NCBI GenBank assembly: GCA_963676395.1
Contig: OY781066.1
Span: 1,344,001 to 1,408,000, forward strand
Source of the DNA: a bacterium
Lineage (GTDB): Bacteria; Fidelibacterota; Fidelibacteria; Fidelibacterales; Fidelibacteraceae
Length of the DNA stretch: 64,000 nucleotides
Direction of reading: 5' to 3'
The notes below the pieces were generated by a model, which was not told the DNA's origin, searched no databases, and saw only the letters and a program-made list of their open reading frames with translations. The position numbers and the translations under genes are program-made. Positions 1 to 64,000 of the stretch are shown here, piece by piece (position 1 is the stretch's first letter; each line of letters starts with the position of its first letter).

Positions 1-4
1 GCTG

Positions 5-271
5 ATGATGGATATCCAAGATATGGTCACTAACGGTAAATCAGCTAAAGAAATTGCACCCAAACTTGATAAGTTGAATGCTTTGAAAGCTAATATGGCC
101 AGTGAACGCTTGGATCATCAGGTCAAAGTTCGCAAGATCGTGGGTGAAGAGAAATATAAACAAATGCATATGGCAAGAAAGCATATGGGACAAGGTCGCA
201 AAGGAAAAGCCGGTAAAAGAGTTAAGCAGTTTAAAGGCAATGGATGTATGGATGGACAAGGTCGTTATTAA
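5..271 (+). CDS. Spy/CpxP-like periplasmic protein, 3' part (probably truncated by window edge)
   Basis: Helical segment 'KLNALKANMASERLDHQVKVRKIVGEEKYKQM' with an M/H/G/K-rich tail; followed by a hairpin. Confidence 0.45.
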   Translation: MMDIQDMVTNGKSAKEIAPKLDKLNALKANMASERLDHQVKVRKIVGEEKYKQMHMARKHMGQGRKGKAGKRVKQFKGNGCMDGQGRY

Positions 272-300
272 GATAAACCTTAATTACTTTCCGATACATG

Positions 301-329
301 ACAAAGCCCCGAATTTTTCGGGGCTTTGT
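301..329. terminator. Hairpin between convergent genes
   Basis: ACAAAGCCCCGAA-ttt-TTCGGGGCTTTGT, perfect 13-bp stem. Confidence 0.75.
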
Positions 330-418
330 TGTATTTAAATAATATGGTATGGAAACGTTGTGTTGTGTCAGATGAAGCTTTTGTGCAGACTGGATCCTTG
401 TTTATTTTTCAATAAAAT

Positions 419-1609
419 TTAGCTAAGTATGGCTTCAGCTAATTCCTTTGCCAGTGCATCACATAATTCATAATCATTGGGTTTTGCCGAGTATTTTGCT
501 TCGATAGAATCACCGACTTTGTTCCAGTCGAGTTCTTCAACATGTTTGTTTAGGGCCTTAACACCCCCGCCGCTCCATGTCGAGGTGCCAAGAATGGCAA
601 CATGGCGAGATGCCATTTTGCGTTCTAGAAATTTATGTACGATCTGCTTGATCGATGGGAAAAGGGCGTTATTGTATGCCGGTGAAGCGAGTACCACACC
701 GTTATATTTCCAGACGGCTGAGATCATAAATGAAGGATGTGTTTCGGAGGCATCATAGACTTCAATTTCGGGAACACCGTATTCTTTGAGTTTACGGGCA
801 AAGTAATCCGCCATCTCTTCGGTATGTCCGTACATTGAGCCATAAATCACCACGGCACCGGGACGGGTTTCTTCGCGACTCCATTTGTCGTAACGTTCCA
901 AGGCCCACATAGGATTGCTTCTAAAAACAGGTCCGTGAGTTGCTCCGACCATTTTGATGGGAACACCTTCGAGTGTTTTGAATGCGCGTTGTACATTTTT
1001 GCCGTACTTACCGACAATGTTTGAATAGTATCGACGCATTTCATCTTCGTAATTATCGATCTGTAGTTCATCGTCAAATACACCGCCGTCCAAGGTTCCA
1101 AAAGATCCAAAGGCATCTCCTGAAAAGAGGATACCATCTTTTTCATCAAAGGTCATCATCGTTTCGGGCCAGTGTACCATAGGCGTGGAATAGAATTTTA
1201 ATGTTCTGTCACCGGTTTTTAGTGTATCACCATGTCCGACGATAAGCTTGTTTTTCATCTCACCATAAAAGCCATCAAGGAATTTAAATGTATTTACATT
1301 ACCTACGATGATAAGATCCGGGTAGGATTTTAATAGAGAAGTCAAAGCACCTGAGTGATCTGGCTCTGTATGGTTAACCACAAGATAATCCAGTGTTTTA
1401 CCTTGTAAGATATCTTGTATTTCCGAAATGAATGAGTCGGTGTTTGTCAATTCAACCGTATCAACCAGAACGGTTTTTGTATCGTTAATTAAATAAGCAT
1501 TATATGAAACACCTTGAGGCAAAGGCCAAAGGTTTTCGAAACGTGAAGTACGGCGATCGTTCACACCAAGGTAGTGTACATTTTTGCTCAATTTAATATT
1601 TCTGTTCAT
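419..1609 (-). CDS. fprA: FprA family flavodiiron (A-type flavo)protein
   Basis: MBL-like motifs NHTEPDHSG, HWPETM, FSGDAFG; C-terminal flavodoxin domain YGSMYGHT. Confidence 0.93.
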   Translation of the reverse strand: MNRNIKLSKNVHYLGVNDRRTSRFENLWPLPQGVSYNAYLINDTKTVLVDTVELTNTDSFISEIQDILQGKTLDYLVVNHTEPDHSGALTSLLKSYPDLIIVGNVNTFKFLDGFYGEMKNKLIVGHGDTLKTGDRTLKFYSTPMVHWPETMMTFDEKDGILFSGDAFGSFGTLDGGVFDDELQIDNYEDEMRRYYSNIVGKYGKNVQRAFKTLEGVPIKMVGATHGPVFRSNPMWALERYDKWSREETRPGAVVIYGSMYGHTEEMADYFARKLKEYGVPEIEVYDASETHPSFMISAVWKYNGVVLASPAYNNALFPSIKQIVHKFLERKMASRHVAILGTSTWSGGGVKALNKHVEELDWNKVGDSIEAKYSAKPNDYELCDALAKELAEAILS

Positions 1610-1814
1610 TAGGGCTCCTATTCTATTTCAATTGTAAATATAATATAAAAAATGAGTAGGGAGTAGGGAGAAATAAGAAAGAAAAGTATTAAACCTTAAA
1701 ATGTAGGAAACGATCTTAGATTGTTCTTTAGACTTATTTTTGACTATCATAGATCAATGATAATATTAGAAATATTAGAGAAGAGGTTTAATACTTTGAG
1801 TTCGAATTGATGTC

Positions 1815-4172
1815 TTAAGTTCTTAAGCTCACCAGCGTTACCCCAACACCACCATGCTCGGGATCGGCAAATTTATAGGATTTTACACGCTTATCTTTGG
1901 CAAGAATATCATGAATGACTTTTTGCAAAATACCGCCACCGGTACCATGGAGGATTTCAATAGATGAAAGTCCGGAAAGTACTGCATTATCAATAAATTT
2001 ATCGCATTCTTCCATGGCGGCTTCGGCACGTTTGCCACGTAGATCTAAATGATAAGAGGAGCCGCTGTGGGAATGTGAGATCATGGTGGAAATACGCTGT
2101 TTACGCTTGCGCGCGGGTTCTAGCCAGTCGGAGTTTAACCTCAATCGCGAGCCATCCACGTCCACCCAGATCTTTCGGGTTTTTTTGTTGATCTCAAGGA
2201 TCTTTCCGTTTTGGCTCATGGTAGGAATGTAAACATCCATTCCGACTGTCAATTCGTGAAGTTTCATAGCTTGAGTCGGCGCTTCAACTGTAAGCTCTCG
2301 TTTTTCGGTTACGACTTGCTTTGCCTTGTTAAAGGTCGCTTGCGCTTCGCGAATGGCATTTTTGCCTGCCTGTTGTTCTTTAATTTGGCGGATACTGGCT
2401 TCCAGTTCCTTGCGCATATCGGCAATCATACTTTCGGCACGTTTAACCGCTTCTTTTTCGGCTTTTTTGTATTTATGGTCGATATCTTTGCGTTTATCTT
2501 CGACGTATTTGAGCTTTTGTTTGTAATCTTTTTCTTTGTCTTTAGCCTCTTTCAACTGAATGTCATAACGGGAGATCTTTCGCTGAAGGTCCACAATAAG
2601 CCTTTCCAGTTTTTCACGCTGGTGACCCACACGAGCTTTTGCGTGCTTGATCACGCGTTCGTCCAACTCAAAACGCGAAGCAATATCAATAGCATATGAC
2701 GAACCGGGAATTCCCATGATAAATTCATAGCTGGGAATAAAATCACGATCATTGAATTTCATACTACCATTCTCGAAGAGGGGGGAGTCGAAAGCCAGGG
2801 TTTTTAATGATCCATGGTGAGTGGTGGCAATGATAGTAGTGCCACGTTCACTGAGTAGTTTTAGGATACCTTCAGCAAGGGCCGCACCTTCGTCGGGGTC
2901 AGTGCCCGTACCAAGTTCATCGATTAGAACCAATGAATTTTCTGTAGCTTCGTTTACGATATTTTTCAGTGATAAAATATGAGAAGAAAATGTCGAGAGA
3001 CCACCATCAATGGATTGTCCGTCTCCGATATCCACAAAGATCTTATCATATTCGGGAAGGATGGAATTTGCATTCAAAGGTAATAAAAAGCCGGCTTGGT
3101 TCATAATAGCAAGAAGGCCGATAGTTTTTAATGTGACTGTTTTACCACCGGCATTGGGCCCCGTGACTATAATCCCGCACTTACCTTCGGGGATCTCCAT
3201 GTTCAAGGGGACCGGCTCTGTGGTAAAATTTAATTCCAGGTTTCGGCCGTTTACAATGTGCAGTCGTTCACCTTCTTCATCCGGTTTTTCCAAATTAAAT
3301 TGTAACGCGAGTTTTGCGTTGGCATGGATAAGGTCGAATTGTTCCAATACATCTATACACAGTTCAACGGATGGTAAATGTTCGCGTAGGCGAGAGCTGG
3401 CTTCTAGCAAGATCCTGCGAATTTCTTGGCGTTCTTCTTGTTTGACTTGATAAAGTTCATTGTTCATTTCAACAATGACCATGGGCTCCACATAGATGGT
3501 CTGGCCGGTTTGAGATTGGTCGTGAATAATACCGGGTGCTTTTGATCGACGCGAGGCACGAATGGGGATGACTTGTCGTCCGTTTCGAAAAGCGACCGTA
3601 TCCTCGGAGGCAATGGATTCGCTTAGCCATTCACCGGCAATTTGTGTGACCTTGCTCCGAATGCGACCATCAAGCTTAGCAAGCTGTTTTCGCAAACGAT
3701 ATAACTCCGAAGATGCTTTATCCGATATCTGCCTGTCGGAATCAAAAAGCGAAAAAATATATTTTTCAAGTTCTTCAAGATCCGGATTATAGGACTTAAT
3801 TAGTTTTTTCAGTTCGGGATATTTATTTTCCCGTTGATGAAAATAAGCGGCAACTCTGCGTGCATGGCGCATGATATTTGCCAGACCGTAGAGCTCTTCT
3901 TCTATTAGCATATTACCTTTAATACGTGCCTTGGCAGTAATCTCACTTTGTATTGGAAAACCGATCAACGGTAATGCCGTGTCTAGCGCCATCAAGTCAC
4001 GCATTTCAAGGTGTTGCTGTTGTTTTTTTAGGTATATGTGCTTTGGTTGAAATGAGCTTAGGTTCAATGCCGCATGTTCGCTCATTTCACATAGGGTATA
4101 TGAGGCCAGTTTTTCTCTGACCGTGTTGTATCCAAGTTGTTGATATATGTTGCTCAATGTGTTGTCCGTCAT
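1815..4172 (-). CDS. mutS2: Endonuclease MutS2
   Basis: Walker A TGPNAGGKT, LIDELGTGTDP, TTHH, coiled coil, C-terminal Smr domain LDLRG...IEILHGTGGG; start may be TTG a few codons downstream. Confidence 0.95.
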   Translation of the reverse strand: MTDNTLSNIYQQLGYNTVREKLASYTLCEMSEHAALNLSSFQPKHIYLKKQQQHLEMRDLMALDTALPLIGFPIQSEITAKARIKGNMLIEEELYGLANIMRHARRVAAYFHQRENKYPELKKLIKSYNPDLEELEKYIFSLFDSDRQISDKASSELYRLRKQLAKLDGRIRSKVTQIAGEWLSESIASEDTVAFRNGRQVIPIRASRRSKAPGIIHDQSQTGQTIYVEPMVIVEMNNELYQVKQEERQEIRRILLEASSRLREHLPSVELCIDVLEQFDLIHANAKLALQFNLEKPDEEGERLHIVNGRNLELNFTTEPVPLNMEIPEGKCGIIVTGPNAGGKTVTLKTIGLLAIMNQAGFLLPLNANSILPEYDKIFVDIGDGQSIDGGLSTFSSHILSLKNIVNEATENSLVLIDELGTGTDPDEGAALAEGILKLLSERGTTIIATTHHGSLKTLAFDSPLFENGSMKFNDRDFIPSYEFIMGIPGSSYAIDIASRFELDERVIKHAKARVGHQREKLERLIVDLQRKISRYDIQLKEAKDKEKDYKQKLKYVEDKRKDIDHKYKKAEKEAVKRAESMIADMRKELEASIRQIKEQQAGKNAIREAQATFNKAKQVVTEKRELTVEAPTQAMKLHELTVGMDVYIPTMSQNGKILEINKKTRKIWVDVDGSRLRLNSDWLEPARKRKQRISTMISHSHSGSSYHLDLRGKRAEAAMEECDKFIDNAVLSGLSSIEILHGTGGGILQKVIHDILAKDKRVKSYKFADPEHGGVGVTLVSLRT

Positions 4173-4211
4173 CCTGAAACGAAGGCTTCAGCCTTCGGGG
4201 TTCAGGATCTC
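4167..4211 (+). repeat. CGTC-tagged palindromic (REP-like) repeat, family A, left flank of the GIY-YIG gene
   Basis: CGTC-ATCCTGAA-A-CGAAGGCT-tc-AGCCTTCG-GGG-TTCAGGAT-CTC. Confidence 0.9.
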
Positions 4212-4220
4212 GATAAATTT

Positions 4221-4583
4221 TTAATTTTCTCTGTAATATTCGTCTAGTTTATCCATTTTACTGCAAATTTCGATATTTTCGTAATCTTCTTTGCTAAACC
4301 AATCTTTTGATATATCATTTAATCCTTCATTTTCTCTTTTTATTAATTTCCACTTCCAAGCTCGATGCCATTTTTTTAATTGTTTTTCTCGAGCTATCGC
4401 ATCTATCATCAATGGGTATTCTTCATAGTACATCAGCTCCGTTAAATTGTATTTATTACTGAATTCGCAACCATGACCTGATTTATGCTCAAACATCCTT
4501 CTTTCAATATCATTTGTAACACCTATGTATAAAACGGTTCTGTTTTTATTACTTATAATGTAAACATAACTTAATTCGTTCAT
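4221..4583 (-). CDS. Stand-alone GIY-YIG nuclease family protein
   Basis: YVYI...LYIGVTNDIERRMFEH...YYEE...AIAREKQLKKWHRAWK motifs; AT-richer than neighbours. Confidence 0.92.
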   Translation of the reverse strand: MNELSYVYIISNKNRTVLYIGVTNDIERRMFEHKSGHGCEFSNKYNLTELMYYEEYPLMIDAIAREKQLKKWHRAWKWKLIKRENEGLNDISKDWFSKEDYENIEICSKMDKLDEYYREN

Positions 4584-4597
4584 GTTTTATCTCACTA

Positions 4598-4643
4598 GAG
4601 ATCCTGAACCCCGATGTCCTTTGGACATCGTTTCAGGATGACT
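4598..4643 (-). repeat. REP-like repeat, family A, right flank of the GIY-YIG gene (inverted)
   Basis: Minus strand: AGTC-ATCCTGAA-A-CGATGTCC-aaa-GGACATCG-GGG-TTCAGGAT-CTC. Confidence 0.9.
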
Positions 4644-4711
4644 ACTCATATCTTATGGATGCAATATTTTTTAATATTATTCCTTTTATCTTTCTTCTTA
4701 TCTACTACCTA

Positions 4712-7078
4712 CTACATCAAGTTCACCGGATCTCGATTGATGAGTATTTTGACATATTTTTCTTCTTGTTTAAAGTTTTTGGCCACGTGTTGTAAAATAC
4801 TGGCTGTTTTGTTGCCGTTTGGATCTTGCTTGCGATCAGCCTTTACCAGTATTTGCCAGCGAGTGATCTCTTTAATCTTTTCAATAGCTGCGGGGGCGGG
4901 CCCCAAACAATTACATGAAGGCATATTGTTTAATAATCGCTTTTGAAGTCTAAATGATGCCGCCTGAACTTCACGTGCATTTTTTCCGCTGACCCGAAGT
5001 AAAAAGAGTCTGCTGAACGGCGGATAGGTCAACTCCCTGCGATGAAACAGCTCAAGATTATAAAATTGTCTTAACTCCAGTTTGGCTGCCATTTTAATGA
5101 CGGCTTCTTCGGGAGAAAAAGTTTGTATATATACTTCTCCGGGATACTTCGATCGGCCGGCTCTGCCACTGACCTGATAGATCAATTGAAATAATCGTTC
5201 GTTGGCACGGTGATCGGGAATTCCCATGCCGGTATCGGCATTAATAATAGCTACCATTGTGACTTTTGGGAAATCCAAACCTTTTGCGATCATTTGAGTT
5301 CCAAGCAAGATATCTTGTTTGCCCTCTTCGAATTCGTTTAAAATCCTCGCGTGTGCATGTTTTGTGCGTGTGGTATCCATATCCATTCTAGCAACTCGAG
5401 CATTTGGGAAAAGTCTCGATAGCTCTTCTTCGATCTTTTGTGTTCCATGCCCCATAGGCTCTAATGATATCGAACCGCAGTGTTTACAAGCCTTTGTCAT
5501 GGGGAAATTAGCATTACAAGAATGGCACACCAGTTTATCCAATTTTTTATGATATGTCAATGCTACCGAACAATTTGGACACTCATGGATCTCATTGCAT
5601 TCACTGCAAACTAACACGGTATTATACCCGCGACGGTTCTGCAGAATGATCGCCTGTTTTTCATCTTTTAAGGTTTTTTGTAGACCTTCTAATAGCTCCC
5701 GACTAAACAGTCCTTGTCGGGGTGCTTCCAGCATGTCGATCAAATGCACCTTAGGCAGCTTTGCTTCTCCAAAGCGCCGAGTCATTTCAAGTCTGTCATA
5801 GCGGCCAAGAGCCGAAAGGTAATAGCTCTCCAGGCTTGGGGTTGCAGAACCTAAAACGATGGGAATACCAATAATGTGAGCATACATCACAGCCGCATCG
5901 CGTGCATGGTAGCGAGGTGCGGGTTCTTCTTGTTTGTATGAGCTTTCCTGCTCTTCGTCTACAACGATCAGGCCAATATTGTTCAAGGGTGCAAGAAGAG
6001 CCGATCGTGCGCCTACAAGAACATGGATGGCTCCTTTTTGGATCTGGGTCCAGGTCCAAAGTCGCTCCGCATCACTCATTTGAGAGTGCCAGATAGCTAC
6101 TTTCTCACCGAAGGTGGAGCGGAAACGAGCGGCTATCTGCGGAGTGATGGCAATTTCGGGTACAAGTATCAGAACTTTTTTCCCCGCGGCTAATTGTTTT
6201 TTGGCTAATTCAATATAGACTTCGGTTTTACCACTGCCGGTTACACCATGGAGTAAAGCAGGGTAAAAACGGTTAAAGTTTTTTTCGATTTTAGCGATCA
6301 CTTGTTTTTGCTCATCAGAAAGTCGAACATCACGTACACGTTCTTTCACAAGATGTTCAAATGGATCGGCAGGCACTTCCATTTCACAGGCCTCAAGTAC
6401 TTCGTTTTCCAGCATTTTGTTCAGAACGGCTGCTGAAACACCCAGCTTGCGTTGTATTACGCGCTTTTCTTCTTTGGGTGTATCGAGCGAAGATAGAAGA
6501 TTGATAACATCTCGTTGCCGTTTTGTTACTTCGGCATTGGGGTTGATCAATTTAACCGCTTTGACAATTCTGGCTTTCTTGGCTTTTGGGAAAATATTGT
6601 CAATGTAAAGACGACCTGCTTTTAATCCTTCATGCAGTTCTTTTTGTCGAGCTTCTGGTAAATCTAAAAAGGCCAGCATCGAAAGACCGCCCTCGGGAAC
6701 TTCAGGCCAATTTTCGCGATCTTCATCATTCTTGATAAAACAATACTGGGTGCGCTTAAAGCCGGCTTCCGAAGGGTGAGCAGCACGGCAACACATACCG
6801 ATGGGAGCCAAATAATAATCGGCCATCCACTTGATAAGTTTGATCAGATCCTCAGAGAAAATAGGGGAGGTATCGATCACATCGGAAATGCTTTTAAGTT
6901 TATATGCGGGTTTAGCCGGAAGCACAGGGAACACATCAAGACAATATCCGATCTGTGAACGCGCCCCAAAAGAAGCATTTACGCGCATTCCCGGCTTAAG
7001 TTTTTCAACAAAATCCTCGGGTACCGTGTAGGTATATGTCTGATATACGTCCTGTGGAAAGGCTAGAGAGCAATACAT
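4712..7078 (-). CDS. priA: Primosomal protein N' (replication restart helicase)
   Basis: LHGVTGSGKT, VVDEEQE, SATPSLES, two CxxC clusters, GTQMIAKGLDFP. Confidence 0.97.
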   Translation of the reverse strand: MYCSLAFPQDVYQTYTYTVPEDFVEKLKPGMRVNASFGARSQIGYCLDVFPVLPAKPAYKLKSISDVIDTSPIFSEDLIKLIKWMADYYLAPIGMCCRAAHPSEAGFKRTQYCFIKNDEDRENWPEVPEGGLSMLAFLDLPEARQKELHEGLKAGRLYIDNIFPKAKKARIVKAVKLINPNAEVTKRQRDVINLLSSLDTPKEEKRVIQRKLGVSAAVLNKMLENEVLEACEMEVPADPFEHLVKERVRDVRLSDEQKQVIAKIEKNFNRFYPALLHGVTGSGKTEVYIELAKKQLAAGKKVLILVPEIAITPQIAARFRSTFGEKVAIWHSQMSDAERLWTWTQIQKGAIHVLVGARSALLAPLNNIGLIVVDEEQESSYKQEEPAPRYHARDAAVMYAHIIGIPIVLGSATPSLESYYLSALGRYDRLEMTRRFGEAKLPKVHLIDMLEAPRQGLFSRELLEGLQKTLKDEKQAIILQNRRGYNTVLVCSECNEIHECPNCSVALTYHKKLDKLVCHSCNANFPMTKACKHCGSISLEPMGHGTQKIEEELSRLFPNARVARMDMDTTRTKHAHARILNEFEEGKQDILLGTQMIAKGLDFPKVTMVAIINADTGMGIPDHRANERLFQLIYQVSGRAGRSKYPGEVYIQTFSPEEAVIKMAAKLELRQFYNLELFHRRELTYPPFSRLFLLRVSGKNAREVQAASFRLQKRLLNNMPSCNCLGPAPAAIEKIKEITRWQILVKADRKQDPNGNKTASILQHVAKNFKQEEKYVKILINRDPVNLM

Positions 7079-7124
7079 CTTTAAATTTAGCCTTTTGGTC
7101 GGAGCTTAACAATAGAATTTCTGT

Positions 7125-7147
7125 AAAGGTGACATGTATCACATTTT
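7125..7147. promoter_or_regulatory. CRP/FNR-family-like palindromic site
   Basis: aaaGGTGA-catgta-TCACAtttt vs consensus TGTGA-N6-TCACA, between divergent priA and trpR. Confidence 0.35.
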
Positions 7148-7484
7148 GCTGAAAGAAAAATAATGATAAGATATGCCGGATGAATTATTTTTCATAGAAA
7201 ATGAGTATGATAAATAGTTATCCGTTATTAATAATCAGCAGGAATGGCATACCTTTATCATATATAGATTATTTAGCCTGATGTATTGATCAAAGAGACT
7301 TATCGATTGTTTTCGATCGGTCTGTTGAGCCGACGGGTTGTTGCTCACACTTTTTTCACTCTTTATTCACCTCACCCCCCAGACTTACTATCCTATGAGC
7401 TGTTTCTATAAAAAAGAACAAAAAACAGTTGCGTGCAATGGAAATTCTTCTTATGTTGCTGTCCGTAGAAACAAGGAACAAACG

Positions 7485-7760
7485 ATGCAACGATACAAAG
7501 AACTGGCTAAAGTCTTTTCTCAGATAGAGAGCGAAAAGGAAATGGAGCATTTTCTGATCGAGATCCTGACGGAAAGCGAATTGGAGGCATTGCACTTTCG
7601 ATGGCGACTGATGCAGGACCTTTACCATGGTGAAACTCAGCGGAACATTGCCGAGAAACACCATATCTCCTTGTGTAAGATCACAAGGGGATCGAAAATC
7701 TTAAAAGACCCGAAATCAATCAGCCTGAAGCTGTTAAAAAAATTGGAGAAAGAACAATGA
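7485..7760 (+). CDS. trpR: TrpR-like (Trp repressor family) HTH regulator
   Basis: [17 protein letters not shown]...[23 protein letters not shown]; start moved to ATG 7485 after AAGGA; overlaps trpB start (ATGA). Confidence 0.85.
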
Positions 7761-8965
7761 GTAAGTTAGGACAAATGCCAGATGCACAAGGAAACTTTGG
7801 AGAATACGGTGGACAAATTTTACCTCCACCCCTTATTGAGGTTATGAACGGCATTGCTGAAGAATATGAGAGAATTAGAAATACAACGGAATTTACCGAA
7901 GAATTATATGATTTATATACTCACTATGTAGGTCGCCCTTCCCCCATTTTTCATGCCAAAAATTTGTCTAAGAAATTGGGCGGAGCGCAGATCTATTTCA
8001 AACGAGAAGACCTGAACCACACCGGTGCTCATAAGATCAACCATTGTCTGGGTGAAGCCCTACTTGCAAAAGCCATGGGCAAGAAGAAGATCCTGGCGGA
8101 AACCGGTGCCGGACAACATGGCGTTGCTCTCGCAACGGCCGCAGCCCTTGTCGGATTGGAATGTGATATTTATATGGGCGAAGTGGACATAGCAAAGGAG
8201 CATCCGAATGTTATCCGAATGCAGATCCTGGGTGCACGAGTGATCCCTGTTGCTCAAGGTACAAAAACGCTGAAAGACGCCGTGGATGCGGCATTTGTAG
8301 CCTATGTTGAAGATCCTGTAACTCAGCTTTATGCTATCGGATCTGTTGTTGGTCCTCATCCTTTCCCTGCCATGGTAAGGGATTTTCAGTCGGTTGTCGG
8401 TCGCGAAGCCAAAGAACAATTTCAACAAATGACCGGCAAACTTCCCGATACGCTCATGGCCTGTGTAGGTGGTGGTTCGAACTCTATTGGCCTATTTACG
8501 GAATTTCTTGAAGATGATGTGGACATTTACGGTGTTGAGCCGGCGGGATTGAGTTTTAAACCCGGTGAGCATGCAGCAACTATGACCCTGGGTAAACCCG
8601 GTGTGATCCATGGATTTAAATGTCATCTATTACAGGATGAAAAAGGTGAGCCATCACCGGTATATTCCGTTGCATCCGGTTTAGACTATCCGGGAGTCGG
8701 GCCTCAACATAGTTATTTGAAAGATATTGAGCGTATTAAATATGTAACAGCCAATGATAAAGAGGCCATTGATGCCTTCTTTGAAATCTCGCGAGTTGAG
8801 GGCATTATCCCGGCGCTTGAATCGGCTCATGCCATTGCGTATGTCATGAAACTGGCTCCGACATTACCTAAAGATCACACGATTCTTGTTAATCTTTCCG
8901 GTCGCGGTGATAAAGATATTGATTTTGTTGTCGATAAATATGGTAAGGATTACGGTATAGAATAA
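7757..8965 (+). CDS. trpB: Tryptophan synthase beta subunit
   Basis: [14 protein letters not shown] (PLP lysine), [32 protein letters not shown]. Confidence 0.97.
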
Positions 8966-8991
8966 GATTTTGACACTTGATAAATAGACAG

Positions 8992-9016
8992 AAAAAGGCG
9001 CGGAAGCGCCTTTTTT
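8992..9016. terminator. Bidirectional intrinsic terminator
   Basis: AAAAAGGCGC-ggaa-GCGCCTTTTTT between convergent genes. Confidence 0.85.
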
Positions 9017-9127
9017 ATTTTAAACTATATTTGATTCGAATCATATTAATAAATTCTATTCAACATGAGAGATATGTGGTTAGGTATTGATCAGTTGAAC
9101 AATTGAACTAAGATGGATTTTTATTGA

Positions 9128-11041
9128 TTATTTAAAAAGCTCTAGTAACAGCTTTTTAACTTCATTTTCTTGTATGGGCTTCGTAAGATGACCGCTAAAA
9201 CCACTTTGAATGATTTTTTCATGGTCATCATCAAAAGCATAAGCAGTTTGAGCAAGAATGATAATATCTTTGTTAAATTCTCTGATTGTTTTTGTAGCCG
9301 TGTAGCCATCCATTATGGGCATTTTCAGATCCATCATAATAAGATCAAGATCCGGATTTTCTTTACATATGCGCACTGCTTCTTTGCCATTAGGAGCGTG
9401 GATAATATTTTCAGCAAAATTTTGCATAATAATATTTAAATATAAAAACGATGGCATGTCATCTTCTGCAATAAGGATGTTGAGTTTTGAGGTGTCCTTT
9501 GTTTTTGTGGGTGAAGATTGCTTTTGAGGAATATCTATAATATCATCTTTTTGGGTAAGGGGAATTGTAAAATAGAATCTTGAACCATTATTGGGTTCGG
9601 AGATAAGTTTCAGTTCACCTTTCATTAATTCGACATAAGCTTTACAGATAGATAATCCCAAACCCGCTCCTTCGTATGGTTTAGAAATTCTATCATCAGC
9701 TTGTATAAACCTTTTAAAGATCTCTTCATGCTTTTCCTTTGGAATGCCAATGCCGGTATCTTCAACATAGAATAAGAGAGAATTGAACCGTTTTTCACAT
9801 CCGAATTTAATCTGTCCCTTGTCTGTAAATTTAATGGCATTCTTGATTAAATTGCTTAAGATGACTTCTAATTTGTCTTTATCACCTAAGAGATTCAGAT
9901 CACTTTTGCATACTTTTTTAAGTTTGATATTCTTGTTTTTGCATTCCGGCATAAAAAAGTTTTCAAGATAACTTAGGAGTTCATTTACGTCAATATGAGA
10001 ATTGAAAATTTTAACTTGTTTTGCTTCGATTTTTGAAATATCTATCAAATCATTGATCAAATTCAGCATGCGCTTAGAAGAATGTTCAATTACATCTAGA
10101 TATTCATTATGCTTTTCAATACTGAGACCTTTTTTTCTTAGCAGTCGAGTAAAACCCATTATTCCATTCATGGGGGTGCGGATCTCATGACTCATATTTG
10201 CCAGAAAAGCGGATTTTAAATGATCTGATTCTTTTGCTTTTTCAAGTGCTCTCTTTAGATCAAGTTCACTTTGTTTTTGTTGGGTAATATCGCGAACGAT
10301 AGCAAACGTGGCAGGATGATCTCTGTAATTAATTATTTGATAGTTCACGTCTACATTTATTACATCGCCATTTTTTTTAGTAAAAGAAGTTTCATAATAA
10401 TTAGGAAGTTTTTCGCCAAAATTCCTTTGCATATTTCTATTGTGCAGTTCTTTGAGTCCATTCTTGGTATAAATGTCCCTAAATGTGATCTTGTGAAATT
10501 CCTCAGGAGAGTAATCAAGCATTTCGGCAAAACGATTATTATAATAAATAAATGTATCATTCTGAGAAATTAAAATTCCATCGTTGGCATTTTCAACGAT
10601 TAAACGGTATTTTTCCTCACTGATTTTCAACTCTTCTTCATGTAATTTACTTTGAGTGATATCAGAAAAGATCACAGCAAAATAATTGTCACTTCCGGGA
10701 ATGACAGATATTTTATAAATTTTTCCCGGGTTTAGTTTTTTGTCTTCAAAAAACTCAGGGAGCCTGGATTTTAAGACACGTTTGCAGATATGAATAAATG
10801 GAATGGATTCGACGCCCAATAATTCTTTTAGGGACTTGTTGATCGCTTTTTTTGAATTTGTATCAAATTGTTCTTCAATGGTCGAATTCATATCTTTGAT
10901 AATAAAATCAATGGCTTCACCTTGATCGTCAAAGATCATTTCGAATATAACCACGCCTTCTTCAATCATAAAATAAAGGTTTTTATATAGCCCTTCATTG
11001 GCGTTTAGATTACTCGGCAGGTCAGTTACCTTGTTACTCAT
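9128..11041 (-). CDS. PAS-domain hybrid sensor histidine kinase/response regulator
   Basis: Two PAS-like regions, H-box FLANMSHEIRTPMN, NLIKNAIKF, DTGIG, GAGLGL, receiver domain LIMMDLKMP. Confidence 0.93.
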   Translation of the reverse strand: MSNKVTDLPSNLNANEGLYKNLYFMIEEGVVIFEMIFDDQGEAIDFIIKDMNSTIEEQFDTNSKKAINKSLKELLGVESIPFIHICKRVLKSRLPEFFEDKKLNPGKIYKISVIPGSDNYFAVIFSDITQSKLHEEELKISEEKYRLIVENANDGILISQNDTFIYYNNRFAEMLDYSPEEFHKITFRDIYTKNGLKELHNRNMQRNFGEKLPNYYETSFTKKNGDVINVDVNYQIINYRDHPATFAIVRDITQQKQSELDLKRALEKAKESDHLKSAFLANMSHEIRTPMNGIMGFTRLLRKKGLSIEKHNEYLDVIEHSSKRMLNLINDLIDISKIEAKQVKIFNSHIDVNELLSYLENFFMPECKNKNIKLKKVCKSDLNLLGDKDKLEVILSNLIKNAIKFTDKGQIKFGCEKRFNSLLFYVEDTGIGIPKEKHEEIFKRFIQADDRISKPYEGAGLGLSICKAYVELMKGELKLISEPNNGSRFYFTIPLTQKDDIIDIPQKQSSPTKTKDTSKLNILIAEDDMPSFLYLNIIMQNFAENIIHAPNGKEAVRICKENPDLDLIMMDLKMPIMDGYTATKTIREFNKDIIILAQTAYAFDDDHEKIIQSGFSGHLTKPIQENEVKKLLLELFK

Positions 11042-11205
11042 TCATTCCCTCTGCTCTAATTAATAATACATTTGAATTATAATTTAACACAGCGAAGAGG
11101 GAAATGAAATATAAATATATTTCAATGGGATAGAATACTGTCTTGTTGCTTGAAAGTTACATATATAATTTTTACATTATCGTGTATAACAACTGAGGAT
11201 TAAAC

Positions 11206-11955
11206 ATGAAAAAGATTATATTAATATTATTATTGGGCTTGGCCTTAGTATCCTGTGAAAAAATCAATGTTATGACTTATAATATTCATGCTAGCAGAGG
11301 TATGGATAAAGTTTTTGATGCGAAGAGAATTGCGACGGTCATAAACGAGCAATCTCCGGATCTTGTCGCATTACAAGAAGTTGATATTCTTACTCAAAGA
11401 AGCGGTCCCACAGATATTCTTGCTGTATTAATGCAAGAAACCGGAATGAGTGGAATTTTTATGAAGACCTTCAACTATCAAGGCGGTGAGTTTGGGAATG
11501 CGGTGCTTACACGTTATCCGATCATCGACAGTAAAGTATATCGTTTGCCATCCAGAGAAGAATACGAACCTCGTTTGATGATGCTTGTTCGTTGTTTAAG
11601 TGACAGGGGGGATACGATTTATTTCTACAATGTCCATTTAGATCATCACTTAAAGGATTCTGATAGACCTCAACAAGCCGACATGATCGTTGAATCAATA
11701 GATTATAACAAGAATGTTATTCTTGCCGGAGATTTTAATTGCGAGCCTGGCAGTCCATCACTTTCGGTAATAGAAACCACTTTAATGCGCAGCTTTGCAA
11801 AGGAAGCAAGCTATCCTTCCGATATTCCTTCACGATTGATCGACCACATTTTTTATTCTCATGATAATGGGTTAAGATTATGTAATGTTAAAGTTGTCGA
11901 TGAAAAGCTTGCATCAGATCACCGACCGGTTGTGGCGACATTAAGAATAAAATAA
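11206..11955 (+). CDS. Endonuclease/exonuclease/phosphatase family lipoprotein
   Basis: Lipobox LVSC; MTYNI, ALQEVD, AGDFN, IDHIF, SDHRPV. Confidence 0.9.
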   Translation: MKKIILILLLGLALVSCEKINVMTYNIHASRGMDKVFDAKRIATVINEQSPDLVALQEVDILTQRSGPTDILAVLMQETGMSGIFMKTFNYQGGEFGNAVLTRYPIIDSKVYRLPSREEYEPRLMMLVRCLSDRGDTIYFYNVHLDHHLKDSDRPQQADMIVESIDYNKNVILAGDFNCEPGSPSLSVIETTLMRSFAKEASYPSDIPSRLIDHIFYSHDNGLRLCNVKVVDEKLASDHRPVVATLRIK

Positions 11956-12011
11956 TTTAAGAAAATACGATTTTAAGGCCTAGTGCCCTTTTTCATTTTA
12001 TTGGGTGAAAT

Positions 12012-12035
12012 AAAAAAGCAGAGATAATTCTCTGC
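12012..12035 (-). terminator. Terminator after tRNA-Leu
   Basis: Minus strand GCAGAGA-atta-TCTCTGC followed by TTTTTT. Confidence 0.65.
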
Positions 12036-12045
12036 ATATTTTAAG

Positions 12046-12129
12046 TACCCGGGGCGGGATTTGAACCCGCATGTCCGTAAGGACACTAGACCCTGAACCT
12101 AGCGCGTCTGCCAATTTCGCCACCCGGGC
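12046..12129 (-). tRNA. tRNA-Leu (anticodon CAG), CCA not encoded
   Basis: GCCCGGGTGGCGAAATTGGCAGACGCG-CTAGGTT CAG GGTCTAG-long variable arm-GCGGGTTCAAATCCCGC-CCCGGGTA. Confidence 0.95.
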
Positions 12130-12141
12130 TGATGTTCAATC

Positions 12142-12480
12142 TTATTTCTTCTCTTCAGCCTGGAGACGTTCGGCCTCAGATTCAAGCGTAGAAATTGTTG
12201 CTTTCAATTCGTTGATCTGAGTTAGCATTTCATCTAAGTTTTCAATGCCGCTCATATCAAAAGTTTTATTTTCGGTGGCGAAAATACTGGTAGTTTCACC
12301 TAATTCTTGATAGCATTTTAAAAGAACACGACGGGTTTGGAAAATTTCATATTTCAATTTACCCAATCGGCCAAAGTCATTTGCTTTTTCTTTAGTGGTC
12401 TGGTAAGCTTCATCAATTTTGGGACTCAGACTTTCCCACCACTGTGCTAATTTACTTTTCGTTTTTGCGTATGTTTCCAT
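12142..12480 (-). CDS. Hypothetical coiled-coil protein
   Basis: GGAG SD before ATG 12480; 'LGKLKYEI...YQELGE' amphipathic helices. Confidence 0.7.
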   Translation of the reverse strand: METYAKTKSKLAQWWESLSPKIDEAYQTTKEKANDFGRLGKLKYEIFQTRRVLLKCYQELGETTSIFATENKTFDMSGIENLDEMLTQINELKATISTLESEAERLQAEEKK

Positions 12481-12554
12481 ATTCACTCCAATCAACCGCT
12501 CAATTTACATGATAATCATGCGCGTGTCAATACTTAAAGACCATTTCTAAAAAA

Positions 12555-14180
12555 TCAAACCTTAATAACAACTTTGTTATTTACGGAGATTACACCTTCA
12601 TTGTTTATTCGTCCGATCGTACTGGATGTTATGTTTAGGTTAGACGTGATTCGAGCCAGGTCGATGAGATGTTTTTCCTTTATACTGACTAAAGCCGCTG
12701 CTTGGTGTTCTCCATAGATGAATAGTTGCTCCGGACCTTTTCTTTCCGAATATATCGTTGCACCGTTCCCTTTTCTGGATGCTTTATGCAAGGCTGTGAT
12801 CAAACCACCACGATGGATGTAATTAGCTGTTGTAAGGATATTTTTATTTTTGCAATCTTCGATAACATCGACTAAAGCGGCAAGGGTTGCCGTCATAACC
12901 CCCGGTGGAGTAAATGGCGTATCATAACCTAACACATTTGCATAAGCAGATCCCTTAAGCTCTCCATTAGGATCGCCGATCAAACATAGAAAATCACCTT
13001 CTTTCTCAAATTGATCGGGAATAAAACAATCTTCTTTTGTACAAATAAAAAAGAGTTTAAGCTTATCGCTATCACCCGAAACAATGCAATTGTTTGCCAT
13101 TGGAATACCAAAAAGTTTTGCGGATTTAGCAATCACATTAAGTGTAGAGTCTATATCATGGGGAGACTCGGAAATGCTTTGGGCAAAATATGAAAGAGCT
13201 AAAGGCTTATAGCCACGATAGTATAATGAGACTATTGATGAGATTGTATGTTGGTTTAGCCCATTCGGCGTAAATGATAATGAAGATAAGGGAAAATTAA
13301 TAATATAAAGATCAGGGATATCATCAAATTTTAATTTTTTGGGCGGATTGTTTTTTTCTTCATTTTCAACAAATTCGATTAACTTCTCAAGAATATTTTC
13401 CGGCTCGTTTTTCAGTTCAATGCTTTCAGTTTTAGTTTCTTGGATTTCTTGAGTGGTTTTGGATGTTTGGATTTTATTTTGAAGTAAAAAAAGCTGTTTT
13501 AGACTGGCAATGGGAAGTTCAAAGTTTGCTGTCTCGTTTTCCAGTGTAATGATGGGAATAGAAATAGTTTTACCAATAAAGGCGGGAATTGTATCTAAAT
13601 CTTGAATTGCATTTTTAAAATTTCTATCCTGATGTTCCGGAACGATATATATTAAACCGTTTTTATATGGTTTAAGAAGACGTCGCGCAGATGCTGTAAG
13701 AAGTATGCCGGCTTTTGTTTCGTTACACATGGCACATAAGCGTTCCCAGGGTGTTTCATCCTGAATAAGGGCAATGTGATCGGCAAATTGAGAAACGGTT
13801 TTTAGTTTATTTTCGGTTTCATGTCTGCTTGTATTTTGTAAATATATATGGTAGTTGTTTATACGCGCATTTAAGTGCTTTGCATTTTCGGGTTTTGTAA
13901 AACCAAGCATGATGGTGCCTTGATCATGGCTATAGCATTCGGAACCATTTAATTGGCGTGTAGAAATATCTAAACAACAACGAAGTTTGTTGGTATGATT
14001 CGAAACATACATATAGTGTTCGTCATCGATATTTATAAATAGTGTTTTAGATTCGTTGTAGCGGGCAAAGCGTTTATCTTTATCAAAGGTTTCCGGATCA
14101 AAACATTGAAAAAATTTCATTTCGCCGCTTGTGGGATTATGTCCCAAGATTTTGCTGAGTTGAGTTGTAAATAAATTCAT
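12555..14180 (-). CDS. Highly divergent PurL-like / AIR-synthase-related protein
   Basis: N-terminal LGHNPTSGEMKFF and C-terminal GDFLCLIG..GSAY..PP..RGGLITAL..IYGEHQAAALV..IGRI resemble the ends of PurL; catalytic motifs not seen. Confidence 0.55.
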   Translation of the reverse strand: MNLFTTQLSKILGHNPTSGEMKFFQCFDPETFDKDKRFARYNESKTLFINIDDEHYMYVSNHTNKLRCCLDISTRQLNGSECYSHDQGTIMLGFTKPENAKHLNARINNYHIYLQNTSRHETENKLKTVSQFADHIALIQDETPWERLCAMCNETKAGILLTASARRLLKPYKNGLIYIVPEHQDRNFKNAIQDLDTIPAFIGKTISIPIITLENETANFELPIASLKQLFLLQNKIQTSKTTQEIQETKTESIELKNEPENILEKLIEFVENEEKNNPPKKLKFDDIPDLYIINFPLSSLSFTPNGLNQHTISSIVSLYYRGYKPLALSYFAQSISESPHDIDSTLNVIAKSAKLFGIPMANNCIVSGDSDKLKLFFICTKEDCFIPDQFEKEGDFLCLIGDPNGELKGSAYANVLGYDTPFTPPGVMTATLAALVDVIEDCKNKNILTTANYIHRGGLITALHKASRKGNGATIYSERKGPEQLFIYGEHQAAALVSIKEKHLIDLARITSNLNITSSTIGRINNEGVISVNNKVVIKV

Positions 14181-14265
14181 AATTAAAAATAGCTCATAAC
14201 TAATTAAAATCCAACTTGTCATTGAGGGCTTTTAATGATAATTTCAAAAATAATTTGGAGTAAAA

Positions 14266-15642
14266 ATGAGTGTTAAAACAGTATCCTCTATATTAAATAA
14301 GCAACGAGATTTCTTTGCAAGTGGTAGAAGTAAAGAAATGGCTTTTCGTAAGAAATCATTAAGAGATCTGAAAAAAGCAATTCAAGCTAATGAAGCGGCT
14401 TTATTTAAAGCTTTAGAACTGGATCTTGGAAAAAGTGCGTTTGAAGCTTATGCATCTGAGATTGGACTGGTATTGCATGAGATATCCTATCATATTAGAC
14501 ACATGGATGCATGGAATGCTGTCAAAAGAAAAGCATCCCCAATAAGTATTTTTCCCTCTAAAAGTTATGTCAGACAAGAACCTTATGGTGTCTGTTTGAT
14601 CATGGCCCCTTGGAATTATCCTTTTGGCTTATTGATGACACCATTAATTGGTGCAATTTCTGCAGGGAATTGCGTTATTCTTAAACCTGCAAATTATTCA
14701 AAAAATACTTCAAAAATTATTGAAAAGATTATCAAAGAAACCTTTCCGGAAGAATATATTTCTGTTTTTTGGGGCGGAAGGGAAGTTAACACGGAATTAC
14801 TGAATGAAACTTACGATTATGTGTTTTTTACCGGTGGCCCTGTATTGGGTAAGATCGTGGCAGAAAAAGCTGCGCAGAGTTTTACTCCATTAACTCTAGA
14901 GTTGGGTGGTAAAAGTCCTTGCATCGTTGATGAAGATGCAAACTTAAAAAAAGCGGCAAAACGTATCGTATGGGGAAAGTTTCTGAACCTTGGTCAAACT
15001 TGTATAGCACCTGACCACTTGTATGTTCACACATCCATTAAAGAAAAATTTATAAGCTATCTTATTAAAGAAATCAAGTCCCAGTATGGAGATGATCCCT
15101 CTAAAAGTCCTGATCTTGGTCACCTGATAAATTCAAAAGCATTCGATAGGATAGTGGGTTATGTCGAAGAAGCCAGGATAATATATGGTGGAGAATATAA
15201 CAAAGAGCGCTTATTTTTGGAACCTACATTGCTGGACGTTTCGGAAGAGGACTCCCCGGTTATGAAAGAAGAGATATTTGGCCCGGTTTTGCCTGTTATT
15301 AAATTTAACAGTATCGAAAACCTTGTCGCGGAACAGATCAAAAAAGATAAACCACTAGCCATGTATTATTTTACATCATCTAAAAAGAAAGCAGAGATGG
15401 TGATGAATAGCGTTGATTCGGGAGGTGTTTGTATCAATGATGTGCTTGTTCAGTTCGTGAGTTCAAAGATCCCATTTGGGGGAGTGGGAAATAGTGGCAT
15501 GGGCGCATATCATGGGAAATACAGTTTTAATACCTTTAGTCGTTCACGGGGTATGATCCGGTCCGGTGTTTTTGTAGATATCCCGGTAAAGTTTGCCCCA
15601 TATAAAAATAAATTGTCGCTTTTAAAAAGTATAATTAAATAA
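14266..15642 (+). CDS. Aldehyde dehydrogenase (ALDH3/YwdH-like)
   Basis: PWNYP, FFTG, LELGGKSP, GQTCIAPD, EEIFGP, PFGGVGNSG. Confidence 0.95.
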   Translation: MSVKTVSSILNKQRDFFASGRSKEMAFRKKSLRDLKKAIQANEAALFKALELDLGKSAFEAYASEIGLVLHEISYHIRHMDAWNAVKRKASPISIFPSKSYVRQEPYGVCLIMAPWNYPFGLLMTPLIGAISAGNCVILKPANYSKNTSKIIEKIIKETFPEEYISVFWGGREVNTELLNETYDYVFFTGGPVLGKIVAEKAAQSFTPLTLELGGKSPCIVDEDANLKKAAKRIVWGKFLNLGQTCIAPDHLYVHTSIKEKFISYLIKEIKSQYGDDPSKSPDLGHLINSKAFDRIVGYVEEARIIYGGEYNKERLFLEPTLLDVSEEDSPVMKEEIFGPVLPVIKFNSIENLVAEQIKKDKPLAMYYFTSSKKKAEMVMNSVDSGGVCINDVLVQFVSSKIPFGGVGNSGMGAYHGKYSFNTFSRSRGMIRSGVFVDIPVKFAPYKNKLSLLKSIIK

Positions 15643-15649
15643 AATACAG

Positions 15650-17056
15650 TTAGGTTTTAACCAACCTTGCTACAGTTTCTATATGTGCTGTATGTGGAAA
15701 CATGTCAACCGGCTGGATCTTTTCGGTTTTATAACCGGCTTCTGCAAGAAGTGCAATATCACGTGCTTGGGTTGAAGGATTGCAGCTGACATAGATGATG
15801 ACGGGTGGTATTAATTCTATTAGTTGCTTAATGAATTTAGGGTTAAGCCCGGCCCTTGGAGGATCCACGATTGCCAGATCCGGCTTAGGTAGTGAGTTGA
15901 TCAGCTTTTGATTACTTTGTAAAAAGGTATCCAAGTTGGCTTCATAGAAACGACAATGGTTTACATTGTTTTTTTGAGCATTCATTTTGGCATTATTAAC
16001 GGCATCTTTTACTATCTCAAAGCCGATAACTTCTTTTACTTTATCTGCTATGTATAGGGAAATGGAGCCAGCCCCAGAATAAAAATCCCATGCAACCATG
16101 TTGTCATTAAGTTGTGCATATTCTACAATTGTATTGTAGAGTTGTTCAGCACCTTTAGTATTGGTTTGGAAAAATGAATTTGCCGAGATCTCATATTCGA
16201 GCCCGCCTAAAGAGTCGTGAATAACCTGATTTCCATACAAGAGAATTTCTTTTTCACCAATAGAGTGATCCCCCTTTGAATTGGTAATATTGTTCACAAT
16301 AGCAGTCACGGCCGGATGTTTTTCCTTAATCTTTTTAACAAGAAGGTCTAATAGTTTAAGGTCTTCATAGCGAGTAATAATATTTACCATGATCTCTCCG
16401 CTATGTTCACCTTTTCGGATCATAACAGAACGAAGAAAACCGGTCCATTCTCTTGGGTTATTCAAAGTAATATCATTTTGTCTGGCCCAATCTTTGATCG
16501 TTTTAAACACGGCATTTCGTTCATCATCCTGTAATAGGCAGTGATCAATATCCAGGATCTTGTCAAAGCGACTCGGTGCATGAAGTCCTATGGCAAAACT
16601 TTCGTCTGTCCCCGGGTCGTTTTCTTTGAGCTTCCAACGGGATGAACCTGCCGAAAAATCCATTTTATTGCGATAAGCAAATACTTCGGGTGCCGCTAAA
16701 GTATTCATGATAGGGATATCAGGCATTTTTACCAGATGTGTAAACACATCCTTTACTTGGTCGGTTTTAATCTTTAATTGTGCTTCATAATTCAGATTTT
16801 GAAATTTGCAACCACCACAATCATTAAAATATGTGCAAGGGGCTTTGGTATAATCCGGAGATTGTTCAATGATCTCTTTGATCAGGGCTTCTGCGTATCC
16901 GGCTTTTTTCTTGATGATAAGCGCTTTAACTTTTTGTCCCGGAAGGGCATCTCTGACAAAGATGACAAAATCATCAATTCTAGCAATACCTTTTGCCCCA
17001 AAAGCAATACTTTCAATATATAATTCTACAATTTGGTTTTTTTTGATCTCAAGCAT
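15650..17056 (-). CDS. rlmD: 23S rRNA m5U1939 methyltransferase (TrmA/RlmD family)
   Basis: TRAM domain, C-x5-CGGC Fe-S motif, SFFQTN, DPPRAG, YVSCNP, DMFPHTAHIE. Confidence 0.92.
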   Translation of the reverse strand: MLEIKKNQIVELYIESIAFGAKGIARIDDFVIFVRDALPGQKVKALIIKKKAGYAEALIKEIIEQSPDYTKAPCTYFNDCGGCKFQNLNYEAQLKIKTDQVKDVFTHLVKMPDIPIMNTLAAPEVFAYRNKMDFSAGSSRWKLKENDPGTDESFAIGLHAPSRFDKILDIDHCLLQDDERNAVFKTIKDWARQNDITLNNPREWTGFLRSVMIRKGEHSGEIMVNIITRYEDLKLLDLLVKKIKEKHPAVTAIVNNITNSKGDHSIGEKEILLYGNQVIHDSLGGLEYEISANSFFQTNTKGAEQLYNTIVEYAQLNDNMVAWDFYSGAGSISLYIADKVKEVIGFEIVKDAVNNAKMNAQKNNVNHCRFYEANLDTFLQSNQKLINSLPKPDLAIVDPPRAGLNPKFIKQLIELIPPVIIYVSCNPSTQARDIALLAEAGYKTEKIQPVDMFPHTAHIETVARLVKT

Positions 17057-17089
17057 TTAAATTCTCTGTAATTAATTGTCGCTATTTAA

Positions 17090-17125
17090 TTCAACAGCCC
17101 TGGGTTTAAACCCAAGGCTATTGAA
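17090..17125. repeat. Palindromic extragenic element (family C)
   Basis: TTCAACAGCCCTGGGTTTAAACCCAAGGCTATTGAA; degenerate copy at 41356-41384. Confidence 0.6.
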
Positions 17126-17157
17126 AACTTACACTCTGTTTGTTTTAAATCAAAATG

Positions 17158-17180
17158 AAAAAGGGCACGGTTGTGCCCTT
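17158..17180 (-). terminator. Intrinsic terminator
   Basis: AAGGGCAC-ggtt-GTGCCCTT with a T-run on the minus strand. Confidence 0.7.
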
Positions 17181-17201
17181 GATATGTTTTTCATTTTAAT
17201 T

Positions 17202-19466
17202 CTAATTTAAAACTGTTGTTGATGGTCCGGTAATAAGTGAAGATTTTGTAATATTTGATGCGCGATAGGCTACTTTAACAGATGTTACTTCATACTGCTT
17301 ATCTAGGGTGAAATAGACAGTTTTTGTCTCGTTATTTCGATTTAAATGCTGATTAAAGCGCATGCCGAAGGTATTGGTTTCGTTATCTAAGGCTATGAGT
17401 CCGCTATAGATGTTGCTGGCAGCAATAACATTATGTTCATTGCTCATTTCAAGGACCCAATAGGTCAGATCAAATTGAGCTGTTCCATCACTGCTTACAC
17501 GGTAATACCATGTAGAGGTTCCATCATTGTTATTGGTGTGTTGGATATATTCAAATTGATATCCGTAAATATCCGCAATATTATTTTCAAAATATAGCTT
17601 CCATAAGCTGTGGGCAATACCGGGAGCCCAGTTTAAATCTCCATTTGTTGTATGGGTTTGCAAACATTCATAGATATTACCCTGATAGCTGACTTTATCA
17701 CCAATATAATATGTTTTATTTAGGCTGATCCATTCTTCGGTTTCGTTTTCTTGATGCCCTAATAAAATATTGATCTTATCGTTTTCGTTTGAAGTGCCAA
17801 AGTTTCCACTTAGTTCAAGAATACCTCTTAGTTCAAAACCTTCAGACACATCAAATCCGGTAATATTCCAGGTTTTCCAGCCGTTTCCTTCGAAAGAACC
17901 AACAGGAACATCGTTAATATATACATTTTTGAAAACAATATCTGCAGAATTGGTTTGGCCAACAACATCTAATTGCATAATGTTTATCTCATCTCTTGGG
18001 GCTGACGCAAGATAGCTGATATCTACTTCATTATCATTGACTTTTGTTGTTAGCCTATGGGTTGATGGATCATAGGTGAAAATCAAATCATATTCACCGG
18101 GACTTGTCCATTCGAATTCGCTTTCTGTTCTATTAGAGCTTCTAGCAATATCGTGGATCCCCACATAAACTTCTTTTTTGTTGGTGTTTGAGAAGCTTTT
18201 AAATCTTGCTCCACCATATTTGCTTTTAAATTTTGCCGAACCGCTTTTTGTGATTAATTCGGTTCCCGAAAATCCGTTTCTTTGAACTTCGAGGATTTTA
18301 AACCCTCCAAAACCGGTAGCGACAAAAACCACATCATCTTTACTTTCAACAAAGTTTGTTGATGAATTGAAATTTGCACTACCATAAATCCGGATATTTT
18401 CACCGTTGAATTTCTGGCCGACATAAACACCGGCAGCACCATTGGCAATAAATACCAGATCATCATTAATGGAAACACCATTTGTTACAAAATCGATATC
18501 ATCGTAACCTTCCGAAGTTTCCGGGCAAGCCAGTTCGTAAACTAAAGAACCATCGTTTAGATTTATAACTTTTAGTCCTGCATCGTTTAAGGCCACATAA
18601 GCGTATTGCTCATCGATAGCTAAGGTTGATTTAGATTCCGGAATGGTTTCTCCTGCGATAGGATATTGATTGATAACGCTTGGGTTAGTGCTTGAAACCA
18701 CGTAAAGATTTGCCGGAGATGCCGAAAGGAAAACAAAATAATCATCTGTAACACCAACACTTCTTGCATCATTTACGGCATAAGCGCCTAAACTATCCAT
18801 GTTGCTTTGTTCATAGAATAAAAGGTTACCATCTGATCCGGTTGTTGCAAGTAGAATACCATTATAAACAAACACATCGGTTGCAACATAAGAACTTACA
18901 TCATAGACATCGGTACGGCTTGTAAGTTCACCTGCAAGATTTAAGTTCATTCGTTCCAGTATAGCCGGTGATTTTAATTCAGAGTTCAAATAAGGATTCA
19001 TTGCTCCGGCTAAGTATAGTTTGTTGTTTGAATAAGCAACAGATGAAATATCGGTGTCGGTAAAGATAGCTTGTGACACAAGAATGGGATTTTTAATATC
19101 ACTTATATCAAAGATCTCAACACCCCCAAGATAGTCTTCACCTTCACGGTTGTAGGTTACATAAGCCATGCCATCATGAATGGCTACATGAGAAGCGCGA
19201 AGTGTGAACCCTTCATATACGGGTGGATTTACTTCAGCGCGTAAAATTAGGCGGAAATCTTCCGGAATCGCAACCATTGAGGTTTTTCCAAGTGTACCCG
19301 TAAGGCTGTCCAATTCGATCTCTTCGTCTGATGTCACAATACGTCCCGCAAAATTTCTATCGTTATTATTAACTATAATTCGTCCATCTTCACTTGAAAA
19401 GAAATTACAAGAAACGATTAATAGTGATAAAATAATAAGCGAAATGATTGAAAGTTTTGTCTTCAT
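17202..19466 (-). CDS. Lipoprotein: beta-propeller (LVIVD-like) + beta-sandwich + CBM5/12-like + extra C-terminal domain
   Basis: Lipobox LIVSC; GGVEIFDISD and AYVALNDAGLKVI blades; 'W..NKTYYIGDKVSYQGNIYECLQTHTT..WAP..SLW'. Confidence 0.75.
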   Translation of the reverse strand: MKTKLSIISLIILSLLIVSCNFFSSEDGRIIVNNNDRNFAGRIVTSDEEIELDSLTGTLGKTSMVAIPEDFRLILRAEVNPPVYEGFTLRASHVAIHDGMAYVTYNREGEDYLGGVEIFDISDIKNPILVSQAIFTDTDISSVAYSNNKLYLAGAMNPYLNSELKSPAILERMNLNLAGELTSRTDVYDVSSYVATDVFVYNGILLATTGSDGNLLFYEQSNMDSLGAYAVNDARSVGVTDDYFVFLSASPANLYVVSSTNPSVINQYPIAGETIPESKSTLAIDEQYAYVALNDAGLKVINLNDGSLVYELACPETSEGYDDIDFVTNGVSINDDLVFIANGAAGVYVGQKFNGENIRIYGSANFNSSTNFVESKDDVVFVATGFGGFKILEVQRNGFSGTELITKSGSAKFKSKYGGARFKSFSNTNKKEVYVGIHDIARSSNRTESEFEWTSPGEYDLIFTYDPSTHRLTTKVNDNEVDISYLASAPRDEINIMQLDVVGQTNSADIVFKNVYINDVPVGSFEGNGWKTWNITGFDVSEGFELRGILELSGNFGTSNENDKINILLGHQENETEEWISLNKTYYIGDKVSYQGNIYECLQTHTTNGDLNWAPGIAHSLWKLYFENNIADIYGYQFEYIQHTNNNDGTSTWYYRVSSDGTAQFDLTYWVLEMSNEHNVIAASNIYSGLIALDNETNTFGMRFNQHLNRNNETKTVYFTLDKQYEVTSVKVAYRASNITKSSLITGPSTTVLN

Positions 19467-19630
19467 TCTCTCTCTCCGTTAATGTTTTTTTGTTAAGCTA
19501 TTCTCTCATTTTAGTTTAACGCATAATGTTACTGGTAGTTAGATAAAATGTCAAGTATTAATATTGGAATATTATGACTGGAGTGCGTTATTTCTCCTGT
19601 AAGTTATCAACTTTATTAATTTTTAATTCT

Positions 19631-19662
19631 ATTAAAACGGACACCGAAGTGTCCGCTTTAAT
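19631..19662 (-). terminator. Hairpin/terminator between paralogs
   Basis: ATTAAAACGGACAC-cgaa-GTGTCCGCTTTAAT. Confidence 0.7.
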
Positions 19663-19682
19663 AGAAGAGTAATTTGTTATTA

Positions 19683-21566
19683 TTATACTACGGGGCTCCA
19701 TAAGCTGAGTGCTGTATCCGGGGCCCAATTCATATCGCCATTTGTTGTATGAGCTTGGATGCAGATATACTGCTGTCCATTATATTGAACAATATCATCA
19801 ATTTCGTAGCTTTGGCCATTTGATACCCATTCTTCTACAGATGTATCGCTTTCATCAATTTGGCCAATGAAGATCTCGATCTTATCCTTTTCATCTGTTC
19901 TGGAAAAGCTACCGTCAAGCTCAATAATTGCGGTGAGAACAAAGTCATTTGAAAAATCAATGTTCTTTAAAGTCCAGGTTTTTATACCGTCTCCTTCATA
20001 TGTCCCTAGTTCTTCACCGTTTAGTTTAAGGTTTTTCAATACGATTGAGGCATTTGTGCTTCTTTCGGTAATTGAAAATTCTAAAGCATTTAACTCATAT
20101 GCGGGAACTGTTCCAAGAAAAGTTCTTACAGATTCATCACCGTTGATAGTGGATGATAGATTGTGTGTGAGGGGGTCATATTCAAAACGGATATTGTGGC
20201 TTCCGGGAACAGACCATGTGTAATTTGCATCAACTCTATCTCTGCGTATACTGAGGTCACCTAAGCCAAGATAATGTTCTTTGGTATAGGTATTGGCAAA
20301 ATTGTATTTTGCACCACCGTATTGGTATGCAAAATCTGCTTTACCCTCTGTTATATTGTATTCTGTTTCAAATTCGCTGTGCTGGATCTCTAATATTTGA
20401 AAACCACCAAAACCGGTTGCCACGAAGAGTACATTATTATTACTCGTAACATAGTTGGTAGATGAGTTTAGATCAGCAGATCCATACATCTCAATCTCTG
20501 TATCACCGTATTTTTTACCTACGTAAACACCGGCAGCACCATTTGCAATGAATACTAATTCTTCGTTGACTGTTACTGCATTTGTTACAAAGTCATTTAC
20601 ATCCATACTATCGGGTGCTACGGGTTTATCAATTTCTTGCAGAATAGAACCATTTGTTAAATCAACAACTTTAAGTCCACCATCATTCATTGCGACATAA
20701 GCATAGTTACCGTCAATGGCAATTGTAGATTTGGATTCCGCTTGGGTTTCTCCACCGATTATGTATTCACTAATGGCATCCGGACTGCTTAAACTAAGTA
20801 CGTATAGGGTTGCCGGAGATGCTCCGAAAGCTGCAATATATTGGTCATTTGCAGCAACTGAACGTGCATCGTTCACTGCATTTGAGTCAAGCTTGAGCAT
20901 ATCGGTTTTATCTAGTGTTGTCAAGTGTCCATCAGATCCTGATGTGGTTAATACATATTCTCCAAAGAGAGCAACATCTGTTGCCACATATGAGCTAACA
21001 TCACTGACCTCACTATTGGTAGTTAATTCACCCAATAAATTTAGTCCGATCTTTTCAACAATGGCGGGGGATTTAAATTCTGGATTAATATCAATATTAG
21101 TAGCACCTGCAAGGTACAGATTATTATTTCCGTATGCTACAGATGATATATCAGTATCCTTAAAAATTGCTTGAGAAACCAGTACCGGATTTTCAATATC
21201 CGAAATATCAAAAATCTCAACGCCTCCTAAGTAATCCGCACCTTCACGGTTGTACGTTACATATGCCATATCATTATTTAATGTCACATGTGTCGCACGC
21301 AAGGTGAAGCCTTCATATTCGGGAGGATTAACCTCAGCTCTGAGGATCAATCTAAAATCTTTAGGTACCGACGCAATTGCTGTTTTGCCGAGAAGACCAG
21401 CCAAACTGCGCAATTGGATCTCTTCTTTAGTTTTAATAACACGACCTAGCAAATTCTTATCTCTATTGTTAACAAGAATTCTTCCGTCTTCTTCGCCATT
21501 ATTAAAACAGGAAGATAGTGTTAGTAGAACCAAAGTGAATGCTATTATTCTGTGTGTTGTCTTCAT
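19683..21566 (-). CDS. Lipoprotein paralog of 17202-19466 ending in a CBM5/12-like domain
   Basis: Lipobox LSSC; shared FRLILRAEVNPP.YEGFTLRA, VFIANGAAGVYVG, VATGFGGF. Confidence 0.75.
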   Translation of the reverse strand: MKTTHRIIAFTLVLLTLSSCFNNGEEDGRILVNNRDKNLLGRVIKTKEEIQLRSLAGLLGKTAIASVPKDFRLILRAEVNPPEYEGFTLRATHVTLNNDMAYVTYNREGADYLGGVEIFDISDIENPVLVSQAIFKDTDISSVAYGNNNLYLAGATNIDINPEFKSPAIVEKIGLNLLGELTTNSEVSDVSSYVATDVALFGEYVLTTSGSDGHLTTLDKTDMLKLDSNAVNDARSVAANDQYIAAFGASPATLYVLSLSSPDAISEYIIGGETQAESKSTIAIDGNYAYVAMNDGGLKVVDLTNGSILQEIDKPVAPDSMDVNDFVTNAVTVNEELVFIANGAAGVYVGKKYGDTEIEMYGSADLNSSTNYVTSNNNVLFVATGFGGFQILEIQHSEFETEYNITEGKADFAYQYGGAKYNFANTYTKEHYLGLGDLSIRRDRVDANYTWSVPGSHNIRFEYDPLTHNLSSTINGDESVRTFLGTVPAYELNALEFSITERSTNASIVLKNLKLNGEELGTYEGDGIKTWTLKNIDFSNDFVLTAIIELDGSFSRTDEKDKIEIFIGQIDESDTSVEEWVSNGQSYEIDDIVQYNGQQYICIQAHTTNGDMNWAPDTALSLWSPVV

Positions 21567-21843
21567 TCTCTCTCCTTCATTCTCTCGTCTCTCTCTTCTT
21601 AATTAACTGAAAGTCTCTCACCACTTTCAATATTTTTTTCTCCTCTCAATGTAAAAGAGCTACTTCTCCATTGAATATTACACACTTATGCGAGATTTTG
21701 CAAGAAATAAAATCTTAAATAATCATCAAGATGAAATTAAGAAACAGTTAAAAGGAAATATTAAAATCTAAAAGAATTTTGATAGAATTCTATTTTTTAT
21801 TCGATTGTTTCATACCCGCAAATGCTAAGATGTAGATATTCGA

Positions 21844-22545
21844 TTACTGTAGGGCCTTTCGCTTCTTTTTCCAGTCGGGTATGATCGATCCAACAAGATC
21901 CCAAAATGCTTTATTGTGTGCAGGTACTTTTAAATGGCAAATCTCGTGAACAATAACATAATCGATTAACTTTGGATCTTTTTTAATCAATTCGATATTG
22001 AGTGTGATCACACCTTTGCTTGAGCAGGAGCCCCAGCGGCGTTTCATTTTGTAAAAGCGTAATGTCGTTATGGGAAGATTTAAATATTGTAATCGCTCAG
22101 TCCAATCCCGGTACATGGGTGTTATGATTTCTATCGCTTGTTTGCGATACCACGCATTCAATACCCTTTCTTTCTGCTTACGGTCAAGGGTGTCTTTTAC
22201 CTGCAATATAATATGATCGCCCTTTAGCTCTACCCTATTTTTGCCTTCTTGAACACTTAGTTTTAATGTTTTTCCAAGAAGGCTGAAGCTCTCGCCATCC
22301 TGATAGTGTTTTTCATTTTCAGGCGGGTGTTGGTCAAAGTGTTCCAGATGCTTGAGTAGCCATTTGCTTTTATTTTGCACATAATTTTCAACACTGTGTT
22401 TCGGCATGCCGAAAGGAATGCGGGCAATAACACGTTTGTCGGGATAAACTGTAAGTGTCAGTCGTTTTTTTACTGCGTATTGAAGCTCGATATCAATATC
22501 CCGATCGGAAATTTTAATTTGATAACTATTCTTGGGCATGTGCAT
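21844..22545 (-). CDS. YgjP/DUF45 (M48/SprT-like) zinc metalloprotein
   Basis: MKRRWGSCS, YVIVHEICH...H. Confidence 0.9.
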   Translation of the reverse strand: MHMPKNSYQIKISDRDIDIELQYAVKKRLTLTVYPDKRVIARIPFGMPKHSVENYVQNKSKWLLKHLEHFDQHPPENEKHYQDGESFSLLGKTLKLSVQEGKNRVELKGDHIILQVKDTLDRKQKERVLNAWYRKQAIEIITPMYRDWTERLQYLNLPITTLRFYKMKRRWGSCSSKGVITLNIELIKKDPKLIDYVIVHEICHLKVPAHNKAFWDLVGSIIPDWKKKRKALQ

Positions 22546-24358
22546 CTTTTTGCTTTAGAATATTTAGAATTTCAGTGGCAAGTTTTTGGGGTATGCCGGC
22601 TTGTTTGGCAATATTTTCTGCACTGTGTTTTTTTAATTCCTGTATGGACCCAAAGGTCGTAAGCAATTTTTTTCGGCGTGTTTCGCCGATACCCGGAATG
22701 TCATCTAAGATGCTTTTTACCATGTTTTTTCCACGTTTTTTTCTGTGGAAAGTAATGGCAAAACGATGAGCCTCATCGCGAATGCGTCTCAGTAAAATGA
22801 CTGCCGGTGATGTTTTGGGAATATTTTGTGCCTGAGAATATCCGGGAATGAATACCTCTTCGAGTCGTTTAGCCAGGCCGATTACGGGGACATTGTTTAA
22901 ACCGAGATCATTGAGTACTTCTTTGGCAATGCCCAATTGTCCTTTACCACCATCAATAAGAATAAGATCCGGAAGGACGGCGTTTTCTTTCAGAAGGCGG
23001 GTATATCGCCGGGTGACTACCTCGCGCATGGACTGAAAATCGTCGGGCTTGTCCACAGATTTTACAATAAATTTTCTGTATTGTGATCGTTTTGCCGATC
23101 CGTTTTCAAAGTAAACCATAGAAGCGACAGTTTCTTTTCCTTGAAAATGTGAAATATCAAAGCCTTCGATCCGTAAAGGTGGAACGGCAAGGTTTAAAGC
23201 TTGTTGGAGGGCCTCAACCATTTTGGTTGGTTGGATCGAGAGTTTCATCTTTTGTAGCAGGATCTCTTTTAATAGCATGTCTGCATTTTTCTTGGCTAGT
23301 GTAAAGAGTTTTGCTTTTTTACCGCGCTCAGGGCGAATGATCTTGATCGAATGACCGCAAATTTTCTTAAAGTAGTCTTCAAACAGTTCAATATCATTTT
23401 CGAGCTCTATAAATACTTCTTTAGGATAGAGACTGGTATTGGAATAATACTGTCTGATGAAATCTTTTAGAATATCCTGGCGATCCTGATGTTCTACATG
23501 TTTTAAATGAAATCGTTCTCGGCCGATCAGTGATCCTTCGCGGAGACGAAAAATGGTTACAATCGCATCGTGGTCGGCAACAGCCACAGCGATAACATCT
23601 CTGCTTTTAAAATCGGTTTGTATAACAGATTGAGAGTTCGTGTATTTTTTTAATACCTGTAGCCTGTCACGAATACGAGCCGCTTTTTCGAATTGCATGT
23701 TATCCGATGCAGATATCATATCCTTATTTAGTCGCTGAATCAAGGGTTGGGTGTTTCCGTTAAGAAAACGGACAATTTCATCAATAGTTTGTGAATAGTC
23801 TTTTGCGTTTATACCACCGATGCAGGGGGCTTGACAATTTCCAAGGTGATACTGAAGGCAGGGTTCATCATTCGGGTTACCGCCATCGCTAATGTTTTTA
23901 CGACAGGTTCGGACAGGAAAAATTTTATAAATGGCACGAAGTAAACTTTTTACATGACCTTGAGCGGTATAGGGTCCATAATATTTTGATCCATCCTGTA
24001 TAACATTTCTTGTTGAAAATACACGAGGAAAGCTTTCATTGCTGATACAGATATAGGGATAAGATTTATCATCTTTCAACATGATATTGTACCGGGGCGT
24101 ATATTGTTTAATGAGATTGTTTTCAAGAAGCAGAGCTTCAACTTCGGAATCTGTGATAATCCATTCTATATCTGCAATTTTTGAAACCAATACTTGTGTT
24201 TTAGGGTCATGAGTATTTGATCTAAAATAAGAACGTACTCGATTTTTAAGTGATTTTGCTTTACCAACATAGATAATTGTACCGCTTTGATCGTGGTAAA
24301 GGTAGACTCCGGGCTTATCCGGAACAATTTTTAACTTGTTTTCTATGACGTGCATCAC
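22526..24358 (-). CDS. uvrC: Excinuclease ABC subunit C
   Basis: PGVY..YVGKAKSLKNRV, IEGFDISH, PDLILIDGGKGQ, RDEAHRFA, HhH IPGIG. Confidence 0.97.
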   Translation of the reverse strand: MMHVIENKLKIVPDKPGVYLYHDQSGTIIYVGKAKSLKNRVRSYFRSNTHDPKTQVLVSKIADIEWIITDSEVEALLLENNLIKQYTPRYNIMLKDDKSYPYICISNESFPRVFSTRNVIQDGSKYYGPYTAQGHVKSLLRAIYKIFPVRTCRKNISDGGNPNDEPCLQYHLGNCQAPCIGGINAKDYSQTIDEIVRFLNGNTQPLIQRLNKDMISASDNMQFEKAARIRDRLQVLKKYTNSQSVIQTDFKSRDVIAVAVADHDAIVTIFRLREGSLIGRERFHLKHVEHQDRQDILKDFIRQYYSNTSLYPKEVFIELENDIELFEDYFKKICGHSIKIIRPERGKKAKLFTLAKKNADMLLKEILLQKMKLSIQPTKMVEALQQALNLAVPPLRIEGFDISHFQGKETVASMVYFENGSAKRSQYRKFIVKSVDKPDDFQSMREVVTRRYTRLLKENAVLPDLILIDGGKGQLGIAKEVLNDLGLNNVPVIGLAKRLEEVFIPGYSQAQNIPKTSPAVILLRRIRDEAHRFAITFHRKKRGKNMVKSILDDIPGIGETRRKKLLTTFGSIQELKKHSAENIAKQAGIPQKLATEILNILKQKDAHAQE

Positions 24359-24581
24359 ACTTTTCTCCGACCCGTTTGCAAGGTGTCCCTAAAATTCATA
24401 CATTTGGAGCAGAAATGCAAATAAAACAGGCAGCGGAAGACAGAATATGGAGGAGCGACGAAAAGGACGAATTTTTTTACATAAGATTAACGGTAAACTT
24501 AGTGCTTGTCAGTAAGACTTAATCTCAAGTTTAATCTTAATACTCAGTTTCATACAACCCAATAAACGAAAGGAGGGGGAT

Positions 24582-24983
24582 ATGTATAGGAACTCAGCAA
24601 ACAGGGTGATCCTTGTGGGTCATATTGGTAATGAACCGACAATTCACACTCTGAAAAACGACCGGAAGGTCTCAAATTTTTCACTTGCCAGTAATTATGG
24701 TTGGCGTACTCCAAAAGGAGAGTATCAAGATCGGACCGATTGGCATCGTATTGTCTGCTGGGGTAATCTCGCCGAATATAGTCGAAAGATGCCCAAAGGT
24801 CAGCAGGTATTTGTGGAAGGATCTTTGCGAACCCGGGAGTGGGTAGATCAGGAAAACAAGAAGCATTATATCACGGAAGTGTATGCTGATATGTTAACTC
24901 CTTTAGGCAAGCGCAAAGATAAAGAACAAGAAGGTGCTGAAGCGAACCCTGAGGATAAGACCGGAGAAGAGGTACCCTTCTAG
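24582..24983 (+). CDS. ssb: Single-stranded DNA-binding protein
   Basis: NRVILVG, TDWHRIV.WG, VEGSLRTREW, C-terminal EEVPF; strong SD. Confidence 0.93.
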   Translation: MYRNSANRVILVGHIGNEPTIHTLKNDRKVSNFSLASNYGWRTPKGEYQDRTDWHRIVCWGNLAEYSRKMPKGQQVFVEGSLRTREWVDQENKKHYITEVYADMLTPLGKRKDKEQEGAEANPEDKTGEEVPF

Positions 24984-24992
24984 AGTAATCAA

Positions 24993-25024
24993 TCACAGAG
25001 ATGCGGTTTTCCGCATCTCTGTGA
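24993..25024. terminator. Perfect 14-bp hairpin (terminator or GTAG-REP-like)
   Basis: TCACAGAGATGCGG-tttt-CCGCATCTCTGTGA. Confidence 0.7.
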
Positions 25025-25093
25025 AGTTGTTGCGAAGAAGTAAAAATTAGTCGGTAAGTAGAAAGTAAATTAGAGTGAGTATGATATCTAACA

Positions 25094-25215
25094 ATTCATG
25101 GTTTTGAAAATTTGATCGTTAATTAGAAAATTTTTGAATTGGTTTGTGGATTGGAAAATATTCTGAATCTTTTGTTAGTAAATTATGTGCTATTTTTTAT
25201 GAAGTTTTTGAAATA
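25094..25215 (+). pseudogene. Decayed four-helix-bundle (23S rRNA IVP/S23-like) gene remnant
   Basis: Translates IHGFENLIVN*KIFELV..., like the family N-terminus 'F.DL.V.QK..EL'; imperfect inverted flanks. Confidence 0.35.
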
Positions 25216-25276
25216 GACCTTGGGTTGAATTTTGTTTTAAACATTAAAATAAAACTTTACTTACTACCGACTATCC

Positions 25277-26614
25277 TCAAATACCCCACAGCACATGAAA
25301 TTTTGCGCTGCTAAAGTCTTCTTGACTATCTAAGCCGAGTGCAAGGGTAAGTTTATTATTTCCGGTAGGGATAGAGATTCCAAGTCCAAAATGATGCAGG
25401 CTTTTATTGATACCATTGATGATCGCACCATCGTAAAATAGAAAAATGTTCATATCTCTAAAATATCCGCTTTCTAATGACCAACCTAGGTATGCAGGAC
25501 TTATGTATTGTTCAAAGTAGGCACCTCGTAAAAATCTGGCACCTCCCAGTTTGTATTGATCGTAATTTGCTATCGGGTTTTCGGATATGGCATAAGCTCC
25601 CATTAGCTTTACATTGATCCCCAGAAGGGGACCTCGATATTTTAGGTTTGCTTCAATATTATTTTTTGAGATCCGGTGTTGATTGGAAAAATGCAGTGAC
25701 GAATTAGCGTAAATGTGAGCATTGATCTTACCGGGTTTGGAATACCAGTTAATTCCAACTTTTGAGGCGCTGCGGTTTTGTGTTGTGAATAAAGAATCTG
25801 AGCCATCTTCTGAAGAACCGATATATTCATTGATGTAGTTTATTGAAAGAGTGGATCGTTGATCAATGTGATATAATAAAGATAGATCAAGATCCCGCTT
25901 TACATATGAACTGTCCTCATATCGCTGTGAGAATGCTACGGATGCTGAAAATGAGCGATTGAAAATATAGGGTTCGGTATAAGATAGGTCGATGCTGTTT
26001 ACCGCCAAGGTTGGTTGGGACCAATGAAAGCTGGCACTACGCCCAAGTCCACCTAGGTTAATTAGGTCAAGCGCTAGATTTCCTACAATGCCTTTTGAGT
26101 CTGTTTCTTCTTTATATGCCGCCATTGCATCAAAGCGGATATTTTGTTTTGCTTTAGTATACAAGCGAAGACCATTGTTATAAATATCGGCTTTATCATT
26201 AACCTCTATCAGAGGATTGCTTTTGAGCTCTTCAATCATATTCATGACAGAATTATAATGGAAGTGCCCATCTTCCGGCAGGTCGATGTAGCGGGATAAG
26301 AGACCGACCTCTCTTTGCGAATAATCTCCAAAAACAACCGTGTCAATTTGAACTTGCTCACCTTTGTTTAAACGATAATGAAAATATTCATTTTCATTTA
26401 TTTTATTATAAGAGTCAAAAATAAGCTCAGTGAAAGGATACCCTTTATTCCCTGATTGTAAAAGATAGTTATTTAAATGTAAATCCAGTTTATCCTGTGT
26501 TTCAAATTGTAAGCTATCATTTTCAACGATCAAAAAGTAGGTTGGCGTGGCACTTAAAAAGCTTACGCTTATCATTAAAAATAGAATTATATATTTCAGT
26601 CGGTGTTGCTTCAT
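25277..26614 (-). CDS. Omp85 (BamA/TamA)-like outer membrane protein
   Basis: Signal peptide, GYPF POTRA-like segment, NLGGLGRS, YTEPYIF, LGGARFLRG. Confidence 0.7.
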   Translation of the reverse strand: MKQHRLKYIILFLMISVSFLSATPTYFLIVENDSLQFETQDKLDLHLNNYLLQSGNKGYPFTELIFDSYNKINENEYFHYRLNKGEQVQIDTVVFGDYSQREVGLLSRYIDLPEDGHFHYNSVMNMIEELKSNPLIEVNDKADIYNNGLRLYTKAKQNIRFDAMAAYKEETDSKGIVGNLALDLINLGGLGRSASFHWSQPTLAVNSIDLSYTEPYIFNRSFSASVAFSQRYEDSSYVKRDLDLSLLYHIDQRSTLSINYINEYIGSSEDGSDSLFTTQNRSASKVGINWYSKPGKINAHIYANSSLHFSNQHRISKNNIEANLKYRGPLLGINVKLMGAYAISENPIANYDQYKLGGARFLRGAYFEQYISPAYLGWSLESGYFRDMNIFLFYDGAIINGINKSLHHFGLGISIPTGNNKLTLALGLDSQEDFSSAKFHVLWGI

Positions 26615-29600
26615 TTAGAAATATGCCTTTACTTCTACATTTGCGGTCAAGATAGCTTTTTGTTCTGCTCTTTTCCTATATTGTAAGAAAGAACCTGCAG
26701 ATAGAAATTGATTGATTCGTTTTTCGTAACGGACTGCCGTTGACCAGGACAAGCCAACAGGTAAACCGTTTGCGGTTTCATAGGGTAGCGCCCCGCTATG
26801 ATCCGAACTGACAAAATCGATAGTTGTACTTATAAAGAGTCGTTCACCTGCAATTCGATACCAGATCCAATCGTTTTTAATTTGGAACCAATCTGTTGAA
26901 AAGTTGCTTTCGTGATCTGTGATTATATGTTCAAGCTTGGTATCTATCGAAGCTCGTAAAGTTTTTGAAAACAGGTATTCACATTCAAGGCCAACACCAT
27001 TTGAAAGTGTTTTAACGTGATAAGTGCCTACGGGTAACCGTTGCCTGTCTTGTTGTTCGTTTAAATAATACACATTGAGGGTCAGCTTATCTGGTTTAAA
27101 TCGGTATTTTATCTGGGTATTTGTTTTAATATTAATGTTTTCGTTATAGGTTGTTTGGAAATTTTGCGACTGAATATCTTCTCGTAAAATACTAAAACGA
27201 TGTTTACCATCCGGTCGTGAGAAAAGCAGTTCGTGTCGTAATCTTATATTGCCAAGAAATACTGAAGTATCGGGATCATTGAGATCAAGTGGGTGATAGA
27301 GCAGTAGATCCTCGGACCTGAAATCTGTTGAGGCTTTATGAAAGAATTGAAGTTTTAATGTCTTCCATTGTTTTTTCCATTTAAGCGATGAGCTTAACTT
27401 GCTTACATATTGGTCTCTGCGTTCATTGGTGAGTTCGGAGCTTAATATAAAGTTCCCCATCTCATCCGGGACATACTGTCCGAATTCATCTAAGCGGTAG
27501 TAACCGAGTCCATCGCCAACAAAGATAAATACGGCTTCGCGTTTTGATTCGGAATTTCTATTAATAGCTGATTTAAGTGATGCTTTTATACCTGGTTTTT
27601 TAAGATATATATTAAGCTGAGTATTTGTTAGTATGTACTGCTGGGCACCTGCCTCTCTTTGGTCATAGCGATACGATGCTGTCGTGTTCCAGCGCAGAGC
27701 ATTCTTGAAAAAACCTTGGTCGAATTTAAGGGATGCATCATGTTTCCGGGAATAAGATAAAAAGCTTGAATCTGCACTTGACCAATTATAATCATTTCTA
27801 TAGGTATAATCTAAACTCCAGATACCTAAGGTGACGCCGCTTTTAAACAATTCGGCCCGATAAGCCTTAGCTGATGTAAAGATGGGCTCAAAATTATCTT
27901 TAAGAAATGATGCGTGAAAGCTTAGTGATTTTGCAAGCGGTACTTGTGTACTTAATTCATAGCTATAATAGGGGAGTAGTACGCTTTTTAACAAGTTGGA
28001 GCTTTTAAGGCTTATACTGGCATCCTTGATGTTTATTTTTGCCTTGTTATTCAAGCGAACTCTTTTTTCATCCTGAGTGTTTACAAGATATTCAACAGCA
28101 CTTTGTATATCGAAGTCCTTATTGTTGAATGCTGCGTTAAGGTTTATATTTTGAATAAAAGTATCCAGGCTTGAAAATCCAAAGTATCGTTCCATATCCG
28201 GTTGCGTGATTGTCATAAAGGATCGATAATTTTGATCCATGTACCAACCATCAGATGAAATAGTCAGGTTTTTTCCGATAGGAAGTGCCGTATCCCATTT
28301 GAATGCCGGGGAGACTTGGCTTTGCCTTGAATCGTAATTATTTTCATTATAACCCGAATAAGCTGCATCGATCAAAGCATGTGCGGTATTTTTTTGTCCC
28401 AGTTCAACATTCATAGATGCTATCCAATGGGTATTGGGTAAGGTGATCTTTCGTCTTGGAAAATATTGTGATAAAGGATCTTCGGGAGCGTAGGTGTAGA
28501 ACATTTTTCCTTCGGCTGTATACTGCCTTATATAACCGCCATTAGTATTTTCTCTATAGAAGTATACGGTATGGGATCCCTGGTCTTCTCCGACATAAAC
28601 CCATGTATTGCCGGAAGCATCATAATCTCCTGAAGTATCTTTAAGTGCGGTAGAGATGGTAAATATTCCGTCTGTGGTAGAGATGTTCGATAAAGAATCT
28701 GATGAAATATTTGCCAGATGAATATCTAGGGGGTTATTTTCATCATCTTTTTCCCGAATATATGATGCGGAAATTTTTACATTTTTCCCAAAACGCCAAG
28801 ATGAGTTGGCACCCATGGATGAACGGGAAAAGAATTCATTTACATAATTAAATTCTGCAACAATCCGCGATGATGATGCGATTAAAAGCTCAGATGAAAA
28901 GTATAATTCCGCATCGCTGTAGTACAATGTATACTGAGATCGTTCAAGCAGTGTACCATCAATATAGATCTTTTCGGATTCCGGTACGATTTGGATCGCA
29001 TTATCACCATCGTTACCATGAAGACGGTAAGGACCTTGATCGGCTTCTCGGGCTGTGATTTCTTGTCGGATATATTTACCTCGAGCCGATCCGACAAACG
29101 CCTCACCACTATAGCGTTCACCCTTATATGCTGTTTGAGCACCGATTAATTTGCGGTTAAAGCGACTCCAATAACTCCATAAAGGGTTGATATAGATATC
29201 TCCGATATTTGCATCCAATTTATCGGAGTAAATTCTGATAAGTACATTGTCGACATCTTTTACCGATTGTGTGGACGAATAATCATCAAAGGGTGCATCA
29301 TTGTCATTGATTACACCATTAATTTTAACGCCGGGCGCCAATTCGCCGTTAAGGCGTATATCTAAACCTCCGCTGAGTAGGCTTTGTCCAGATGATCCGA
29401 TCTCGATCTTTCGGGAAACCGATCCACGTGTTTTAATACTTGAGCTTTCACCGGTTTTTCCTATGCTTTTGCTTTCTTGGGAAGGAAACCATTCATTAAT
29501 TTGCCCAATTCCAAGTGATCGTTTTTTTGGGGCCGAGATCTCAGAATAATGGTATTTGACGAATATTGTATCATTGTTATGAGGGCTTTGCAAGAGGATG

Positions 29601-29797
29601 AGTCTGCCATTCGTTGGATCACTGATATAATTAAGGCCATCGGGAACCGAAATGGAATCAATGGAGATCATAGCATGAGAAAGAGAATAGATCGTTCTAT
29701 CTGTAGAAAGCAGGAGTTGTTCGGAATGCACACCTCCGAAGGTAAAAGTAAATAGTAGACTACAAAGAATGATCGGTAAAAATTTTCGGACTGTCAT
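26615..29797 (-). CDS. Large conserved outer-membrane beta-barrel-like hypothetical protein
   Basis: Signal peptide; GSVSRKIEIG..GLDIRLNGEL..INDND; QGPYRL..SEKIYIDG; terminal 'VKAYF'. Confidence 0.7.
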   Translation of the reverse strand: MTVRKFLPIILCSLLFTFTFGGVHSEQLLLSTDRTIYSLSHAMISIDSISVPDGLNYISDPTNGRLILLQSPHNNDTIFVKYHYSEISAPKKRSLGIGQINEWFPSQESKSIGKTGESSSIKTRGSVSRKIEIGSSGQSLLSGGLDIRLNGELAPGVKINGVINDNDAPFDDYSSTQSVKDVDNVLIRIYSDKLDANIGDIYINPLWSYWSRFNRKLIGAQTAYKGERYSGEAFVGSARGKYIRQEITAREADQGPYRLHGNDGDNAIQIVPESEKIYIDGTLLERSQYTLYYSDAELYFSSELLIASSSRIVAEFNYVNEFFSRSSMGANSSWRFGKNVKISASYIREKDDENNPLDIHLANISSDSLSNISTTDGIFTISTALKDTSGDYDASGNTWVYVGEDQGSHTVYFYRENTNGGYIRQYTAEGKMFYTYAPEDPLSQYFPRRKITLPNTHWIASMNVELGQKNTAHALIDAAYSGYNENNYDSRQSQVSPAFKWDTALPIGKNLTISSDGWYMDQNYRSFMTITQPDMERYFGFSSLDTFIQNINLNAAFNNKDFDIQSAVEYLVNTQDEKRVRLNNKAKINIKDASISLKSSNLLKSVLLPYYSYELSTQVPLAKSLSFHASFLKDNFEPIFTSAKAYRAELFKSGVTLGIWSLDYTYRNDYNWSSADSSFLSYSRKHDASLKFDQGFFKNALRWNTTASYRYDQREAGAQQYILTNTQLNIYLKKPGIKASLKSAINRNSESKREAVFIFVGDGLGYYRLDEFGQYVPDEMGNFILSSELTNERRDQYVSKLSSSLKWKKQWKTLKLQFFHKASTDFRSEDLLLYHPLDLNDPDTSVFLGNIRLRHELLFSRPDGKHRFSILREDIQSQNFQTTYNENINIKTNTQIKYRFKPDKLTLNVYYLNEQQDRQRLPVGTYHVKTLSNGVGLECEYLFSKTLRASIDTKLEHIITDHESNFSTDWFQIKNDWIWYRIAGERLFISTTIDFVSSDHSGALPYETANGLPVGLSWSTAVRYEKRINQFLSAGSFLQYRKRAEQKAILTANVEVKAYF

Positions 29798-30579
29798 GGC
29801 AGGTAATGTATGGCTCCATCTCGAGTGATCACGCGATATGCCGAAGTTGAGGGTTGATCGACGTAAATTACATGTTCAATATCACCTAAATAACGAAGCA
29901 AATCGCTATGGGGTTTCCATAAAAATATGCTATTGTTAGAGGTAAGAATAAACCCTTGTTCAGTTAGTGGGAAAAGCCGAGAAACGCTGATGCTGTCCGG
30001 GATGCCGAATTCATTTAATGCATTGCCGATATTGTCACAAATGATCAACTTGTTTTTGCTCTTTTCGTGGATCAAGATCATATCTTTAATGGAAAAAAGT
30101 TCAATGTCAGGAGCAAAGTTTTTACTGCCCCATACCTGGGGATATATTTCCCCGCTGTGTATTTGGACGACCTGTTCACGAAACTCATCATAAATAAGCC
30201 AATCGTGTTCAGAACTGACCGTAAATGCTGAGGGTGAAAGAATATCTTCATGCAAGGGAGTGATGGTATGTAGGTTTAAAAAACGATCCCAGGTAATAAT
30301 CTTGCGAGTTCCGGTGTCTAAGAGATGAATGCGGTCCGGGTCTTCGATTACTGGTTTTAGGGGGTTTTCTAAGCTTATTTTTGCACCTAAAGCATTATCG
30401 GTAAATGTGTTGATTAACGAGTCTGCACGAAAACACCCCAGCTCATTACGATGCATAGACAGGGCAATAAGTTCTCCGAAAGAATTTTTGGCGATCTCAT
30501 CCCAGCTTCCGATGTTTTGGGCAAAAAGCGGAAAACATAAGGCCAGGAGAGCTATTGTGATGTTAAGGATACGTTTCAT
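29794..30579 (-). CDS. Secreted hypothetical protein, possible beta-propeller
   Basis: Signal peptide from ATG 30579 (MKRILNITIALLALCFPLFA); overlaps the next gene. Confidence 0.65.
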   Translation of the reverse strand: MKRILNITIALLALCFPLFAQNIGSWDEIAKNSFGELIALSMHRNELGCFRADSLINTFTDNALGAKISLENPLKPVIEDPDRIHLLDTGTRKIITWDRFLNLHTITPLHEDILSPSAFTVSSEHDWLIYDEFREQVVQIHSGEIYPQVWGSKNFAPDIELFSIKDMILIHEKSKNKLIICDNIGNALNEFGIPDSISVSRLFPLTEQGFILTSNNSIFLWKPHSDLLRYLGDIEHVIYVDQPSTSAYRVITRDGAIHYLP

Positions 30580-30831
30580 GAGTAAAACTACAAACCCTAA
30601 AGGGAAGAGACAAGAGACAAATCCCAAGATACAATTGAGAGTTGATGAAAGAAAATACAATAAAAAGTCACAAAACACCGGGTTAATAATTTAAAATTTT
30701 CAAAGCACTCTCTTACAACAAAGCACATAATACAATATCCGATCATTTCAACGATTCAACTTTTTAATTATTTCCTGCGCTTTGCTGAATATTATTCTTC
30801 CATATTATCATCAATCATCTTAGATTTTATT

Positions 30832-31434
30832 ATGTTAATCGTATCGGCACTAAATATAGAGATCGCCCCGGTAGTAAATGCTTTAAAAGCAAAAAAGGTG
30901 AGATCATATAGTAATAAAACACCTTTGTTCCGCTCTAAAAAACATGATATTTTGGTTGTCGGCGTTGGTCCGTCTATGGCAGAACGTACACTTCTTGCCT
31001 ATCTTGAAGAGCATACACCCGATCGCATTTTAAATGCCGGGACTGCCGGGAAAATGATCGAGGGACTTGAGATCGGCAAAGTATATCAGGTTGATGCGGT
31101 CATGACGGATACCGAACCTGAGATAGAACTTGATAGCTTACTTGAAGACACAGGCGAAAAGTGTTTGTCTTTACGCCGTGCTTTAACTGATAATGTTCAG
31201 CGTGATCGTTCCAGGGAAGAATTCGGGACAAGCTTAGCTGATATGGAATGTTACACCATTGCTAAGATCGCAAAGGACAAAGGTATTCCAATGTCGGCGA
31301 TGAAGGTGGTCAGTGATTTTGCCGACTGTGAAAGTCGTGAGATGTTTCAGGAGCATATTGACATGGTTTCAAAGGCACTTTGTGAAGAAGTAGTGGTAAT
31401 TCTTGAAAGCATGAAAGCCAACTCAAAGAATTAA
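30832..31434 (+). CDS. Nucleoside phosphorylase-like protein (MTA/SAH nucleosidase fold)
   Basis: SAL..E, GVG, LNAGTAG, ADMECY, KVVSD. Confidence 0.8.
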   Translation: MLIVSALNIEIAPVVNALKAKKVRSYSNKTPLFRSKKHDILVVGVGPSMAERTLLAYLEEHTPDRILNAGTAGKMIEGLEIGKVYQVDAVMTDTEPEIELDSLLEDTGEKCLSLRRALTDNVQRDRSREEFGTSLADMECYTIAKIAKDKGIPMSAMKVVSDFADCESREMFQEHIDMVSKALCEEVVVILESMKANSKN

Positions 31435-31464
31435 GAAGTAGTATCAATAAAGGGAGTGAAAAAG

Positions 31465-31725
31465 ATGAAAAAGACAAGTTTGCTTATTCTTGTAGGTAAA
31501 AGAAAAGAATCTGCCGTAAAATTGCAGCAGGTACTCACAGCCTGGGGCTGCCTGATTAAAACCCGCTTGGGTTTGCATGCAGGTGTTATGGAAGACTGTA
31601 CTGAAACCGGTTTTCTTTATCTTGAACTTTATGGTTCAGATGAAGACAATGCCGAATTGGCACGTAAGGTCGCTGTTATTCCAGGCGTTGAATCAAAATT
31701 GGTTATACTTGAAAACAAAGAATAA
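31465..31725 (+). CDS. ACT-like small protein (TM1266 / iron-only hydrogenase regulator-like)
   Basis: KRKESAVKLQQVLTAWGCLIKTRLGLH. Confidence 0.65.
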   Translation: MKKTSLLILVGKRKESAVKLQQVLTAWGCLIKTRLGLHAGVMEDCTETGFLYLELYGSDEDNAELARKVAVIPGVESKLVILENKE

Positions 31726-31837
31726 AGACCTGTAACGTTGATCCACCCAAGAAGAATGCAGGTGGAAAGCCACCGGGTTTAAAAAACATGTATTATATTG
31801 AATATTGACTGATTAATTAATTCGGATAGGAGTTGTT

Positions 31838-32467
31838 ATGGAACTTTTTCGTCCTGAAGCCACTGAGCAAGCTTTAAGCATTTTGCGTACCGGAGATAAT
31901 TTCAATTGGACCGTGATTACCTTACTTGCCTTTGTTGTTTTTGTTTATATGAGTGAGATCGAAAAGAAAAACTGGAAGGCGGTTGCTGCAGGTTTAGCTT
32001 TATATATGACTCATTGGTTCTTCGAGATAGCTAATGCGTTGATCTGTAAATTTTCCGGACATGCACTTTGGACTGTTTCCGGGGGTACATCTTTTCTAAT
32101 CCTTGTTGGTGTAGGTATAGAATTAAGTTTTATGTTCTCGGTAGCCGGGATCATTTTAACCAAACTGCTTCCCGAAGATCCTAAGCAAAAGATTTTGGGT
32201 ATAGGTTCACGATGGTTTTTTGCCATTGCTAATGCGGCACTTTTCTCGACCATTGAGATCTTTCTTGCTAGAACACCGGCATTTATTTGGGTTTACCCTT
32301 GGTGGGGAGCTTTGCCTGTTTTTGTTTTGGTTTACATTCCTTTCTTTCTTGCGGCCAATTATGCTTATTACTGGGACAAGAAAAAGCAGATCCGTTTTAT
32401 AGGTGGACTGTTTATCTTAAATGTTATTCTGATGATTGTTTTTGCTGGAATTTTGAAATGGATTTGA
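31838..32467 (+). CDS. Hypothetical integral membrane protein
   Basis: About 6 hydrophobic segments; SD AGGAG. Confidence 0.75.
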   Translation: MELFRPEATEQALSILRTGDNFNWTVITLLAFVVFVYMSEIEKKNWKAVAAGLALYMTHWFFEIANALICKFSGHALWTVSGGTSFLILVGVGIELSFMFSVAGIILTKLLPEDPKQKILGIGSRWFFAIANAALFSTIEIFLARTPAFIWVYPWWGALPVFVLVYIPFFLAANYAYYWDKKKQIRFIGGLFILNVILMIVFAGILKWI

Positions 32468-32510
32468 TCCTACCCGTAAGGCGTGAATCATAAATAGTAA
32501 ATATTAGAAT

Positions 32511-32537
32511 GGGCGGATATTGATATCCGCCTTTTTT
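32511..32537 (+). repeat. GGGCGGATA..TATCCGCC hairpin (GTAG-REP-like, terminator-like)
   Basis: GGCGGATAT-tg-ATATCCGCC-TTTTTT; sister copy at 62649. Confidence 0.65.
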
Positions 32538-32702
32538 AAAATATATCATATTGTCCCAGTATCGTAAGGAATCCCGAAACATTTGGGTGATCGTTTCCAT
32601 CAGAGTAATATTATACGCTTTAGTACTCAAAAATTCTTATTTTAATTCCTTTTTTCCCAATACAATTGGTCTTAATATTGATGACGAAAATTTGAGAAAA
32701 AC

Positions 32703-34094
32703 ATGACAGGAAAAAGTTTACAACAACAGCAACATACTCCCGGTTCTATTGCAGAGATGCTAGCTATCGCCTTACCGATGATCGTATCATATGCAGCTGA
32801 TACGGTGATGACATTTACAGATAGAATGTTTCTGTCGCGCTTGGCACCTGAGATTATGAATGCAGCCATGAGTGGTGGCTTAACGGCTTTTACCATGTCG
32901 ACATTTTTTATGGGTTTGATCGGTTATTCAACTGCATTGGTTGCTCAGTATTTAGGGGCGGGAAGAAAAAACACATGTCCTGCTGTGACCACTCAAGCCT
33001 TGCTTATTGCCGTGATAGCCTATCCGATTGTTCTCTTAATGAAACCTTTGGGTGTTCAGCTTTTTCATTTTATGCATGTTCCCGAAGCCCAAATGGGGTA
33101 TCAAATTGATTATTTCAATATTTTAATATTTGGTGCTATCATTGGTTTGTTGCGAACGGCGCTGACTTCTTATTTTTCCGGTATTGGGAAAACACGTATC
33201 GTTATGCTTGCAATGATTACTACCATGTTGGTTAATGTGGGAATGAACTATGTCCTGATTTTCGGTAAATTTGGTTTGCCGGCTTTAGGTATTCGTGGTG
33301 CAGCTTATGGTACTTTAACGGGTGGAACCGTTGGGCTAATTATACTTTTTACCGCTTATTTTGGTAAAAAGAATCGTGAGGAATTTCATGTAAATAAAGC
33401 ATTCCATTATTATGCCAATATCATGAAAAAATTGCTAAAATTCGGGTATCCACCGGGGCTCGAATTTATACTGAATCTATTTGCCTTTAACCTAATGATC
33501 ATGGTTTTTCATTCACTGGGAGATGTAACGGCAACATCTACCACTATTATGTTTAATTGGGATAATGTATCCTACATCCCACTGGTTGGTATTGAAGTTG
33601 CGGTCACATCATTGGTTGGACGCTATATGGGGGCGAAAGATGTTGATACAGCTATTAGATCGGCTAATTCTGCTTTTAAAACGGGACTGCTATATTCGTC
33701 TGTTGTTTTGGTGTTATTTGTTTTTTTTCCGCATCAATTGGTACAAGTTTTTAAACCTGCCGGTGCTTCATCCGTTTTTGAAGAGGCCATACCTCTTGCC
33801 GTATCAATGATTCGTATTGCGGCATTGTATGTTTTAGTCGAAGCCGCTATTGCCACACTTGTTGGTGTTTTACGTGGTGCGGGGGATACGCGCTGGTCGA
33901 TGATTGCTTCGGTAATTCTTCATTACGTTATGGCCGGTGGCTTATATTTGGTTCTAAAAGTGTTTAAAATGCCGGCACTGTTTGGCTGGAGTGTCGTTGT
34001 ATTTGCTTTCATGCTTTTTTCGGTGGTTTTCTACCTTCGCTATCGCGGCGGAAAGTGGAAAAACATCCAAATGGTTGAGCATAATGAGCAATAG
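32703..34094 (+). CDS. MATE family efflux transporter
   Basis: DRMFLSRL, LVAQYLGAG, LIFGKFGLPALGIRGAA, LRGAGDT. Confidence 0.92.
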   Translation: MTGKSLQQQQHTPGSIAEMLAIALPMIVSYAADTVMTFTDRMFLSRLAPEIMNAAMSGGLTAFTMSTFFMGLIGYSTALVAQYLGAGRKNTCPAVTTQALLIAVIAYPIVLLMKPLGVQLFHFMHVPEAQMGYQIDYFNILIFGAIIGLLRTALTSYFSGIGKTRIVMLAMITTMLVNVGMNYVLIFGKFGLPALGIRGAAYGTLTGGTVGLIILFTAYFGKKNREEFHVNKAFHYYANIMKKLLKFGYPPGLEFILNLFAFNLMIMVFHSLGDVTATSTTIMFNWDNVSYIPLVGIEVAVTSLVGRYMGAKDVDTAIRSANSAFKTGLLYSSVVLVLFVFFPHQLVQVFKPAGASSVFEEAIPLAVSMIRIAALYVLVEAAIATLVGVLRGAGDTRWSMIASVILHYVMAGGLYLVLKVFKMPALFGWSVVVFAFMLFSVVFYLRYRGGKWKNIQMVEHNEQ

Positions 34095-34283
34095 AACATT
34101 CGAGCAATTGAATGGGGGAATGGGAAAACAATTGAATAATTGGATATTAAATAAGTGATTATTTAAATGCTTGATTGATCGAAGAATCACCCTGATAATT
34201 TTAAGGACAGAGATTATAAGTCTAATAACGGAACATTCTTCTAAATTCACGTTTAAGAGCGTTATTCGGAAAAAAGGGGATCA

Positions 34284-35540
34284 ATGAATTTTATTATAGA
34301 TTACCTCAATGAAATATATCACTTGCTGTTGGAGATGGCCCCATATTTATTGTTGGGTTTTCTGATTGCGGGTATTTTGAAATTTACGCTTAAGCCTGCG
34401 ACCATGAAGAAATATCTCGGCAAAGCCAATTTGCGTTCTGTGGTTAATGCTTCTTTATTGGGTGTTCCCATGCCCTTGTGTTCTTGTGGTGTGATCCCAA
34501 CCGGTGTGGGCCTGCATAAAAACGGAGCGTCGAAAGGTTCTGCTGTGTCCTTCTTGATCTCCACACCTCAAACCGGGGTGGATTCTATTATGATCACTTA
34601 CTCACTTTTAGGTTTGCCTTTTGCCATTATTCGTCCCATCGCAGCGTTTATTACAGGCATAGTTGGTGGTGCGATCACTAATAAAGTTGAGCATGAAACG
34701 CCTCACGCTTATGCGAATAGTCAAGCGCAGGAAAATCTGCCAAAAGGCTGGAAAAAAATCCCGGCAATATTAAAATATGCTTTTATTGATTTTATGAATG
34801 ATATTGCCAAATGGCTATTAATCGGAATTCTGATCGCTGGTCTTATTTCGGTACTTGTACCGGATGATTTCTTTTTAGAATATTTATCAAATCCTTACCT
34901 CTCAATGCTGGTAATGCTTGTTGCTTCGGTGCCACTCTATGTGTGTGCCACTTCATCGGTTCCTATTGCCGCCGCTCTTATCATGAAAGGCTTATCACCT
35001 GGAGCTGCTTTGGTATTTTTAATGGCAGGACCGGCGACGAATGCTGCGACAATCTCTGTTCTGGGTAATGCTTTGGGCAAGAAAACTCTGACGGTTTATC
35101 TTAGCACAATTATTGCCGGTTCATTTATTGCCGGAATCTTGTTGAATAATTTCATGCCCGAATCCTGGTATGTCGGGATCATGAATATGGGACACCAACA
35201 TCACATGTTGCCCAATTGGTTGATGCTTTCATCGGCAATTTTATTGAGTGGGTTGCTTATTTACTCTTTAGTTAACAAAGTTATTGGCCGTTTTAGCAAA
35301 AAGGCTCAAAGCTGTGAAGATTGTGAGGAATGTAAAATGACACATGAAATAATTATACATATTGAAGGAATGACCTGTCAGCACTGTGTGGCTAGTGTGA
35401 AAAAAGGACTTTCTTCTCTTGCGGGAGTCGAGAATGTTGATGTAAATTTAGAGACAAAGACCGCTCGTATTCACGGAGTGGTGGATGTCCAAAAAATTAA
35501 GGATACCATTAAGGAACTCGGTTATACCGTAAAGGAATAG
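34284..35540 (+). CDS. SO_0444/ArsP-like metal permease with C-terminal HMA domain
   Basis: PLCSCGVIP, STPQTGVDS, YVCATSSVP, AGPATN; GMTCQHC. Confidence 0.88.
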   Translation: MNFIIDYLNEIYHLLLEMAPYLLLGFLIAGILKFTLKPATMKKYLGKANLRSVVNASLLGVPMPLCSCGVIPTGVGLHKNGASKGSAVSFLISTPQTGVDSIMITYSLLGLPFAIIRPIAAFITGIVGGAITNKVEHETPHAYANSQAQENLPKGWKKIPAILKYAFIDFMNDIAKWLLIGILIAGLISVLVPDDFFLEYLSNPYLSMLVMLVASVPLYVCATSSVPIAAALIMKGLSPGAALVFLMAGPATNAATISVLGNALGKKTLTVYLSTIIAGSFIAGILLNNFMPESWYVGIMNMGHQHHMLPNWLMLSSAILLSGLLIYSLVNKVIGRFSKKAQSCEDCEECKMTHEIIIHIEGMTCQHCVASVKKGLSSLAGVENVDVNLETKTARIHGVVDVQKIKDTIKELGYTVKE

Positions 35541-35541
35541 A

Positions 35542-36519
35542 ATGAAAGCCATTATCCCGGCAGCAGGTGTTGGAACAAGATTAAAACCTCATACTAATCA
35601 TCGTCCCAAAGTTATGGTTCCCATCGCGGGGAAACCTATTTTGGAGCATATTACAGAATCATTATTTAAAGCAGGATTCGATAAAATATCCGTTATTGTC
35701 GGCTATAAAAAAGAAGCTGTTATTGATTATTTTGATAAAAAATATCCAAAGAAATTTGAATTTCCCGTGCAGGAAGAAATGAAAGGACTGGGACATGCCA
35801 TTCTTTATGGTTTAGAGGATATTGATGAACCGGCTTTGATCATTTTGGGTGATACCATTATTGATCTTGATATGGACAAGCTGAAGGATTCCAAGCATAA
35901 TGTGATCGGGGTTGTTAAAGTTGCCGATCCATCGCGATTCGGGATCGTAGAGACCGATGAAAATGGTATTATTACCGATATGGTAGAAAAACCCGAATTC
36001 CCTAAAAGTGATCTGGCGATCGCCGGAGCTTATTATGTTCAAAGTCAAAAGACCTTAAAATATGCCATTGAGCAACTGATCAAGAATGATGTAAAAACCC
36101 GAAATGAATATCAATTAACCGATGCTTTGGCGCTGATGATGAAAAGCGGTGAAAGTTTTAAAGCGTTACCTATCAACAAATGGTATGATTGTGGAACGGT
36201 GGAAACTCTTTTATCAACTTCATCATATTTATTATCGCGAGGTTCAGTAAATAAGGGTGAGTGCATAAATTGTAAGATTATAGATCCCGTTTATATTGCC
36301 AAGGGTGCAAAGTTATATGATTCTACAATCGGTCCTAATGTAGCGATCGGCTCGGATGTAAATATATCGAATTCAAAAATTTCAAATTCTATGATAAATG
36401 ATGGGGCGGAAGTAAAGAACTCTTGTTTAATAGAATCTATTATTGGATATTATACACACGTTATTGATATGCCTACTTCTTCGCTAAGCCTAGAGGATGG
36501 GAAAATCTTAAAAGGTTAA
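35542..36519 (+). CDS. Sugar-phosphate nucleotidyltransferase (glucose-1-P thymidylyltransferase-like)
   Basis: IIPAAGVGTRLKPHT..PK, EKP, EYQLTD, WYDCG, C-terminal hexapeptide region. Confidence 0.88.
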   Translation: MKAIIPAAGVGTRLKPHTNHRPKVMVPIAGKPILEHITESLFKAGFDKISVIVGYKKEAVIDYFDKKYPKKFEFPVQEEMKGLGHAILYGLEDIDEPALIILGDTIIDLDMDKLKDSKHNVIGVVKVADPSRFGIVETDENGIITDMVEKPEFPKSDLAIAGAYYVQSQKTLKYAIEQLIKNDVKTRNEYQLTDALALMMKSGESFKALPINKWYDCGTVETLLSTSSYLLSRGSVNKGECINCKIIDPVYIAKGAKLYDSTIGPNVAIGSDVNISNSKISNSMINDGAEVKNSCLIESIIGYYTHVIDMPTSSLSLEDGKILKG

Positions 36520-36593
36520 GTTCTAAGTATGTTGTTGGAAGAAATGAGAGATGAGTTGATAAGCATATCTCGGATTTTCTATTGGGAGTAAAA

Positions 36594-38330
36594 ATGAAAA
36601 ATACCTACAGTTACGTATTAATATTATTTATATTAATATCTTTTGTATCCGCTTCCGAAGACTTGCACAATTTTGTTCGACAGATAACTGAGAGTTCTAT
36701 TAGAGATTATTATTATCGAAGTGAGGATCCTTCTTGGGATCCTTTGAAATTCCATAAAGGAAAAAATCGAGAAGAAAATACCACAGGGCATGATAGTGCC
36801 AAAACATTTATTCAAGCTACATTAGAAAGTTATTTAGGTGTAGGGAATGTTTATGTTCATGAGTTTGACTGGTCACGAGGAAAGGATGACAAAGGTTATA
36901 ATATTATTGGCGTAAAAGAAGGCTTATCTGGAAGCAGTTCAGATGTGTGGGTGCTAGGTGCTCATTATGATTCTTATGATTCTGATCACACCGGCACAGC
37001 GCCCGGCGCGAACGATAATGGCTCAGGAATGGTATCTGTTCTTGAAATGGCAAGAATTGTCAATACACGAGAATCGGATGCAACGATATTATTTTGTTTG
37101 TGGGATGGTGAAGAGCCTGACTGGATTTCTGCCGGTTCTTTTGGCTCGTCATCCTATAGCGGTCCTTCAGGATCAAGAGCTTGGATCAATGCTTATTTTA
37201 CAACAGATCCCGCTCGTGCGAATGGAGATACTTTGCTTTGGAGCCGGGTAAAGGGTAATATTAATATGGATATGTTTGGTTATCCTGCCAGCAATAATAC
37301 CTTGTGGCTATATCATGGTGGCGATGAGTGGAACAATACGATCAATGGTGGTATATCCTATCCAACGCCTTCAGCCTCAAACACCTTGTATCTTGATGCA
37401 GAGTACTATTTGGAAAACTACGGTTGTGATGACCAGAATCCACGAAATTATGTTTCTGTTGTTGGTAAAGGTACAATGCAGTATTCGGATAATATTTCCT
37501 TTTCACGCGCCGGTATTCCCTCTTTGGAATATGCAGAATCTGATTGGGGCTCTGATACACATTATCATAAGTGGTCTGATTATTATCGTCCTGCCAGTGG
37601 AGATGCTAATTTTTTAAATGATGAAAATCCACAAATTGGTTTTCTTAGTATGGTAACACGTGGTGCTGTTGCACTTCTTGCAGATACGGCAAATGTTGCT
37701 TTGTCCGAAACCGGTACACCGGTGTCCTTAACATATTTTAAAGCAGCTTCAGGTAATAAGCGGGTTATACTTTCATGGCAGACGGAAAGTGAAATTGAAA
37801 ATCTGGGCTTTATTCTAGAAAAAAGAAATGATCGTGGAGACAATTGGAAAAGTATTGCTTCATATTTAAAAAATGAAGAATTAATAGGTCAGGGTTTTTC
37901 AACCGAGAGTACGGATTATATTTTTGAAGACAGCCTTGTTTTTGCAAATCAACAATATGAATATCGTTTGTCCGAAGTTAATTTTTCGGGAAAAATATCC
38001 AGACTTAAAAGCACATCGGTATTATACATTGATATGGAACGTAATGATAATACCTTGCTCAAGGGCAACGCATATCCAAATCCATTTAACCCAAGCTTAA
38101 CCATTGAGTATGCATTGGAGCGTGATGCTGAGGTTAGCGTAAAAGTTTTTGATCTAGCCGGTCGTGAGGTTGTTAATTTGCAAAATAAACGCGCTTTGAA
38201 ATCAGGTCGTTATGACCTTAGATGGCATGCAAATAAAATGCCCTCAGGTATATATCTTGTACAAGTTTTGGCACGCTATAGTAATAAGCAGTGTGAAGCA
38301 CAGGTAATGAAGTTGATCTTAAACAAGTAA
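36594..38330 (+). CDS. Secreted M28 peptidase with T9SS-type-A-like C-terminal domain
   Basis: GAHYDS, GANDNGSG, DGEE, NMDM, SDN.SF, YH; YPNPFNPS..SGIY..KLILNK. Confidence 0.85.
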   Translation: MKNTYSYVLILFILISFVSASEDLHNFVRQITESSIRDYYYRSEDPSWDPLKFHKGKNREENTTGHDSAKTFIQATLESYLGVGNVYVHEFDWSRGKDDKGYNIIGVKEGLSGSSSDVWVLGAHYDSYDSDHTGTAPGANDNGSGMVSVLEMARIVNTRESDATILFCLWDGEEPDWISAGSFGSSSYSGPSGSRAWINAYFTTDPARANGDTLLWSRVKGNINMDMFGYPASNNTLWLYHGGDEWNNTINGGISYPTPSASNTLYLDAEYYLENYGCDDQNPRNYVSVVGKGTMQYSDNISFSRAGIPSLEYAESDWGSDTHYHKWSDYYRPASGDANFLNDENPQIGFLSMVTRGAVALLADTANVALSETGTPVSLTYFKAASGNKRVILSWQTESEIENLGFILEKRNDRGDNWKSIASYLKNEELIGQGFSTESTDYIFEDSLVFANQQYEYRLSEVNFSGKISRLKSTSVLYIDMERNDNTLLKGNAYPNPFNPSLTIEYALERDAEVSVKVFDLAGREVVNLQNKRALKSGRYDLRWHANKMPSGIYLVQVLARYSNKQCEAQVMKLILNK

Positions 38331-38441
38331 GAATATATGATAAGATATAGAAGAAACTGTGTTTTTAGGGGTTGTTGACGTGCCTCGCGAGTCGTTTTAA
38401 TACATTTATAAATAATCCAAACTTCCCTCGTTTTCCGATAT

Positions 38442-38469
38442 AAAAAAAGAGCTCCCAATAGAGAGCTCT
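38442..38469. terminator. Terminator between convergent genes
   Basis: AAAAAAAGAGCTC...GAGCTCT. Confidence 0.55.
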
Positions 38470-38496
38470 AAACAAAAATTTGTACTATTTATTGTT

Positions 38497-39666
38497 TTAC
38501 TTTACAAGTAATAATTTCTGAGTTTCAATTTGCCTTGATGTTGATGCTTTAAGAATATAAACACCGCTTTGCATGTTTTGGGCATCCCATGTGAAATGCT
38601 GTAATCCTGGATTTGCTGAACCTTTGAATAGGGTCGTGACTTTTTGACCCTTTGTATTATAGATGTTTAATTCAAGTTCTTCAGCTATGTTTAGGCTAAT
38701 ATCTATCGAAGTTGATGGATTAAAAGGGTTTGGATAAGCTGAAGTCAGTTCAAAGTCTACATTATTTACAGAAGTATTAAGGGCGTTAATACTTATTTCC
38801 TGAGTTAGAATATTAACACTGTTGTCATATGCAACATCAGCTAAGGAATAGGTATAGCTTTTTCCGGGGATGACATTATTATCAAGATAACTATAGTCGT
38901 TTGTTTCTGTGCTTGATCCCGCGCCTTCTACAAATGCAATAATTTCACCATCACGTAAAATTTTGAATCCAAGATTTTCTTTTTCGCTTTCTGTTGTCCA
39001 ATTTAATTGAATGCCGGATGAAAGTGCCTTAGCTGTGAAGTCAGCAAGGGTGATAGGGCTAGGAGTTCCTGTGCTTTCAAGTGTAACAAGATCAAATGCA
39101 CCAATTTCTTCCCAGTGATCATTTCTTACTTCGATTTTTAATCGAACATGCGATGAGGATTCAGGGACATTTATGCTAATTTTAACCCATTCATTTGAGC
39201 CCATGTTTAAAGCAATGGGAGTATCCCAATTACTTCCATTATCATACTCAATATAATAATTTAAAACATCGGATCCACCGGACCATGATCCTGTGGTTAA
39301 TTCATTGTAGTTAAAGGTGTAATAATAAAAACTTACACTTAGGTCACCTGAGTATTCGCTGAGGTCGATCGTGTTAAACAAAACTGAACACAAAGCATCG
39401 GGGTATAACCCACTGGTGTTTTCAGCATTGAAAACATATTCTCCATTATCCGGTAATGGTTTTAAGTCTCCCGGTAAGCTGGGATCATCCAATTCATTAT
39501 CGGGTTCCCATCTTGCATAAGGATTATTTGATGTTGTAGCCGGGTGTGATAAAGTATATCCCCAGGCATTTATTTCTGTTCCTTCAAATCCTTGTTGTAA
39601 AAGCACTGTTGCTGATAAACTACTAATCATAAATAGTGTCAGTAGTGATACAAGTATCTTCTTCAT
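38497..39666 (-). CDS. Secreted protein with T9SS-type-A-like C-terminal domain
   Basis: Signal peptide; WTTESEKENLGF Ig-like domain; AYPNPFNPST..SGVY..KLLLVK. Confidence 0.8.
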   Translation of the reverse strand: MKKILVSLLTLFMISSLSATVLLQQGFEGTEINAWGYTLSHPATTSNNPYARWEPDNELDDPSLPGDLKPLPDNGEYVFNAENTSGLYPDALCSVLFNTIDLSEYSGDLSVSFYYYTFNYNELTTGSWSGGSDVLNYYIEYDNGSNWDTPIALNMGSNEWVKISINVPESSSHVRLKIEVRNDHWEEIGAFDLVTLESTGTPSPITLADFTAKALSSGIQLNWTTESEKENLGFKILRDGEIIAFVEGAGSSTETNDYSYLDNNVIPGKSYTYSLADVAYDNSVNILTQEISINALNTSVNNVDFELTSAYPNPFNPSTSIDISLNIAEELELNIYNTKGQKVTTLFKGSANPGLQHFTWDAQNMQSGVYILKASTSRQIETQKLLLVK

Positions 39667-39967
39667 TCTTTTTTAACCCCTTTTCAATAGTGTGTTGCAA
39701 TGAAATATAGCGTATTTAATAATAATGCAAATAACAATCAAGTAAAATCTCGTAAATATATATGGTTGAGGCACTTGTGTGCAAGCATGACAATATGAGG
39801 TGATTGTATCGAAAAAATATAGATAGTCATGGTAAATCGTCTTCTGAATGAAGTCAGATGATCTATCTAGGCTTATTGACATTGGTCGATTGTTTATCTG
39901 TTAATCTACAGACATAGACATTAAATATTCATGTTAAAAGGGGGTTGACTATGATTTTGCTGCCTCG

Positions 39968-41179
39968 TCAAACTATCTCATTATCCAGTTTGTTCAGTAC
40001 ATTAAAAAAGATTTCCAAACCAGCTTTAACGGCGTTTTTATCGACTTTGTCGACGGTATCATTGGGTGTATGATAAACAGAAGCACGTTCGCTGTTATCC
40101 CATGGCATACCCATTAATGTGGTGGCCTTTACACCATGTTTTGCCAATTCACCTGAATCTGTCCCACCGGTTAAAAATGCAATATCTTTAGTCTCGGAAG
40201 CATAACCTAATTCTTTAGCGCTTTTTACGCAGCTTTCGGAAAATTCCGTAGAGAGTTTTACTGAACAGTTAATGTCACTGGTCATAAAGAAAATGTCATC
40301 TAAATAATACAAACATTCGATATTATAAAGGTAGGTTGGAAGTTTAGCAAATTCCTTTTTATGTTTTTTGGCATATGCGTAAGCACCGCGCAGACCTTCT
40401 TCTTCGGCATCAAAGGAAATGGCCTTTACGCGAGTATGCTTGAGTCCTTTCCCGGCTTTTTTATCTTTTGCCAATTGGCGAAGCGCTTCAACGGCCATTG
40501 CGGTGGATGCCAGGTTGTCACCGGCTCCGGGCGTGGCGTGTTTTGAGGCAAAGAACCAAAGCTGTAAGACGATAGTTGCGCCAAGCGATGCAAGGATAGC
40601 AGCAATGGTCGTGAATATTCCGCTTAATCCCGTTATGGCTAAGATGGCTGAAAGAATAAATACCGAAACCAGAATTCCGATTCCGCCCAAAACTCTAAGT
40701 CCGTATAGTTTTGGTTGATGGATAAAAAAGTTAAAAATACTTGCGGAATCGTGGTGTCCACTAATGATGATCTCTTGTTTAACGTCTCCTTCGGGCTCCA
40801 CGGAAGCGATGACATTTTTGGCTTTCTTGCCTGGAAAAAGAAAGTCTATTGTGTGCTTGTAAAAGAAAAATTGAAATACCATGATCAATATCCCCAAAAG
40901 CAGTAATCCGGCAGAGATAAGAGGCTTATTGAGCCATAGCAATACAGTCCCTGCGGCATATAAAGTAACAAGAATGCGTATCCATCCAAGAAAAGCGCCG
41001 GTATGAACTTTGAATTCTTCAGTATGAGCTTCATCGGCAAAGCCTTTCATCTCATTGTGCAAGGCGTTGGCACAGTCGCGACTAGCCTGAGACCCCGCTT
41101 TTCGGGGACCGAATTGATGAATGAGGGAATCTGTGAGTGATATAACCTTGTCGGTCATTGTGGTAAAATTGATAGACAT
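39968..41179 (-). CDS. Membrane-embedded M28 family peptidase
   Basis: GHHDS, PGAGDN, DAEEEGLRG, GGTD, YHTPND; internal TM helices. Confidence 0.85.
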   Translation of the reverse strand: MSINFTTMTDKVISLTDSLIHQFGPRKAGSQASRDCANALHNEMKGFADEAHTEEFKVHTGAFLGWIRILVTLYAAGTVLLWLNKPLISAGLLLLGILIMVFQFFFYKHTIDFLFPGKKAKNVIASVEPEGDVKQEIIISGHHDSASIFNFFIHQPKLYGLRVLGGIGILVSVFILSAILAITGLSGIFTTIAAILASLGATIVLQLWFFASKHATPGAGDNLASTAMAVEALRQLAKDKKAGKGLKHTRVKAISFDAEEEGLRGAYAYAKKHKKEFAKLPTYLYNIECLYYLDDIFFMTSDINCSVKLSTEFSESCVKSAKELGYASETKDIAFLTGGTDSGELAKHGVKATTLMGMPWDNSERASVYHTPNDTVDKVDKNAVKAGLEIFFNVLNKLDNEIV

Positions 41180-41307
41180 GTTTATTCCTCCTGTAGAGAA
41201 TGTTGATGAATCGATCAGGTCGACAGGTCGATGAATTCATGAGCATTCATTGAGGTGAATATAGATGAAAATTGAACTAAAATCAATAGTCATGGGATTA
41301 GCAATAA

Positions 41308-41352
41308 GAGATCCTGAACCCCAATGTCCACAGACATCGTTTCAGGATGACG
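41308..41352 (-). repeat. REP-like repeat, family A, solo copy
   Basis: Minus strand: CGTC-ATCCTGAA-A-CGATGTC-tgtg-GACATTG-GGG-TTCAGGAT-CTC. Confidence 0.9.
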
Positions 41353-41389
41353 TTTCCCTTTGGTCTAAATCCAAGGCTATTAAATAGTA

Positions 41390-42526
41390 TCATTTTAACA
41401 AATGCTTAATCGCTTTTTTCATGGCTTGAGGAATAGCGATCTGTTGAGGACATTTTTCCAGGCAAACCCCACATGCGATGCAGTTGGAGGCTTTTTTAAC
41501 ATCAGGGACAACGATATTATATAATCGAATGGCTTCATCCCAATCATTCATCATAGAACCATGGATCAAAAAGCGGAAGACATTGGGAATATCAACGCCA
41601 TGCGGACAGGGCATACAATAAGAGCACTGCGTACAATTCACGATCATTCTCTCGTGATAAAGGTTGCGAATATGCGTAAGCTGATTTCTTTCATTATCAG
41701 TCAGGGTATTAATACCGGAACGGTCTGCGGCTGCCAGGTTTTCTTCCACATGCCAAGGCTCTGTCATGCCGCTAAGTACAAGCCCGACTTCCTCTTGATC
41801 CCATAGCCAGCTTAATGCCCAATCTGCAGGTTTTCGATTTGGTTCAAGCATATCCCATTCTGCCTGAATGTTAGGAGGGATATTTCCGGTTAAACCGCCA
41901 CCGCGCAAAGGCTCCATGATAATAATGCCCATACCAAGAAGTGCAGCTAGTTTAAGACCTTTAAGGCCGGCTTGATAATTTTCGTCCAAAATATTGTATT
42001 GTATCTGACAAAAATCCCAAGGATAAGATATTGCGATCTCTTCAAATACTTCATATTTATCATGAAATGAAAAGCCCACATGTTTTACGCGACCATCGTC
42101 TTTAATTTTGTCAAGAAAATCGAACATGCCATTTTTTTTCATATTTTCCCATGAGGTGGCTGAGAAAGCATGCATAAGGTAAAAGTCTATATGATCGGTT
42201 TCCAGTTTTTCCAATTGAGCGTTCAGGTATTTATCTAAATCAGCAGGTTCTTGTACCAACCAACAGGGGAGCTTTGTTGCCAGTTGTACTTTTTCACGAT
42301 AAGCGTCTTTGAGTGCTTTGGCTACCAGCGGTTCAGAGTTGCCGCCATGATATGCCCAGGCCGTATCTACATAAGTGGCACCACCGTCGATGGCTTGTCT
42401 GATAAGTTTAATGGCTGCCGCTTCATCGATCTTTGTCGGATCACCATCGATCACAGGCAGGCGCATGCAGCCCATACCTAAAGCCGGGACCTTAATGCCG
42501 GTATTACCGAATTCTCTGTATTGCAT
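41390..42526 (-). CDS. Aldo/keto reductase with C-terminal 4Fe-4S domain
   Basis: LGMGCMRLP, DTAWAY, LATK, GFSFHD, MEPLRGG; CxxCxxC.PCP and CIACGVCLEKCPQ. Confidence 0.92.
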   Translation of the reverse strand: MQYREFGNTGIKVPALGMGCMRLPVIDGDPTKIDEAAAIKLIRQAIDGGATYVDTAWAYHGGNSEPLVAKALKDAYREKVQLATKLPCWLVQEPADLDKYLNAQLEKLETDHIDFYLMHAFSATSWENMKKNGMFDFLDKIKDDGRVKHVGFSFHDKYEVFEEIAISYPWDFCQIQYNILDENYQAGLKGLKLAALLGMGIIIMEPLRGGGLTGNIPPNIQAEWDMLEPNRKPADWALSWLWDQEEVGLVLSGMTEPWHVEENLAAADRSGINTLTDNERNQLTHIRNLYHERMIVNCTQCSYCMPCPHGVDIPNVFRFLIHGSMMNDWDEAIRLYNIVVPDVKKASNCIACGVCLEKCPQQIAIPQAMKKAIKHLLK

Positions 42527-42541
42527 ATGGTTTCCTTCTTA

Positions 42542-42570
42542 TGTCATCCCGACCGAAGTGAAGGGAGCTC
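42542..42570 (+). repeat. TGTC-tagged REP-like repeat, family B, solo copy
   Basis: TGTCATCCCGACCGAAGTGAAGGGAGCTC. Confidence 0.65.
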
Positions 42571-42620
42571 AAATTAAACAATTCGTTATAAATAATATCG
42601 AGGCGCGATAAATCGCGTTT

Positions 42621-43043
42621 TTACACAAGCTTTGATTTTAAAATCTCAAAAGCAATCTCAACATTCTCCACCTCAATAACCGCATTCTCCATGGGACACA
42701 TGCCGTCACCGCTACGATTGATAATATATGGCACTGTCTCCATGGTATGAAGATCAAGGTTGAGTTTTTTAGCAGAAGAGACGGCGTGCTGGCTTGCGAG
42801 GGGTGTATAAACCTCTTTTGCACCAAGATAGGCCGCCAGCATAAGTGCCGCTTTGCCGATGACTCTGTCAGCAATACTGCAGTCGGTATAAAAATCGCGC
42901 GGATGAACTTCCAAGGCATCAAAAAAGGGCTGAATGCCTTTCTTGAATGATCTAAAAATAATGTCTCCGTCTTTCGCGATCACGAAAACGCAATTATCTT
43001 TTCCCAGGAATGATTTTGCGAGGGTGATGTTGGTATGTCTCAT
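42621..43043 (-). CDS. DUF1893 (TM1506-like) protein
   Basis: ADRVIGKAA, VPYIINRSGDGMCPME; start moved to ATG 43043. Confidence 0.85.
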   Translation of the reverse strand: MRHTNITLAKSFLGKDNCVFVIAKDGDIIFRSFKKGIQPFFDALEVHPRDFYTDCSIADRVIGKAALMLAAYLGAKEVYTPLASQHAVSSAKKLNLDLHTMETVPYIINRSGDGMCPMENAVIEVENVEIAFEILKSKLV

Positions 43044-43442
43044 AGGAGAAGATAGTGGAAATATTTTAAATGAAAAATAAATAAATGTGACCTGTGTTAC
43101 ACTTTTAGATCGGTAGTGAATATTCAATTTAAAAATTTGTTATCTACGTATTATTTGCTATTATTATGATAATAAAAGAATAAATATTGGGTAAGGGGTT
43201 GAGGCATTCATTTTCGTCATTTGGATCGACGAGATCATTCAATGTATGCTCAATGATGAATTTGAAGAATTTCCTCTTTCTTCACCCAGAAAGATCGGTT
43301 TGTTTGTGGAAATGATGTAGGGTAGAAGAGTGTTAGAGTATTCAATAAAATCAGTACAGATTAAACTTACCCTTTAAGGTATAGCAATTACTATTGGTAT
43401 AGTAAGTTGAAACCTAAAATAGTGAAAGAAAAAGGAGTAATT

Positions 43443-43658
43443 ATGGCTTATTATGTTGGACTAACAGATGATCCAGACGCGAGGAAGCAGCAGCATGGTA
43501 ATCCCAAGGACTGGACAATAACCGGCCCTTTTTCTAGTGAACAAAGTGCTAGGGACTGGGAAAAGGAACAAATTGCTAAAGGTCACAAAGGAGGCCCCGG
43601 AGGAGCGGGATGGCGCTATGGATATTGGTACATCATCACTAGTACCACTATCGAGTAA
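43443..43658 (+). CDS. 71-aa hypothetical protein with GIY-YIG-like motif
   Basis: SD AAGGAG; YYVGLTDDPDARKQQH ... FSSEQSARDWEK ... WRYGYWY. Confidence 0.7.
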   Translation: MAYYVGLTDDPDARKQQHGNPKDWTITGPFSSEQSARDWEKEQIAKGHKGGPGGAGWRYGYWYIITSTTIE

Positions 43659-44037
43659 AAGAGCGCAGTATACAACTATCAGAAACCTATTTGCAGTAAA
43701 GTATGCTTTCCTGTAAAAGGTTGAGGTGAAGTGTTATATTTTTGGAAGACAAACTTAAATTTAAGAAAGAAAACTTTAAAGTTATGAGTTGAACTCAGGT
43801 CGTTTTTCTAATTATGTGTAACATAATTAGATTTAGACTATTTTCAGTATTTTAAGAAAAAGATTTACAGTAAATATGTATGAAAAACTATAGAACATAT
43901 ATGAATTTTAAAAAATTGGTAATGATCTCGAAATTAAAAGTATTTTAATAATAAGCATAGTAGAGGACTTGAAGAATTTTGAGGATAATCGGAAATTGAT
44001 GGGAAAGAATTTATTAACATGAAAGGCATGAAATTAT

Positions 44038-44550
44038 ATGGGAGTTAGCATAAAAGAAATTCAGGGCCACGAAGAAGCATCAAAAAAACTCGCAAAAGAT
44101 GTTCAGAGAAATAATGTAAAATTTTATGATATTGAATCTTTTAAGAATAAATATAGCTTTATTAATTATCCAGAAGAATATCTTGAAAAATGTGCTAATG
44201 TAACCGTAGCTATATCTGGTTCATATGATGCAAACTGGATGTTAGTTGCTCCATATAGAGTTGATATTGTAAAAGGGACAGATCAGAAAGTATATGATCT
44301 TGACCCTATGATTATAAACCTTGATTCAAATAATGATATTGTATTTCCGACAGCATATATTAGGTATCATGGAGATTTTGGAAACAGAGGAGTTGATATT
44401 AATGGAGTTTAAAATTTAGATCAGAAAACAACTGTTAAAACTCTACGAGAGTCTTTTTGTACAGGTTCTGTTTCATATGATGATGCACCACCGGAAATTA
44501 ATGCTGCATTGCAACATATGGTGAATATTTTTTCATTGAAAGAAAAATAA
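44038..44550 (+). pseudogene. Hypothetical gene interrupted by in-frame TAA (44410-44412)
   Basis: 124-aa ORF; the same frame stays open for 45 further codons to TAA at 44548. Confidence 0.5.
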
Positions 44551-44579
44551 AATAAGCAATAAAATGATGTTATTTAGAT

Positions 44580-45680
44580 ATGGAATATAATACAATTTAT
44601 ACATTGAATTCCCGTGATAACACTAGATTGGAAATCATAAAATCTATTTTTGAATTAAATGATCATCAAATGTTCAATGAAATTAATAATTCTTTTAAAT
44701 TATTTTTAGATGTGCTTTCTTCTAAGAAAATTGATTACAATAATTTAAAGAATACTCTAATTCCCAATCAAAATCGAAATGAAGGAGTATTTGTTTTTGA
44801 TTCCTTAAAAATCGAATCATTATGGTATGGATATAAAATATTTGAACAAATAATCCCAGTATTTGAGAAAAGTAGCAATCATAGTGTTTTGTGTGGTGAT
44901 TATATTAGTAATTATATAAAACAAGAAAGACTTTATCAAGAATTTCAAAAAAGCTTAATACCAATAAGAGCTTACGATTATAGTTATAGTAATCAATTTT
45001 TTATGGTATATGTAAATAATCTTTCAAATCAGATGGTATCATCTTATAGGGAAAAATTATTTAATTATAACCCATATATTGGTTTTATTGATTTAAATTT
45101 TTCCTCATTTATGAAGGCATATCTTTCTACTATACTCTGTAGCTGTTTTATTAAGCATAAAAATATAATAATTATGGGGCATGCAGATGACATTAGTAAT
45201 GATGAAAATATTAATATAACCGGTTATCCATTTGAAGAACATGGATATGTTTGTAAAAGTATACAATCAATGATGTTTGATACTTTTTTATCTTATAAAA
45301 TTGAACGACCGATTTTTGAAAGTAATAGCTCAGATATTTTAATGTCAATTAATGCTATTACTTCAAATGTCTATGAGATTAAGAATTTTAAAATATTAAT
45401 TGAGGATGAAAAACTAAAATATTTATTAAAAGAAAAGGGAAAAAAACTTAAAAAAGCTGGTTTATATAATTGTAGTAAAACAGAACTTGTTAAACAAATT
45501 AAGAATAAGATTGATAGTAATTATATTTACAATTTAAGATGTCTTGAAAACTCCGGCACATTTCTATTTAATATTATTGTTGAAATTAATACTGAAGATA
45601 CTGGAGAAGTTGTAAAGTTAACATTAGCCCTTGAATATATTCCCAAAGAAAAACTTCTTAGATTGATAACTGTATTTTGA
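44580..45680 (+). CDS. Hypothetical protein, very AT-rich (probably horizontally acquired)
   Basis: 366-aa ORF in AT-rich DNA; no motif recognised. Confidence 0.75.
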   Translation: MEYNTIYTLNSRDNTRLEIIKSIFELNDHQMFNEINNSFKLFLDVLSSKKIDYNNLKNTLIPNQNRNEGVFVFDSLKIESLWYGYKIFEQIIPVFEKSSNHSVLCGDYISNYIKQERLYQEFQKSLIPIRAYDYSYSNQFFMVYVNNLSNQMVSSYREKLFNYNPYIGFIDLNFSSFMKAYLSTILCSCFIKHKNIIIMGHADDISNDENINITGYPFEEHGYVCKSIQSMMFDTFLSYKIERPIFESNSSDILMSINAITSNVYEIKNFKILIEDEKLKYLLKEKGKKLKKAGLYNCSKTELVKQIKNKIDSNYIYNLRCLENSGTFLFNIIVEINTEDTGEVVKLTLALEYIPKEKLLRLITVF

Positions 45681-45751
45681 ATTAGTGTAGTATAAGGCTA
45701 AACCCTCACAGCTCTCTGTGTCCAGTGTAACCCTAATTATTAACCCTCTCA

Positions 45752-45801
45752 GAGATCCTGAATAAACATCAGTCAGCTGACGGATATTTTTCAGGATGAC
45801 T
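45752..45801 (-). repeat. REP-like repeat, family A variant
   Basis: Minus strand: AGTC-ATCCTGAA-AAATATCCGTCAGCTGACTGATGTTTA-TTCAGGAT-CTC. Confidence 0.85.
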
Positions 45802-45952
45802 ATGCCCCGGTGTTTTTCAACATTTCAACACTTTCAACCTTCGCCTCGGGCTACGGTTGACAGGCAACGTTTCAACTTCCGGTCTGAAGCCTAAACCTTG
45901 CTCTTAATAAATAAATCCCTTAACTTTCCTGATTAAATCAGGAAAGGATCCC

Positions 45953-46522
45953 ATGCTCTCATTTCTTACTATACTCGGTATTGCCATTGCTCTGGCCATG
46001 GACGCCTTTGCGGTCTCCATCTGTTACGGTTGCGGCTTAAAGAAATTTTCCGCCAAGGTGATGATCTGGGTGGCGCTGGCTTTCGGCGTCTTTCAGGGCG
46101 TGATGACCTATTTGGGCTGGCTGGGTGGATCGCTGTTCGCAGAAGCCATTCAGGCGGTGGATCATTTTGTAGCTTTCGGCCTGTTGGCCTTTATCGGCGG
46201 GAAAATGATCTATGAAGCGTTTACCGAGCCGGATGAATGCTATGTGGTTGATCCAGGGAAAATGGATGTAAAACGCTTGCTGATCCTGTCCCTGGCGACC
46301 AGTATCGATGCCCTGGCGGTAGGATTGAGCTTTGCTATATTAGAGACCGAGATCCTGATGCCATCGTTGATCATTGCCGCTGTTACACTCATCTTTTCAG
46401 TTGTCGGTGTTGCTGCAGGCCATGGCTTGAAAAAGATACTGGGGCGAAAGGTCGAGATCGTGGGGGGTATTATCCTTATCTTGATCGGACTTAATATTTT
46501 GATCACTCATTTGAGTGCCTAA
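45953..46522 (+). CDS. mntP: Manganese efflux pump MntP family
   Basis: ALAMDAFAVS, FGVFQ, DHFVAF, ATSIDALAVG. Confidence 0.92.
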   Translation: MLSFLTILGIAIALAMDAFAVSICYGCGLKKFSAKVMIWVALAFGVFQGVMTYLGWLGGSLFAEAIQAVDHFVAFGLLAFIGGKMIYEAFTEPDECYVVDPGKMDVKRLLILSLATSIDALAVGLSFAILETEILMPSLIIAAVTLIFSVVGVAAGHGLKKILGRKVEIVGGIILILIGLNILITHLSA

Positions 46523-46533
46523 AGGAGAAACAT

Positions 46534-48507
46534 ATGAAAAAATTTGTACAAGCTGATGATATTTACCAATTGAATTTTGTAGGTTCACCGCAGATGACAC
46601 CCAAAGGGGATAAAGTTATTTATGTGAATAAACGAGCCGATAAAAAAGATCAAACTTATTATTCGAATTTACAGATAATCCATTTAGCCAGTAAGACGGA
46701 TACGGTGTTTACCGCTAGAGGAAAATATGCCGATGCTATGCCGCGAATTAATCCTAATGGTCGTCAATTGATCTTTTTACGTGTTGAGAAGGGAATCCCT
46801 TCATTGCGTTCCATTTCGATGTACGGCGGTGAATCAAAAGAGTTGACCCAATTGCCACAAGGAAATGTATTGGATGCAAAATTTTCACCTGATGGGAAAC
46901 AGATAGCGGTTCTTTTTGCCAAATTAAAAGAAGATATTCCTTTGGAAGATGGCAAACGGAAAGAACCCGTATGTCGTGATACCGAGCGCTTGTTTTATCG
47001 CCTCGACGGTCACGGTTTTATCGATGAAGAACCCGCTCAGATCTATTTGCTCAAAGCCAACGGTGGCAGCATAAAAAAACTCACAGACGCCACTCACGGT
47101 GTTGCACAGTTTGCCTGGTCTCCCGATGGATCAGAGCTTGCCTACTCGACTGTAGATCATGAAGTGCTTGAAATGCACATGGATGAAGAAGATATTTTTG
47201 TTATCAAGCTTGCCGATAAACATGTCTCAAAATTGACTAAGCCGGCCGGCCCCATATCCTTTATAAAATACTCGCCGGATGCTAAAATTTTATACTTTGG
47301 TGGCCATTTTAATCCACACTATTCTTGGGGTGCCGATAATACGGATATTCAGGCTTTGGATCTTGAAAGTGGAGAGATCAAGAATTTGACGGAAAAGCTG
47401 GATCGCACAACCGATATGTTGACCTTGGGTGATATTACGCCATCCTTTGTTCCTCAGTCACCCATCATTAAAGATAACAAAATGTATTTTACTATTTCGC
47501 GTGATGGTGCCAATCCTTTGATGCTGCTTGATCTTGAAAGTGGAGAGGTCGATACCTTGCTTGAAGGTCCCGAATGTGTGGTTACTTATTCAGCCTCCGA
47601 TGATATGGAAAATATTGCTATTCATCTCGCGCAAATGGAACGACCCGATGAAATATGGCATTTAGCATTGGGTGAAGAAAAGAAACTGACGCGTGTATCT
47701 TTTGCTAATGACAAATATGTCGATAAATTAAATTTTAAACTTCCGGAAATCATCAAAGTACCCGTGGATAAAGTGGAGGTTCAAGCTTGGCTTCAATTAC
47801 CACCTGATTTTGATGAAAAGAAAAAATATCCACTGATTCTCAATATTCATGGTGGTCCTCGAACCCAATATGGTTATACATGGTTTCATGAGATGCATAC
47901 ATTTGCATCAAATGGTTTTGTGGTTGTGTATTCCAATCCTCGCGGATCTCAAGGATATGGCAAGAAATTTGCCGATGCCATTACCGGTAAGTGGGGGGAA
48001 CCTGCAATGACCGATTGTATGGCTGTTGTGGATGCCGTTGTGGAAAAGGGATATGTTGATCCGGAAAAACTTTATGTTACCGGTGGCTCTTATGGTGGAT
48101 ATATGACCAACTGGATCGTATCGCAAACCAATAGATTTCGCGCGGCTGTGACACAACGCTCTATTTGCGATTTGGGTACTTTCTTTGGTACCTCTGATAT
48201 TGGCTGGGATCTGGTAGATGAATTTAAAGGTACGCCTTGGGAAAAACCTAAAACCTATGAAAAATGGTCACCGCTTACATATCTCAAGAATATTGATACA
48301 CCGCTGATGATCATTCATTCCGAAAATGATCTTCGATGCCCAATGGAACAAGCTGAACGTCTTTTTGCCCCCCTGAAATACATGGGTAAAGATGTGCGCC
48401 TTATTCGTTTCCCGGAATCTTCACATGGCTTGAGTCGTGGCGGTCGTCCCGACCGAAGGATAAAGCGCCTGGAATTGATGGTGGAATGGTTTAAGAGTAA
48501 GGAATAA
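46534..48507 (+). CDS. S9 family peptidase (acylaminoacyl/dipeptidyl peptidase-like)
   Basis: PD40-like propeller, IHGGP, GGSYGG, ENDLRC, ESSH. Confidence 0.92.
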   Translation: MKKFVQADDIYQLNFVGSPQMTPKGDKVIYVNKRADKKDQTYYSNLQIIHLASKTDTVFTARGKYADAMPRINPNGRQLIFLRVEKGIPSLRSISMYGGESKELTQLPQGNVLDAKFSPDGKQIAVLFAKLKEDIPLEDGKRKEPVCRDTERLFYRLDGHGFIDEEPAQIYLLKANGGSIKKLTDATHGVAQFAWSPDGSELAYSTVDHEVLEMHMDEEDIFVIKLADKHVSKLTKPAGPISFIKYSPDAKILYFGGHFNPHYSWGADNTDIQALDLESGEIKNLTEKLDRTTDMLTLGDITPSFVPQSPIIKDNKMYFTISRDGANPLMLLDLESGEVDTLLEGPECVVTYSASDDMENIAIHLAQMERPDEIWHLALGEEKKLTRVSFANDKYVDKLNFKLPEIIKVPVDKVEVQAWLQLPPDFDEKKKYPLILNIHGGPRTQYGYTWFHEMHTFASNGFVVVYSNPRGSQGYGKKFADAITGKWGEPAMTDCMAVVDAVVEKGYVDPEKLYVTGGSYGGYMTNWIVSQTNRFRAAVTQRSICDLGTFFGTSDIGWDLVDEFKGTPWEKPKTYEKWSPLTYLKNIDTPLMIIHSENDLRCPMEQAERLFAPLKYMGKDVRLIRFPESSHGLSRGGRPDRRIKRLELMVEWFKSKE

Positions 48508-48576
48508 GTATACGAGCAATTGAGTGGTTAAGTTCGTTACTCTTAAGATAAATGATAATTAAAGAGGAGACGAAAA

Positions 48577-48740
48577 ATGGGAACGAACTACCATAGTTTT
48601 CGTGATTTAATTGTGTTTAAAAATCTTATTCTTTTGGCTCGAAAATTTACAAATTTGTAGAAGATTTCCCGGATTTCGAAAAATTTTCATTAAGCTCACA
48701 AATCAGACGATTATCTCGGTCAATTGCAAAAAATGCTGTG
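48577..48740 (+). pseudogene. Frameshifted, truncated four-helix-bundle (23S rRNA IVP/S23-like) gene
   Basis: SD AGAGGAG; MGTNYHSFRDLIVFK then, after a frameshift, KSY..KIYKFVEDFPDFEKFSLSSQIRRLSRSIAKN. Confidence 0.75.
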
Positions 48741-48814
48741 CTCAATGATGACACATCCGGACAAGTTTTGTTACATACACAAATAACTCATACTGCTTAC
48801 TTTCTACTTCTTAC

Positions 48815-49789
48815 TTATTCCGTATCACCCAGCACGATCTGTTCGTTGATGCTTACGGATTTTTCTTTGAGCTCTTTGAGAAGACGTTCCTGCATTTCTT
48901 TAGCGGGATCTTCACCGTAGAGTTTAAGTAGGTAGTTTAGGGCAATGGTTTCAACGATCACGGAAATGTTTTTTCCGGGATTAATGGGGAGCCGGATATG
49001 CGGGATCTTCACGCCAAGGATCTCGATGTATTTTTCATCAAGCCCGAAACGCTCATAGGAATCGCTGGGATCCCAGCGAAGCAATTCTATCATGATCTCC
49101 ACACGTTTTTGCAAACGTACGGCACGAACGCCGAAGGTTTTACGTACATTGACAATGCCAAGACCACGAACCTCGATGGTATCTTGCAATAATTTTGCCG
49201 GTTTACCGATGAGGACATCTTTTTCGGTTTGTTTGATGTTTACCACATCATCAGCAACTAAACGATGACCGCGTTCCACTATATCCAATGCGATCTCACT
49301 TTTACCGATACCACTTTTGCCCGTTAATAAAATACCAATACCATAGAGGTCAACCAAACCACCATGAATATCGGTGCTGGGAGCAAAACGCGAATACAAA
49401 TAAGTACCGGCATCTTGCAGGAATTGCATGATATTGATGTCGGATTTTAATAGTGCAACTTGCTTTTCATTGGCAAGATCAATAATGATAGGGGGAATAT
49501 CGGAAATATCCACAAAGATCACCCCCGGCGTCTTATAGGAAAACATTTTTTTAAAAATACTTTCCATAGCTGCGGGAGATAAGGTTCCGAGAAACTGCAT
49601 TTCTTTTTTTGAGAATACTTGCAGTTTATGGGCCGGGTAATCTGTCCAAAAACCGGTTAATTCCAAGCCCGGAATATTCAGGGCAGACGATATCACCTCG
49701 GCATCGCAACCTACATCTTTATTGATCTGCTCAAGTTGAAGCTTGTCTTTGGTCTCCTCGATCAGATCCCGTATTGTAAATTTCTTCAT
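48815..49789 (-). CDS. hprK: HPr(Ser) kinase/phosphatase
   Basis: HGGLVD..GKSGIGKSE, GHRLVADD, EVRGLGI. Confidence 0.96.
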   Translation of the reverse strand: MKKFTIRDLIEETKDKLQLEQINKDVGCDAEVISSALNIPGLELTGFWTDYPAHKLQVFSKKEMQFLGTLSPAAMESIFKKMFSYKTPGVIFVDISDIPPIIIDLANEKQVALLKSDINIMQFLQDAGTYLYSRFAPSTDIHGGLVDLYGIGILLTGKSGIGKSEIALDIVERGHRLVADDVVNIKQTEKDVLIGKPAKLLQDTIEVRGLGIVNVRKTFGVRAVRLQKRVEIMIELLRWDPSDSYERFGLDEKYIEILGVKIPHIRLPINPGKNISVIVETIALNYLLKLYGEDPAKEMQERLLKELKEKSVSINEQIVLGDTE

Positions 49790-49790
49790 C

Positions 49791-50078
49791 TTAGTTATTG
49801 AAATGTCCTTTATACTTTCTTAATTGCCGTTGCATTTTATCAATGCCGAGATCTACAGATTTGATCAGTTCCTCATCTTTTTCAGTGATAGTTAGTGTTT
49901 TTTGAGGTACATGAGCAACAATCTCGGTTAGGTACTCGAAATTTTTGATCCTTTCTAATACTATATGAACCGATGTAATACGTTCGAAGACTTTAAGCAG
50001 TTTTTTTACTTCGTCCTCCACATATTTACGGGTTTCTTCGGAAATACTAAAGTGTCTGGCTGTGATCAGTATTTTCAT
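49791..50078 (-). CDS. hpf: Ribosome hibernation factor (HPF/RaiA)
   Basis: MKILITARHF..YVE..SVDL..DKM.RQLRKYK; next to hprK. Confidence 0.9.
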   Translation of the reverse strand: MKILITARHFSISEETRKYVEDEVKKLLKVFERITSVHIVLERIKNFEYLTEIVAHVPQKTLTITEKDEELIKSVDLGIDKMQRQLRKYKGHFNN

Positions 50079-50356
50079 AGCTATCTCCTTTATGTTATGT
50101 TGATTACACTCTCATGACTCAATATACGAAAAATATTTTAAATGTGGGGAAATAATTGTTTCAGATTTTTTCTGATTTACGAGTTATGTGCTATGCTTAG
50201 AGGAGAACGATAAGAACTATAAAAGATCAAATATAATTTGATTGCAGATTGTGTTTGAAAGAGCTTCAAGCGTATGGCAGTAGTTTACAGGTCTGATTAT
50301 AGATATCAAAAATACTCCGTTTATCAAGATTAACTGCAAAATGGAATTTATAGCTA

Positions 50357-51280
50357 TTATTTCTTTTCTTTTTTTTCAGCCCTAGGATGAGCTTTTGCAT
50401 AAGCTTCTTTTAATCGTTCCATTTTTACATGAGTATAAATCTGGGTGGTAGAAAGGCTTTCGTGGCCGAGCATCATGCGTACCGATTCAAGGTCGGCGCC
50501 TTCATCAAGGAGATGTGTTGCCATGGTATGGCGCAGGACGTGTGGGGAATTTTTTTTGGCTCCGTCGGAGACTTCTTTGAGATATTTTTCTATGCGTAAG
50601 CGGACGTTACGGACGGAGATTCTTTCACCCCTTGTAGATAAAAAAAGCGGAGAGTGGGGACCGGGTCTTTCAAATTCATCACTGTAATAAGCGAGGTAAA
50701 GATTTAAGGCGTTAATAGCGGCATCACCCAAGGGTAGGAGGCGTTGTTTATTCCCTTTTCCGGTAACAGATACCAAGTTGTTTCTGAATTGAATATGATG
50801 TAGATCCAAATTCACCAGCTCGCTGAGTCGTAAACCGCTGGCATAAAATAATTCTATCATAGCGGCATCGCGTGCCGTGATAAAGTCATGGACTTCAATA
50901 TTTTCGAAGAGCCTTTTTGTTTGGTCTTGAGATAATACTGTCGGTAAGTTTTTAGGCAGTTTCGGTGATTTAATGGCATACGCCGGGTTTTTTTCTATCC
51001 ACCCGCGACGCAGGCAATATTTAAAAAATGACTTAAGTGCCGCAAGTTTTCTGGCGGCTGTTCGAGCCGAATATTTTTTCTCGGTGAGCATGCCCAAAAA
51101 ATGACGCAGAGTGACTTTATCAACCTGCTTAAGTTCAACATCGTCCTGAGCAAAATAATCACGGCAGAATTCATAAAATTGAGAGATATCATCCCGATAT
51201 GCTCTCAATGTGTAAGAAGAATAAGCTCGAACGGAGCTGATATAGGTGATAAATTCGTCTGTAGCGGTAAAAAAGTCCAT
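50357..51280 (-). CDS. xerC: Tyrosine recombinase XerC
   Basis: YASGLRLSEL, GKGNKQR, PHVLRHTMATHLL, LGHESLSTTQIY. Confidence 0.88.
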   Translation of the reverse strand: MDFFTATDEFITYISSVRAYSSYTLRAYRDDISQFYEFCRDYFAQDDVELKQVDKVTLRHFLGMLTEKKYSARTAARKLAALKSFFKYCLRRGWIEKNPAYAIKSPKLPKNLPTVLSQDQTKRLFENIEVHDFITARDAAMIELFYASGLRLSELVNLDLHHIQFRNNLVSVTGKGNKQRLLPLGDAAINALNLYLAYYSDEFERPGPHSPLFLSTRGERISVRNVRLRIEKYLKEVSDGAKKNSPHVLRHTMATHLLDEGADLESVRMMLGHESLSTTQIYTHVKMERLKEAYAKAHPRAEKKEKK

Positions 51281-51367
51281 TAGGTATTGCCTTGATGAGG
51301 GCGATGTGAGCATCGTCCCTACATCCTCGAAAATTAAGCATTATTTTCAAAAAATCTTGAATTAAGT

Positions 51368-52426
51368 TCAGGATAATGATGTCCGTTTTAATTCAGGCGT
51401 CTGTTTTCCGGCTTCCGATCCTATGGTTTCTCGCAGATGTTCTACAATGCGATTCATATCTTCCGGAAGTGGCGCAACAACTTTCATAGGATCTCGAGTA
51501 ATTGGATGGTCAAAATGCATTTCACTGCAGTGCAGAGCTTGGCGATCGATCATGTCCATGAGGTTGATCGCGATCTTGCGGTGGCGAGGCGAAAGACCGC
51601 CCAGCTTTTGGGTTTTTCCTCCGTAGAGCTCATCGCCGATGACCGGATGACCAAGGTCGCTGAGGTGAACGCGGATCTGATGTGTTCTGCCGGTAAGAAT
51701 TTGGACACGGACGAGCGAAATGAATTCGAAAGATTCTATTACTTCCCAGCGGCTTTCGGCGTGTTTACCGTAACGTTCGTCACTGTAAGCGGCGTATCGC
51801 TGCCGGTCGTTTTTATGTCTGCCAATATATTTTGTGGTGACACCCTTTGGTTCTTTAAACACACCCCATACCAAAGCAGTATAAAATTTATCTATTTGCC
51901 TATACTCGAATTTCCGTGCCATGCGGTTATGCGCATTATTGTTTTTGGCAGCGATAATGGCACCGGAGGTGTCTTTGTCGAGACGGTGAACAATACCGGG
52001 ACGGTATTCGCCACCGACGTTTGAGAGGGTCGTACAGCGATGTGCCAAAGCGTTGACGAGGGTTCCGGTTCGGTTGCCGACAGCAGGGTGAACCACAAGT
52101 TCGGGTGGTTTATTTACCACGATGAGATCGTCGTCTTCGTAGATTATGCGAAGCGGGATATTTTCGGGCTCGACCTCCAATGGCTCGTAGCGCGGAATGC
52201 GCACAGAGATCATATCGCGAGGCGAGACTTTATAGGATGCTTTGGTGGTAATATTACGGTTAACCCTTACCAGCTCCCTGTCAAGTAATTCTTTCACCTT
52301 GTTTCGGGAGATATCTTTAATACTTTCTGAAATGAAGGTATCAATACGTGTAGGTTTTTGGGCGGCTCTTACCGCGATACAATAGGTATCGAAACCCTCG
52401 GCTTCGGTAAAAAGCTGATCACTCAT
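51368..52426 (-). CDS. rluD: RluA family pseudouridine synthase (RluD-like)
   Basis: S4 domain, VNKP..VVHP, HRLDKDTSG, GRTHQIRVH. Confidence 0.9.
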   Translation of the reverse strand: MSDQLFTEAEGFDTYCIAVRAAQKPTRIDTFISESIKDISRNKVKELLDRELVRVNRNITTKASYKVSPRDMISVRIPRYEPLEVEPENIPLRIIYEDDDLIVVNKPPELVVHPAVGNRTGTLVNALAHRCTTLSNVGGEYRPGIVHRLDKDTSGAIIAAKNNNAHNRMARKFEYRQIDKFYTALVWGVFKEPKGVTTKYIGRHKNDRQRYAAYSDERYGKHAESRWEVIESFEFISLVRVQILTGRTHQIRVHLSDLGHPVIGDELYGGKTQKLGGLSPRHRKIAINLMDMIDRQALHCSEMHFDHPITRDPMKVVAPLPEDMNRIVEHLRETIGSEAGKQTPELKRTSLS

Positions 52427-52971
52427 GATTTAGCTTCTGTCGTATTTTTGACTGATTTATTGCGTTTTTCTTTTATTTCGTCAATGATGGTTACGACGAG
52501 ATAAATACCAACACCCACGGTGATGCAGGCATCGGCTACATTAAAAATAGCAAAAGGATTAAAGGGCCAGAACCCAAGGTCCACTTTTACAAAATCGGTG
52601 ACTTGTCCCCGGAAAAATCGGTCAATAAAGTTACCGATTGCACCGGCATAAATAATGGTAAAAGCGATAAAGTTGATTTTCTTGCTGGGATCATCCTTGA
52701 GTATTCTATAGAAAAAATAGAGGATAAAAAGCAAGGCGAGAATAGAAACATACTTTAAGGCGGGAATCGGAATGGAAAATGCGACACCGATATTTTCGGC
52801 ATGAGTAAAGGTGACAACTTCACCTAGAACTTTAATGTCCTGCCAAGAATAATAATCTTCCATAGGAAGTTCTTTACGGATGGCGTGCTTGCTCCATTGG
52901 TCCAGGCCAATAAGTCCAAAGAAGAGCACGATACAGACAACAATTAGGATGATCTTTTGGGTTTTATTCAT
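52423..52971 (-). CDS. lspA: Lipoprotein signal peptidase II
   Basis: DQWSK, N.GVAFS, GAIGNFIDR, VTDF, FNVAD; alternative start 52995. Confidence 0.93.
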   Translation of the reverse strand: MNKTQKIILIVVCIVLFFGLIGLDQWSKHAIRKELPMEDYYSWQDIKVLGEVVTFTHAENIGVAFSIPIPALKYVSILALLFILYFFYRILKDDPSKKINFIAFTIIYAGAIGNFIDRFFRGQVTDFVKVDLGFWPFNPFAIFNVADACITVGVGIYLVVTIIDEIKEKRNKSVKNTTEAKS

Positions 52972-53134
52972 GTTTGCCTTTAAGTTTTTGTTCATGCCGT
53001 AAAATAAATAGGATAGAGGGGGAATGAAACAAGAAAAAGAAGTTGCCGGAAGGTAGAAAGAGACTATATTCAAATTACAAGAGACAAAATAATACAGGTT
53101 TATTATTTGCGACCTGAGTTAGCGCTATTGAGTA

Positions 53135-55267
53135 TTATGATTTATTATTTTCTACCGTTTTCTTTTTTAACTCAAAATACCATCTCATGATCGTCGGTAG
53201 TAAGGTCAAGCTCAAGAACATGGACATCATCATGGAAACCCAAATGAGGATACCAACATCTCTGTGGACTGTAAGTGGTGTAAAAAAGAGAACGCTCATA
53301 CCGAGTGCGAGTCCAACAGCATTGGACATGATAGGTCGTACAGCATATTCAAAACCACGTTCAACCGAATTTAATTCAAGAGAAACAGAGGTAAGGTGGA
53401 TAGCATAATCAACATTAATTCCCATCGCGATGGAGAAGATCAGAGAGGAGATCACGGTGAGGTGAACACCGCTGATGCCAAGGAAGCCGTAGAGAAACCA
53501 GGATGTAATGATCACGGGAATAAGTGAAAATATTGAGGGTCGTAGCCGCATGAAAGTGATCAGCAATAAGCCAAACATCACAATAATTGATACGATCATT
53601 GTGTGTTTAAGATTGATCACCATGCTCATGTTCAGGTCTTCCATAATATAGGACATGCCGGTAATATCAATGCGTGCCCCGTCATCGGGAACGGCATCCA
53701 CGATATCTTTAAGTTTTTTCAAAGAGGCTGTGTTGATCTCGGCAGGAAGTATGGTCATTTTGATCGCTTCGTTATCAAAATCGATCATGTGTTTGAGTGG
53801 CATATTGTCCTGATTGATAAAGTCGCTGAGGATCTGACGTTCGGGTGAAAAATAGCGCATCATGCGCATGCCCGGCTGATCCAAGATACCATCCATAATA
53901 TCGTAAGGGGAAATAACACCGCCAAAATTTTTCAGTGAGTCGGCAAGGGTTGCAATGCGCTCTTTTAGATCGCTATCCAGAATGTTTTCTTTATTTTGCA
54001 CAAAAACATATAGTGGCATAGATCCGCCTTGGACATCAGTGATAGTGATTGCCGACTGAACAACATCTGTATTTTTCTTGAAAAGTGATAACTGATTAAA
54101 ATCGGTTTGAACATTATGAAAGCCAACAAAGCCTAAAGCGATCACAACGACTGCAATCACAATTGAGGGCCATCCCCAGAGTTTTTGAAAAAAGTGTCCG
54201 GTAATTCTGGGTTTTTTAATTTTATTCTGATTGAAAGAAACAAAGTTGATCATGAATAAGGGTAGAACAAACCAGGTTGCCAGTCCGGCAAAACCAACTC
54301 CTATGGCACAATAATAAGCTAATTCCTGGACTGCATTCGTATCCATGACCAGTAATGAAAGAAAGCCACCTGCGGAGGTTATCGTGGTAATCACCATGGG
54401 AATGCCCACAAGATGTAAGGTTCTTGCAACGGCTTCTTTCTTGTTAAACCCTTCTTGACGACCTTCAAGATAATGCGACACAAAGTGCAAGCCATCGGCA
54501 GAACCAATTACCAAAGTAAATAGCGGCGCAATGGCGGTAATAATAGAAACTTTAACGCCTAACCAGCCAATGAGTCCCATCACCCAAATAGCACCCACAA
54601 AAGCGGGAATGATAGCTAAGAAAGTTGCTTTAGAGGACATTAATTGGGAGCGAAAGATAAGAAAAACAAGGAAGATTGCAATTAGCGGTAAAAATGTAGT
54701 GACCGTTTCAACGATATCAACGACGCGTTTCTGTATAAAAGCTGTACCGCTTATATCGTAATGCATACCGGTATCACTGAGAATTTTGCCGATATGATCA
54801 ATAGCTTGACGGTTAATTGTGCTATCGGCAAAAAGTGAGAAGAATATTTTCCATTCACCTTGATGTTTTTTTGCGGAAGAAAGCCCCTCTATTAATTGTA
54901 GATCAATAAATTCACCATTCATGACCGGTGAAACAATGTAGGATAAACAAGGCAGGGTATTTAATGTATCGTCAAGAGCGACGATTTTTTCCTGAAGTGC
55001 CATGTCTAAGGTATCTTTTCCGGTATGTAATAAAACAATCAACTCGTCTTCGTTTTCGAAAATGTCATTCATGTCGTCCATAATGTCTTTAGACGGTGAA
55101 TGGTTTGGCATGAAAATGAGTAAATTTGAATCGGTTTCAAGTCGAGCAATTCCTACTAATGCCAGTATCATCATGGTAATAAAAAGGATCAAATAGGGAA
55201 TGCTTCGTTTTTGCATCAAATCCGTAAAGCGAGTATATTTTAGATGTCCGAGTTTTTTATTTTTCAT
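53135..55267 (-). CDS. MMPL/RND family transporter
   Basis: Duplicated TM + periplasmic halves; IGSADGLH, GINVDYAIH; start uncertain. Confidence 0.85.
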   Translation of the reverse strand: MKNKKLGHLKYTRFTDLMQKRSIPYLILFITMMILALVGIARLETDSNLLIFMPNHSPSKDIMDDMNDIFENEDELIVLLHTGKDTLDMALQEKIVALDDTLNTLPCLSYIVSPVMNGEFIDLQLIEGLSSAKKHQGEWKIFFSLFADSTINRQAIDHIGKILSDTGMHYDISGTAFIQKRVVDIVETVTTFLPLIAIFLVFLIFRSQLMSSKATFLAIIPAFVGAIWVMGLIGWLGVKVSIITAIAPLFTLVIGSADGLHFVSHYLEGRQEGFNKKEAVARTLHLVGIPMVITTITSAGGFLSLLVMDTNAVQELAYYCAIGVGFAGLATWFVLPLFMINFVSFNQNKIKKPRITGHFFQKLWGWPSIVIAVVVIALGFVGFHNVQTDFNQLSLFKKNTDVVQSAITITDVQGGSMPLYVFVQNKENILDSDLKERIATLADSLKNFGGVISPYDIMDGILDQPGMRMMRYFSPERQILSDFINQDNMPLKHMIDFDNEAIKMTILPAEINTASLKKLKDIVDAVPDDGARIDITGMSYIMEDLNMSMVINLKHTMIVSIIVMFGLLLITFMRLRPSIFSLIPVIITSWFLYGFLGISGVHLTVISSLIFSIAMGINVDYAIHLTSVSLELNSVERGFEYAVRPIMSNAVGLALGMSVLFFTPLTVHRDVGILIWVSMMMSMFLSLTLLPTIMRWYFELKKKTVENNKS

Positions 55268-56009
55268 TGTTTTTGTACATCGCATTCAGATGATCGTGCA
55301 TTAACTTATAACAACGGTCTTTAAGTTCAGCGCGTTGTTCATAAGTATATTCCGATGTGTCGATTTCAGGCAGAATATCAATTTCAACATCGGAATGATA
55401 AAAGTGCTTTGTTTCGGGTGGCATCATTTCTCGAACACCTTTCATGCACACCGGCAAGATGGGGAGTCCGTTGTTGATAGCCATTACAAATGCGCCCATT
55501 CTGAATTTTGCAAGTCTCACATCTTTAAATCGGCTTCCCTCCGGAAATACCATGAGTGAGAGTTTTTCCTTTTTCAATATTTCAAATTGTTCGTTCAAAT
55601 GACCAATAGATTTTCCTTTGTTTTGATTATCTACAAAAATAAAACCCGATTTTGCCATTGCCGAGCCGATGAAGGGCATTTTTCTCAGTTGCTGTTTAGC
55701 TACCATACGCATGTTAATGGGAAAGAAGCCCAGTAGGAAAAACACATCGACAGAGCTTTCATGATTAGCAATAACCACATAGGGTTTATTAGGGTCGATA
55801 TTTTCCATGCCCCTGAATGTGTGCTTGCCGGGTGTTGCAATGGCAGCCCACCAACCCCAAGCCTTGATCATTTTGTTGTAAAACGACATGCGGCGGATAA
55901 AAGGGGATAACAGTACAATGCTACCGGCAATAAAAATATTACCCAAATAAGTGTGTACGTATATCCATAAATTGTGGAAGAAATTCGTTTTTTTATTTTT
56001 AGGCTTCAA
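55257..56009 (-). CDS. plsC: 1-acyl-sn-glycerol-3-phosphate acyltransferase
   Basis: NHESSVD, FPEGSR. Confidence 0.85.
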   Translation of the reverse strand: MKPKNKKTNFFHNLWIYVHTYLGNIFIAGSIVLLSPFIRRMSFYNKMIKAWGWWAAIATPGKHTFRGMENIDPNKPYVVIANHESSVDVFFLLGFFPINMRMVAKQQLRKMPFIGSAMAKSGFIFVDNQNKGKSIGHLNEQFEILKKEKLSLMVFPEGSRFKDVRLAKFRMGAFVMAINNGLPILPVCMKGVREMMPPETKHFYHSDVEIDILPEIDTSEYTYEQRAELKDRCYKLMHDHLNAMYKNNEK

Positions 56010-57264
56010 TTTTATCTGTACCTACATATGGCCTTAAAGCTTCGGGGATCAGTAGAGATCCGTTGGCTTGCTGATAGTTTTCAATGATCGCGATCATTAA
56101 CCTGGGTGTTGCCACACCCGAACCGTTAAGCGTATGCACAAAGTGCATGCCTTTGTCATCCTTAAAGCGGATGTTTGAACGACGTGCCTGGAAATCTTCG
56201 AAATTTGAGCAAGAAGAAACTTCCAACCATTTTTCGGTGCCGGGTGCCCATAATTCGATATCATGACAGCGAGCTGCGGCAAAACTTAAGTCACCCGTGC
56301 AAAGTTCAAGAATACGGTAGGGTAATTCCAGTTTTTGTAGAATAGCTTCGGCATTTTTAACCAGACCCGCCCACGCTTCATAAGATTTATCTGGATGAAC
56401 AAATTGTACCATTTCAACTTTGTTAAACTGATGCAGGCGCTGTAAACCTCGAGTATCTTTACCGTAAGAGCCGGCTTCGCGACGGAAACAACCGGAGAAA
56501 GCAGCGTATTTAATTGGAAAATCGGCAGGGTTCAGGACTTCGTCACGGTGCATGTTTGTCACAGGGACTTCAGCCGTAGGAATAAACCACAGGTCATCAT
56601 CTTTGAGGTGGTACATATCGTCTGCCAACTTGGGTAGTTGACCGGTGCCTGTAACTGATTCCGAATTTACCAAGAATGGTGGGAAGATTTCGATGTAACC
56701 GTGTTCGCTAGTATGTATATCTAACATAAAATTGATCAAAGCGCGTTCGAGCCTCGCACCCCAACCGGTATATAGCGGAAAACCGCTGCCGGAGATCTTG
56801 GCACCACGTTTGAGATCGAGCATTTTTAGCTTCTCAGCAACATCCAAATGATCTTTGGGTTTGAAATCGAATTCGCGTTTTTCTCCCCAAATTGCTATCT
56901 CGACATTCTCGGTTTCGTTTTTACCGATAGGAGTATCGTCGGATGGGATATTGGGGATAGCTAAAAGCTGGGCTTTTAATTCCAGGGTGATAGCTGTGAT
57001 TTTAGCGTCGTTTTCTTTTATATCTGCAGAAAGTTTTTGCATATCTGCTATTTCGACTGATGCGTCTTCTTTATTTCGTTTTTTTAAAGAAATAGCCTGA
57101 GATACTTTGTTCCGGACACTTTTCATATCGTCCGTTTTCTTACTCAGATTTCTGCGTTTATCATCTAATGCTACAATGGCATCAATATCAATATTAACAT
57201 TTTTTGTTTCAACTGCTTTTTGTACAGCTTGAGGGTGTTCTCGAATGATTTTAATATCTAGCAT
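55999..57264 (-). CDS. serS: Serine--tRNA ligase
   Basis: MLDIK, PTAEVP, FRREAGS, RLHQFNKVE, HTLNGSG. Confidence 0.97.
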   Translation of the reverse strand: MLDIKIIREHPQAVQKAVETKNVNIDIDAIVALDDKRRNLSKKTDDMKSVRNKVSQAISLKKRNKEDASVEIADMQKLSADIKENDAKITAITLELKAQLLAIPNIPSDDTPIGKNETENVEIAIWGEKREFDFKPKDHLDVAEKLKMLDLKRGAKISGSGFPLYTGWGARLERALINFMLDIHTSEHGYIEIFPPFLVNSESVTGTGQLPKLADDMYHLKDDDLWFIPTAEVPVTNMHRDEVLNPADFPIKYAAFSGCFRREAGSYGKDTRGLQRLHQFNKVEMVQFVHPDKSYEAWAGLVKNAEAILQKLELPYRILELCTGDLSFAAARCHDIELWAPGTEKWLEVSSCSNFEDFQARRSNIRFKDDKGMHFVHTLNGSGVATPRLMIAIIENYQQANGSLLIPEALRPYVGTDKIEA

Positions 57265-57454
57265 AACTTCCTTCCTTTGTCAGCGAAAAATACAACGAAG
57301 TTGGGGAATTTGAAATAGTTAATTGTGAGATTGAAATGAATATAAAATGTATGGATTAATCGTTGAGCGTTTAGGGATTATCCCTATATCGCCCGGGAAT
57401 AGGGGGAGCCTAGAGTTCTCCGTACAAATTCAGGCAATAAAATCCTTAGTGCTT

Positions 57455-58534
57455 TTAACTGTTTATGCTTTTATGTGAGATCAGTACACTTAACAATCTT
57501 TCTATCTGTTCCTCGCTATGTGCCGAAGACAGCGTAAATCTAAAATAATCCGGTTTTTCAGGATATCGAATAAAGGAAGGATAAATACCGGCTTTTTCGA
57601 GCTTTTGGGCGAGCTGCCGGCTTTCTTGCTTTTCTTTGATAAAAATATTCACCCCGGGTGCGGGATTTACGGGCATATCGTAACCCGCATTGGCAAGTGT
57701 TTGTTTAAATTTTATACTGCGGTTTTGGATGAGCTTGATCTTTTGCGGATTATCAATAAAGAAATCAATGGCTTTTGTTGCAGCGGCTACGGTGGGCAAT
57801 GGCATGGCGGAGGTTGTGGCATAAGCTGTTGTGGTTCTAACGGCATCGATACAACGTTTAAGTCCTGAAATATATCCACCGGCTACCCCCACAGCTTTAG
57901 AGAGTGATCCGGTGAGTAATAAATGTTTTTGACTTAAATCGAAGTGTTCAAATCCACCTCGCCCATTTTTACCAAGAAGGCCCAGGGCATGTGCTTCATC
58001 TACAACCAAGGCACCTTCGTATTTTTCAACGATGGATTCGTAATCTTTAAGCGGGGGAAGCGTGGCATAAACGGAGTCTGTAACGACACAAGGTTTGCGA
58101 CCGTGTTCGCGAATATGAGCGTCCCAGACTTTAAGATTTTCGGGGATAGGTGAACCGGGCAGTCCGCTTATGGCGAGAGCTTTTTTTAGACTGGGGTGGC
58201 ACTTAGGATGATAATAAACATGTAAGTGTTTGTCGGTGAAGACTTCAAAGAGAGCAATGTTTGCCATGTAACCCGTCGGTAATAAGGCCGTAGCTTCAGT
58301 TCCTAGAAATTCTGTGATCTTTTTTTCCAGGGCAATATGCAGGGGGTGGTTTCCTGTCGTTACACGTGAACCACCGCAATTTAAGCCATAGATTTCAATC
58401 GCTCGCTTAACTTCATCTTCGAGTTCGGGGTTTCTTGATAATCGATGATAATCATAGCCGCCAAAAAACAAATAGCGTTTATTGTTCCAGATGATGTGAA
58501 CGGTTTCACAGGGGCTCAGTACGGGAGGGTTCAT
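57455..58534 (-). CDS. PLP-dependent class II aminotransferase (BioF/8-amino-7-oxononanoate synthase-like)
   Basis: GGSR..G.H, GYMAN, VDEAHALG, GSLSKA. Confidence 0.8.
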   Translation of the reverse strand: MNPPVLSPCETVHIIWNNKRYLFFGGYDYHRLSRNPELEDEVKRAIEIYGLNCGGSRVTTGNHPLHIALEKKITEFLGTEATALLPTGYMANIALFEVFTDKHLHVYYHPKCHPSLKKALAISGLPGSPIPENLKVWDAHIREHGRKPCVVTDSVYATLPPLKDYESIVEKYEGALVVDEAHALGLLGKNGRGGFEHFDLSQKHLLLTGSLSKAVGVAGGYISGLKRCIDAVRTTTAYATTSAMPLPTVAAATKAIDFFIDNPQKIKLIQNRSIKFKQTLANAGYDMPVNPAPGVNIFIKEKQESRQLAQKLEKAGIYPSFIRYPEKPDYFRFTLSSAHSEEQIERLLSVLISHKSINS

Positions 58535-58845
58535 GTTTACTTCCTTGTTTATCCTTATTGGAAAATATAATGAAGAAATAAGTAACACAAAACAAGAAAT
58601 CACAAACTCTTGAGTCGGGTAATTCCTGAATCTGAGATACCTAAAACTTGAGGCTGTTTATATTCTTAAGAATAAAATTTTTCTATTGTATATGATCAAT
58701 GTTTCCCGAATCATAAATTTATGTAATTCGGACGTTAATTATTTTTTTATGTACGTAGAATAGCTATAAGTCTACAAAAATAATAAAAATAATTTCGATT
58801 ATTCTTGTTAATGTGAAAAAAGACACATAAAATATTAACACTAAA

Positions 58846-58866
58846 GAGTGACAAAGAATGTCATTC
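58846..58866. promoter_or_regulatory. Inverted repeat upstream of the OsmC gene (putative operator)
   Basis: GAGTGACA-aagaa-TGTCATTC. Confidence 0.35.
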
Positions 58867-58895
58867 GTAATTTGTTAATGAGAAAGGTAGAAATC

Positions 58896-59330
58896 ATGCC
58901 AAAACTTACATTTAAAGCCAGCGCCAAAAGCGAAAACCCCACAAAAACCGTTGTAAAAGCACGTAACTTTACATTGATCGTAGATGAACCCGAAGCATTA
59001 GGTGGTACTGATCAGGGTGCAAATCCTGTAGAATTTGTTTTAACGGCTCTTGCCGGTTGTTTGAACGTTGTCGGTCACGTTGTTGCCAAAGAAATGGGTA
59101 TTGATATGCGCGGTATTGAAATTGAATTAGATGGTGATTTGAATCCCGCAAAATTCATGGGCCAGGATGACAGTGAAAGAGCCGGATACCAAAACATTAA
59201 TGTTTCGGTCAAACCTGATTGTGATGCTGATGCGGATACATTAGCCAAATGGTTAGAAACTATCGAAAGTCGCTGTCCGGTTTCTGATAATATCACGAAT
59301 GCAACACCTGTTGCAATCAAATTGGGATAA
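58896..59330 (+). CDS. OsmC/Ohr-like protein
   Basis: DEP..LGGTDQG.NPVE..ALAGC ... RCPVSD. Confidence 0.9.
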   Translation: MPKLTFKASAKSENPTKTVVKARNFTLIVDEPEALGGTDQGANPVEFVLTALAGCLNVVGHVVAKEMGIDMRGIEIELDGDLNPAKFMGQDDSERAGYQNINVSVKPDCDADADTLAKWLETIESRCPVSDNITNATPVAIKLG

Positions 59331-59364
59331 TTTATAAAGTACATATTCGTTATAAATGAATCTG

Positions 59365-59396
59365 AAGAGTGCCTCTAGATTTAGGGGCACTTTTTT
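59365..59396 (+). terminator. Intrinsic terminator
   Basis: AGTGCCTCTA-gatt-TAGGGGCACT-TTTTT. Confidence 0.8.
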
Positions 59397-59419
59397 GTTT
59401 ATGTAAAATAGTGAGAGTG

Positions 59420-59617
59420 TGTCATTTCGACCGGAGTTTCGGTGTTAATCGAAACGAAGTGGAGAAAGCTCAAACATGCATTCAATTTGGCTGAGAATAA
59501 CTTGGTGCGCTACAACGAGATTACAGGCAACTACACGCAAGCACATAACATATTCGTTTGGGATCTTTCCACTACATCCATCTGCGTTAACTATGATGGA
59601 TGCTGGTCGAGATGACA
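59420..59617. repeat. Inverted doublet of TGTC-tagged REP-like repeats (family B)
   Basis: TGTCATTTCGACC..GTGGAGAAAGCTCAAAC / spacer / reverse complement of TGTCATCTCGACC..GTGGAAAGATCCCAAAC. Confidence 0.8.
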
Positions 59618-59755
59618 TTCTGTTTGATTTTTGGGGCGTTTTTTATAGCGTGATACACAAAAATTATCTCTCTACAATTACAAAGATATCTTGGAAAATC
59701 GTTTTCCCTACCTGATATTATTATTACATTTCACGGTAAAAAATAGGAGGTTTAA

Positions 59756-60355
59756 ATGGACCTTTTAGCCAGTCTTTCCCCAAATCTTGTAACATACATC
59801 GTTATTCCATTGCTTATAATGCTCGCAAGAATTTGCGATGTGACCATTGGAACATTCAGGATTATTTTAGTTTCGCGTGGCGAACGTTTATATGCCTCGT
59901 TGGCCGGATTTGTTGAGGTTCTTATTTGGATTGTAGTCGTTGGTCATGTTATGAGCGATCTTGGTGGTTGGTTGAATTATTTTGCATATGCGGCCGGTTT
60001 TGCCATGGGTAATTATATAGGTATATCCCTTGAACGCAAGTTAGCGATGGGGATGGTTGTGATGCGTGTGATCACCAATAAACCGGGTGATGATTTGATA
60101 GAGCACTTAAAACAAGAATATCATGGTGTAACTTCTATTGCAGCTCGTGGAGTGTCCGGTGAAGTAAGGCTTGTACTAGCTGTTGTAAAACGCAAAGATA
60201 TTCCTTATTTTTTAAAGATTGTCAAAGCGCATAATCCGAAAGCTTTTGTTTCGGTGGAGGATGTTCGCCACCTGAGTGAAACGCATTTGCCACCAAGAAC
60301 ACGAAAGCATGCAAAGATAAATAGACGAATGAAGTTTTCTTTGAAAAGGAAGTAA
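59756..60355 (+). CDS. DUF2179/UPF0316 family membrane protein
   Basis: ARICDVTIGTFR, GFVEVLIW, YAAGFAMGNYIG. Confidence 0.85.
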   Translation: MDLLASLSPNLVTYIVIPLLIMLARICDVTIGTFRIILVSRGERLYASLAGFVEVLIWIVVVGHVMSDLGGWLNYFAYAAGFAMGNYIGISLERKLAMGMVVMRVITNKPGDDLIEHLKQEYHGVTSIAARGVSGEVRLVLAVVKRKDIPYFLKIVKAHNPKAFVSVEDVRHLSETHLPPRTRKHAKINRRMKFSLKRK

Positions 60356-60361
60356 CAGATC

Positions 60362-60471
60362 TGACATTTCGACCGGATCGAACCACCTGCGGTGGTGAAC
60401 GGAGTGGAGAAATCTCAAACAATCAAGGATAGTTTAATGTTTGGGAACCTTCGGCTTCGCTCGGGATGACA
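60362..60471. repeat. Inverted doublet of REP-like repeats (family B)
   Basis: TGACATTTCGACCGG..GTGGAGAAATCTCAAAC / 18 nt / reverse complement of TGTCATCCCGAGCGAAGCCGAAGGTTCCCAAAC. Confidence 0.8.
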
Positions 60472-60524
60472 TTTTTAATAGTATTGTAACAATTTGAAGC
60501 TGTGTGGAAAAATAGAAGGAGTTC

Positions 60525-62627
60525 ATGATGAAAAAGTGGACATGGGCCTCGGCCCTGCTGATGCTCCTGATCCTTAGCTCATGTGGAGAAAAAATGATCG
60601 AAGCACCAAAAGCCAAAAAGGCTAACAAGGAAATGACTATCCATGGTGATACTCGTGTAGATCCTTATTATTGGTTAAGAGAAAGAGAAAACCCCGAAGT
60701 GATCTCGTATCTTGAAGCGGAAAATGAATATGCCGATGCAAAGATGAAAGACACTGAAAAACTTCAAAAAAAATTGTACGATGAAATGATTAGTCGTATA
60801 AAACAAGATGATGAATCCGTACCGTACTGGATGAATGGTTATCTTTATTATTCTCGTTATGAAAAAGGGAAGGAATATCCCATTTACTGCCGCAAAACTT
60901 CCGAAGATGCCGAAGAACAGATTTTGTTGAATGTGAATGAATTGGCTGAGGGTTATGCTTATTATCAGGTTTCAGGTCTTTATGTTTCACCTGATAATAA
61001 AATGTTGGCCTTTGGTGAAGACACGCTTTCACGTCGTAAGTATACCTTGCGTTTTTTGAATCTTGAAACAGGTGAATATCTTCCCGATCAAATTCCCAAT
61101 ACACCCGGTGGCATTGCTTGGGCTAACGATAATAAGACTATCTTTTATAATTTGAAAGATGAGACACTACGCCCTTTTCAAACCTGGCGTCATACCTTAG
61201 GTGAAGATATTGAAAATGATTTCTTAGTATTTGAAGAGAAAGAAGTCAATTTTTATCATGGTGTTTATCGCTCAAATAGTGGTGATTATATCATGTTGGC
61301 TTCTCAATCAACCGTAAATACAGAATACTCTTATATTGATGCCGATCTACCATATTCAAAACCGACCCTTATTCAAAAAAGAACTAAAGATCTTGAATAT
61401 CATCCAACCCACGTTGGCTCGGTTTTTTATATTTTAACGAATGATGATGCTAAAAATTATAAGTTGGTTGCCGCACCGGTAACGGCGGCATCAAAGAAAA
61501 ACTGGAAGACTATCGTTCCTCATCGTGAAGATGTTTTATTGGAAGGTACGGAGTTTTTCAAAGATCGCTATGTTTTGCAAGAACGTGCCAACGCTCAGCC
61601 AAGATTACGTATTCTTAGCTATGATGGTAAGATTGATGAATACATTAAATTTAATGAAGATGCTTATGATGTCTGGATCGGTACTAATCGTGAATTTGAT
61701 TCCGAGATCTTACGTTTTGGCTATGAATCTATGACAACTCCGGGTTCTACTTATGATCAGAATCTTTTGACCGGTGAACGCGAGTTGAAAAAACAACGTG
61801 CTGTTTTGGGTAATTTTAAATCGGAAAACTATAAAACCGAACGTCTTTGGGCTAAAGCTCGTGATGGTGCTAAGGTTCCTATGTCGGTTGTATATCATAA
61901 AGATACAAAATTGAACGGGAAAGCGCCCTTGGTTTTGTATGCTTACGGATCTTATGGCATGAATATGACACCCTACTTTTCATCCGTGCGCTTAAGCCTT
62001 CTTGATAGAGGTTATATTTGGGTGATCGCTCATATCCGCGGTGGACAGGAAATGGGTCGCTATTGGTATGATGATGGTAAATTGCTTAATAAAATGAATA
62101 CTTTTACCGATTTCATTGATTGTGCCGACGATTTAGTGGAAAGGAATTATACGGCCTATGATAATATGGTTGCAATGGGTGGTTCCGCCGGCGGTTTGCT
62201 TGTTGGTGCCGTTGCGAATATGGCTCCGGAAAAATTTGCCGGAATTGTTGCTCAGGTTCCTTTTGTGGATGTTGTAACAACCATGTTGGACGATACCATT
62301 CCTTTAACAACAAATGAATACGATGAATGGGGTAATCCGAATATTGAAGAATATTACAAATATATGCTTTCTTATTCACCATATGATAATGTCGAAGCCA
62401 AAGACTACCCAAATTTGTTGATCACAACAGGATTGCATGATTCTCAGGTTCAGTACTGGGAACCGGCAAAATGGACAGCCAAACTTCGTGACATGAAAAC
62501 TGACGATAATTTGCTTCTCATGAAAACGGAAATGGATTACGGTCATGGCGGTGCATCGGGTCGTTTCCAGGTTTACAAAGAAGTTGCCTTGGAGTATGCG
62601 TTTATCATGAAGGTGACAAAACACTAA
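60525..62627 (+). CDS. ptrB: Oligopeptidase B (S9A), lipoprotein
   Basis: Lipobox LSSC; DPYYWLR, GGSAGG, HDSQVQYWEP, GHGG. Confidence 0.93.
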   Translation: MMKKWTWASALLMLLILSSCGEKMIEAPKAKKANKEMTIHGDTRVDPYYWLRERENPEVISYLEAENEYADAKMKDTEKLQKKLYDEMISRIKQDDESVPYWMNGYLYYSRYEKGKEYPIYCRKTSEDAEEQILLNVNELAEGYAYYQVSGLYVSPDNKMLAFGEDTLSRRKYTLRFLNLETGEYLPDQIPNTPGGIAWANDNKTIFYNLKDETLRPFQTWRHTLGEDIENDFLVFEEKEVNFYHGVYRSNSGDYIMLASQSTVNTEYSYIDADLPYSKPTLIQKRTKDLEYHPTHVGSVFYILTNDDAKNYKLVAAPVTAASKKNWKTIVPHREDVLLEGTEFFKDRYVLQERANAQPRLRILSYDGKIDEYIKFNEDAYDVWIGTNREFDSEILRFGYESMTTPGSTYDQNLLTGERELKKQRAVLGNFKSENYKTERLWAKARDGAKVPMSVVYHKDTKLNGKAPLVLYAYGSYGMNMTPYFSSVRLSLLDRGYIWVIAHIRGGQEMGRYWYDDGKLLNKMNTFTDFIDCADDLVERNYTAYDNMVAMGGSAGGLLVGAVANMAPEKFAGIVAQVPFVDVVTTMLDDTIPLTTNEYDEWGNPNIEEYYKYMLSYSPYDNVEAKDYPNLLITTGLHDSQVQYWEPAKWTAKLRDMKTDDNLLLMKTEMDYGHGGASGRFQVYKEVALEYAFIMKVTKH

Positions 62628-62648
62628 AAAAATAGAATAAATCTAAAT

Positions 62649-62680
62649 GTAGGGCGGATATCTGTATCCGCCTTTTTTTT
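62649..62680 (+). repeat. GTAG-tagged REP-like hairpin also acting as terminator
   Basis: GTAG-GGCGGATA-tctg-TATCCGCC-TTTTTTTT. Confidence 0.7.
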
Positions 62681-62775
62681 GTTATCCCTTATTATTTTGG
62701 AAATTCACACCATGTTTTTCGTTTCTCTTTACACCTCAATAGCTTATATTCCAAATTGTTAAAAAAGGAGTAAAC

Positions 62776-64000
62776 ATGTTAGGTAAAAAAACTGACCCGA
62801 AGGAGTTGCAGGACGCTCTCTTTCTTAATCGAGAAAATGCCTGGGACCATATTCCCGAAGCCCAACTAAAGGCACTTGAAACATATATGAACGCTTACCG
62901 GGATTTTTTGGATTTTGGTAAAACGGAACGCGAATCGGTTGATACTGCTATTGAGATTCTGGAAAAAGCCGGTTACAGGGATATTCGTAAAACAAAAGAA
63001 ACTAAAAAAGTTTATTACAATCATTACGGTCGCGCAGTAGCTATCTTTCGTCAAGGTACGGGTCCGATCGAGAAGAATCTTAAGATCCTAGTGGCTCATA
63101 TTGATTCTCCTCGTTTAGATCTAAAACAGTATCCATTATATGAAGATGAAGAGATTGCTATGCTTAAGACTCACTATTATGGTGGTATTAAAAAGTATCA
63201 GTGGGTATCGCGTCCTTTAGCCTTACACGGTGTGATCGCTTTCCCGGATGGGACAGTAAATCCTATCGTGATCGGTGAAGACGATGATGATCCGGTCTTT
63301 ACTATTTCTGACCTTTTACCTCACCTTGCAGGTAAAGCTCAAATGGGCAAAAAAGCCAATGAATTCATTCCTGCGGAAAAACTGAATATTCTTGTGGGTG
63401 GTAAGCCTTTTACCGAAGATAAAGATCTTAAAGATCGTGTTAAGCTGAATGTTCTTTCATTATTAAATGAAACTTACGGTATTACCGAAAAAGATTTTGT
63501 TTCGGCTGATTTGGAGATCGTTCCTGCGGGTAAAGCCCGCGAAGTTGGTTTGGACCGTGCATTTATCGGTGCTTACGGTCAGGACGATCGTGTTTGTTCT
63601 TTTGCTTCAATGCAGGCTGTGATCAATGCTGAGGAAAGTGAATCTAACACATTGGTTTTGCTTCTTGATAAAGAAGAGATCGGTTCCGAAGGTGCCGCCG
63701 GTGCAAATACCGTGATTGCGGAATTGGTGCTTGGTTATATCCTTGCTCGTCATGACTTGGACAAGAGTGGCGTGGTTCGTCGCATGCTGGCAAATGCGAA
63801 ATGTTTGTCTGCTGATGTTAATGCGGGTGTGCATCCCGACTGGAAAGAAGTTCACGAACTTCGTAATGCTGGCTATATAAACGGGGGGTTGGTACTGTCT
63901 AAATTCACGGGTGTACGTGGTAAAGGCGGTTCCAATGAAGCTTCAGCTGAATATGTGGCTCACTTAAGAAGAATTTTTGATGACAGTGGAATCATTTGGC
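62776..64000 (+). CDS. M18 family aminopeptidase (ApeA-like), runs off window end; absent from ORF track
   Basis: SD AAGGAG; GKTERE, AHIDSPRLDLK, THYYGGIKKYQW, GQDDRVC, DKEEIGS. Confidence 0.92.
   Translation, partial: MLGKKTDPKELQDALFLNRENAWDHIPEAQLKALETYMNAYRDFLDFGKTERESVDTAIEILEKAGYRDIRKTKETKKVYYNHYGRAVAIFRQGTGPIEKNLKILVAHIDSPRLDLKQYPLYEDEEIAMLKTHYYGGIKKYQWVSRPLALHGVIAFPDGTVNPIVIGEDDDDPVFTISDLLPHLAGKAQMGKKANEFIPAEKLNILVGGKPFTEDKDLKDRVKLNVLSLLNETYGITEKDFVSADLEIVPAGKAREVGLDRAFIGAYGQDDRVCSFASMQAVINAEESESNTLVLLLDKEEIGSEGAAGANTVIAELVLGYILARHDLDKSGVVRRMLANAKCLSADVNAGVHPDWKEVHELRNAGYINGGLVLSKFTGVRGKGGSNEASAEYVAHLRRIFDDSGIIW

Follow-up and report, generated by a model that had tools for sequence, protein, structure and literature searches.

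A GIY-YIG nuclease gene framed by inverted tagged hairpins at a priA–mutS2 junction: a probable SRM–ssn–SRM unit of the Ssn family

Positions 4167 to 4643 of the window (the whole 64,000-nt stretch of DNA that was analyzed) very probably form an SRM–ssn–SRM unit of the Ssn family, in which a gene for a small GIY-YIG nuclease lies between two inverted, outward-tagged hairpins. Sequence comparison shows a lineage-specific insertion at the priA–mutS2 junction, with relatives in the genus that occur in several copies and at many different sites. The partnership of enzyme and hairpin is already known from work published in 2025, and in this respect the cassette adds nothing categorically new. What it does offer is a clean comparison of a filled site with empty ones at a conserved gene junction, which bears on whether such units move.

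The nuclease gene and its framing hairpins

The ssn-like gene (4221–4583, minus strand) was assigned from its ORF, its Pfam match and its homology to NTS-framed GIY-YIG genes. It encodes a 120-aa protein whose residues 5 to 77 match the Pfam GIY-YIG model (PF01541, E 2e-17). The only other Pfam match, T5orf172, overlaps the same stretch, and the Pfam search of the protein detected no second domain, no separate DNA-binding domain and no Y1 transposase. The protein fits the ~90–120 aa single-domain GIY-YIG description of the Ssn/SRM system. The ORF is intact, with Y8, Y19, R28/R29, E66 and the C-terminal Asn of the fold conserved, and the catalytic Tyr, Tyr, Arg, Glu and Asn columns are kept in an alignment of 20 homologs. 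Judged by motif position, Y8, Y19 and E66 are probably the counterparts of Y6, Y17 and E64 of SsnA; in Neisseria meningitidis SsnA, mutations of two Tyr and one Glu abolish cutting (PMC11893778). A C-terminal tail of ~30 aa is common to the genus clade. A sequence search of the PDB returned only the UPF0213 proteins 1zg2 and 1ywl (E 1e-4 and 3e-3) and no Ssn structure, and an NCBIfam search gave a single match, to TIGR01453, at 21.6 bits, below the 56-bit cut-off.

An SRM-like hairpin, defined by tag, arms and folding, lies on either side of the gene. The one 3′ of the gene (4167–4211, plus strand) comprises a CGTCAT tag, an 8-bp outer stem of the CCTGAA type and a nested 7-bp inner stem, followed by a 3-nt GGG bulge and an ATCTC tail. 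Its partner 5′ of the gene (4598–4643, minus strand) shares this outer stem and tail but is tagged AGTCAT and has an inner stem of its own, 8 bp long. The tags are outermost, CGTC starting from 4167 on the plus strand and AGTC from 4643 on the minus strand, and the hairpins are separated from the ORF by 9 nt (4212–4220) and 14 nt (4584–4597). The sequence-only reading of this DNA had described a 120-aa GIY-YIG ORF close to two inverted ~45-nt repeats with their tags outward, parts of which were shared exactly while the inner hairpins differed and still paired; all of this was borne out. The inverted arms are 17 nt (4195–4211/4598–4614) and 15 nt (4168–4182/4628–4642) long, each at 100% identity. 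Each shared arm occurs three times in the window, where 0.21 and 0.09 occurrences would be expected, and none of 100 shuffles reached three. Folded as ssDNA, both hairpins form the 8-bp outer stem and a 7- or 8-bp inner stem (−12.6 and −12.7 kcal/mol; z-scores −4.1 and −5.6); folding of the complementary strands is similar. With Rfam models at gathering thresholds, the sole match in the window was a tRNA; the hairpins had none.

Two more copies in the window stand alone. One (41308–41352, minus strand), with no adjoining nuclease gene, has a CGTCAT tag, the same outer stem and an inner stem with one mismatch; the other, a variant (45752–45801, minus strand), combines an AGTCAT tag and this outer stem with a different, longer inner part. 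The genome (G000) contains five copies of this hairpin family, four of them in the window. A generic tag-plus-stem finder reported 15 sites in the genome against 6 to 12 in five random genomes, and therefore only the five CCTGAA-type copies are counted as the family.

Across the genus, 23 aligned long-form copies show no variation in GTCAT, in the outer stem or in the C that follows the palindrome. The inner segments, in contrast, are different in all 23, and every one of them folds into a hairpin of 6 to 9 bp whose stability exceeds that of at least 196 of 200 shuffles. Such a series, in which the inner stem varies freely with its pairing kept, hints at the parts that the enzyme reads and could guide the design of substrates for the ssDNA-cutting tools proposed in PMC11893778.

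Relationship to the Ssn family

Ssn proteins, described by Chenal et al. (Nat Commun 2025; PMC11893778), are single-domain GIY-YIG nucleases. They bind only ssDNA, at a tagged hairpin (NTS/SRM, CGTCAT–palindrome–ATC), and cut a few nucleotides upstream of it. Their genes are typically framed by this hairpin, and four purified homologs cut ssDNA beside their own hairpins (PMC11893778). In N. meningitidis, the three nucleotides before the palindrome matter most for cleavage, and the C after it matters most for binding (PMC11893778). The cassette hairpins carry this signature, with a (C/A)GTCAT tag, a palindrome and a C directly after it, and the framing has the expected form: HGTCWY before the palindrome, C right after, the two hairpins inverted and their tags outward.

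In the same paper, the criterion for homology is tblastn E < 1e-10 to N. meningitidis SsnA (PMC11893778); the CDD model of the family is cd10448. Here, homology to the family is shown indirectly, through genes of Sphingorhabdus and Povalibacter. A gene from a Sphingorhabdus MAG that is framed by two exact canonical NTS (loci L117 = L191) matched with E 1.8e-14 and 3.7e-14. A second NTS-framed Sphingorhabdus gene (L189) matched the 120-aa protein with E 9.5e-24, and a Povalibacter uvarum gene that lies among NTS copies did so with E 2.2e-18. Two Neisseria genomes, reached through a Neisseria lactamica and a Neisseria mucosa locus, gave no match to either the 120-aa or the Sphingorhabdus protein, a result that is uninformative either way. 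The published degenerate SRM string, a search heuristic and not a definition, found none of the four window copies and two sites genome-wide. The string demands a G+C-rich stem and a loop of 0 to 5 nt, so that the AT-rich stem and nested, compound form of the cassette hairpins cause it to miss them. Because it misses such hairpins, the spread of these units in A+T-rich lineages is likely underestimated.

The sequence-only reading had held that CGTC-tagged REPs have no established dedicated enzyme, a statement made outdated by the Ssn–hairpin link published in 2025 (PMC11893778). Its central proposal, that the CGTC-tagged hairpins have in the GIY-YIG protein a dedicated partner that would recognize and nick them, is right by analogy with members of the Ssn family, for which recognition, nicking and the REPtron-like geometry have been shown. 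Its further suggestion that the nuclease spreads the repeats has the standing of a hypothesis, as it does in the Discussion of PMC11893778.

Insertion site and relatives in the genus

The host genes on either side of the cassette, identified by profile matches, are priA (4712–7078, minus strand), upstream in the direction of transcription, and mutS2 (1815–4172, minus strand), downstream; both are co-directional with the ssn-like gene. GC content is 0.30 to 0.34 across the cassette versus 0.42 to 0.48 in the flanking genes, in agreement with the earlier description of the cassette as AT-richer than its neighbors. In none of the genus's 15 other genomes does the cassette occur at the priA–mutS2 junction; the sites are empty, with 3 to 15 nt between the two genes. 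At the start region of mutS2 (4155–4172, minus strand), delineated by comparing start codons with those of relatives, an in-frame ATG (4172–4170) sits within the hairpin tag (GGATGAC), and a TTG (4157–4155) aligns with the ATG of the relatives.

The tags do not mark the exact limits of the inserted DNA, since one side carries 68 extra nucleotides: an AT-rich spacer (4644–4711), without counterpart in relatives, that runs from the priA stop codon to the hairpin. The spacer has no significant similarity to the 3′ end of priA or the 5′ end of mutS2, and its alignments as a duplication or to the mutS2 and priA ends are no better than those of shuffles (983, 119 and 281 of 1000 reach the score). 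No target-site duplication was found at the priA–mutS2 site. None of the contigs from sequencing runs shows priA joined to mutS2 with the cassette missing; contigs cannot reveal rare variants, and this result is thus no evidence against excision. A TGTGA-N6-TCACA region that is present upstream of the relatives' genes is missing at this copy, so the gene may depend on read-through from priA. A promoter scan gave four sites against 3.1 expected, a count so near expectation that we claim no promoter.

Tagged hairpins accompany the gene elsewhere. Among 22 homolog loci (≥45% identity), 12 are flanked on both sides by hairpins with outward tags and 16 on at least one side, whereas the distal regions of these loci give a background of 0.046 per 580 nt; the finder used for these counts applies a 7-of-8 pairing rule that tolerates one mismatch. 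In the 16 loci of close homologs, only two of 120 pairs share both flanks, which implies at least 14 different contexts. Two locus pairs from different species (L006/L007 and L010/L030) have the cassette at orthologous sites. Genomes of genus relatives contain up to 13 matches to the gene, several of them with stop codons, and contigs from another study are 96 to 97% identical to the ssn-like gene versus only 86% in their piece of mutS2. At a second site (L006), the empty alleles in G004, G003 and G007 hold 173 to 441 nt of other variable DNA, and the ends of the element are therefore not definable there.

The association has a partial exception. Genomes rich in the repeat and lacking the gene would speak against a tie between the two, and G014 goes some way toward this: no other genome of the genus has as many copies (78 pattern matches, some of them nested), yet its assembly, 87% complete, shows no small GIY-YIG gene. 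In G001 and G021, hairpins are present together with only distant small GIY-YIG genes.

Mechanism, mobility and known systems

By analogy with the four characterized homologs, the 120-aa protein would bind the folded hairpin in ssDNA only, on the strand that reads GTCAT, and would use the tag and the C after the palindrome to cut a few nucleotides 5′ of the tag. Cuts would then fall just outside the ends of the unit and on opposite strands, at approximately 4160–4166 (plus) and 4644–4650 (minus). The unit may be mobile now or may have been so recently, either through nick-primed copying or through recombination at single-stranded hairpins, as might form at replication forks or on DNA entering the cell. 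Recent movement in the genus is suggested by the 15 empty sites among 15 relatives, the at least 14 contexts, and the higher identity of the gene (96–97%) than of mutS2 (86%). With only five hairpin copies in the genome, the cassette gives the impression of a selfish element gained recently, not of a repeat system spread throughout the genome. Our literature search found no paper demonstrating mobility of Ssn units. Measured as a transposon, the unit has inverted ends, is multicopy in relatives, shows no duplication here and encodes an enzyme of no described transposase class. We tentatively propose, with somewhat less than even confidence, that SRM–ssn–SRM units are autonomous mobile elements whose sole protein is a 100–120-aa GIY-YIG single-strand nuclease, and hence an uncatalogued class of bacterial transposon. 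The ends of such elements would be compound hairpins in which the enzyme reads the sequence of tag, outer stem and tail but only the structure of the nested stem.

Other accounts of the locus fit the same data less well. The gene could be a domesticated host nuclease that no longer moves and that, as has been suggested for Neisseria, restricts incoming hairpin-bearing ssDNA, from transformation, conjugation or ssDNA phages, or modulates nearby recombination, its framing repeats being relics or regulatory sites. N. meningitidis SsnA does lower transformation by NTS–gene–NTS DNA (PMC11893778), and domestication would also account for an intact ORF with its catalytic residues and for cassettes kept at orthologous sites in different species. 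We nonetheless regard it as rather unlikely: such a nuclease would have only five hairpins in this genome to act on, the cassette is missing at priA–mutS2 in every relative, and a selfish element better explains close homologs that are multicopy, in varied contexts and partly broken.

A function of the hairpins mainly in RNA, as REP-like terminators, attenuators or stabilizers among priA, the nuclease gene and mutS2, would make their link to the gene regulatory instead of one between enzyme and substrate. Many repeats of this kind have been argued to be RNA elements (Di Nocera 2013; PMC3733652), and both strands fold equally well. A terminator-like match does overlap the left hairpin, but it lies on the plus, noncoding strand, and one such match was found where 0.6 were expected. 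An RNA hairpin, moreover, has no need of an invariant asymmetric tag and tail, and SsnA does not bind RNA (PMC11893778), all of which renders this account highly improbable. Scarcely credible is a free-standing GIY-YIG homing endonuclease that cuts the empty priA–mutS2 site in dsDNA and is copied in by repair, with the hairpins as incidental terminators or RNA stabilizers. The location of a small nuclease gene between two conserved genes is what homing would produce, and TIGR01453 is a model of group I intron endonucleases; however, the score of that weak match is far under the cut-off, the 120-aa protein lacks a DNA-binding domain, its relatives occupy at least 14 contexts instead of one homing site, and the tagged hairpins travel with the gene across them. 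Characterized Ssn family members, furthermore, leave dsDNA uncut (PMC11893778).

Compared with known Ssn units, the cassette is alike in its single-domain GIY-YIG protein of ~100 aa, in the placement of the gene inside inverted hairpins with tags outward, and in CGTCAT before the palindrome with a C right after. It differs in its AT-rich stem (CCTGAA instead of TCCCGCG), in its compound hairpin, which has a 1–3 nt bulge and whose nested inner stem is free in sequence, in the 30-aa C-terminal tail of its protein, and in having only five hairpin copies in its genome.

REPtrons are RAYT genes (HUH-Y1, IS200/IS605-like) framed by GTAG-tagged REPs, reportedly described by Nunvar (2010), Ton-Hoang (2012), and Bertels and Rainey (2011). 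They likewise consist of a small gene between inverted tagged hairpin repeats that also occur alone, and their enzyme likewise works on single-stranded hairpin DNA. The GIY-YIG fold is unrelated, however, to the HUH tyrosine transposase, the tags here are CGTC/AGTC and not GTAG, and RAYTs are usually single-copy, whereas the GIY-YIG genes reach 13 matches per relative genome. GIY-YIG homing endonucleases such as I-TevI and the Seg type, with 200–250 aa, separate DNA-binding domains and one cognate dsDNA site, share the catalytic fold and the habit of selfish genes between host genes; the protein here has 120 aa and one domain, and its genes occupy many sites. The CGTC superfamily of REPs (Di Nocera et al. 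2013; PMC3733652) consists of short palindromic repeats with CGTC at one end that were reported without a dedicated transposase. PMC3733652 names no enzyme; PMC11893778, in which that work is not cited (0 occurrences of "Nocera"), supplies one for CGTCAT-tagged hairpins.

Organization of the cassette and its insertion site

The 120-aa ORF at window positions 4221–4583 (minus strand) consists of one GIY-YIG domain (PF01541, residues 5–77, E 2e-17), with the conserved Tyr, Tyr, Arg, Glu, and Asn positions all present. It lies between two inverted copies of a hairpin element, one of 45 nt at 4167–4211 with its motif on the plus strand and the other at 4598–4643 with its motif on the minus strand. 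The flanking host genes priA (4712–7078) and mutS2 (1815–4172) run in the same direction as the ORF, on the minus strand. The two hairpins share exact arms of 15 and 17 nt, and each is built from a CGTCAT or AGTCAT tag, an outer stem of 8 bp, a 7- or 8-bp inner stem that is nested in it and differs in sequence from that of the other copy, a 3-nt bulge, and an ATCTC tail. Folded as single-stranded DNA, both reach about −12.6 kcal/mol (z-scores −4.1 and −5.6). The shared arms occur three times in the window against 0.1–0.2 expected, a count attained in 0 of 100 shuffles. The GC content of the cassette is 0.30–0.34, compared with 0.42–0.48 for its neighbors. Domain search, repeat alignment, folding, and GC content bear out everything observed in the sequence-only reading: the ORF, the inverted tagged repeats with differing but paired inner hairpins, the AT-richness, and the codirectional priA and mutS2. 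The only other GIY-YIG domain of the window (24086–24313) lies inside a 620-aa ORF whose length and domain fit UvrC.

That reading also proposed looking for empty priA–mutS2 sites in relatives. The site is cassette-free in 15 of 15 other genomes of the genus, where 3–15 nt separate the priA stop from the mutS2 start; here, the gap is filled by an A+T-rich stretch of 68 nt, the cassette itself (477 nt), and some 10 nt more. The mutS2 ORF now starts at an in-frame ATG in the hairpin tag (GGATGAC, at the outer hairpin end; window 4155–4172), and a TTG five codons downstream aligns with the mutS2 ATG of relatives, making mutS2 longer by five codons.

The genome carrying the window (one contig, 2.34 Mb, 38% GC) contains only five hairpin copies: the two at the gene, solo copies at window 41308–41352 and 45752–45801, and one outside the window. 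A generic tag-plus-stem search returned 15 sites, compared with 6–12 in random genomes, so a large hidden hairpin family is absent; the hairpin is not a high-copy REP in this genome. A run of TTTCAAC-like units (window 45815–45875) follows the second solo copy, and a G+C-rich palindrome (C1:2226875–2226905) lies close to the hairpin copy at genome position 2226802–2226861.

Conservation of the hairpin and its association with nuclease homologs

We aligned 23 long-form hairpin copies drawn from five genus genomes, namely three from the window and 20 picked by a length of 42–43 nt (longer copies omitted) among the matches listed. All copies agree in GTCAT, in the outer stem, and in the C that follows the palindrome. 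No two inner segments are alike, yet each forms a hairpin of 6–9 bp with a stability above that of at least 196 of 200 shuffles, and the inner-stem difference at the window gene is therefore a case of a general pattern. The tag, outer stem, and tail are kept as sequence, and the inner module is kept only as structure. Between lineages, the stem sequence varies and GTCAT and ATC-T/C are unchanged; at two loci in relatives, L006 and L007, both hairpins are altered together through compensatory substitutions. Apart from the window genome, 20 of 21 genomes of the genus contain the genus hairpin pattern, versus 0 of 19 outside the genus, and its reversed control gave no matches.

Of 41 related genomes, 27 contain matches to the window protein, as many as 13 in one genome, and several of these matches contain stop codons. 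With a finder set to demand the tag, 7 paired positions of 8 in the outer stem, and the C tail, tag-out hairpins lay on both sides at 12 of 22 loci with homologs at least 45% identical, and on at least one side at 16 of 22 (three of the remaining loci are truncated by contig ends), against a background of 0.046 per 580 nt measured in the distal parts of these loci.

Several features accompany these genes. At loci L002–L014, L017, L018, L029, and L030 of relatives, a TGTGA-N6-TCACA palindrome, which we take to be a CRP/FNR-type consensus, follows the upstream hairpin and precedes the start codon by about 40–70 nt. It is absent from the window cassette, where the hairpin-to-ATG gap is just 14 nt, and recurs at L200 (C1:1767481–1767696), which with L197 (C1:2330104–2330310) is one of two further small GIY-YIG genes of this genome outside the window (about 31–33% identity to the window gene). 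One of these two genes directly follows tRNA-Met and is bracketed by two copies, in direct orientation, of a pseudo-tRNA 3′ part bearing a CCGTCAGCTGACGG hairpin; the other directly follows tmRNA, an arrangement shared with related genome G001. Distant GIY-YIG homologs of relatives (L020–L023, L025, L027, and L194) lie within duplicated tRNA-Asp, -Ser, or -Ala genes.

Possible mobility of the unit

Pairwise comparison of 16 close-homolog loci (120 pairs) showed just 2 pairs with both flanks in common, which puts the cassette in at least 14 contexts; these pairs, one of them L006/L007, are orthologous sites in different species. At a further site orthologous to L006/L007 (G002:C23:18435–25639), the cassette is present, but its nuclease gene is in two parts, with some 3.9 kb of other DNA between them. 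Contigs from runs of another study carry the gene at 96 to 97% identity (14/383 and 11/316 differences) and a mutS2 piece at 86% (48/356 differences), and many match the hairpins alone; being from metagenomes, these contigs are not assignable to one organism.

We lean toward the view that the cassette is, or was until recently, mobile as a unit; that the movement is driven by its own nuclease is conceivable but somewhat doubtful. A simple transposon fits poorly: a target duplication was not found at the priA–mutS2 site, the tags are not exact bounds of the insertion, and other variable DNA occupies the empty alleles at a second site. Moreover, the genus genome richest in hairpins, G014 (78 pattern matches, some nested), yielded no small GIY-YIG gene in its 87%-complete assembly, only a 620-aa UvrC-like GIY-YIG ORF. 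On many G014 contigs, a composite recurs in which the half-site GTCATCCTGAAC is followed, after 11–13 nt, by a complete short hairpin.

Relation to the published Ssn system

CGTC-tagged REPs have been stated to be without a dedicated transposase (Di Nocera et al. 2013, PMC3733652), a paper that goes uncited in the report describing the Ssn nucleases (Chenal et al., Nat Commun 2025, PMC11893778). The latter defines the NTS of Neisseria as CGTCAT, a palindrome, and ATCYRG, together with broader SRM motifs, which lie near 71% of SsnA homolog genes and on both sides of 42%. Purified SsnA from four species bound the hairpin only as single-stranded DNA, on one strand only, and cut a few nucleotides upstream; cutting depended most on the three nucleotides before the palindrome and binding most on the C right after it, and Y6A, Y17A, and E64A abolished cutting (PMC11893778). 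Its Discussion remarks on the resemblance of NTS-ssnA-NTS to insertion sequences and puts forward domestication as a hypothesis; the paper does not demonstrate mobility.

Scanning species genomes for the exact NTS pattern turned up a locus in a Sphingorhabdus MAG where some 470 nt separate two inverted copies. The gene between them matches the window protein (E 1.8e-14 and 3.7e-14). The window protein also matches a second copy in this MAG, with TGTCAT-type NTS on its flanks (E 9.5e-24), and a gene of Povalibacter uvarum that lies among NTS copies (E 2.2e-18). The exact 25-nt Neisseria NTS occurs in at least 131 stretches (L056–L186); the NTS matches listed include records titled Bacteroidota, Dehalococcoidia, Planctomycetes, Latescibacterota, Nitrospirae, and many Proteobacteria.

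Judged by these similarities, the window unit is a further member of the published Ssn system, with a variant hairpin. The link between CGTC-type repeats and an enzyme drawn in the sequence-only reading was sound and its interpretation largely right, but the partnership is not new, having been in print since PMC11893778. Homology and motif together suggest that the window protein probably binds its own hairpin when the DNA is single-stranded and makes its cut 5′ of the tag; from the geometry, the cuts would land just beyond the unit at either end, one on each strand. The degenerate SRM string of PMC11893778 matches none of the four window hairpin copies. That string demands a stem rich in G+C and no more than 5 nt of loop, so it would have missed the hairpin version of this lineage.
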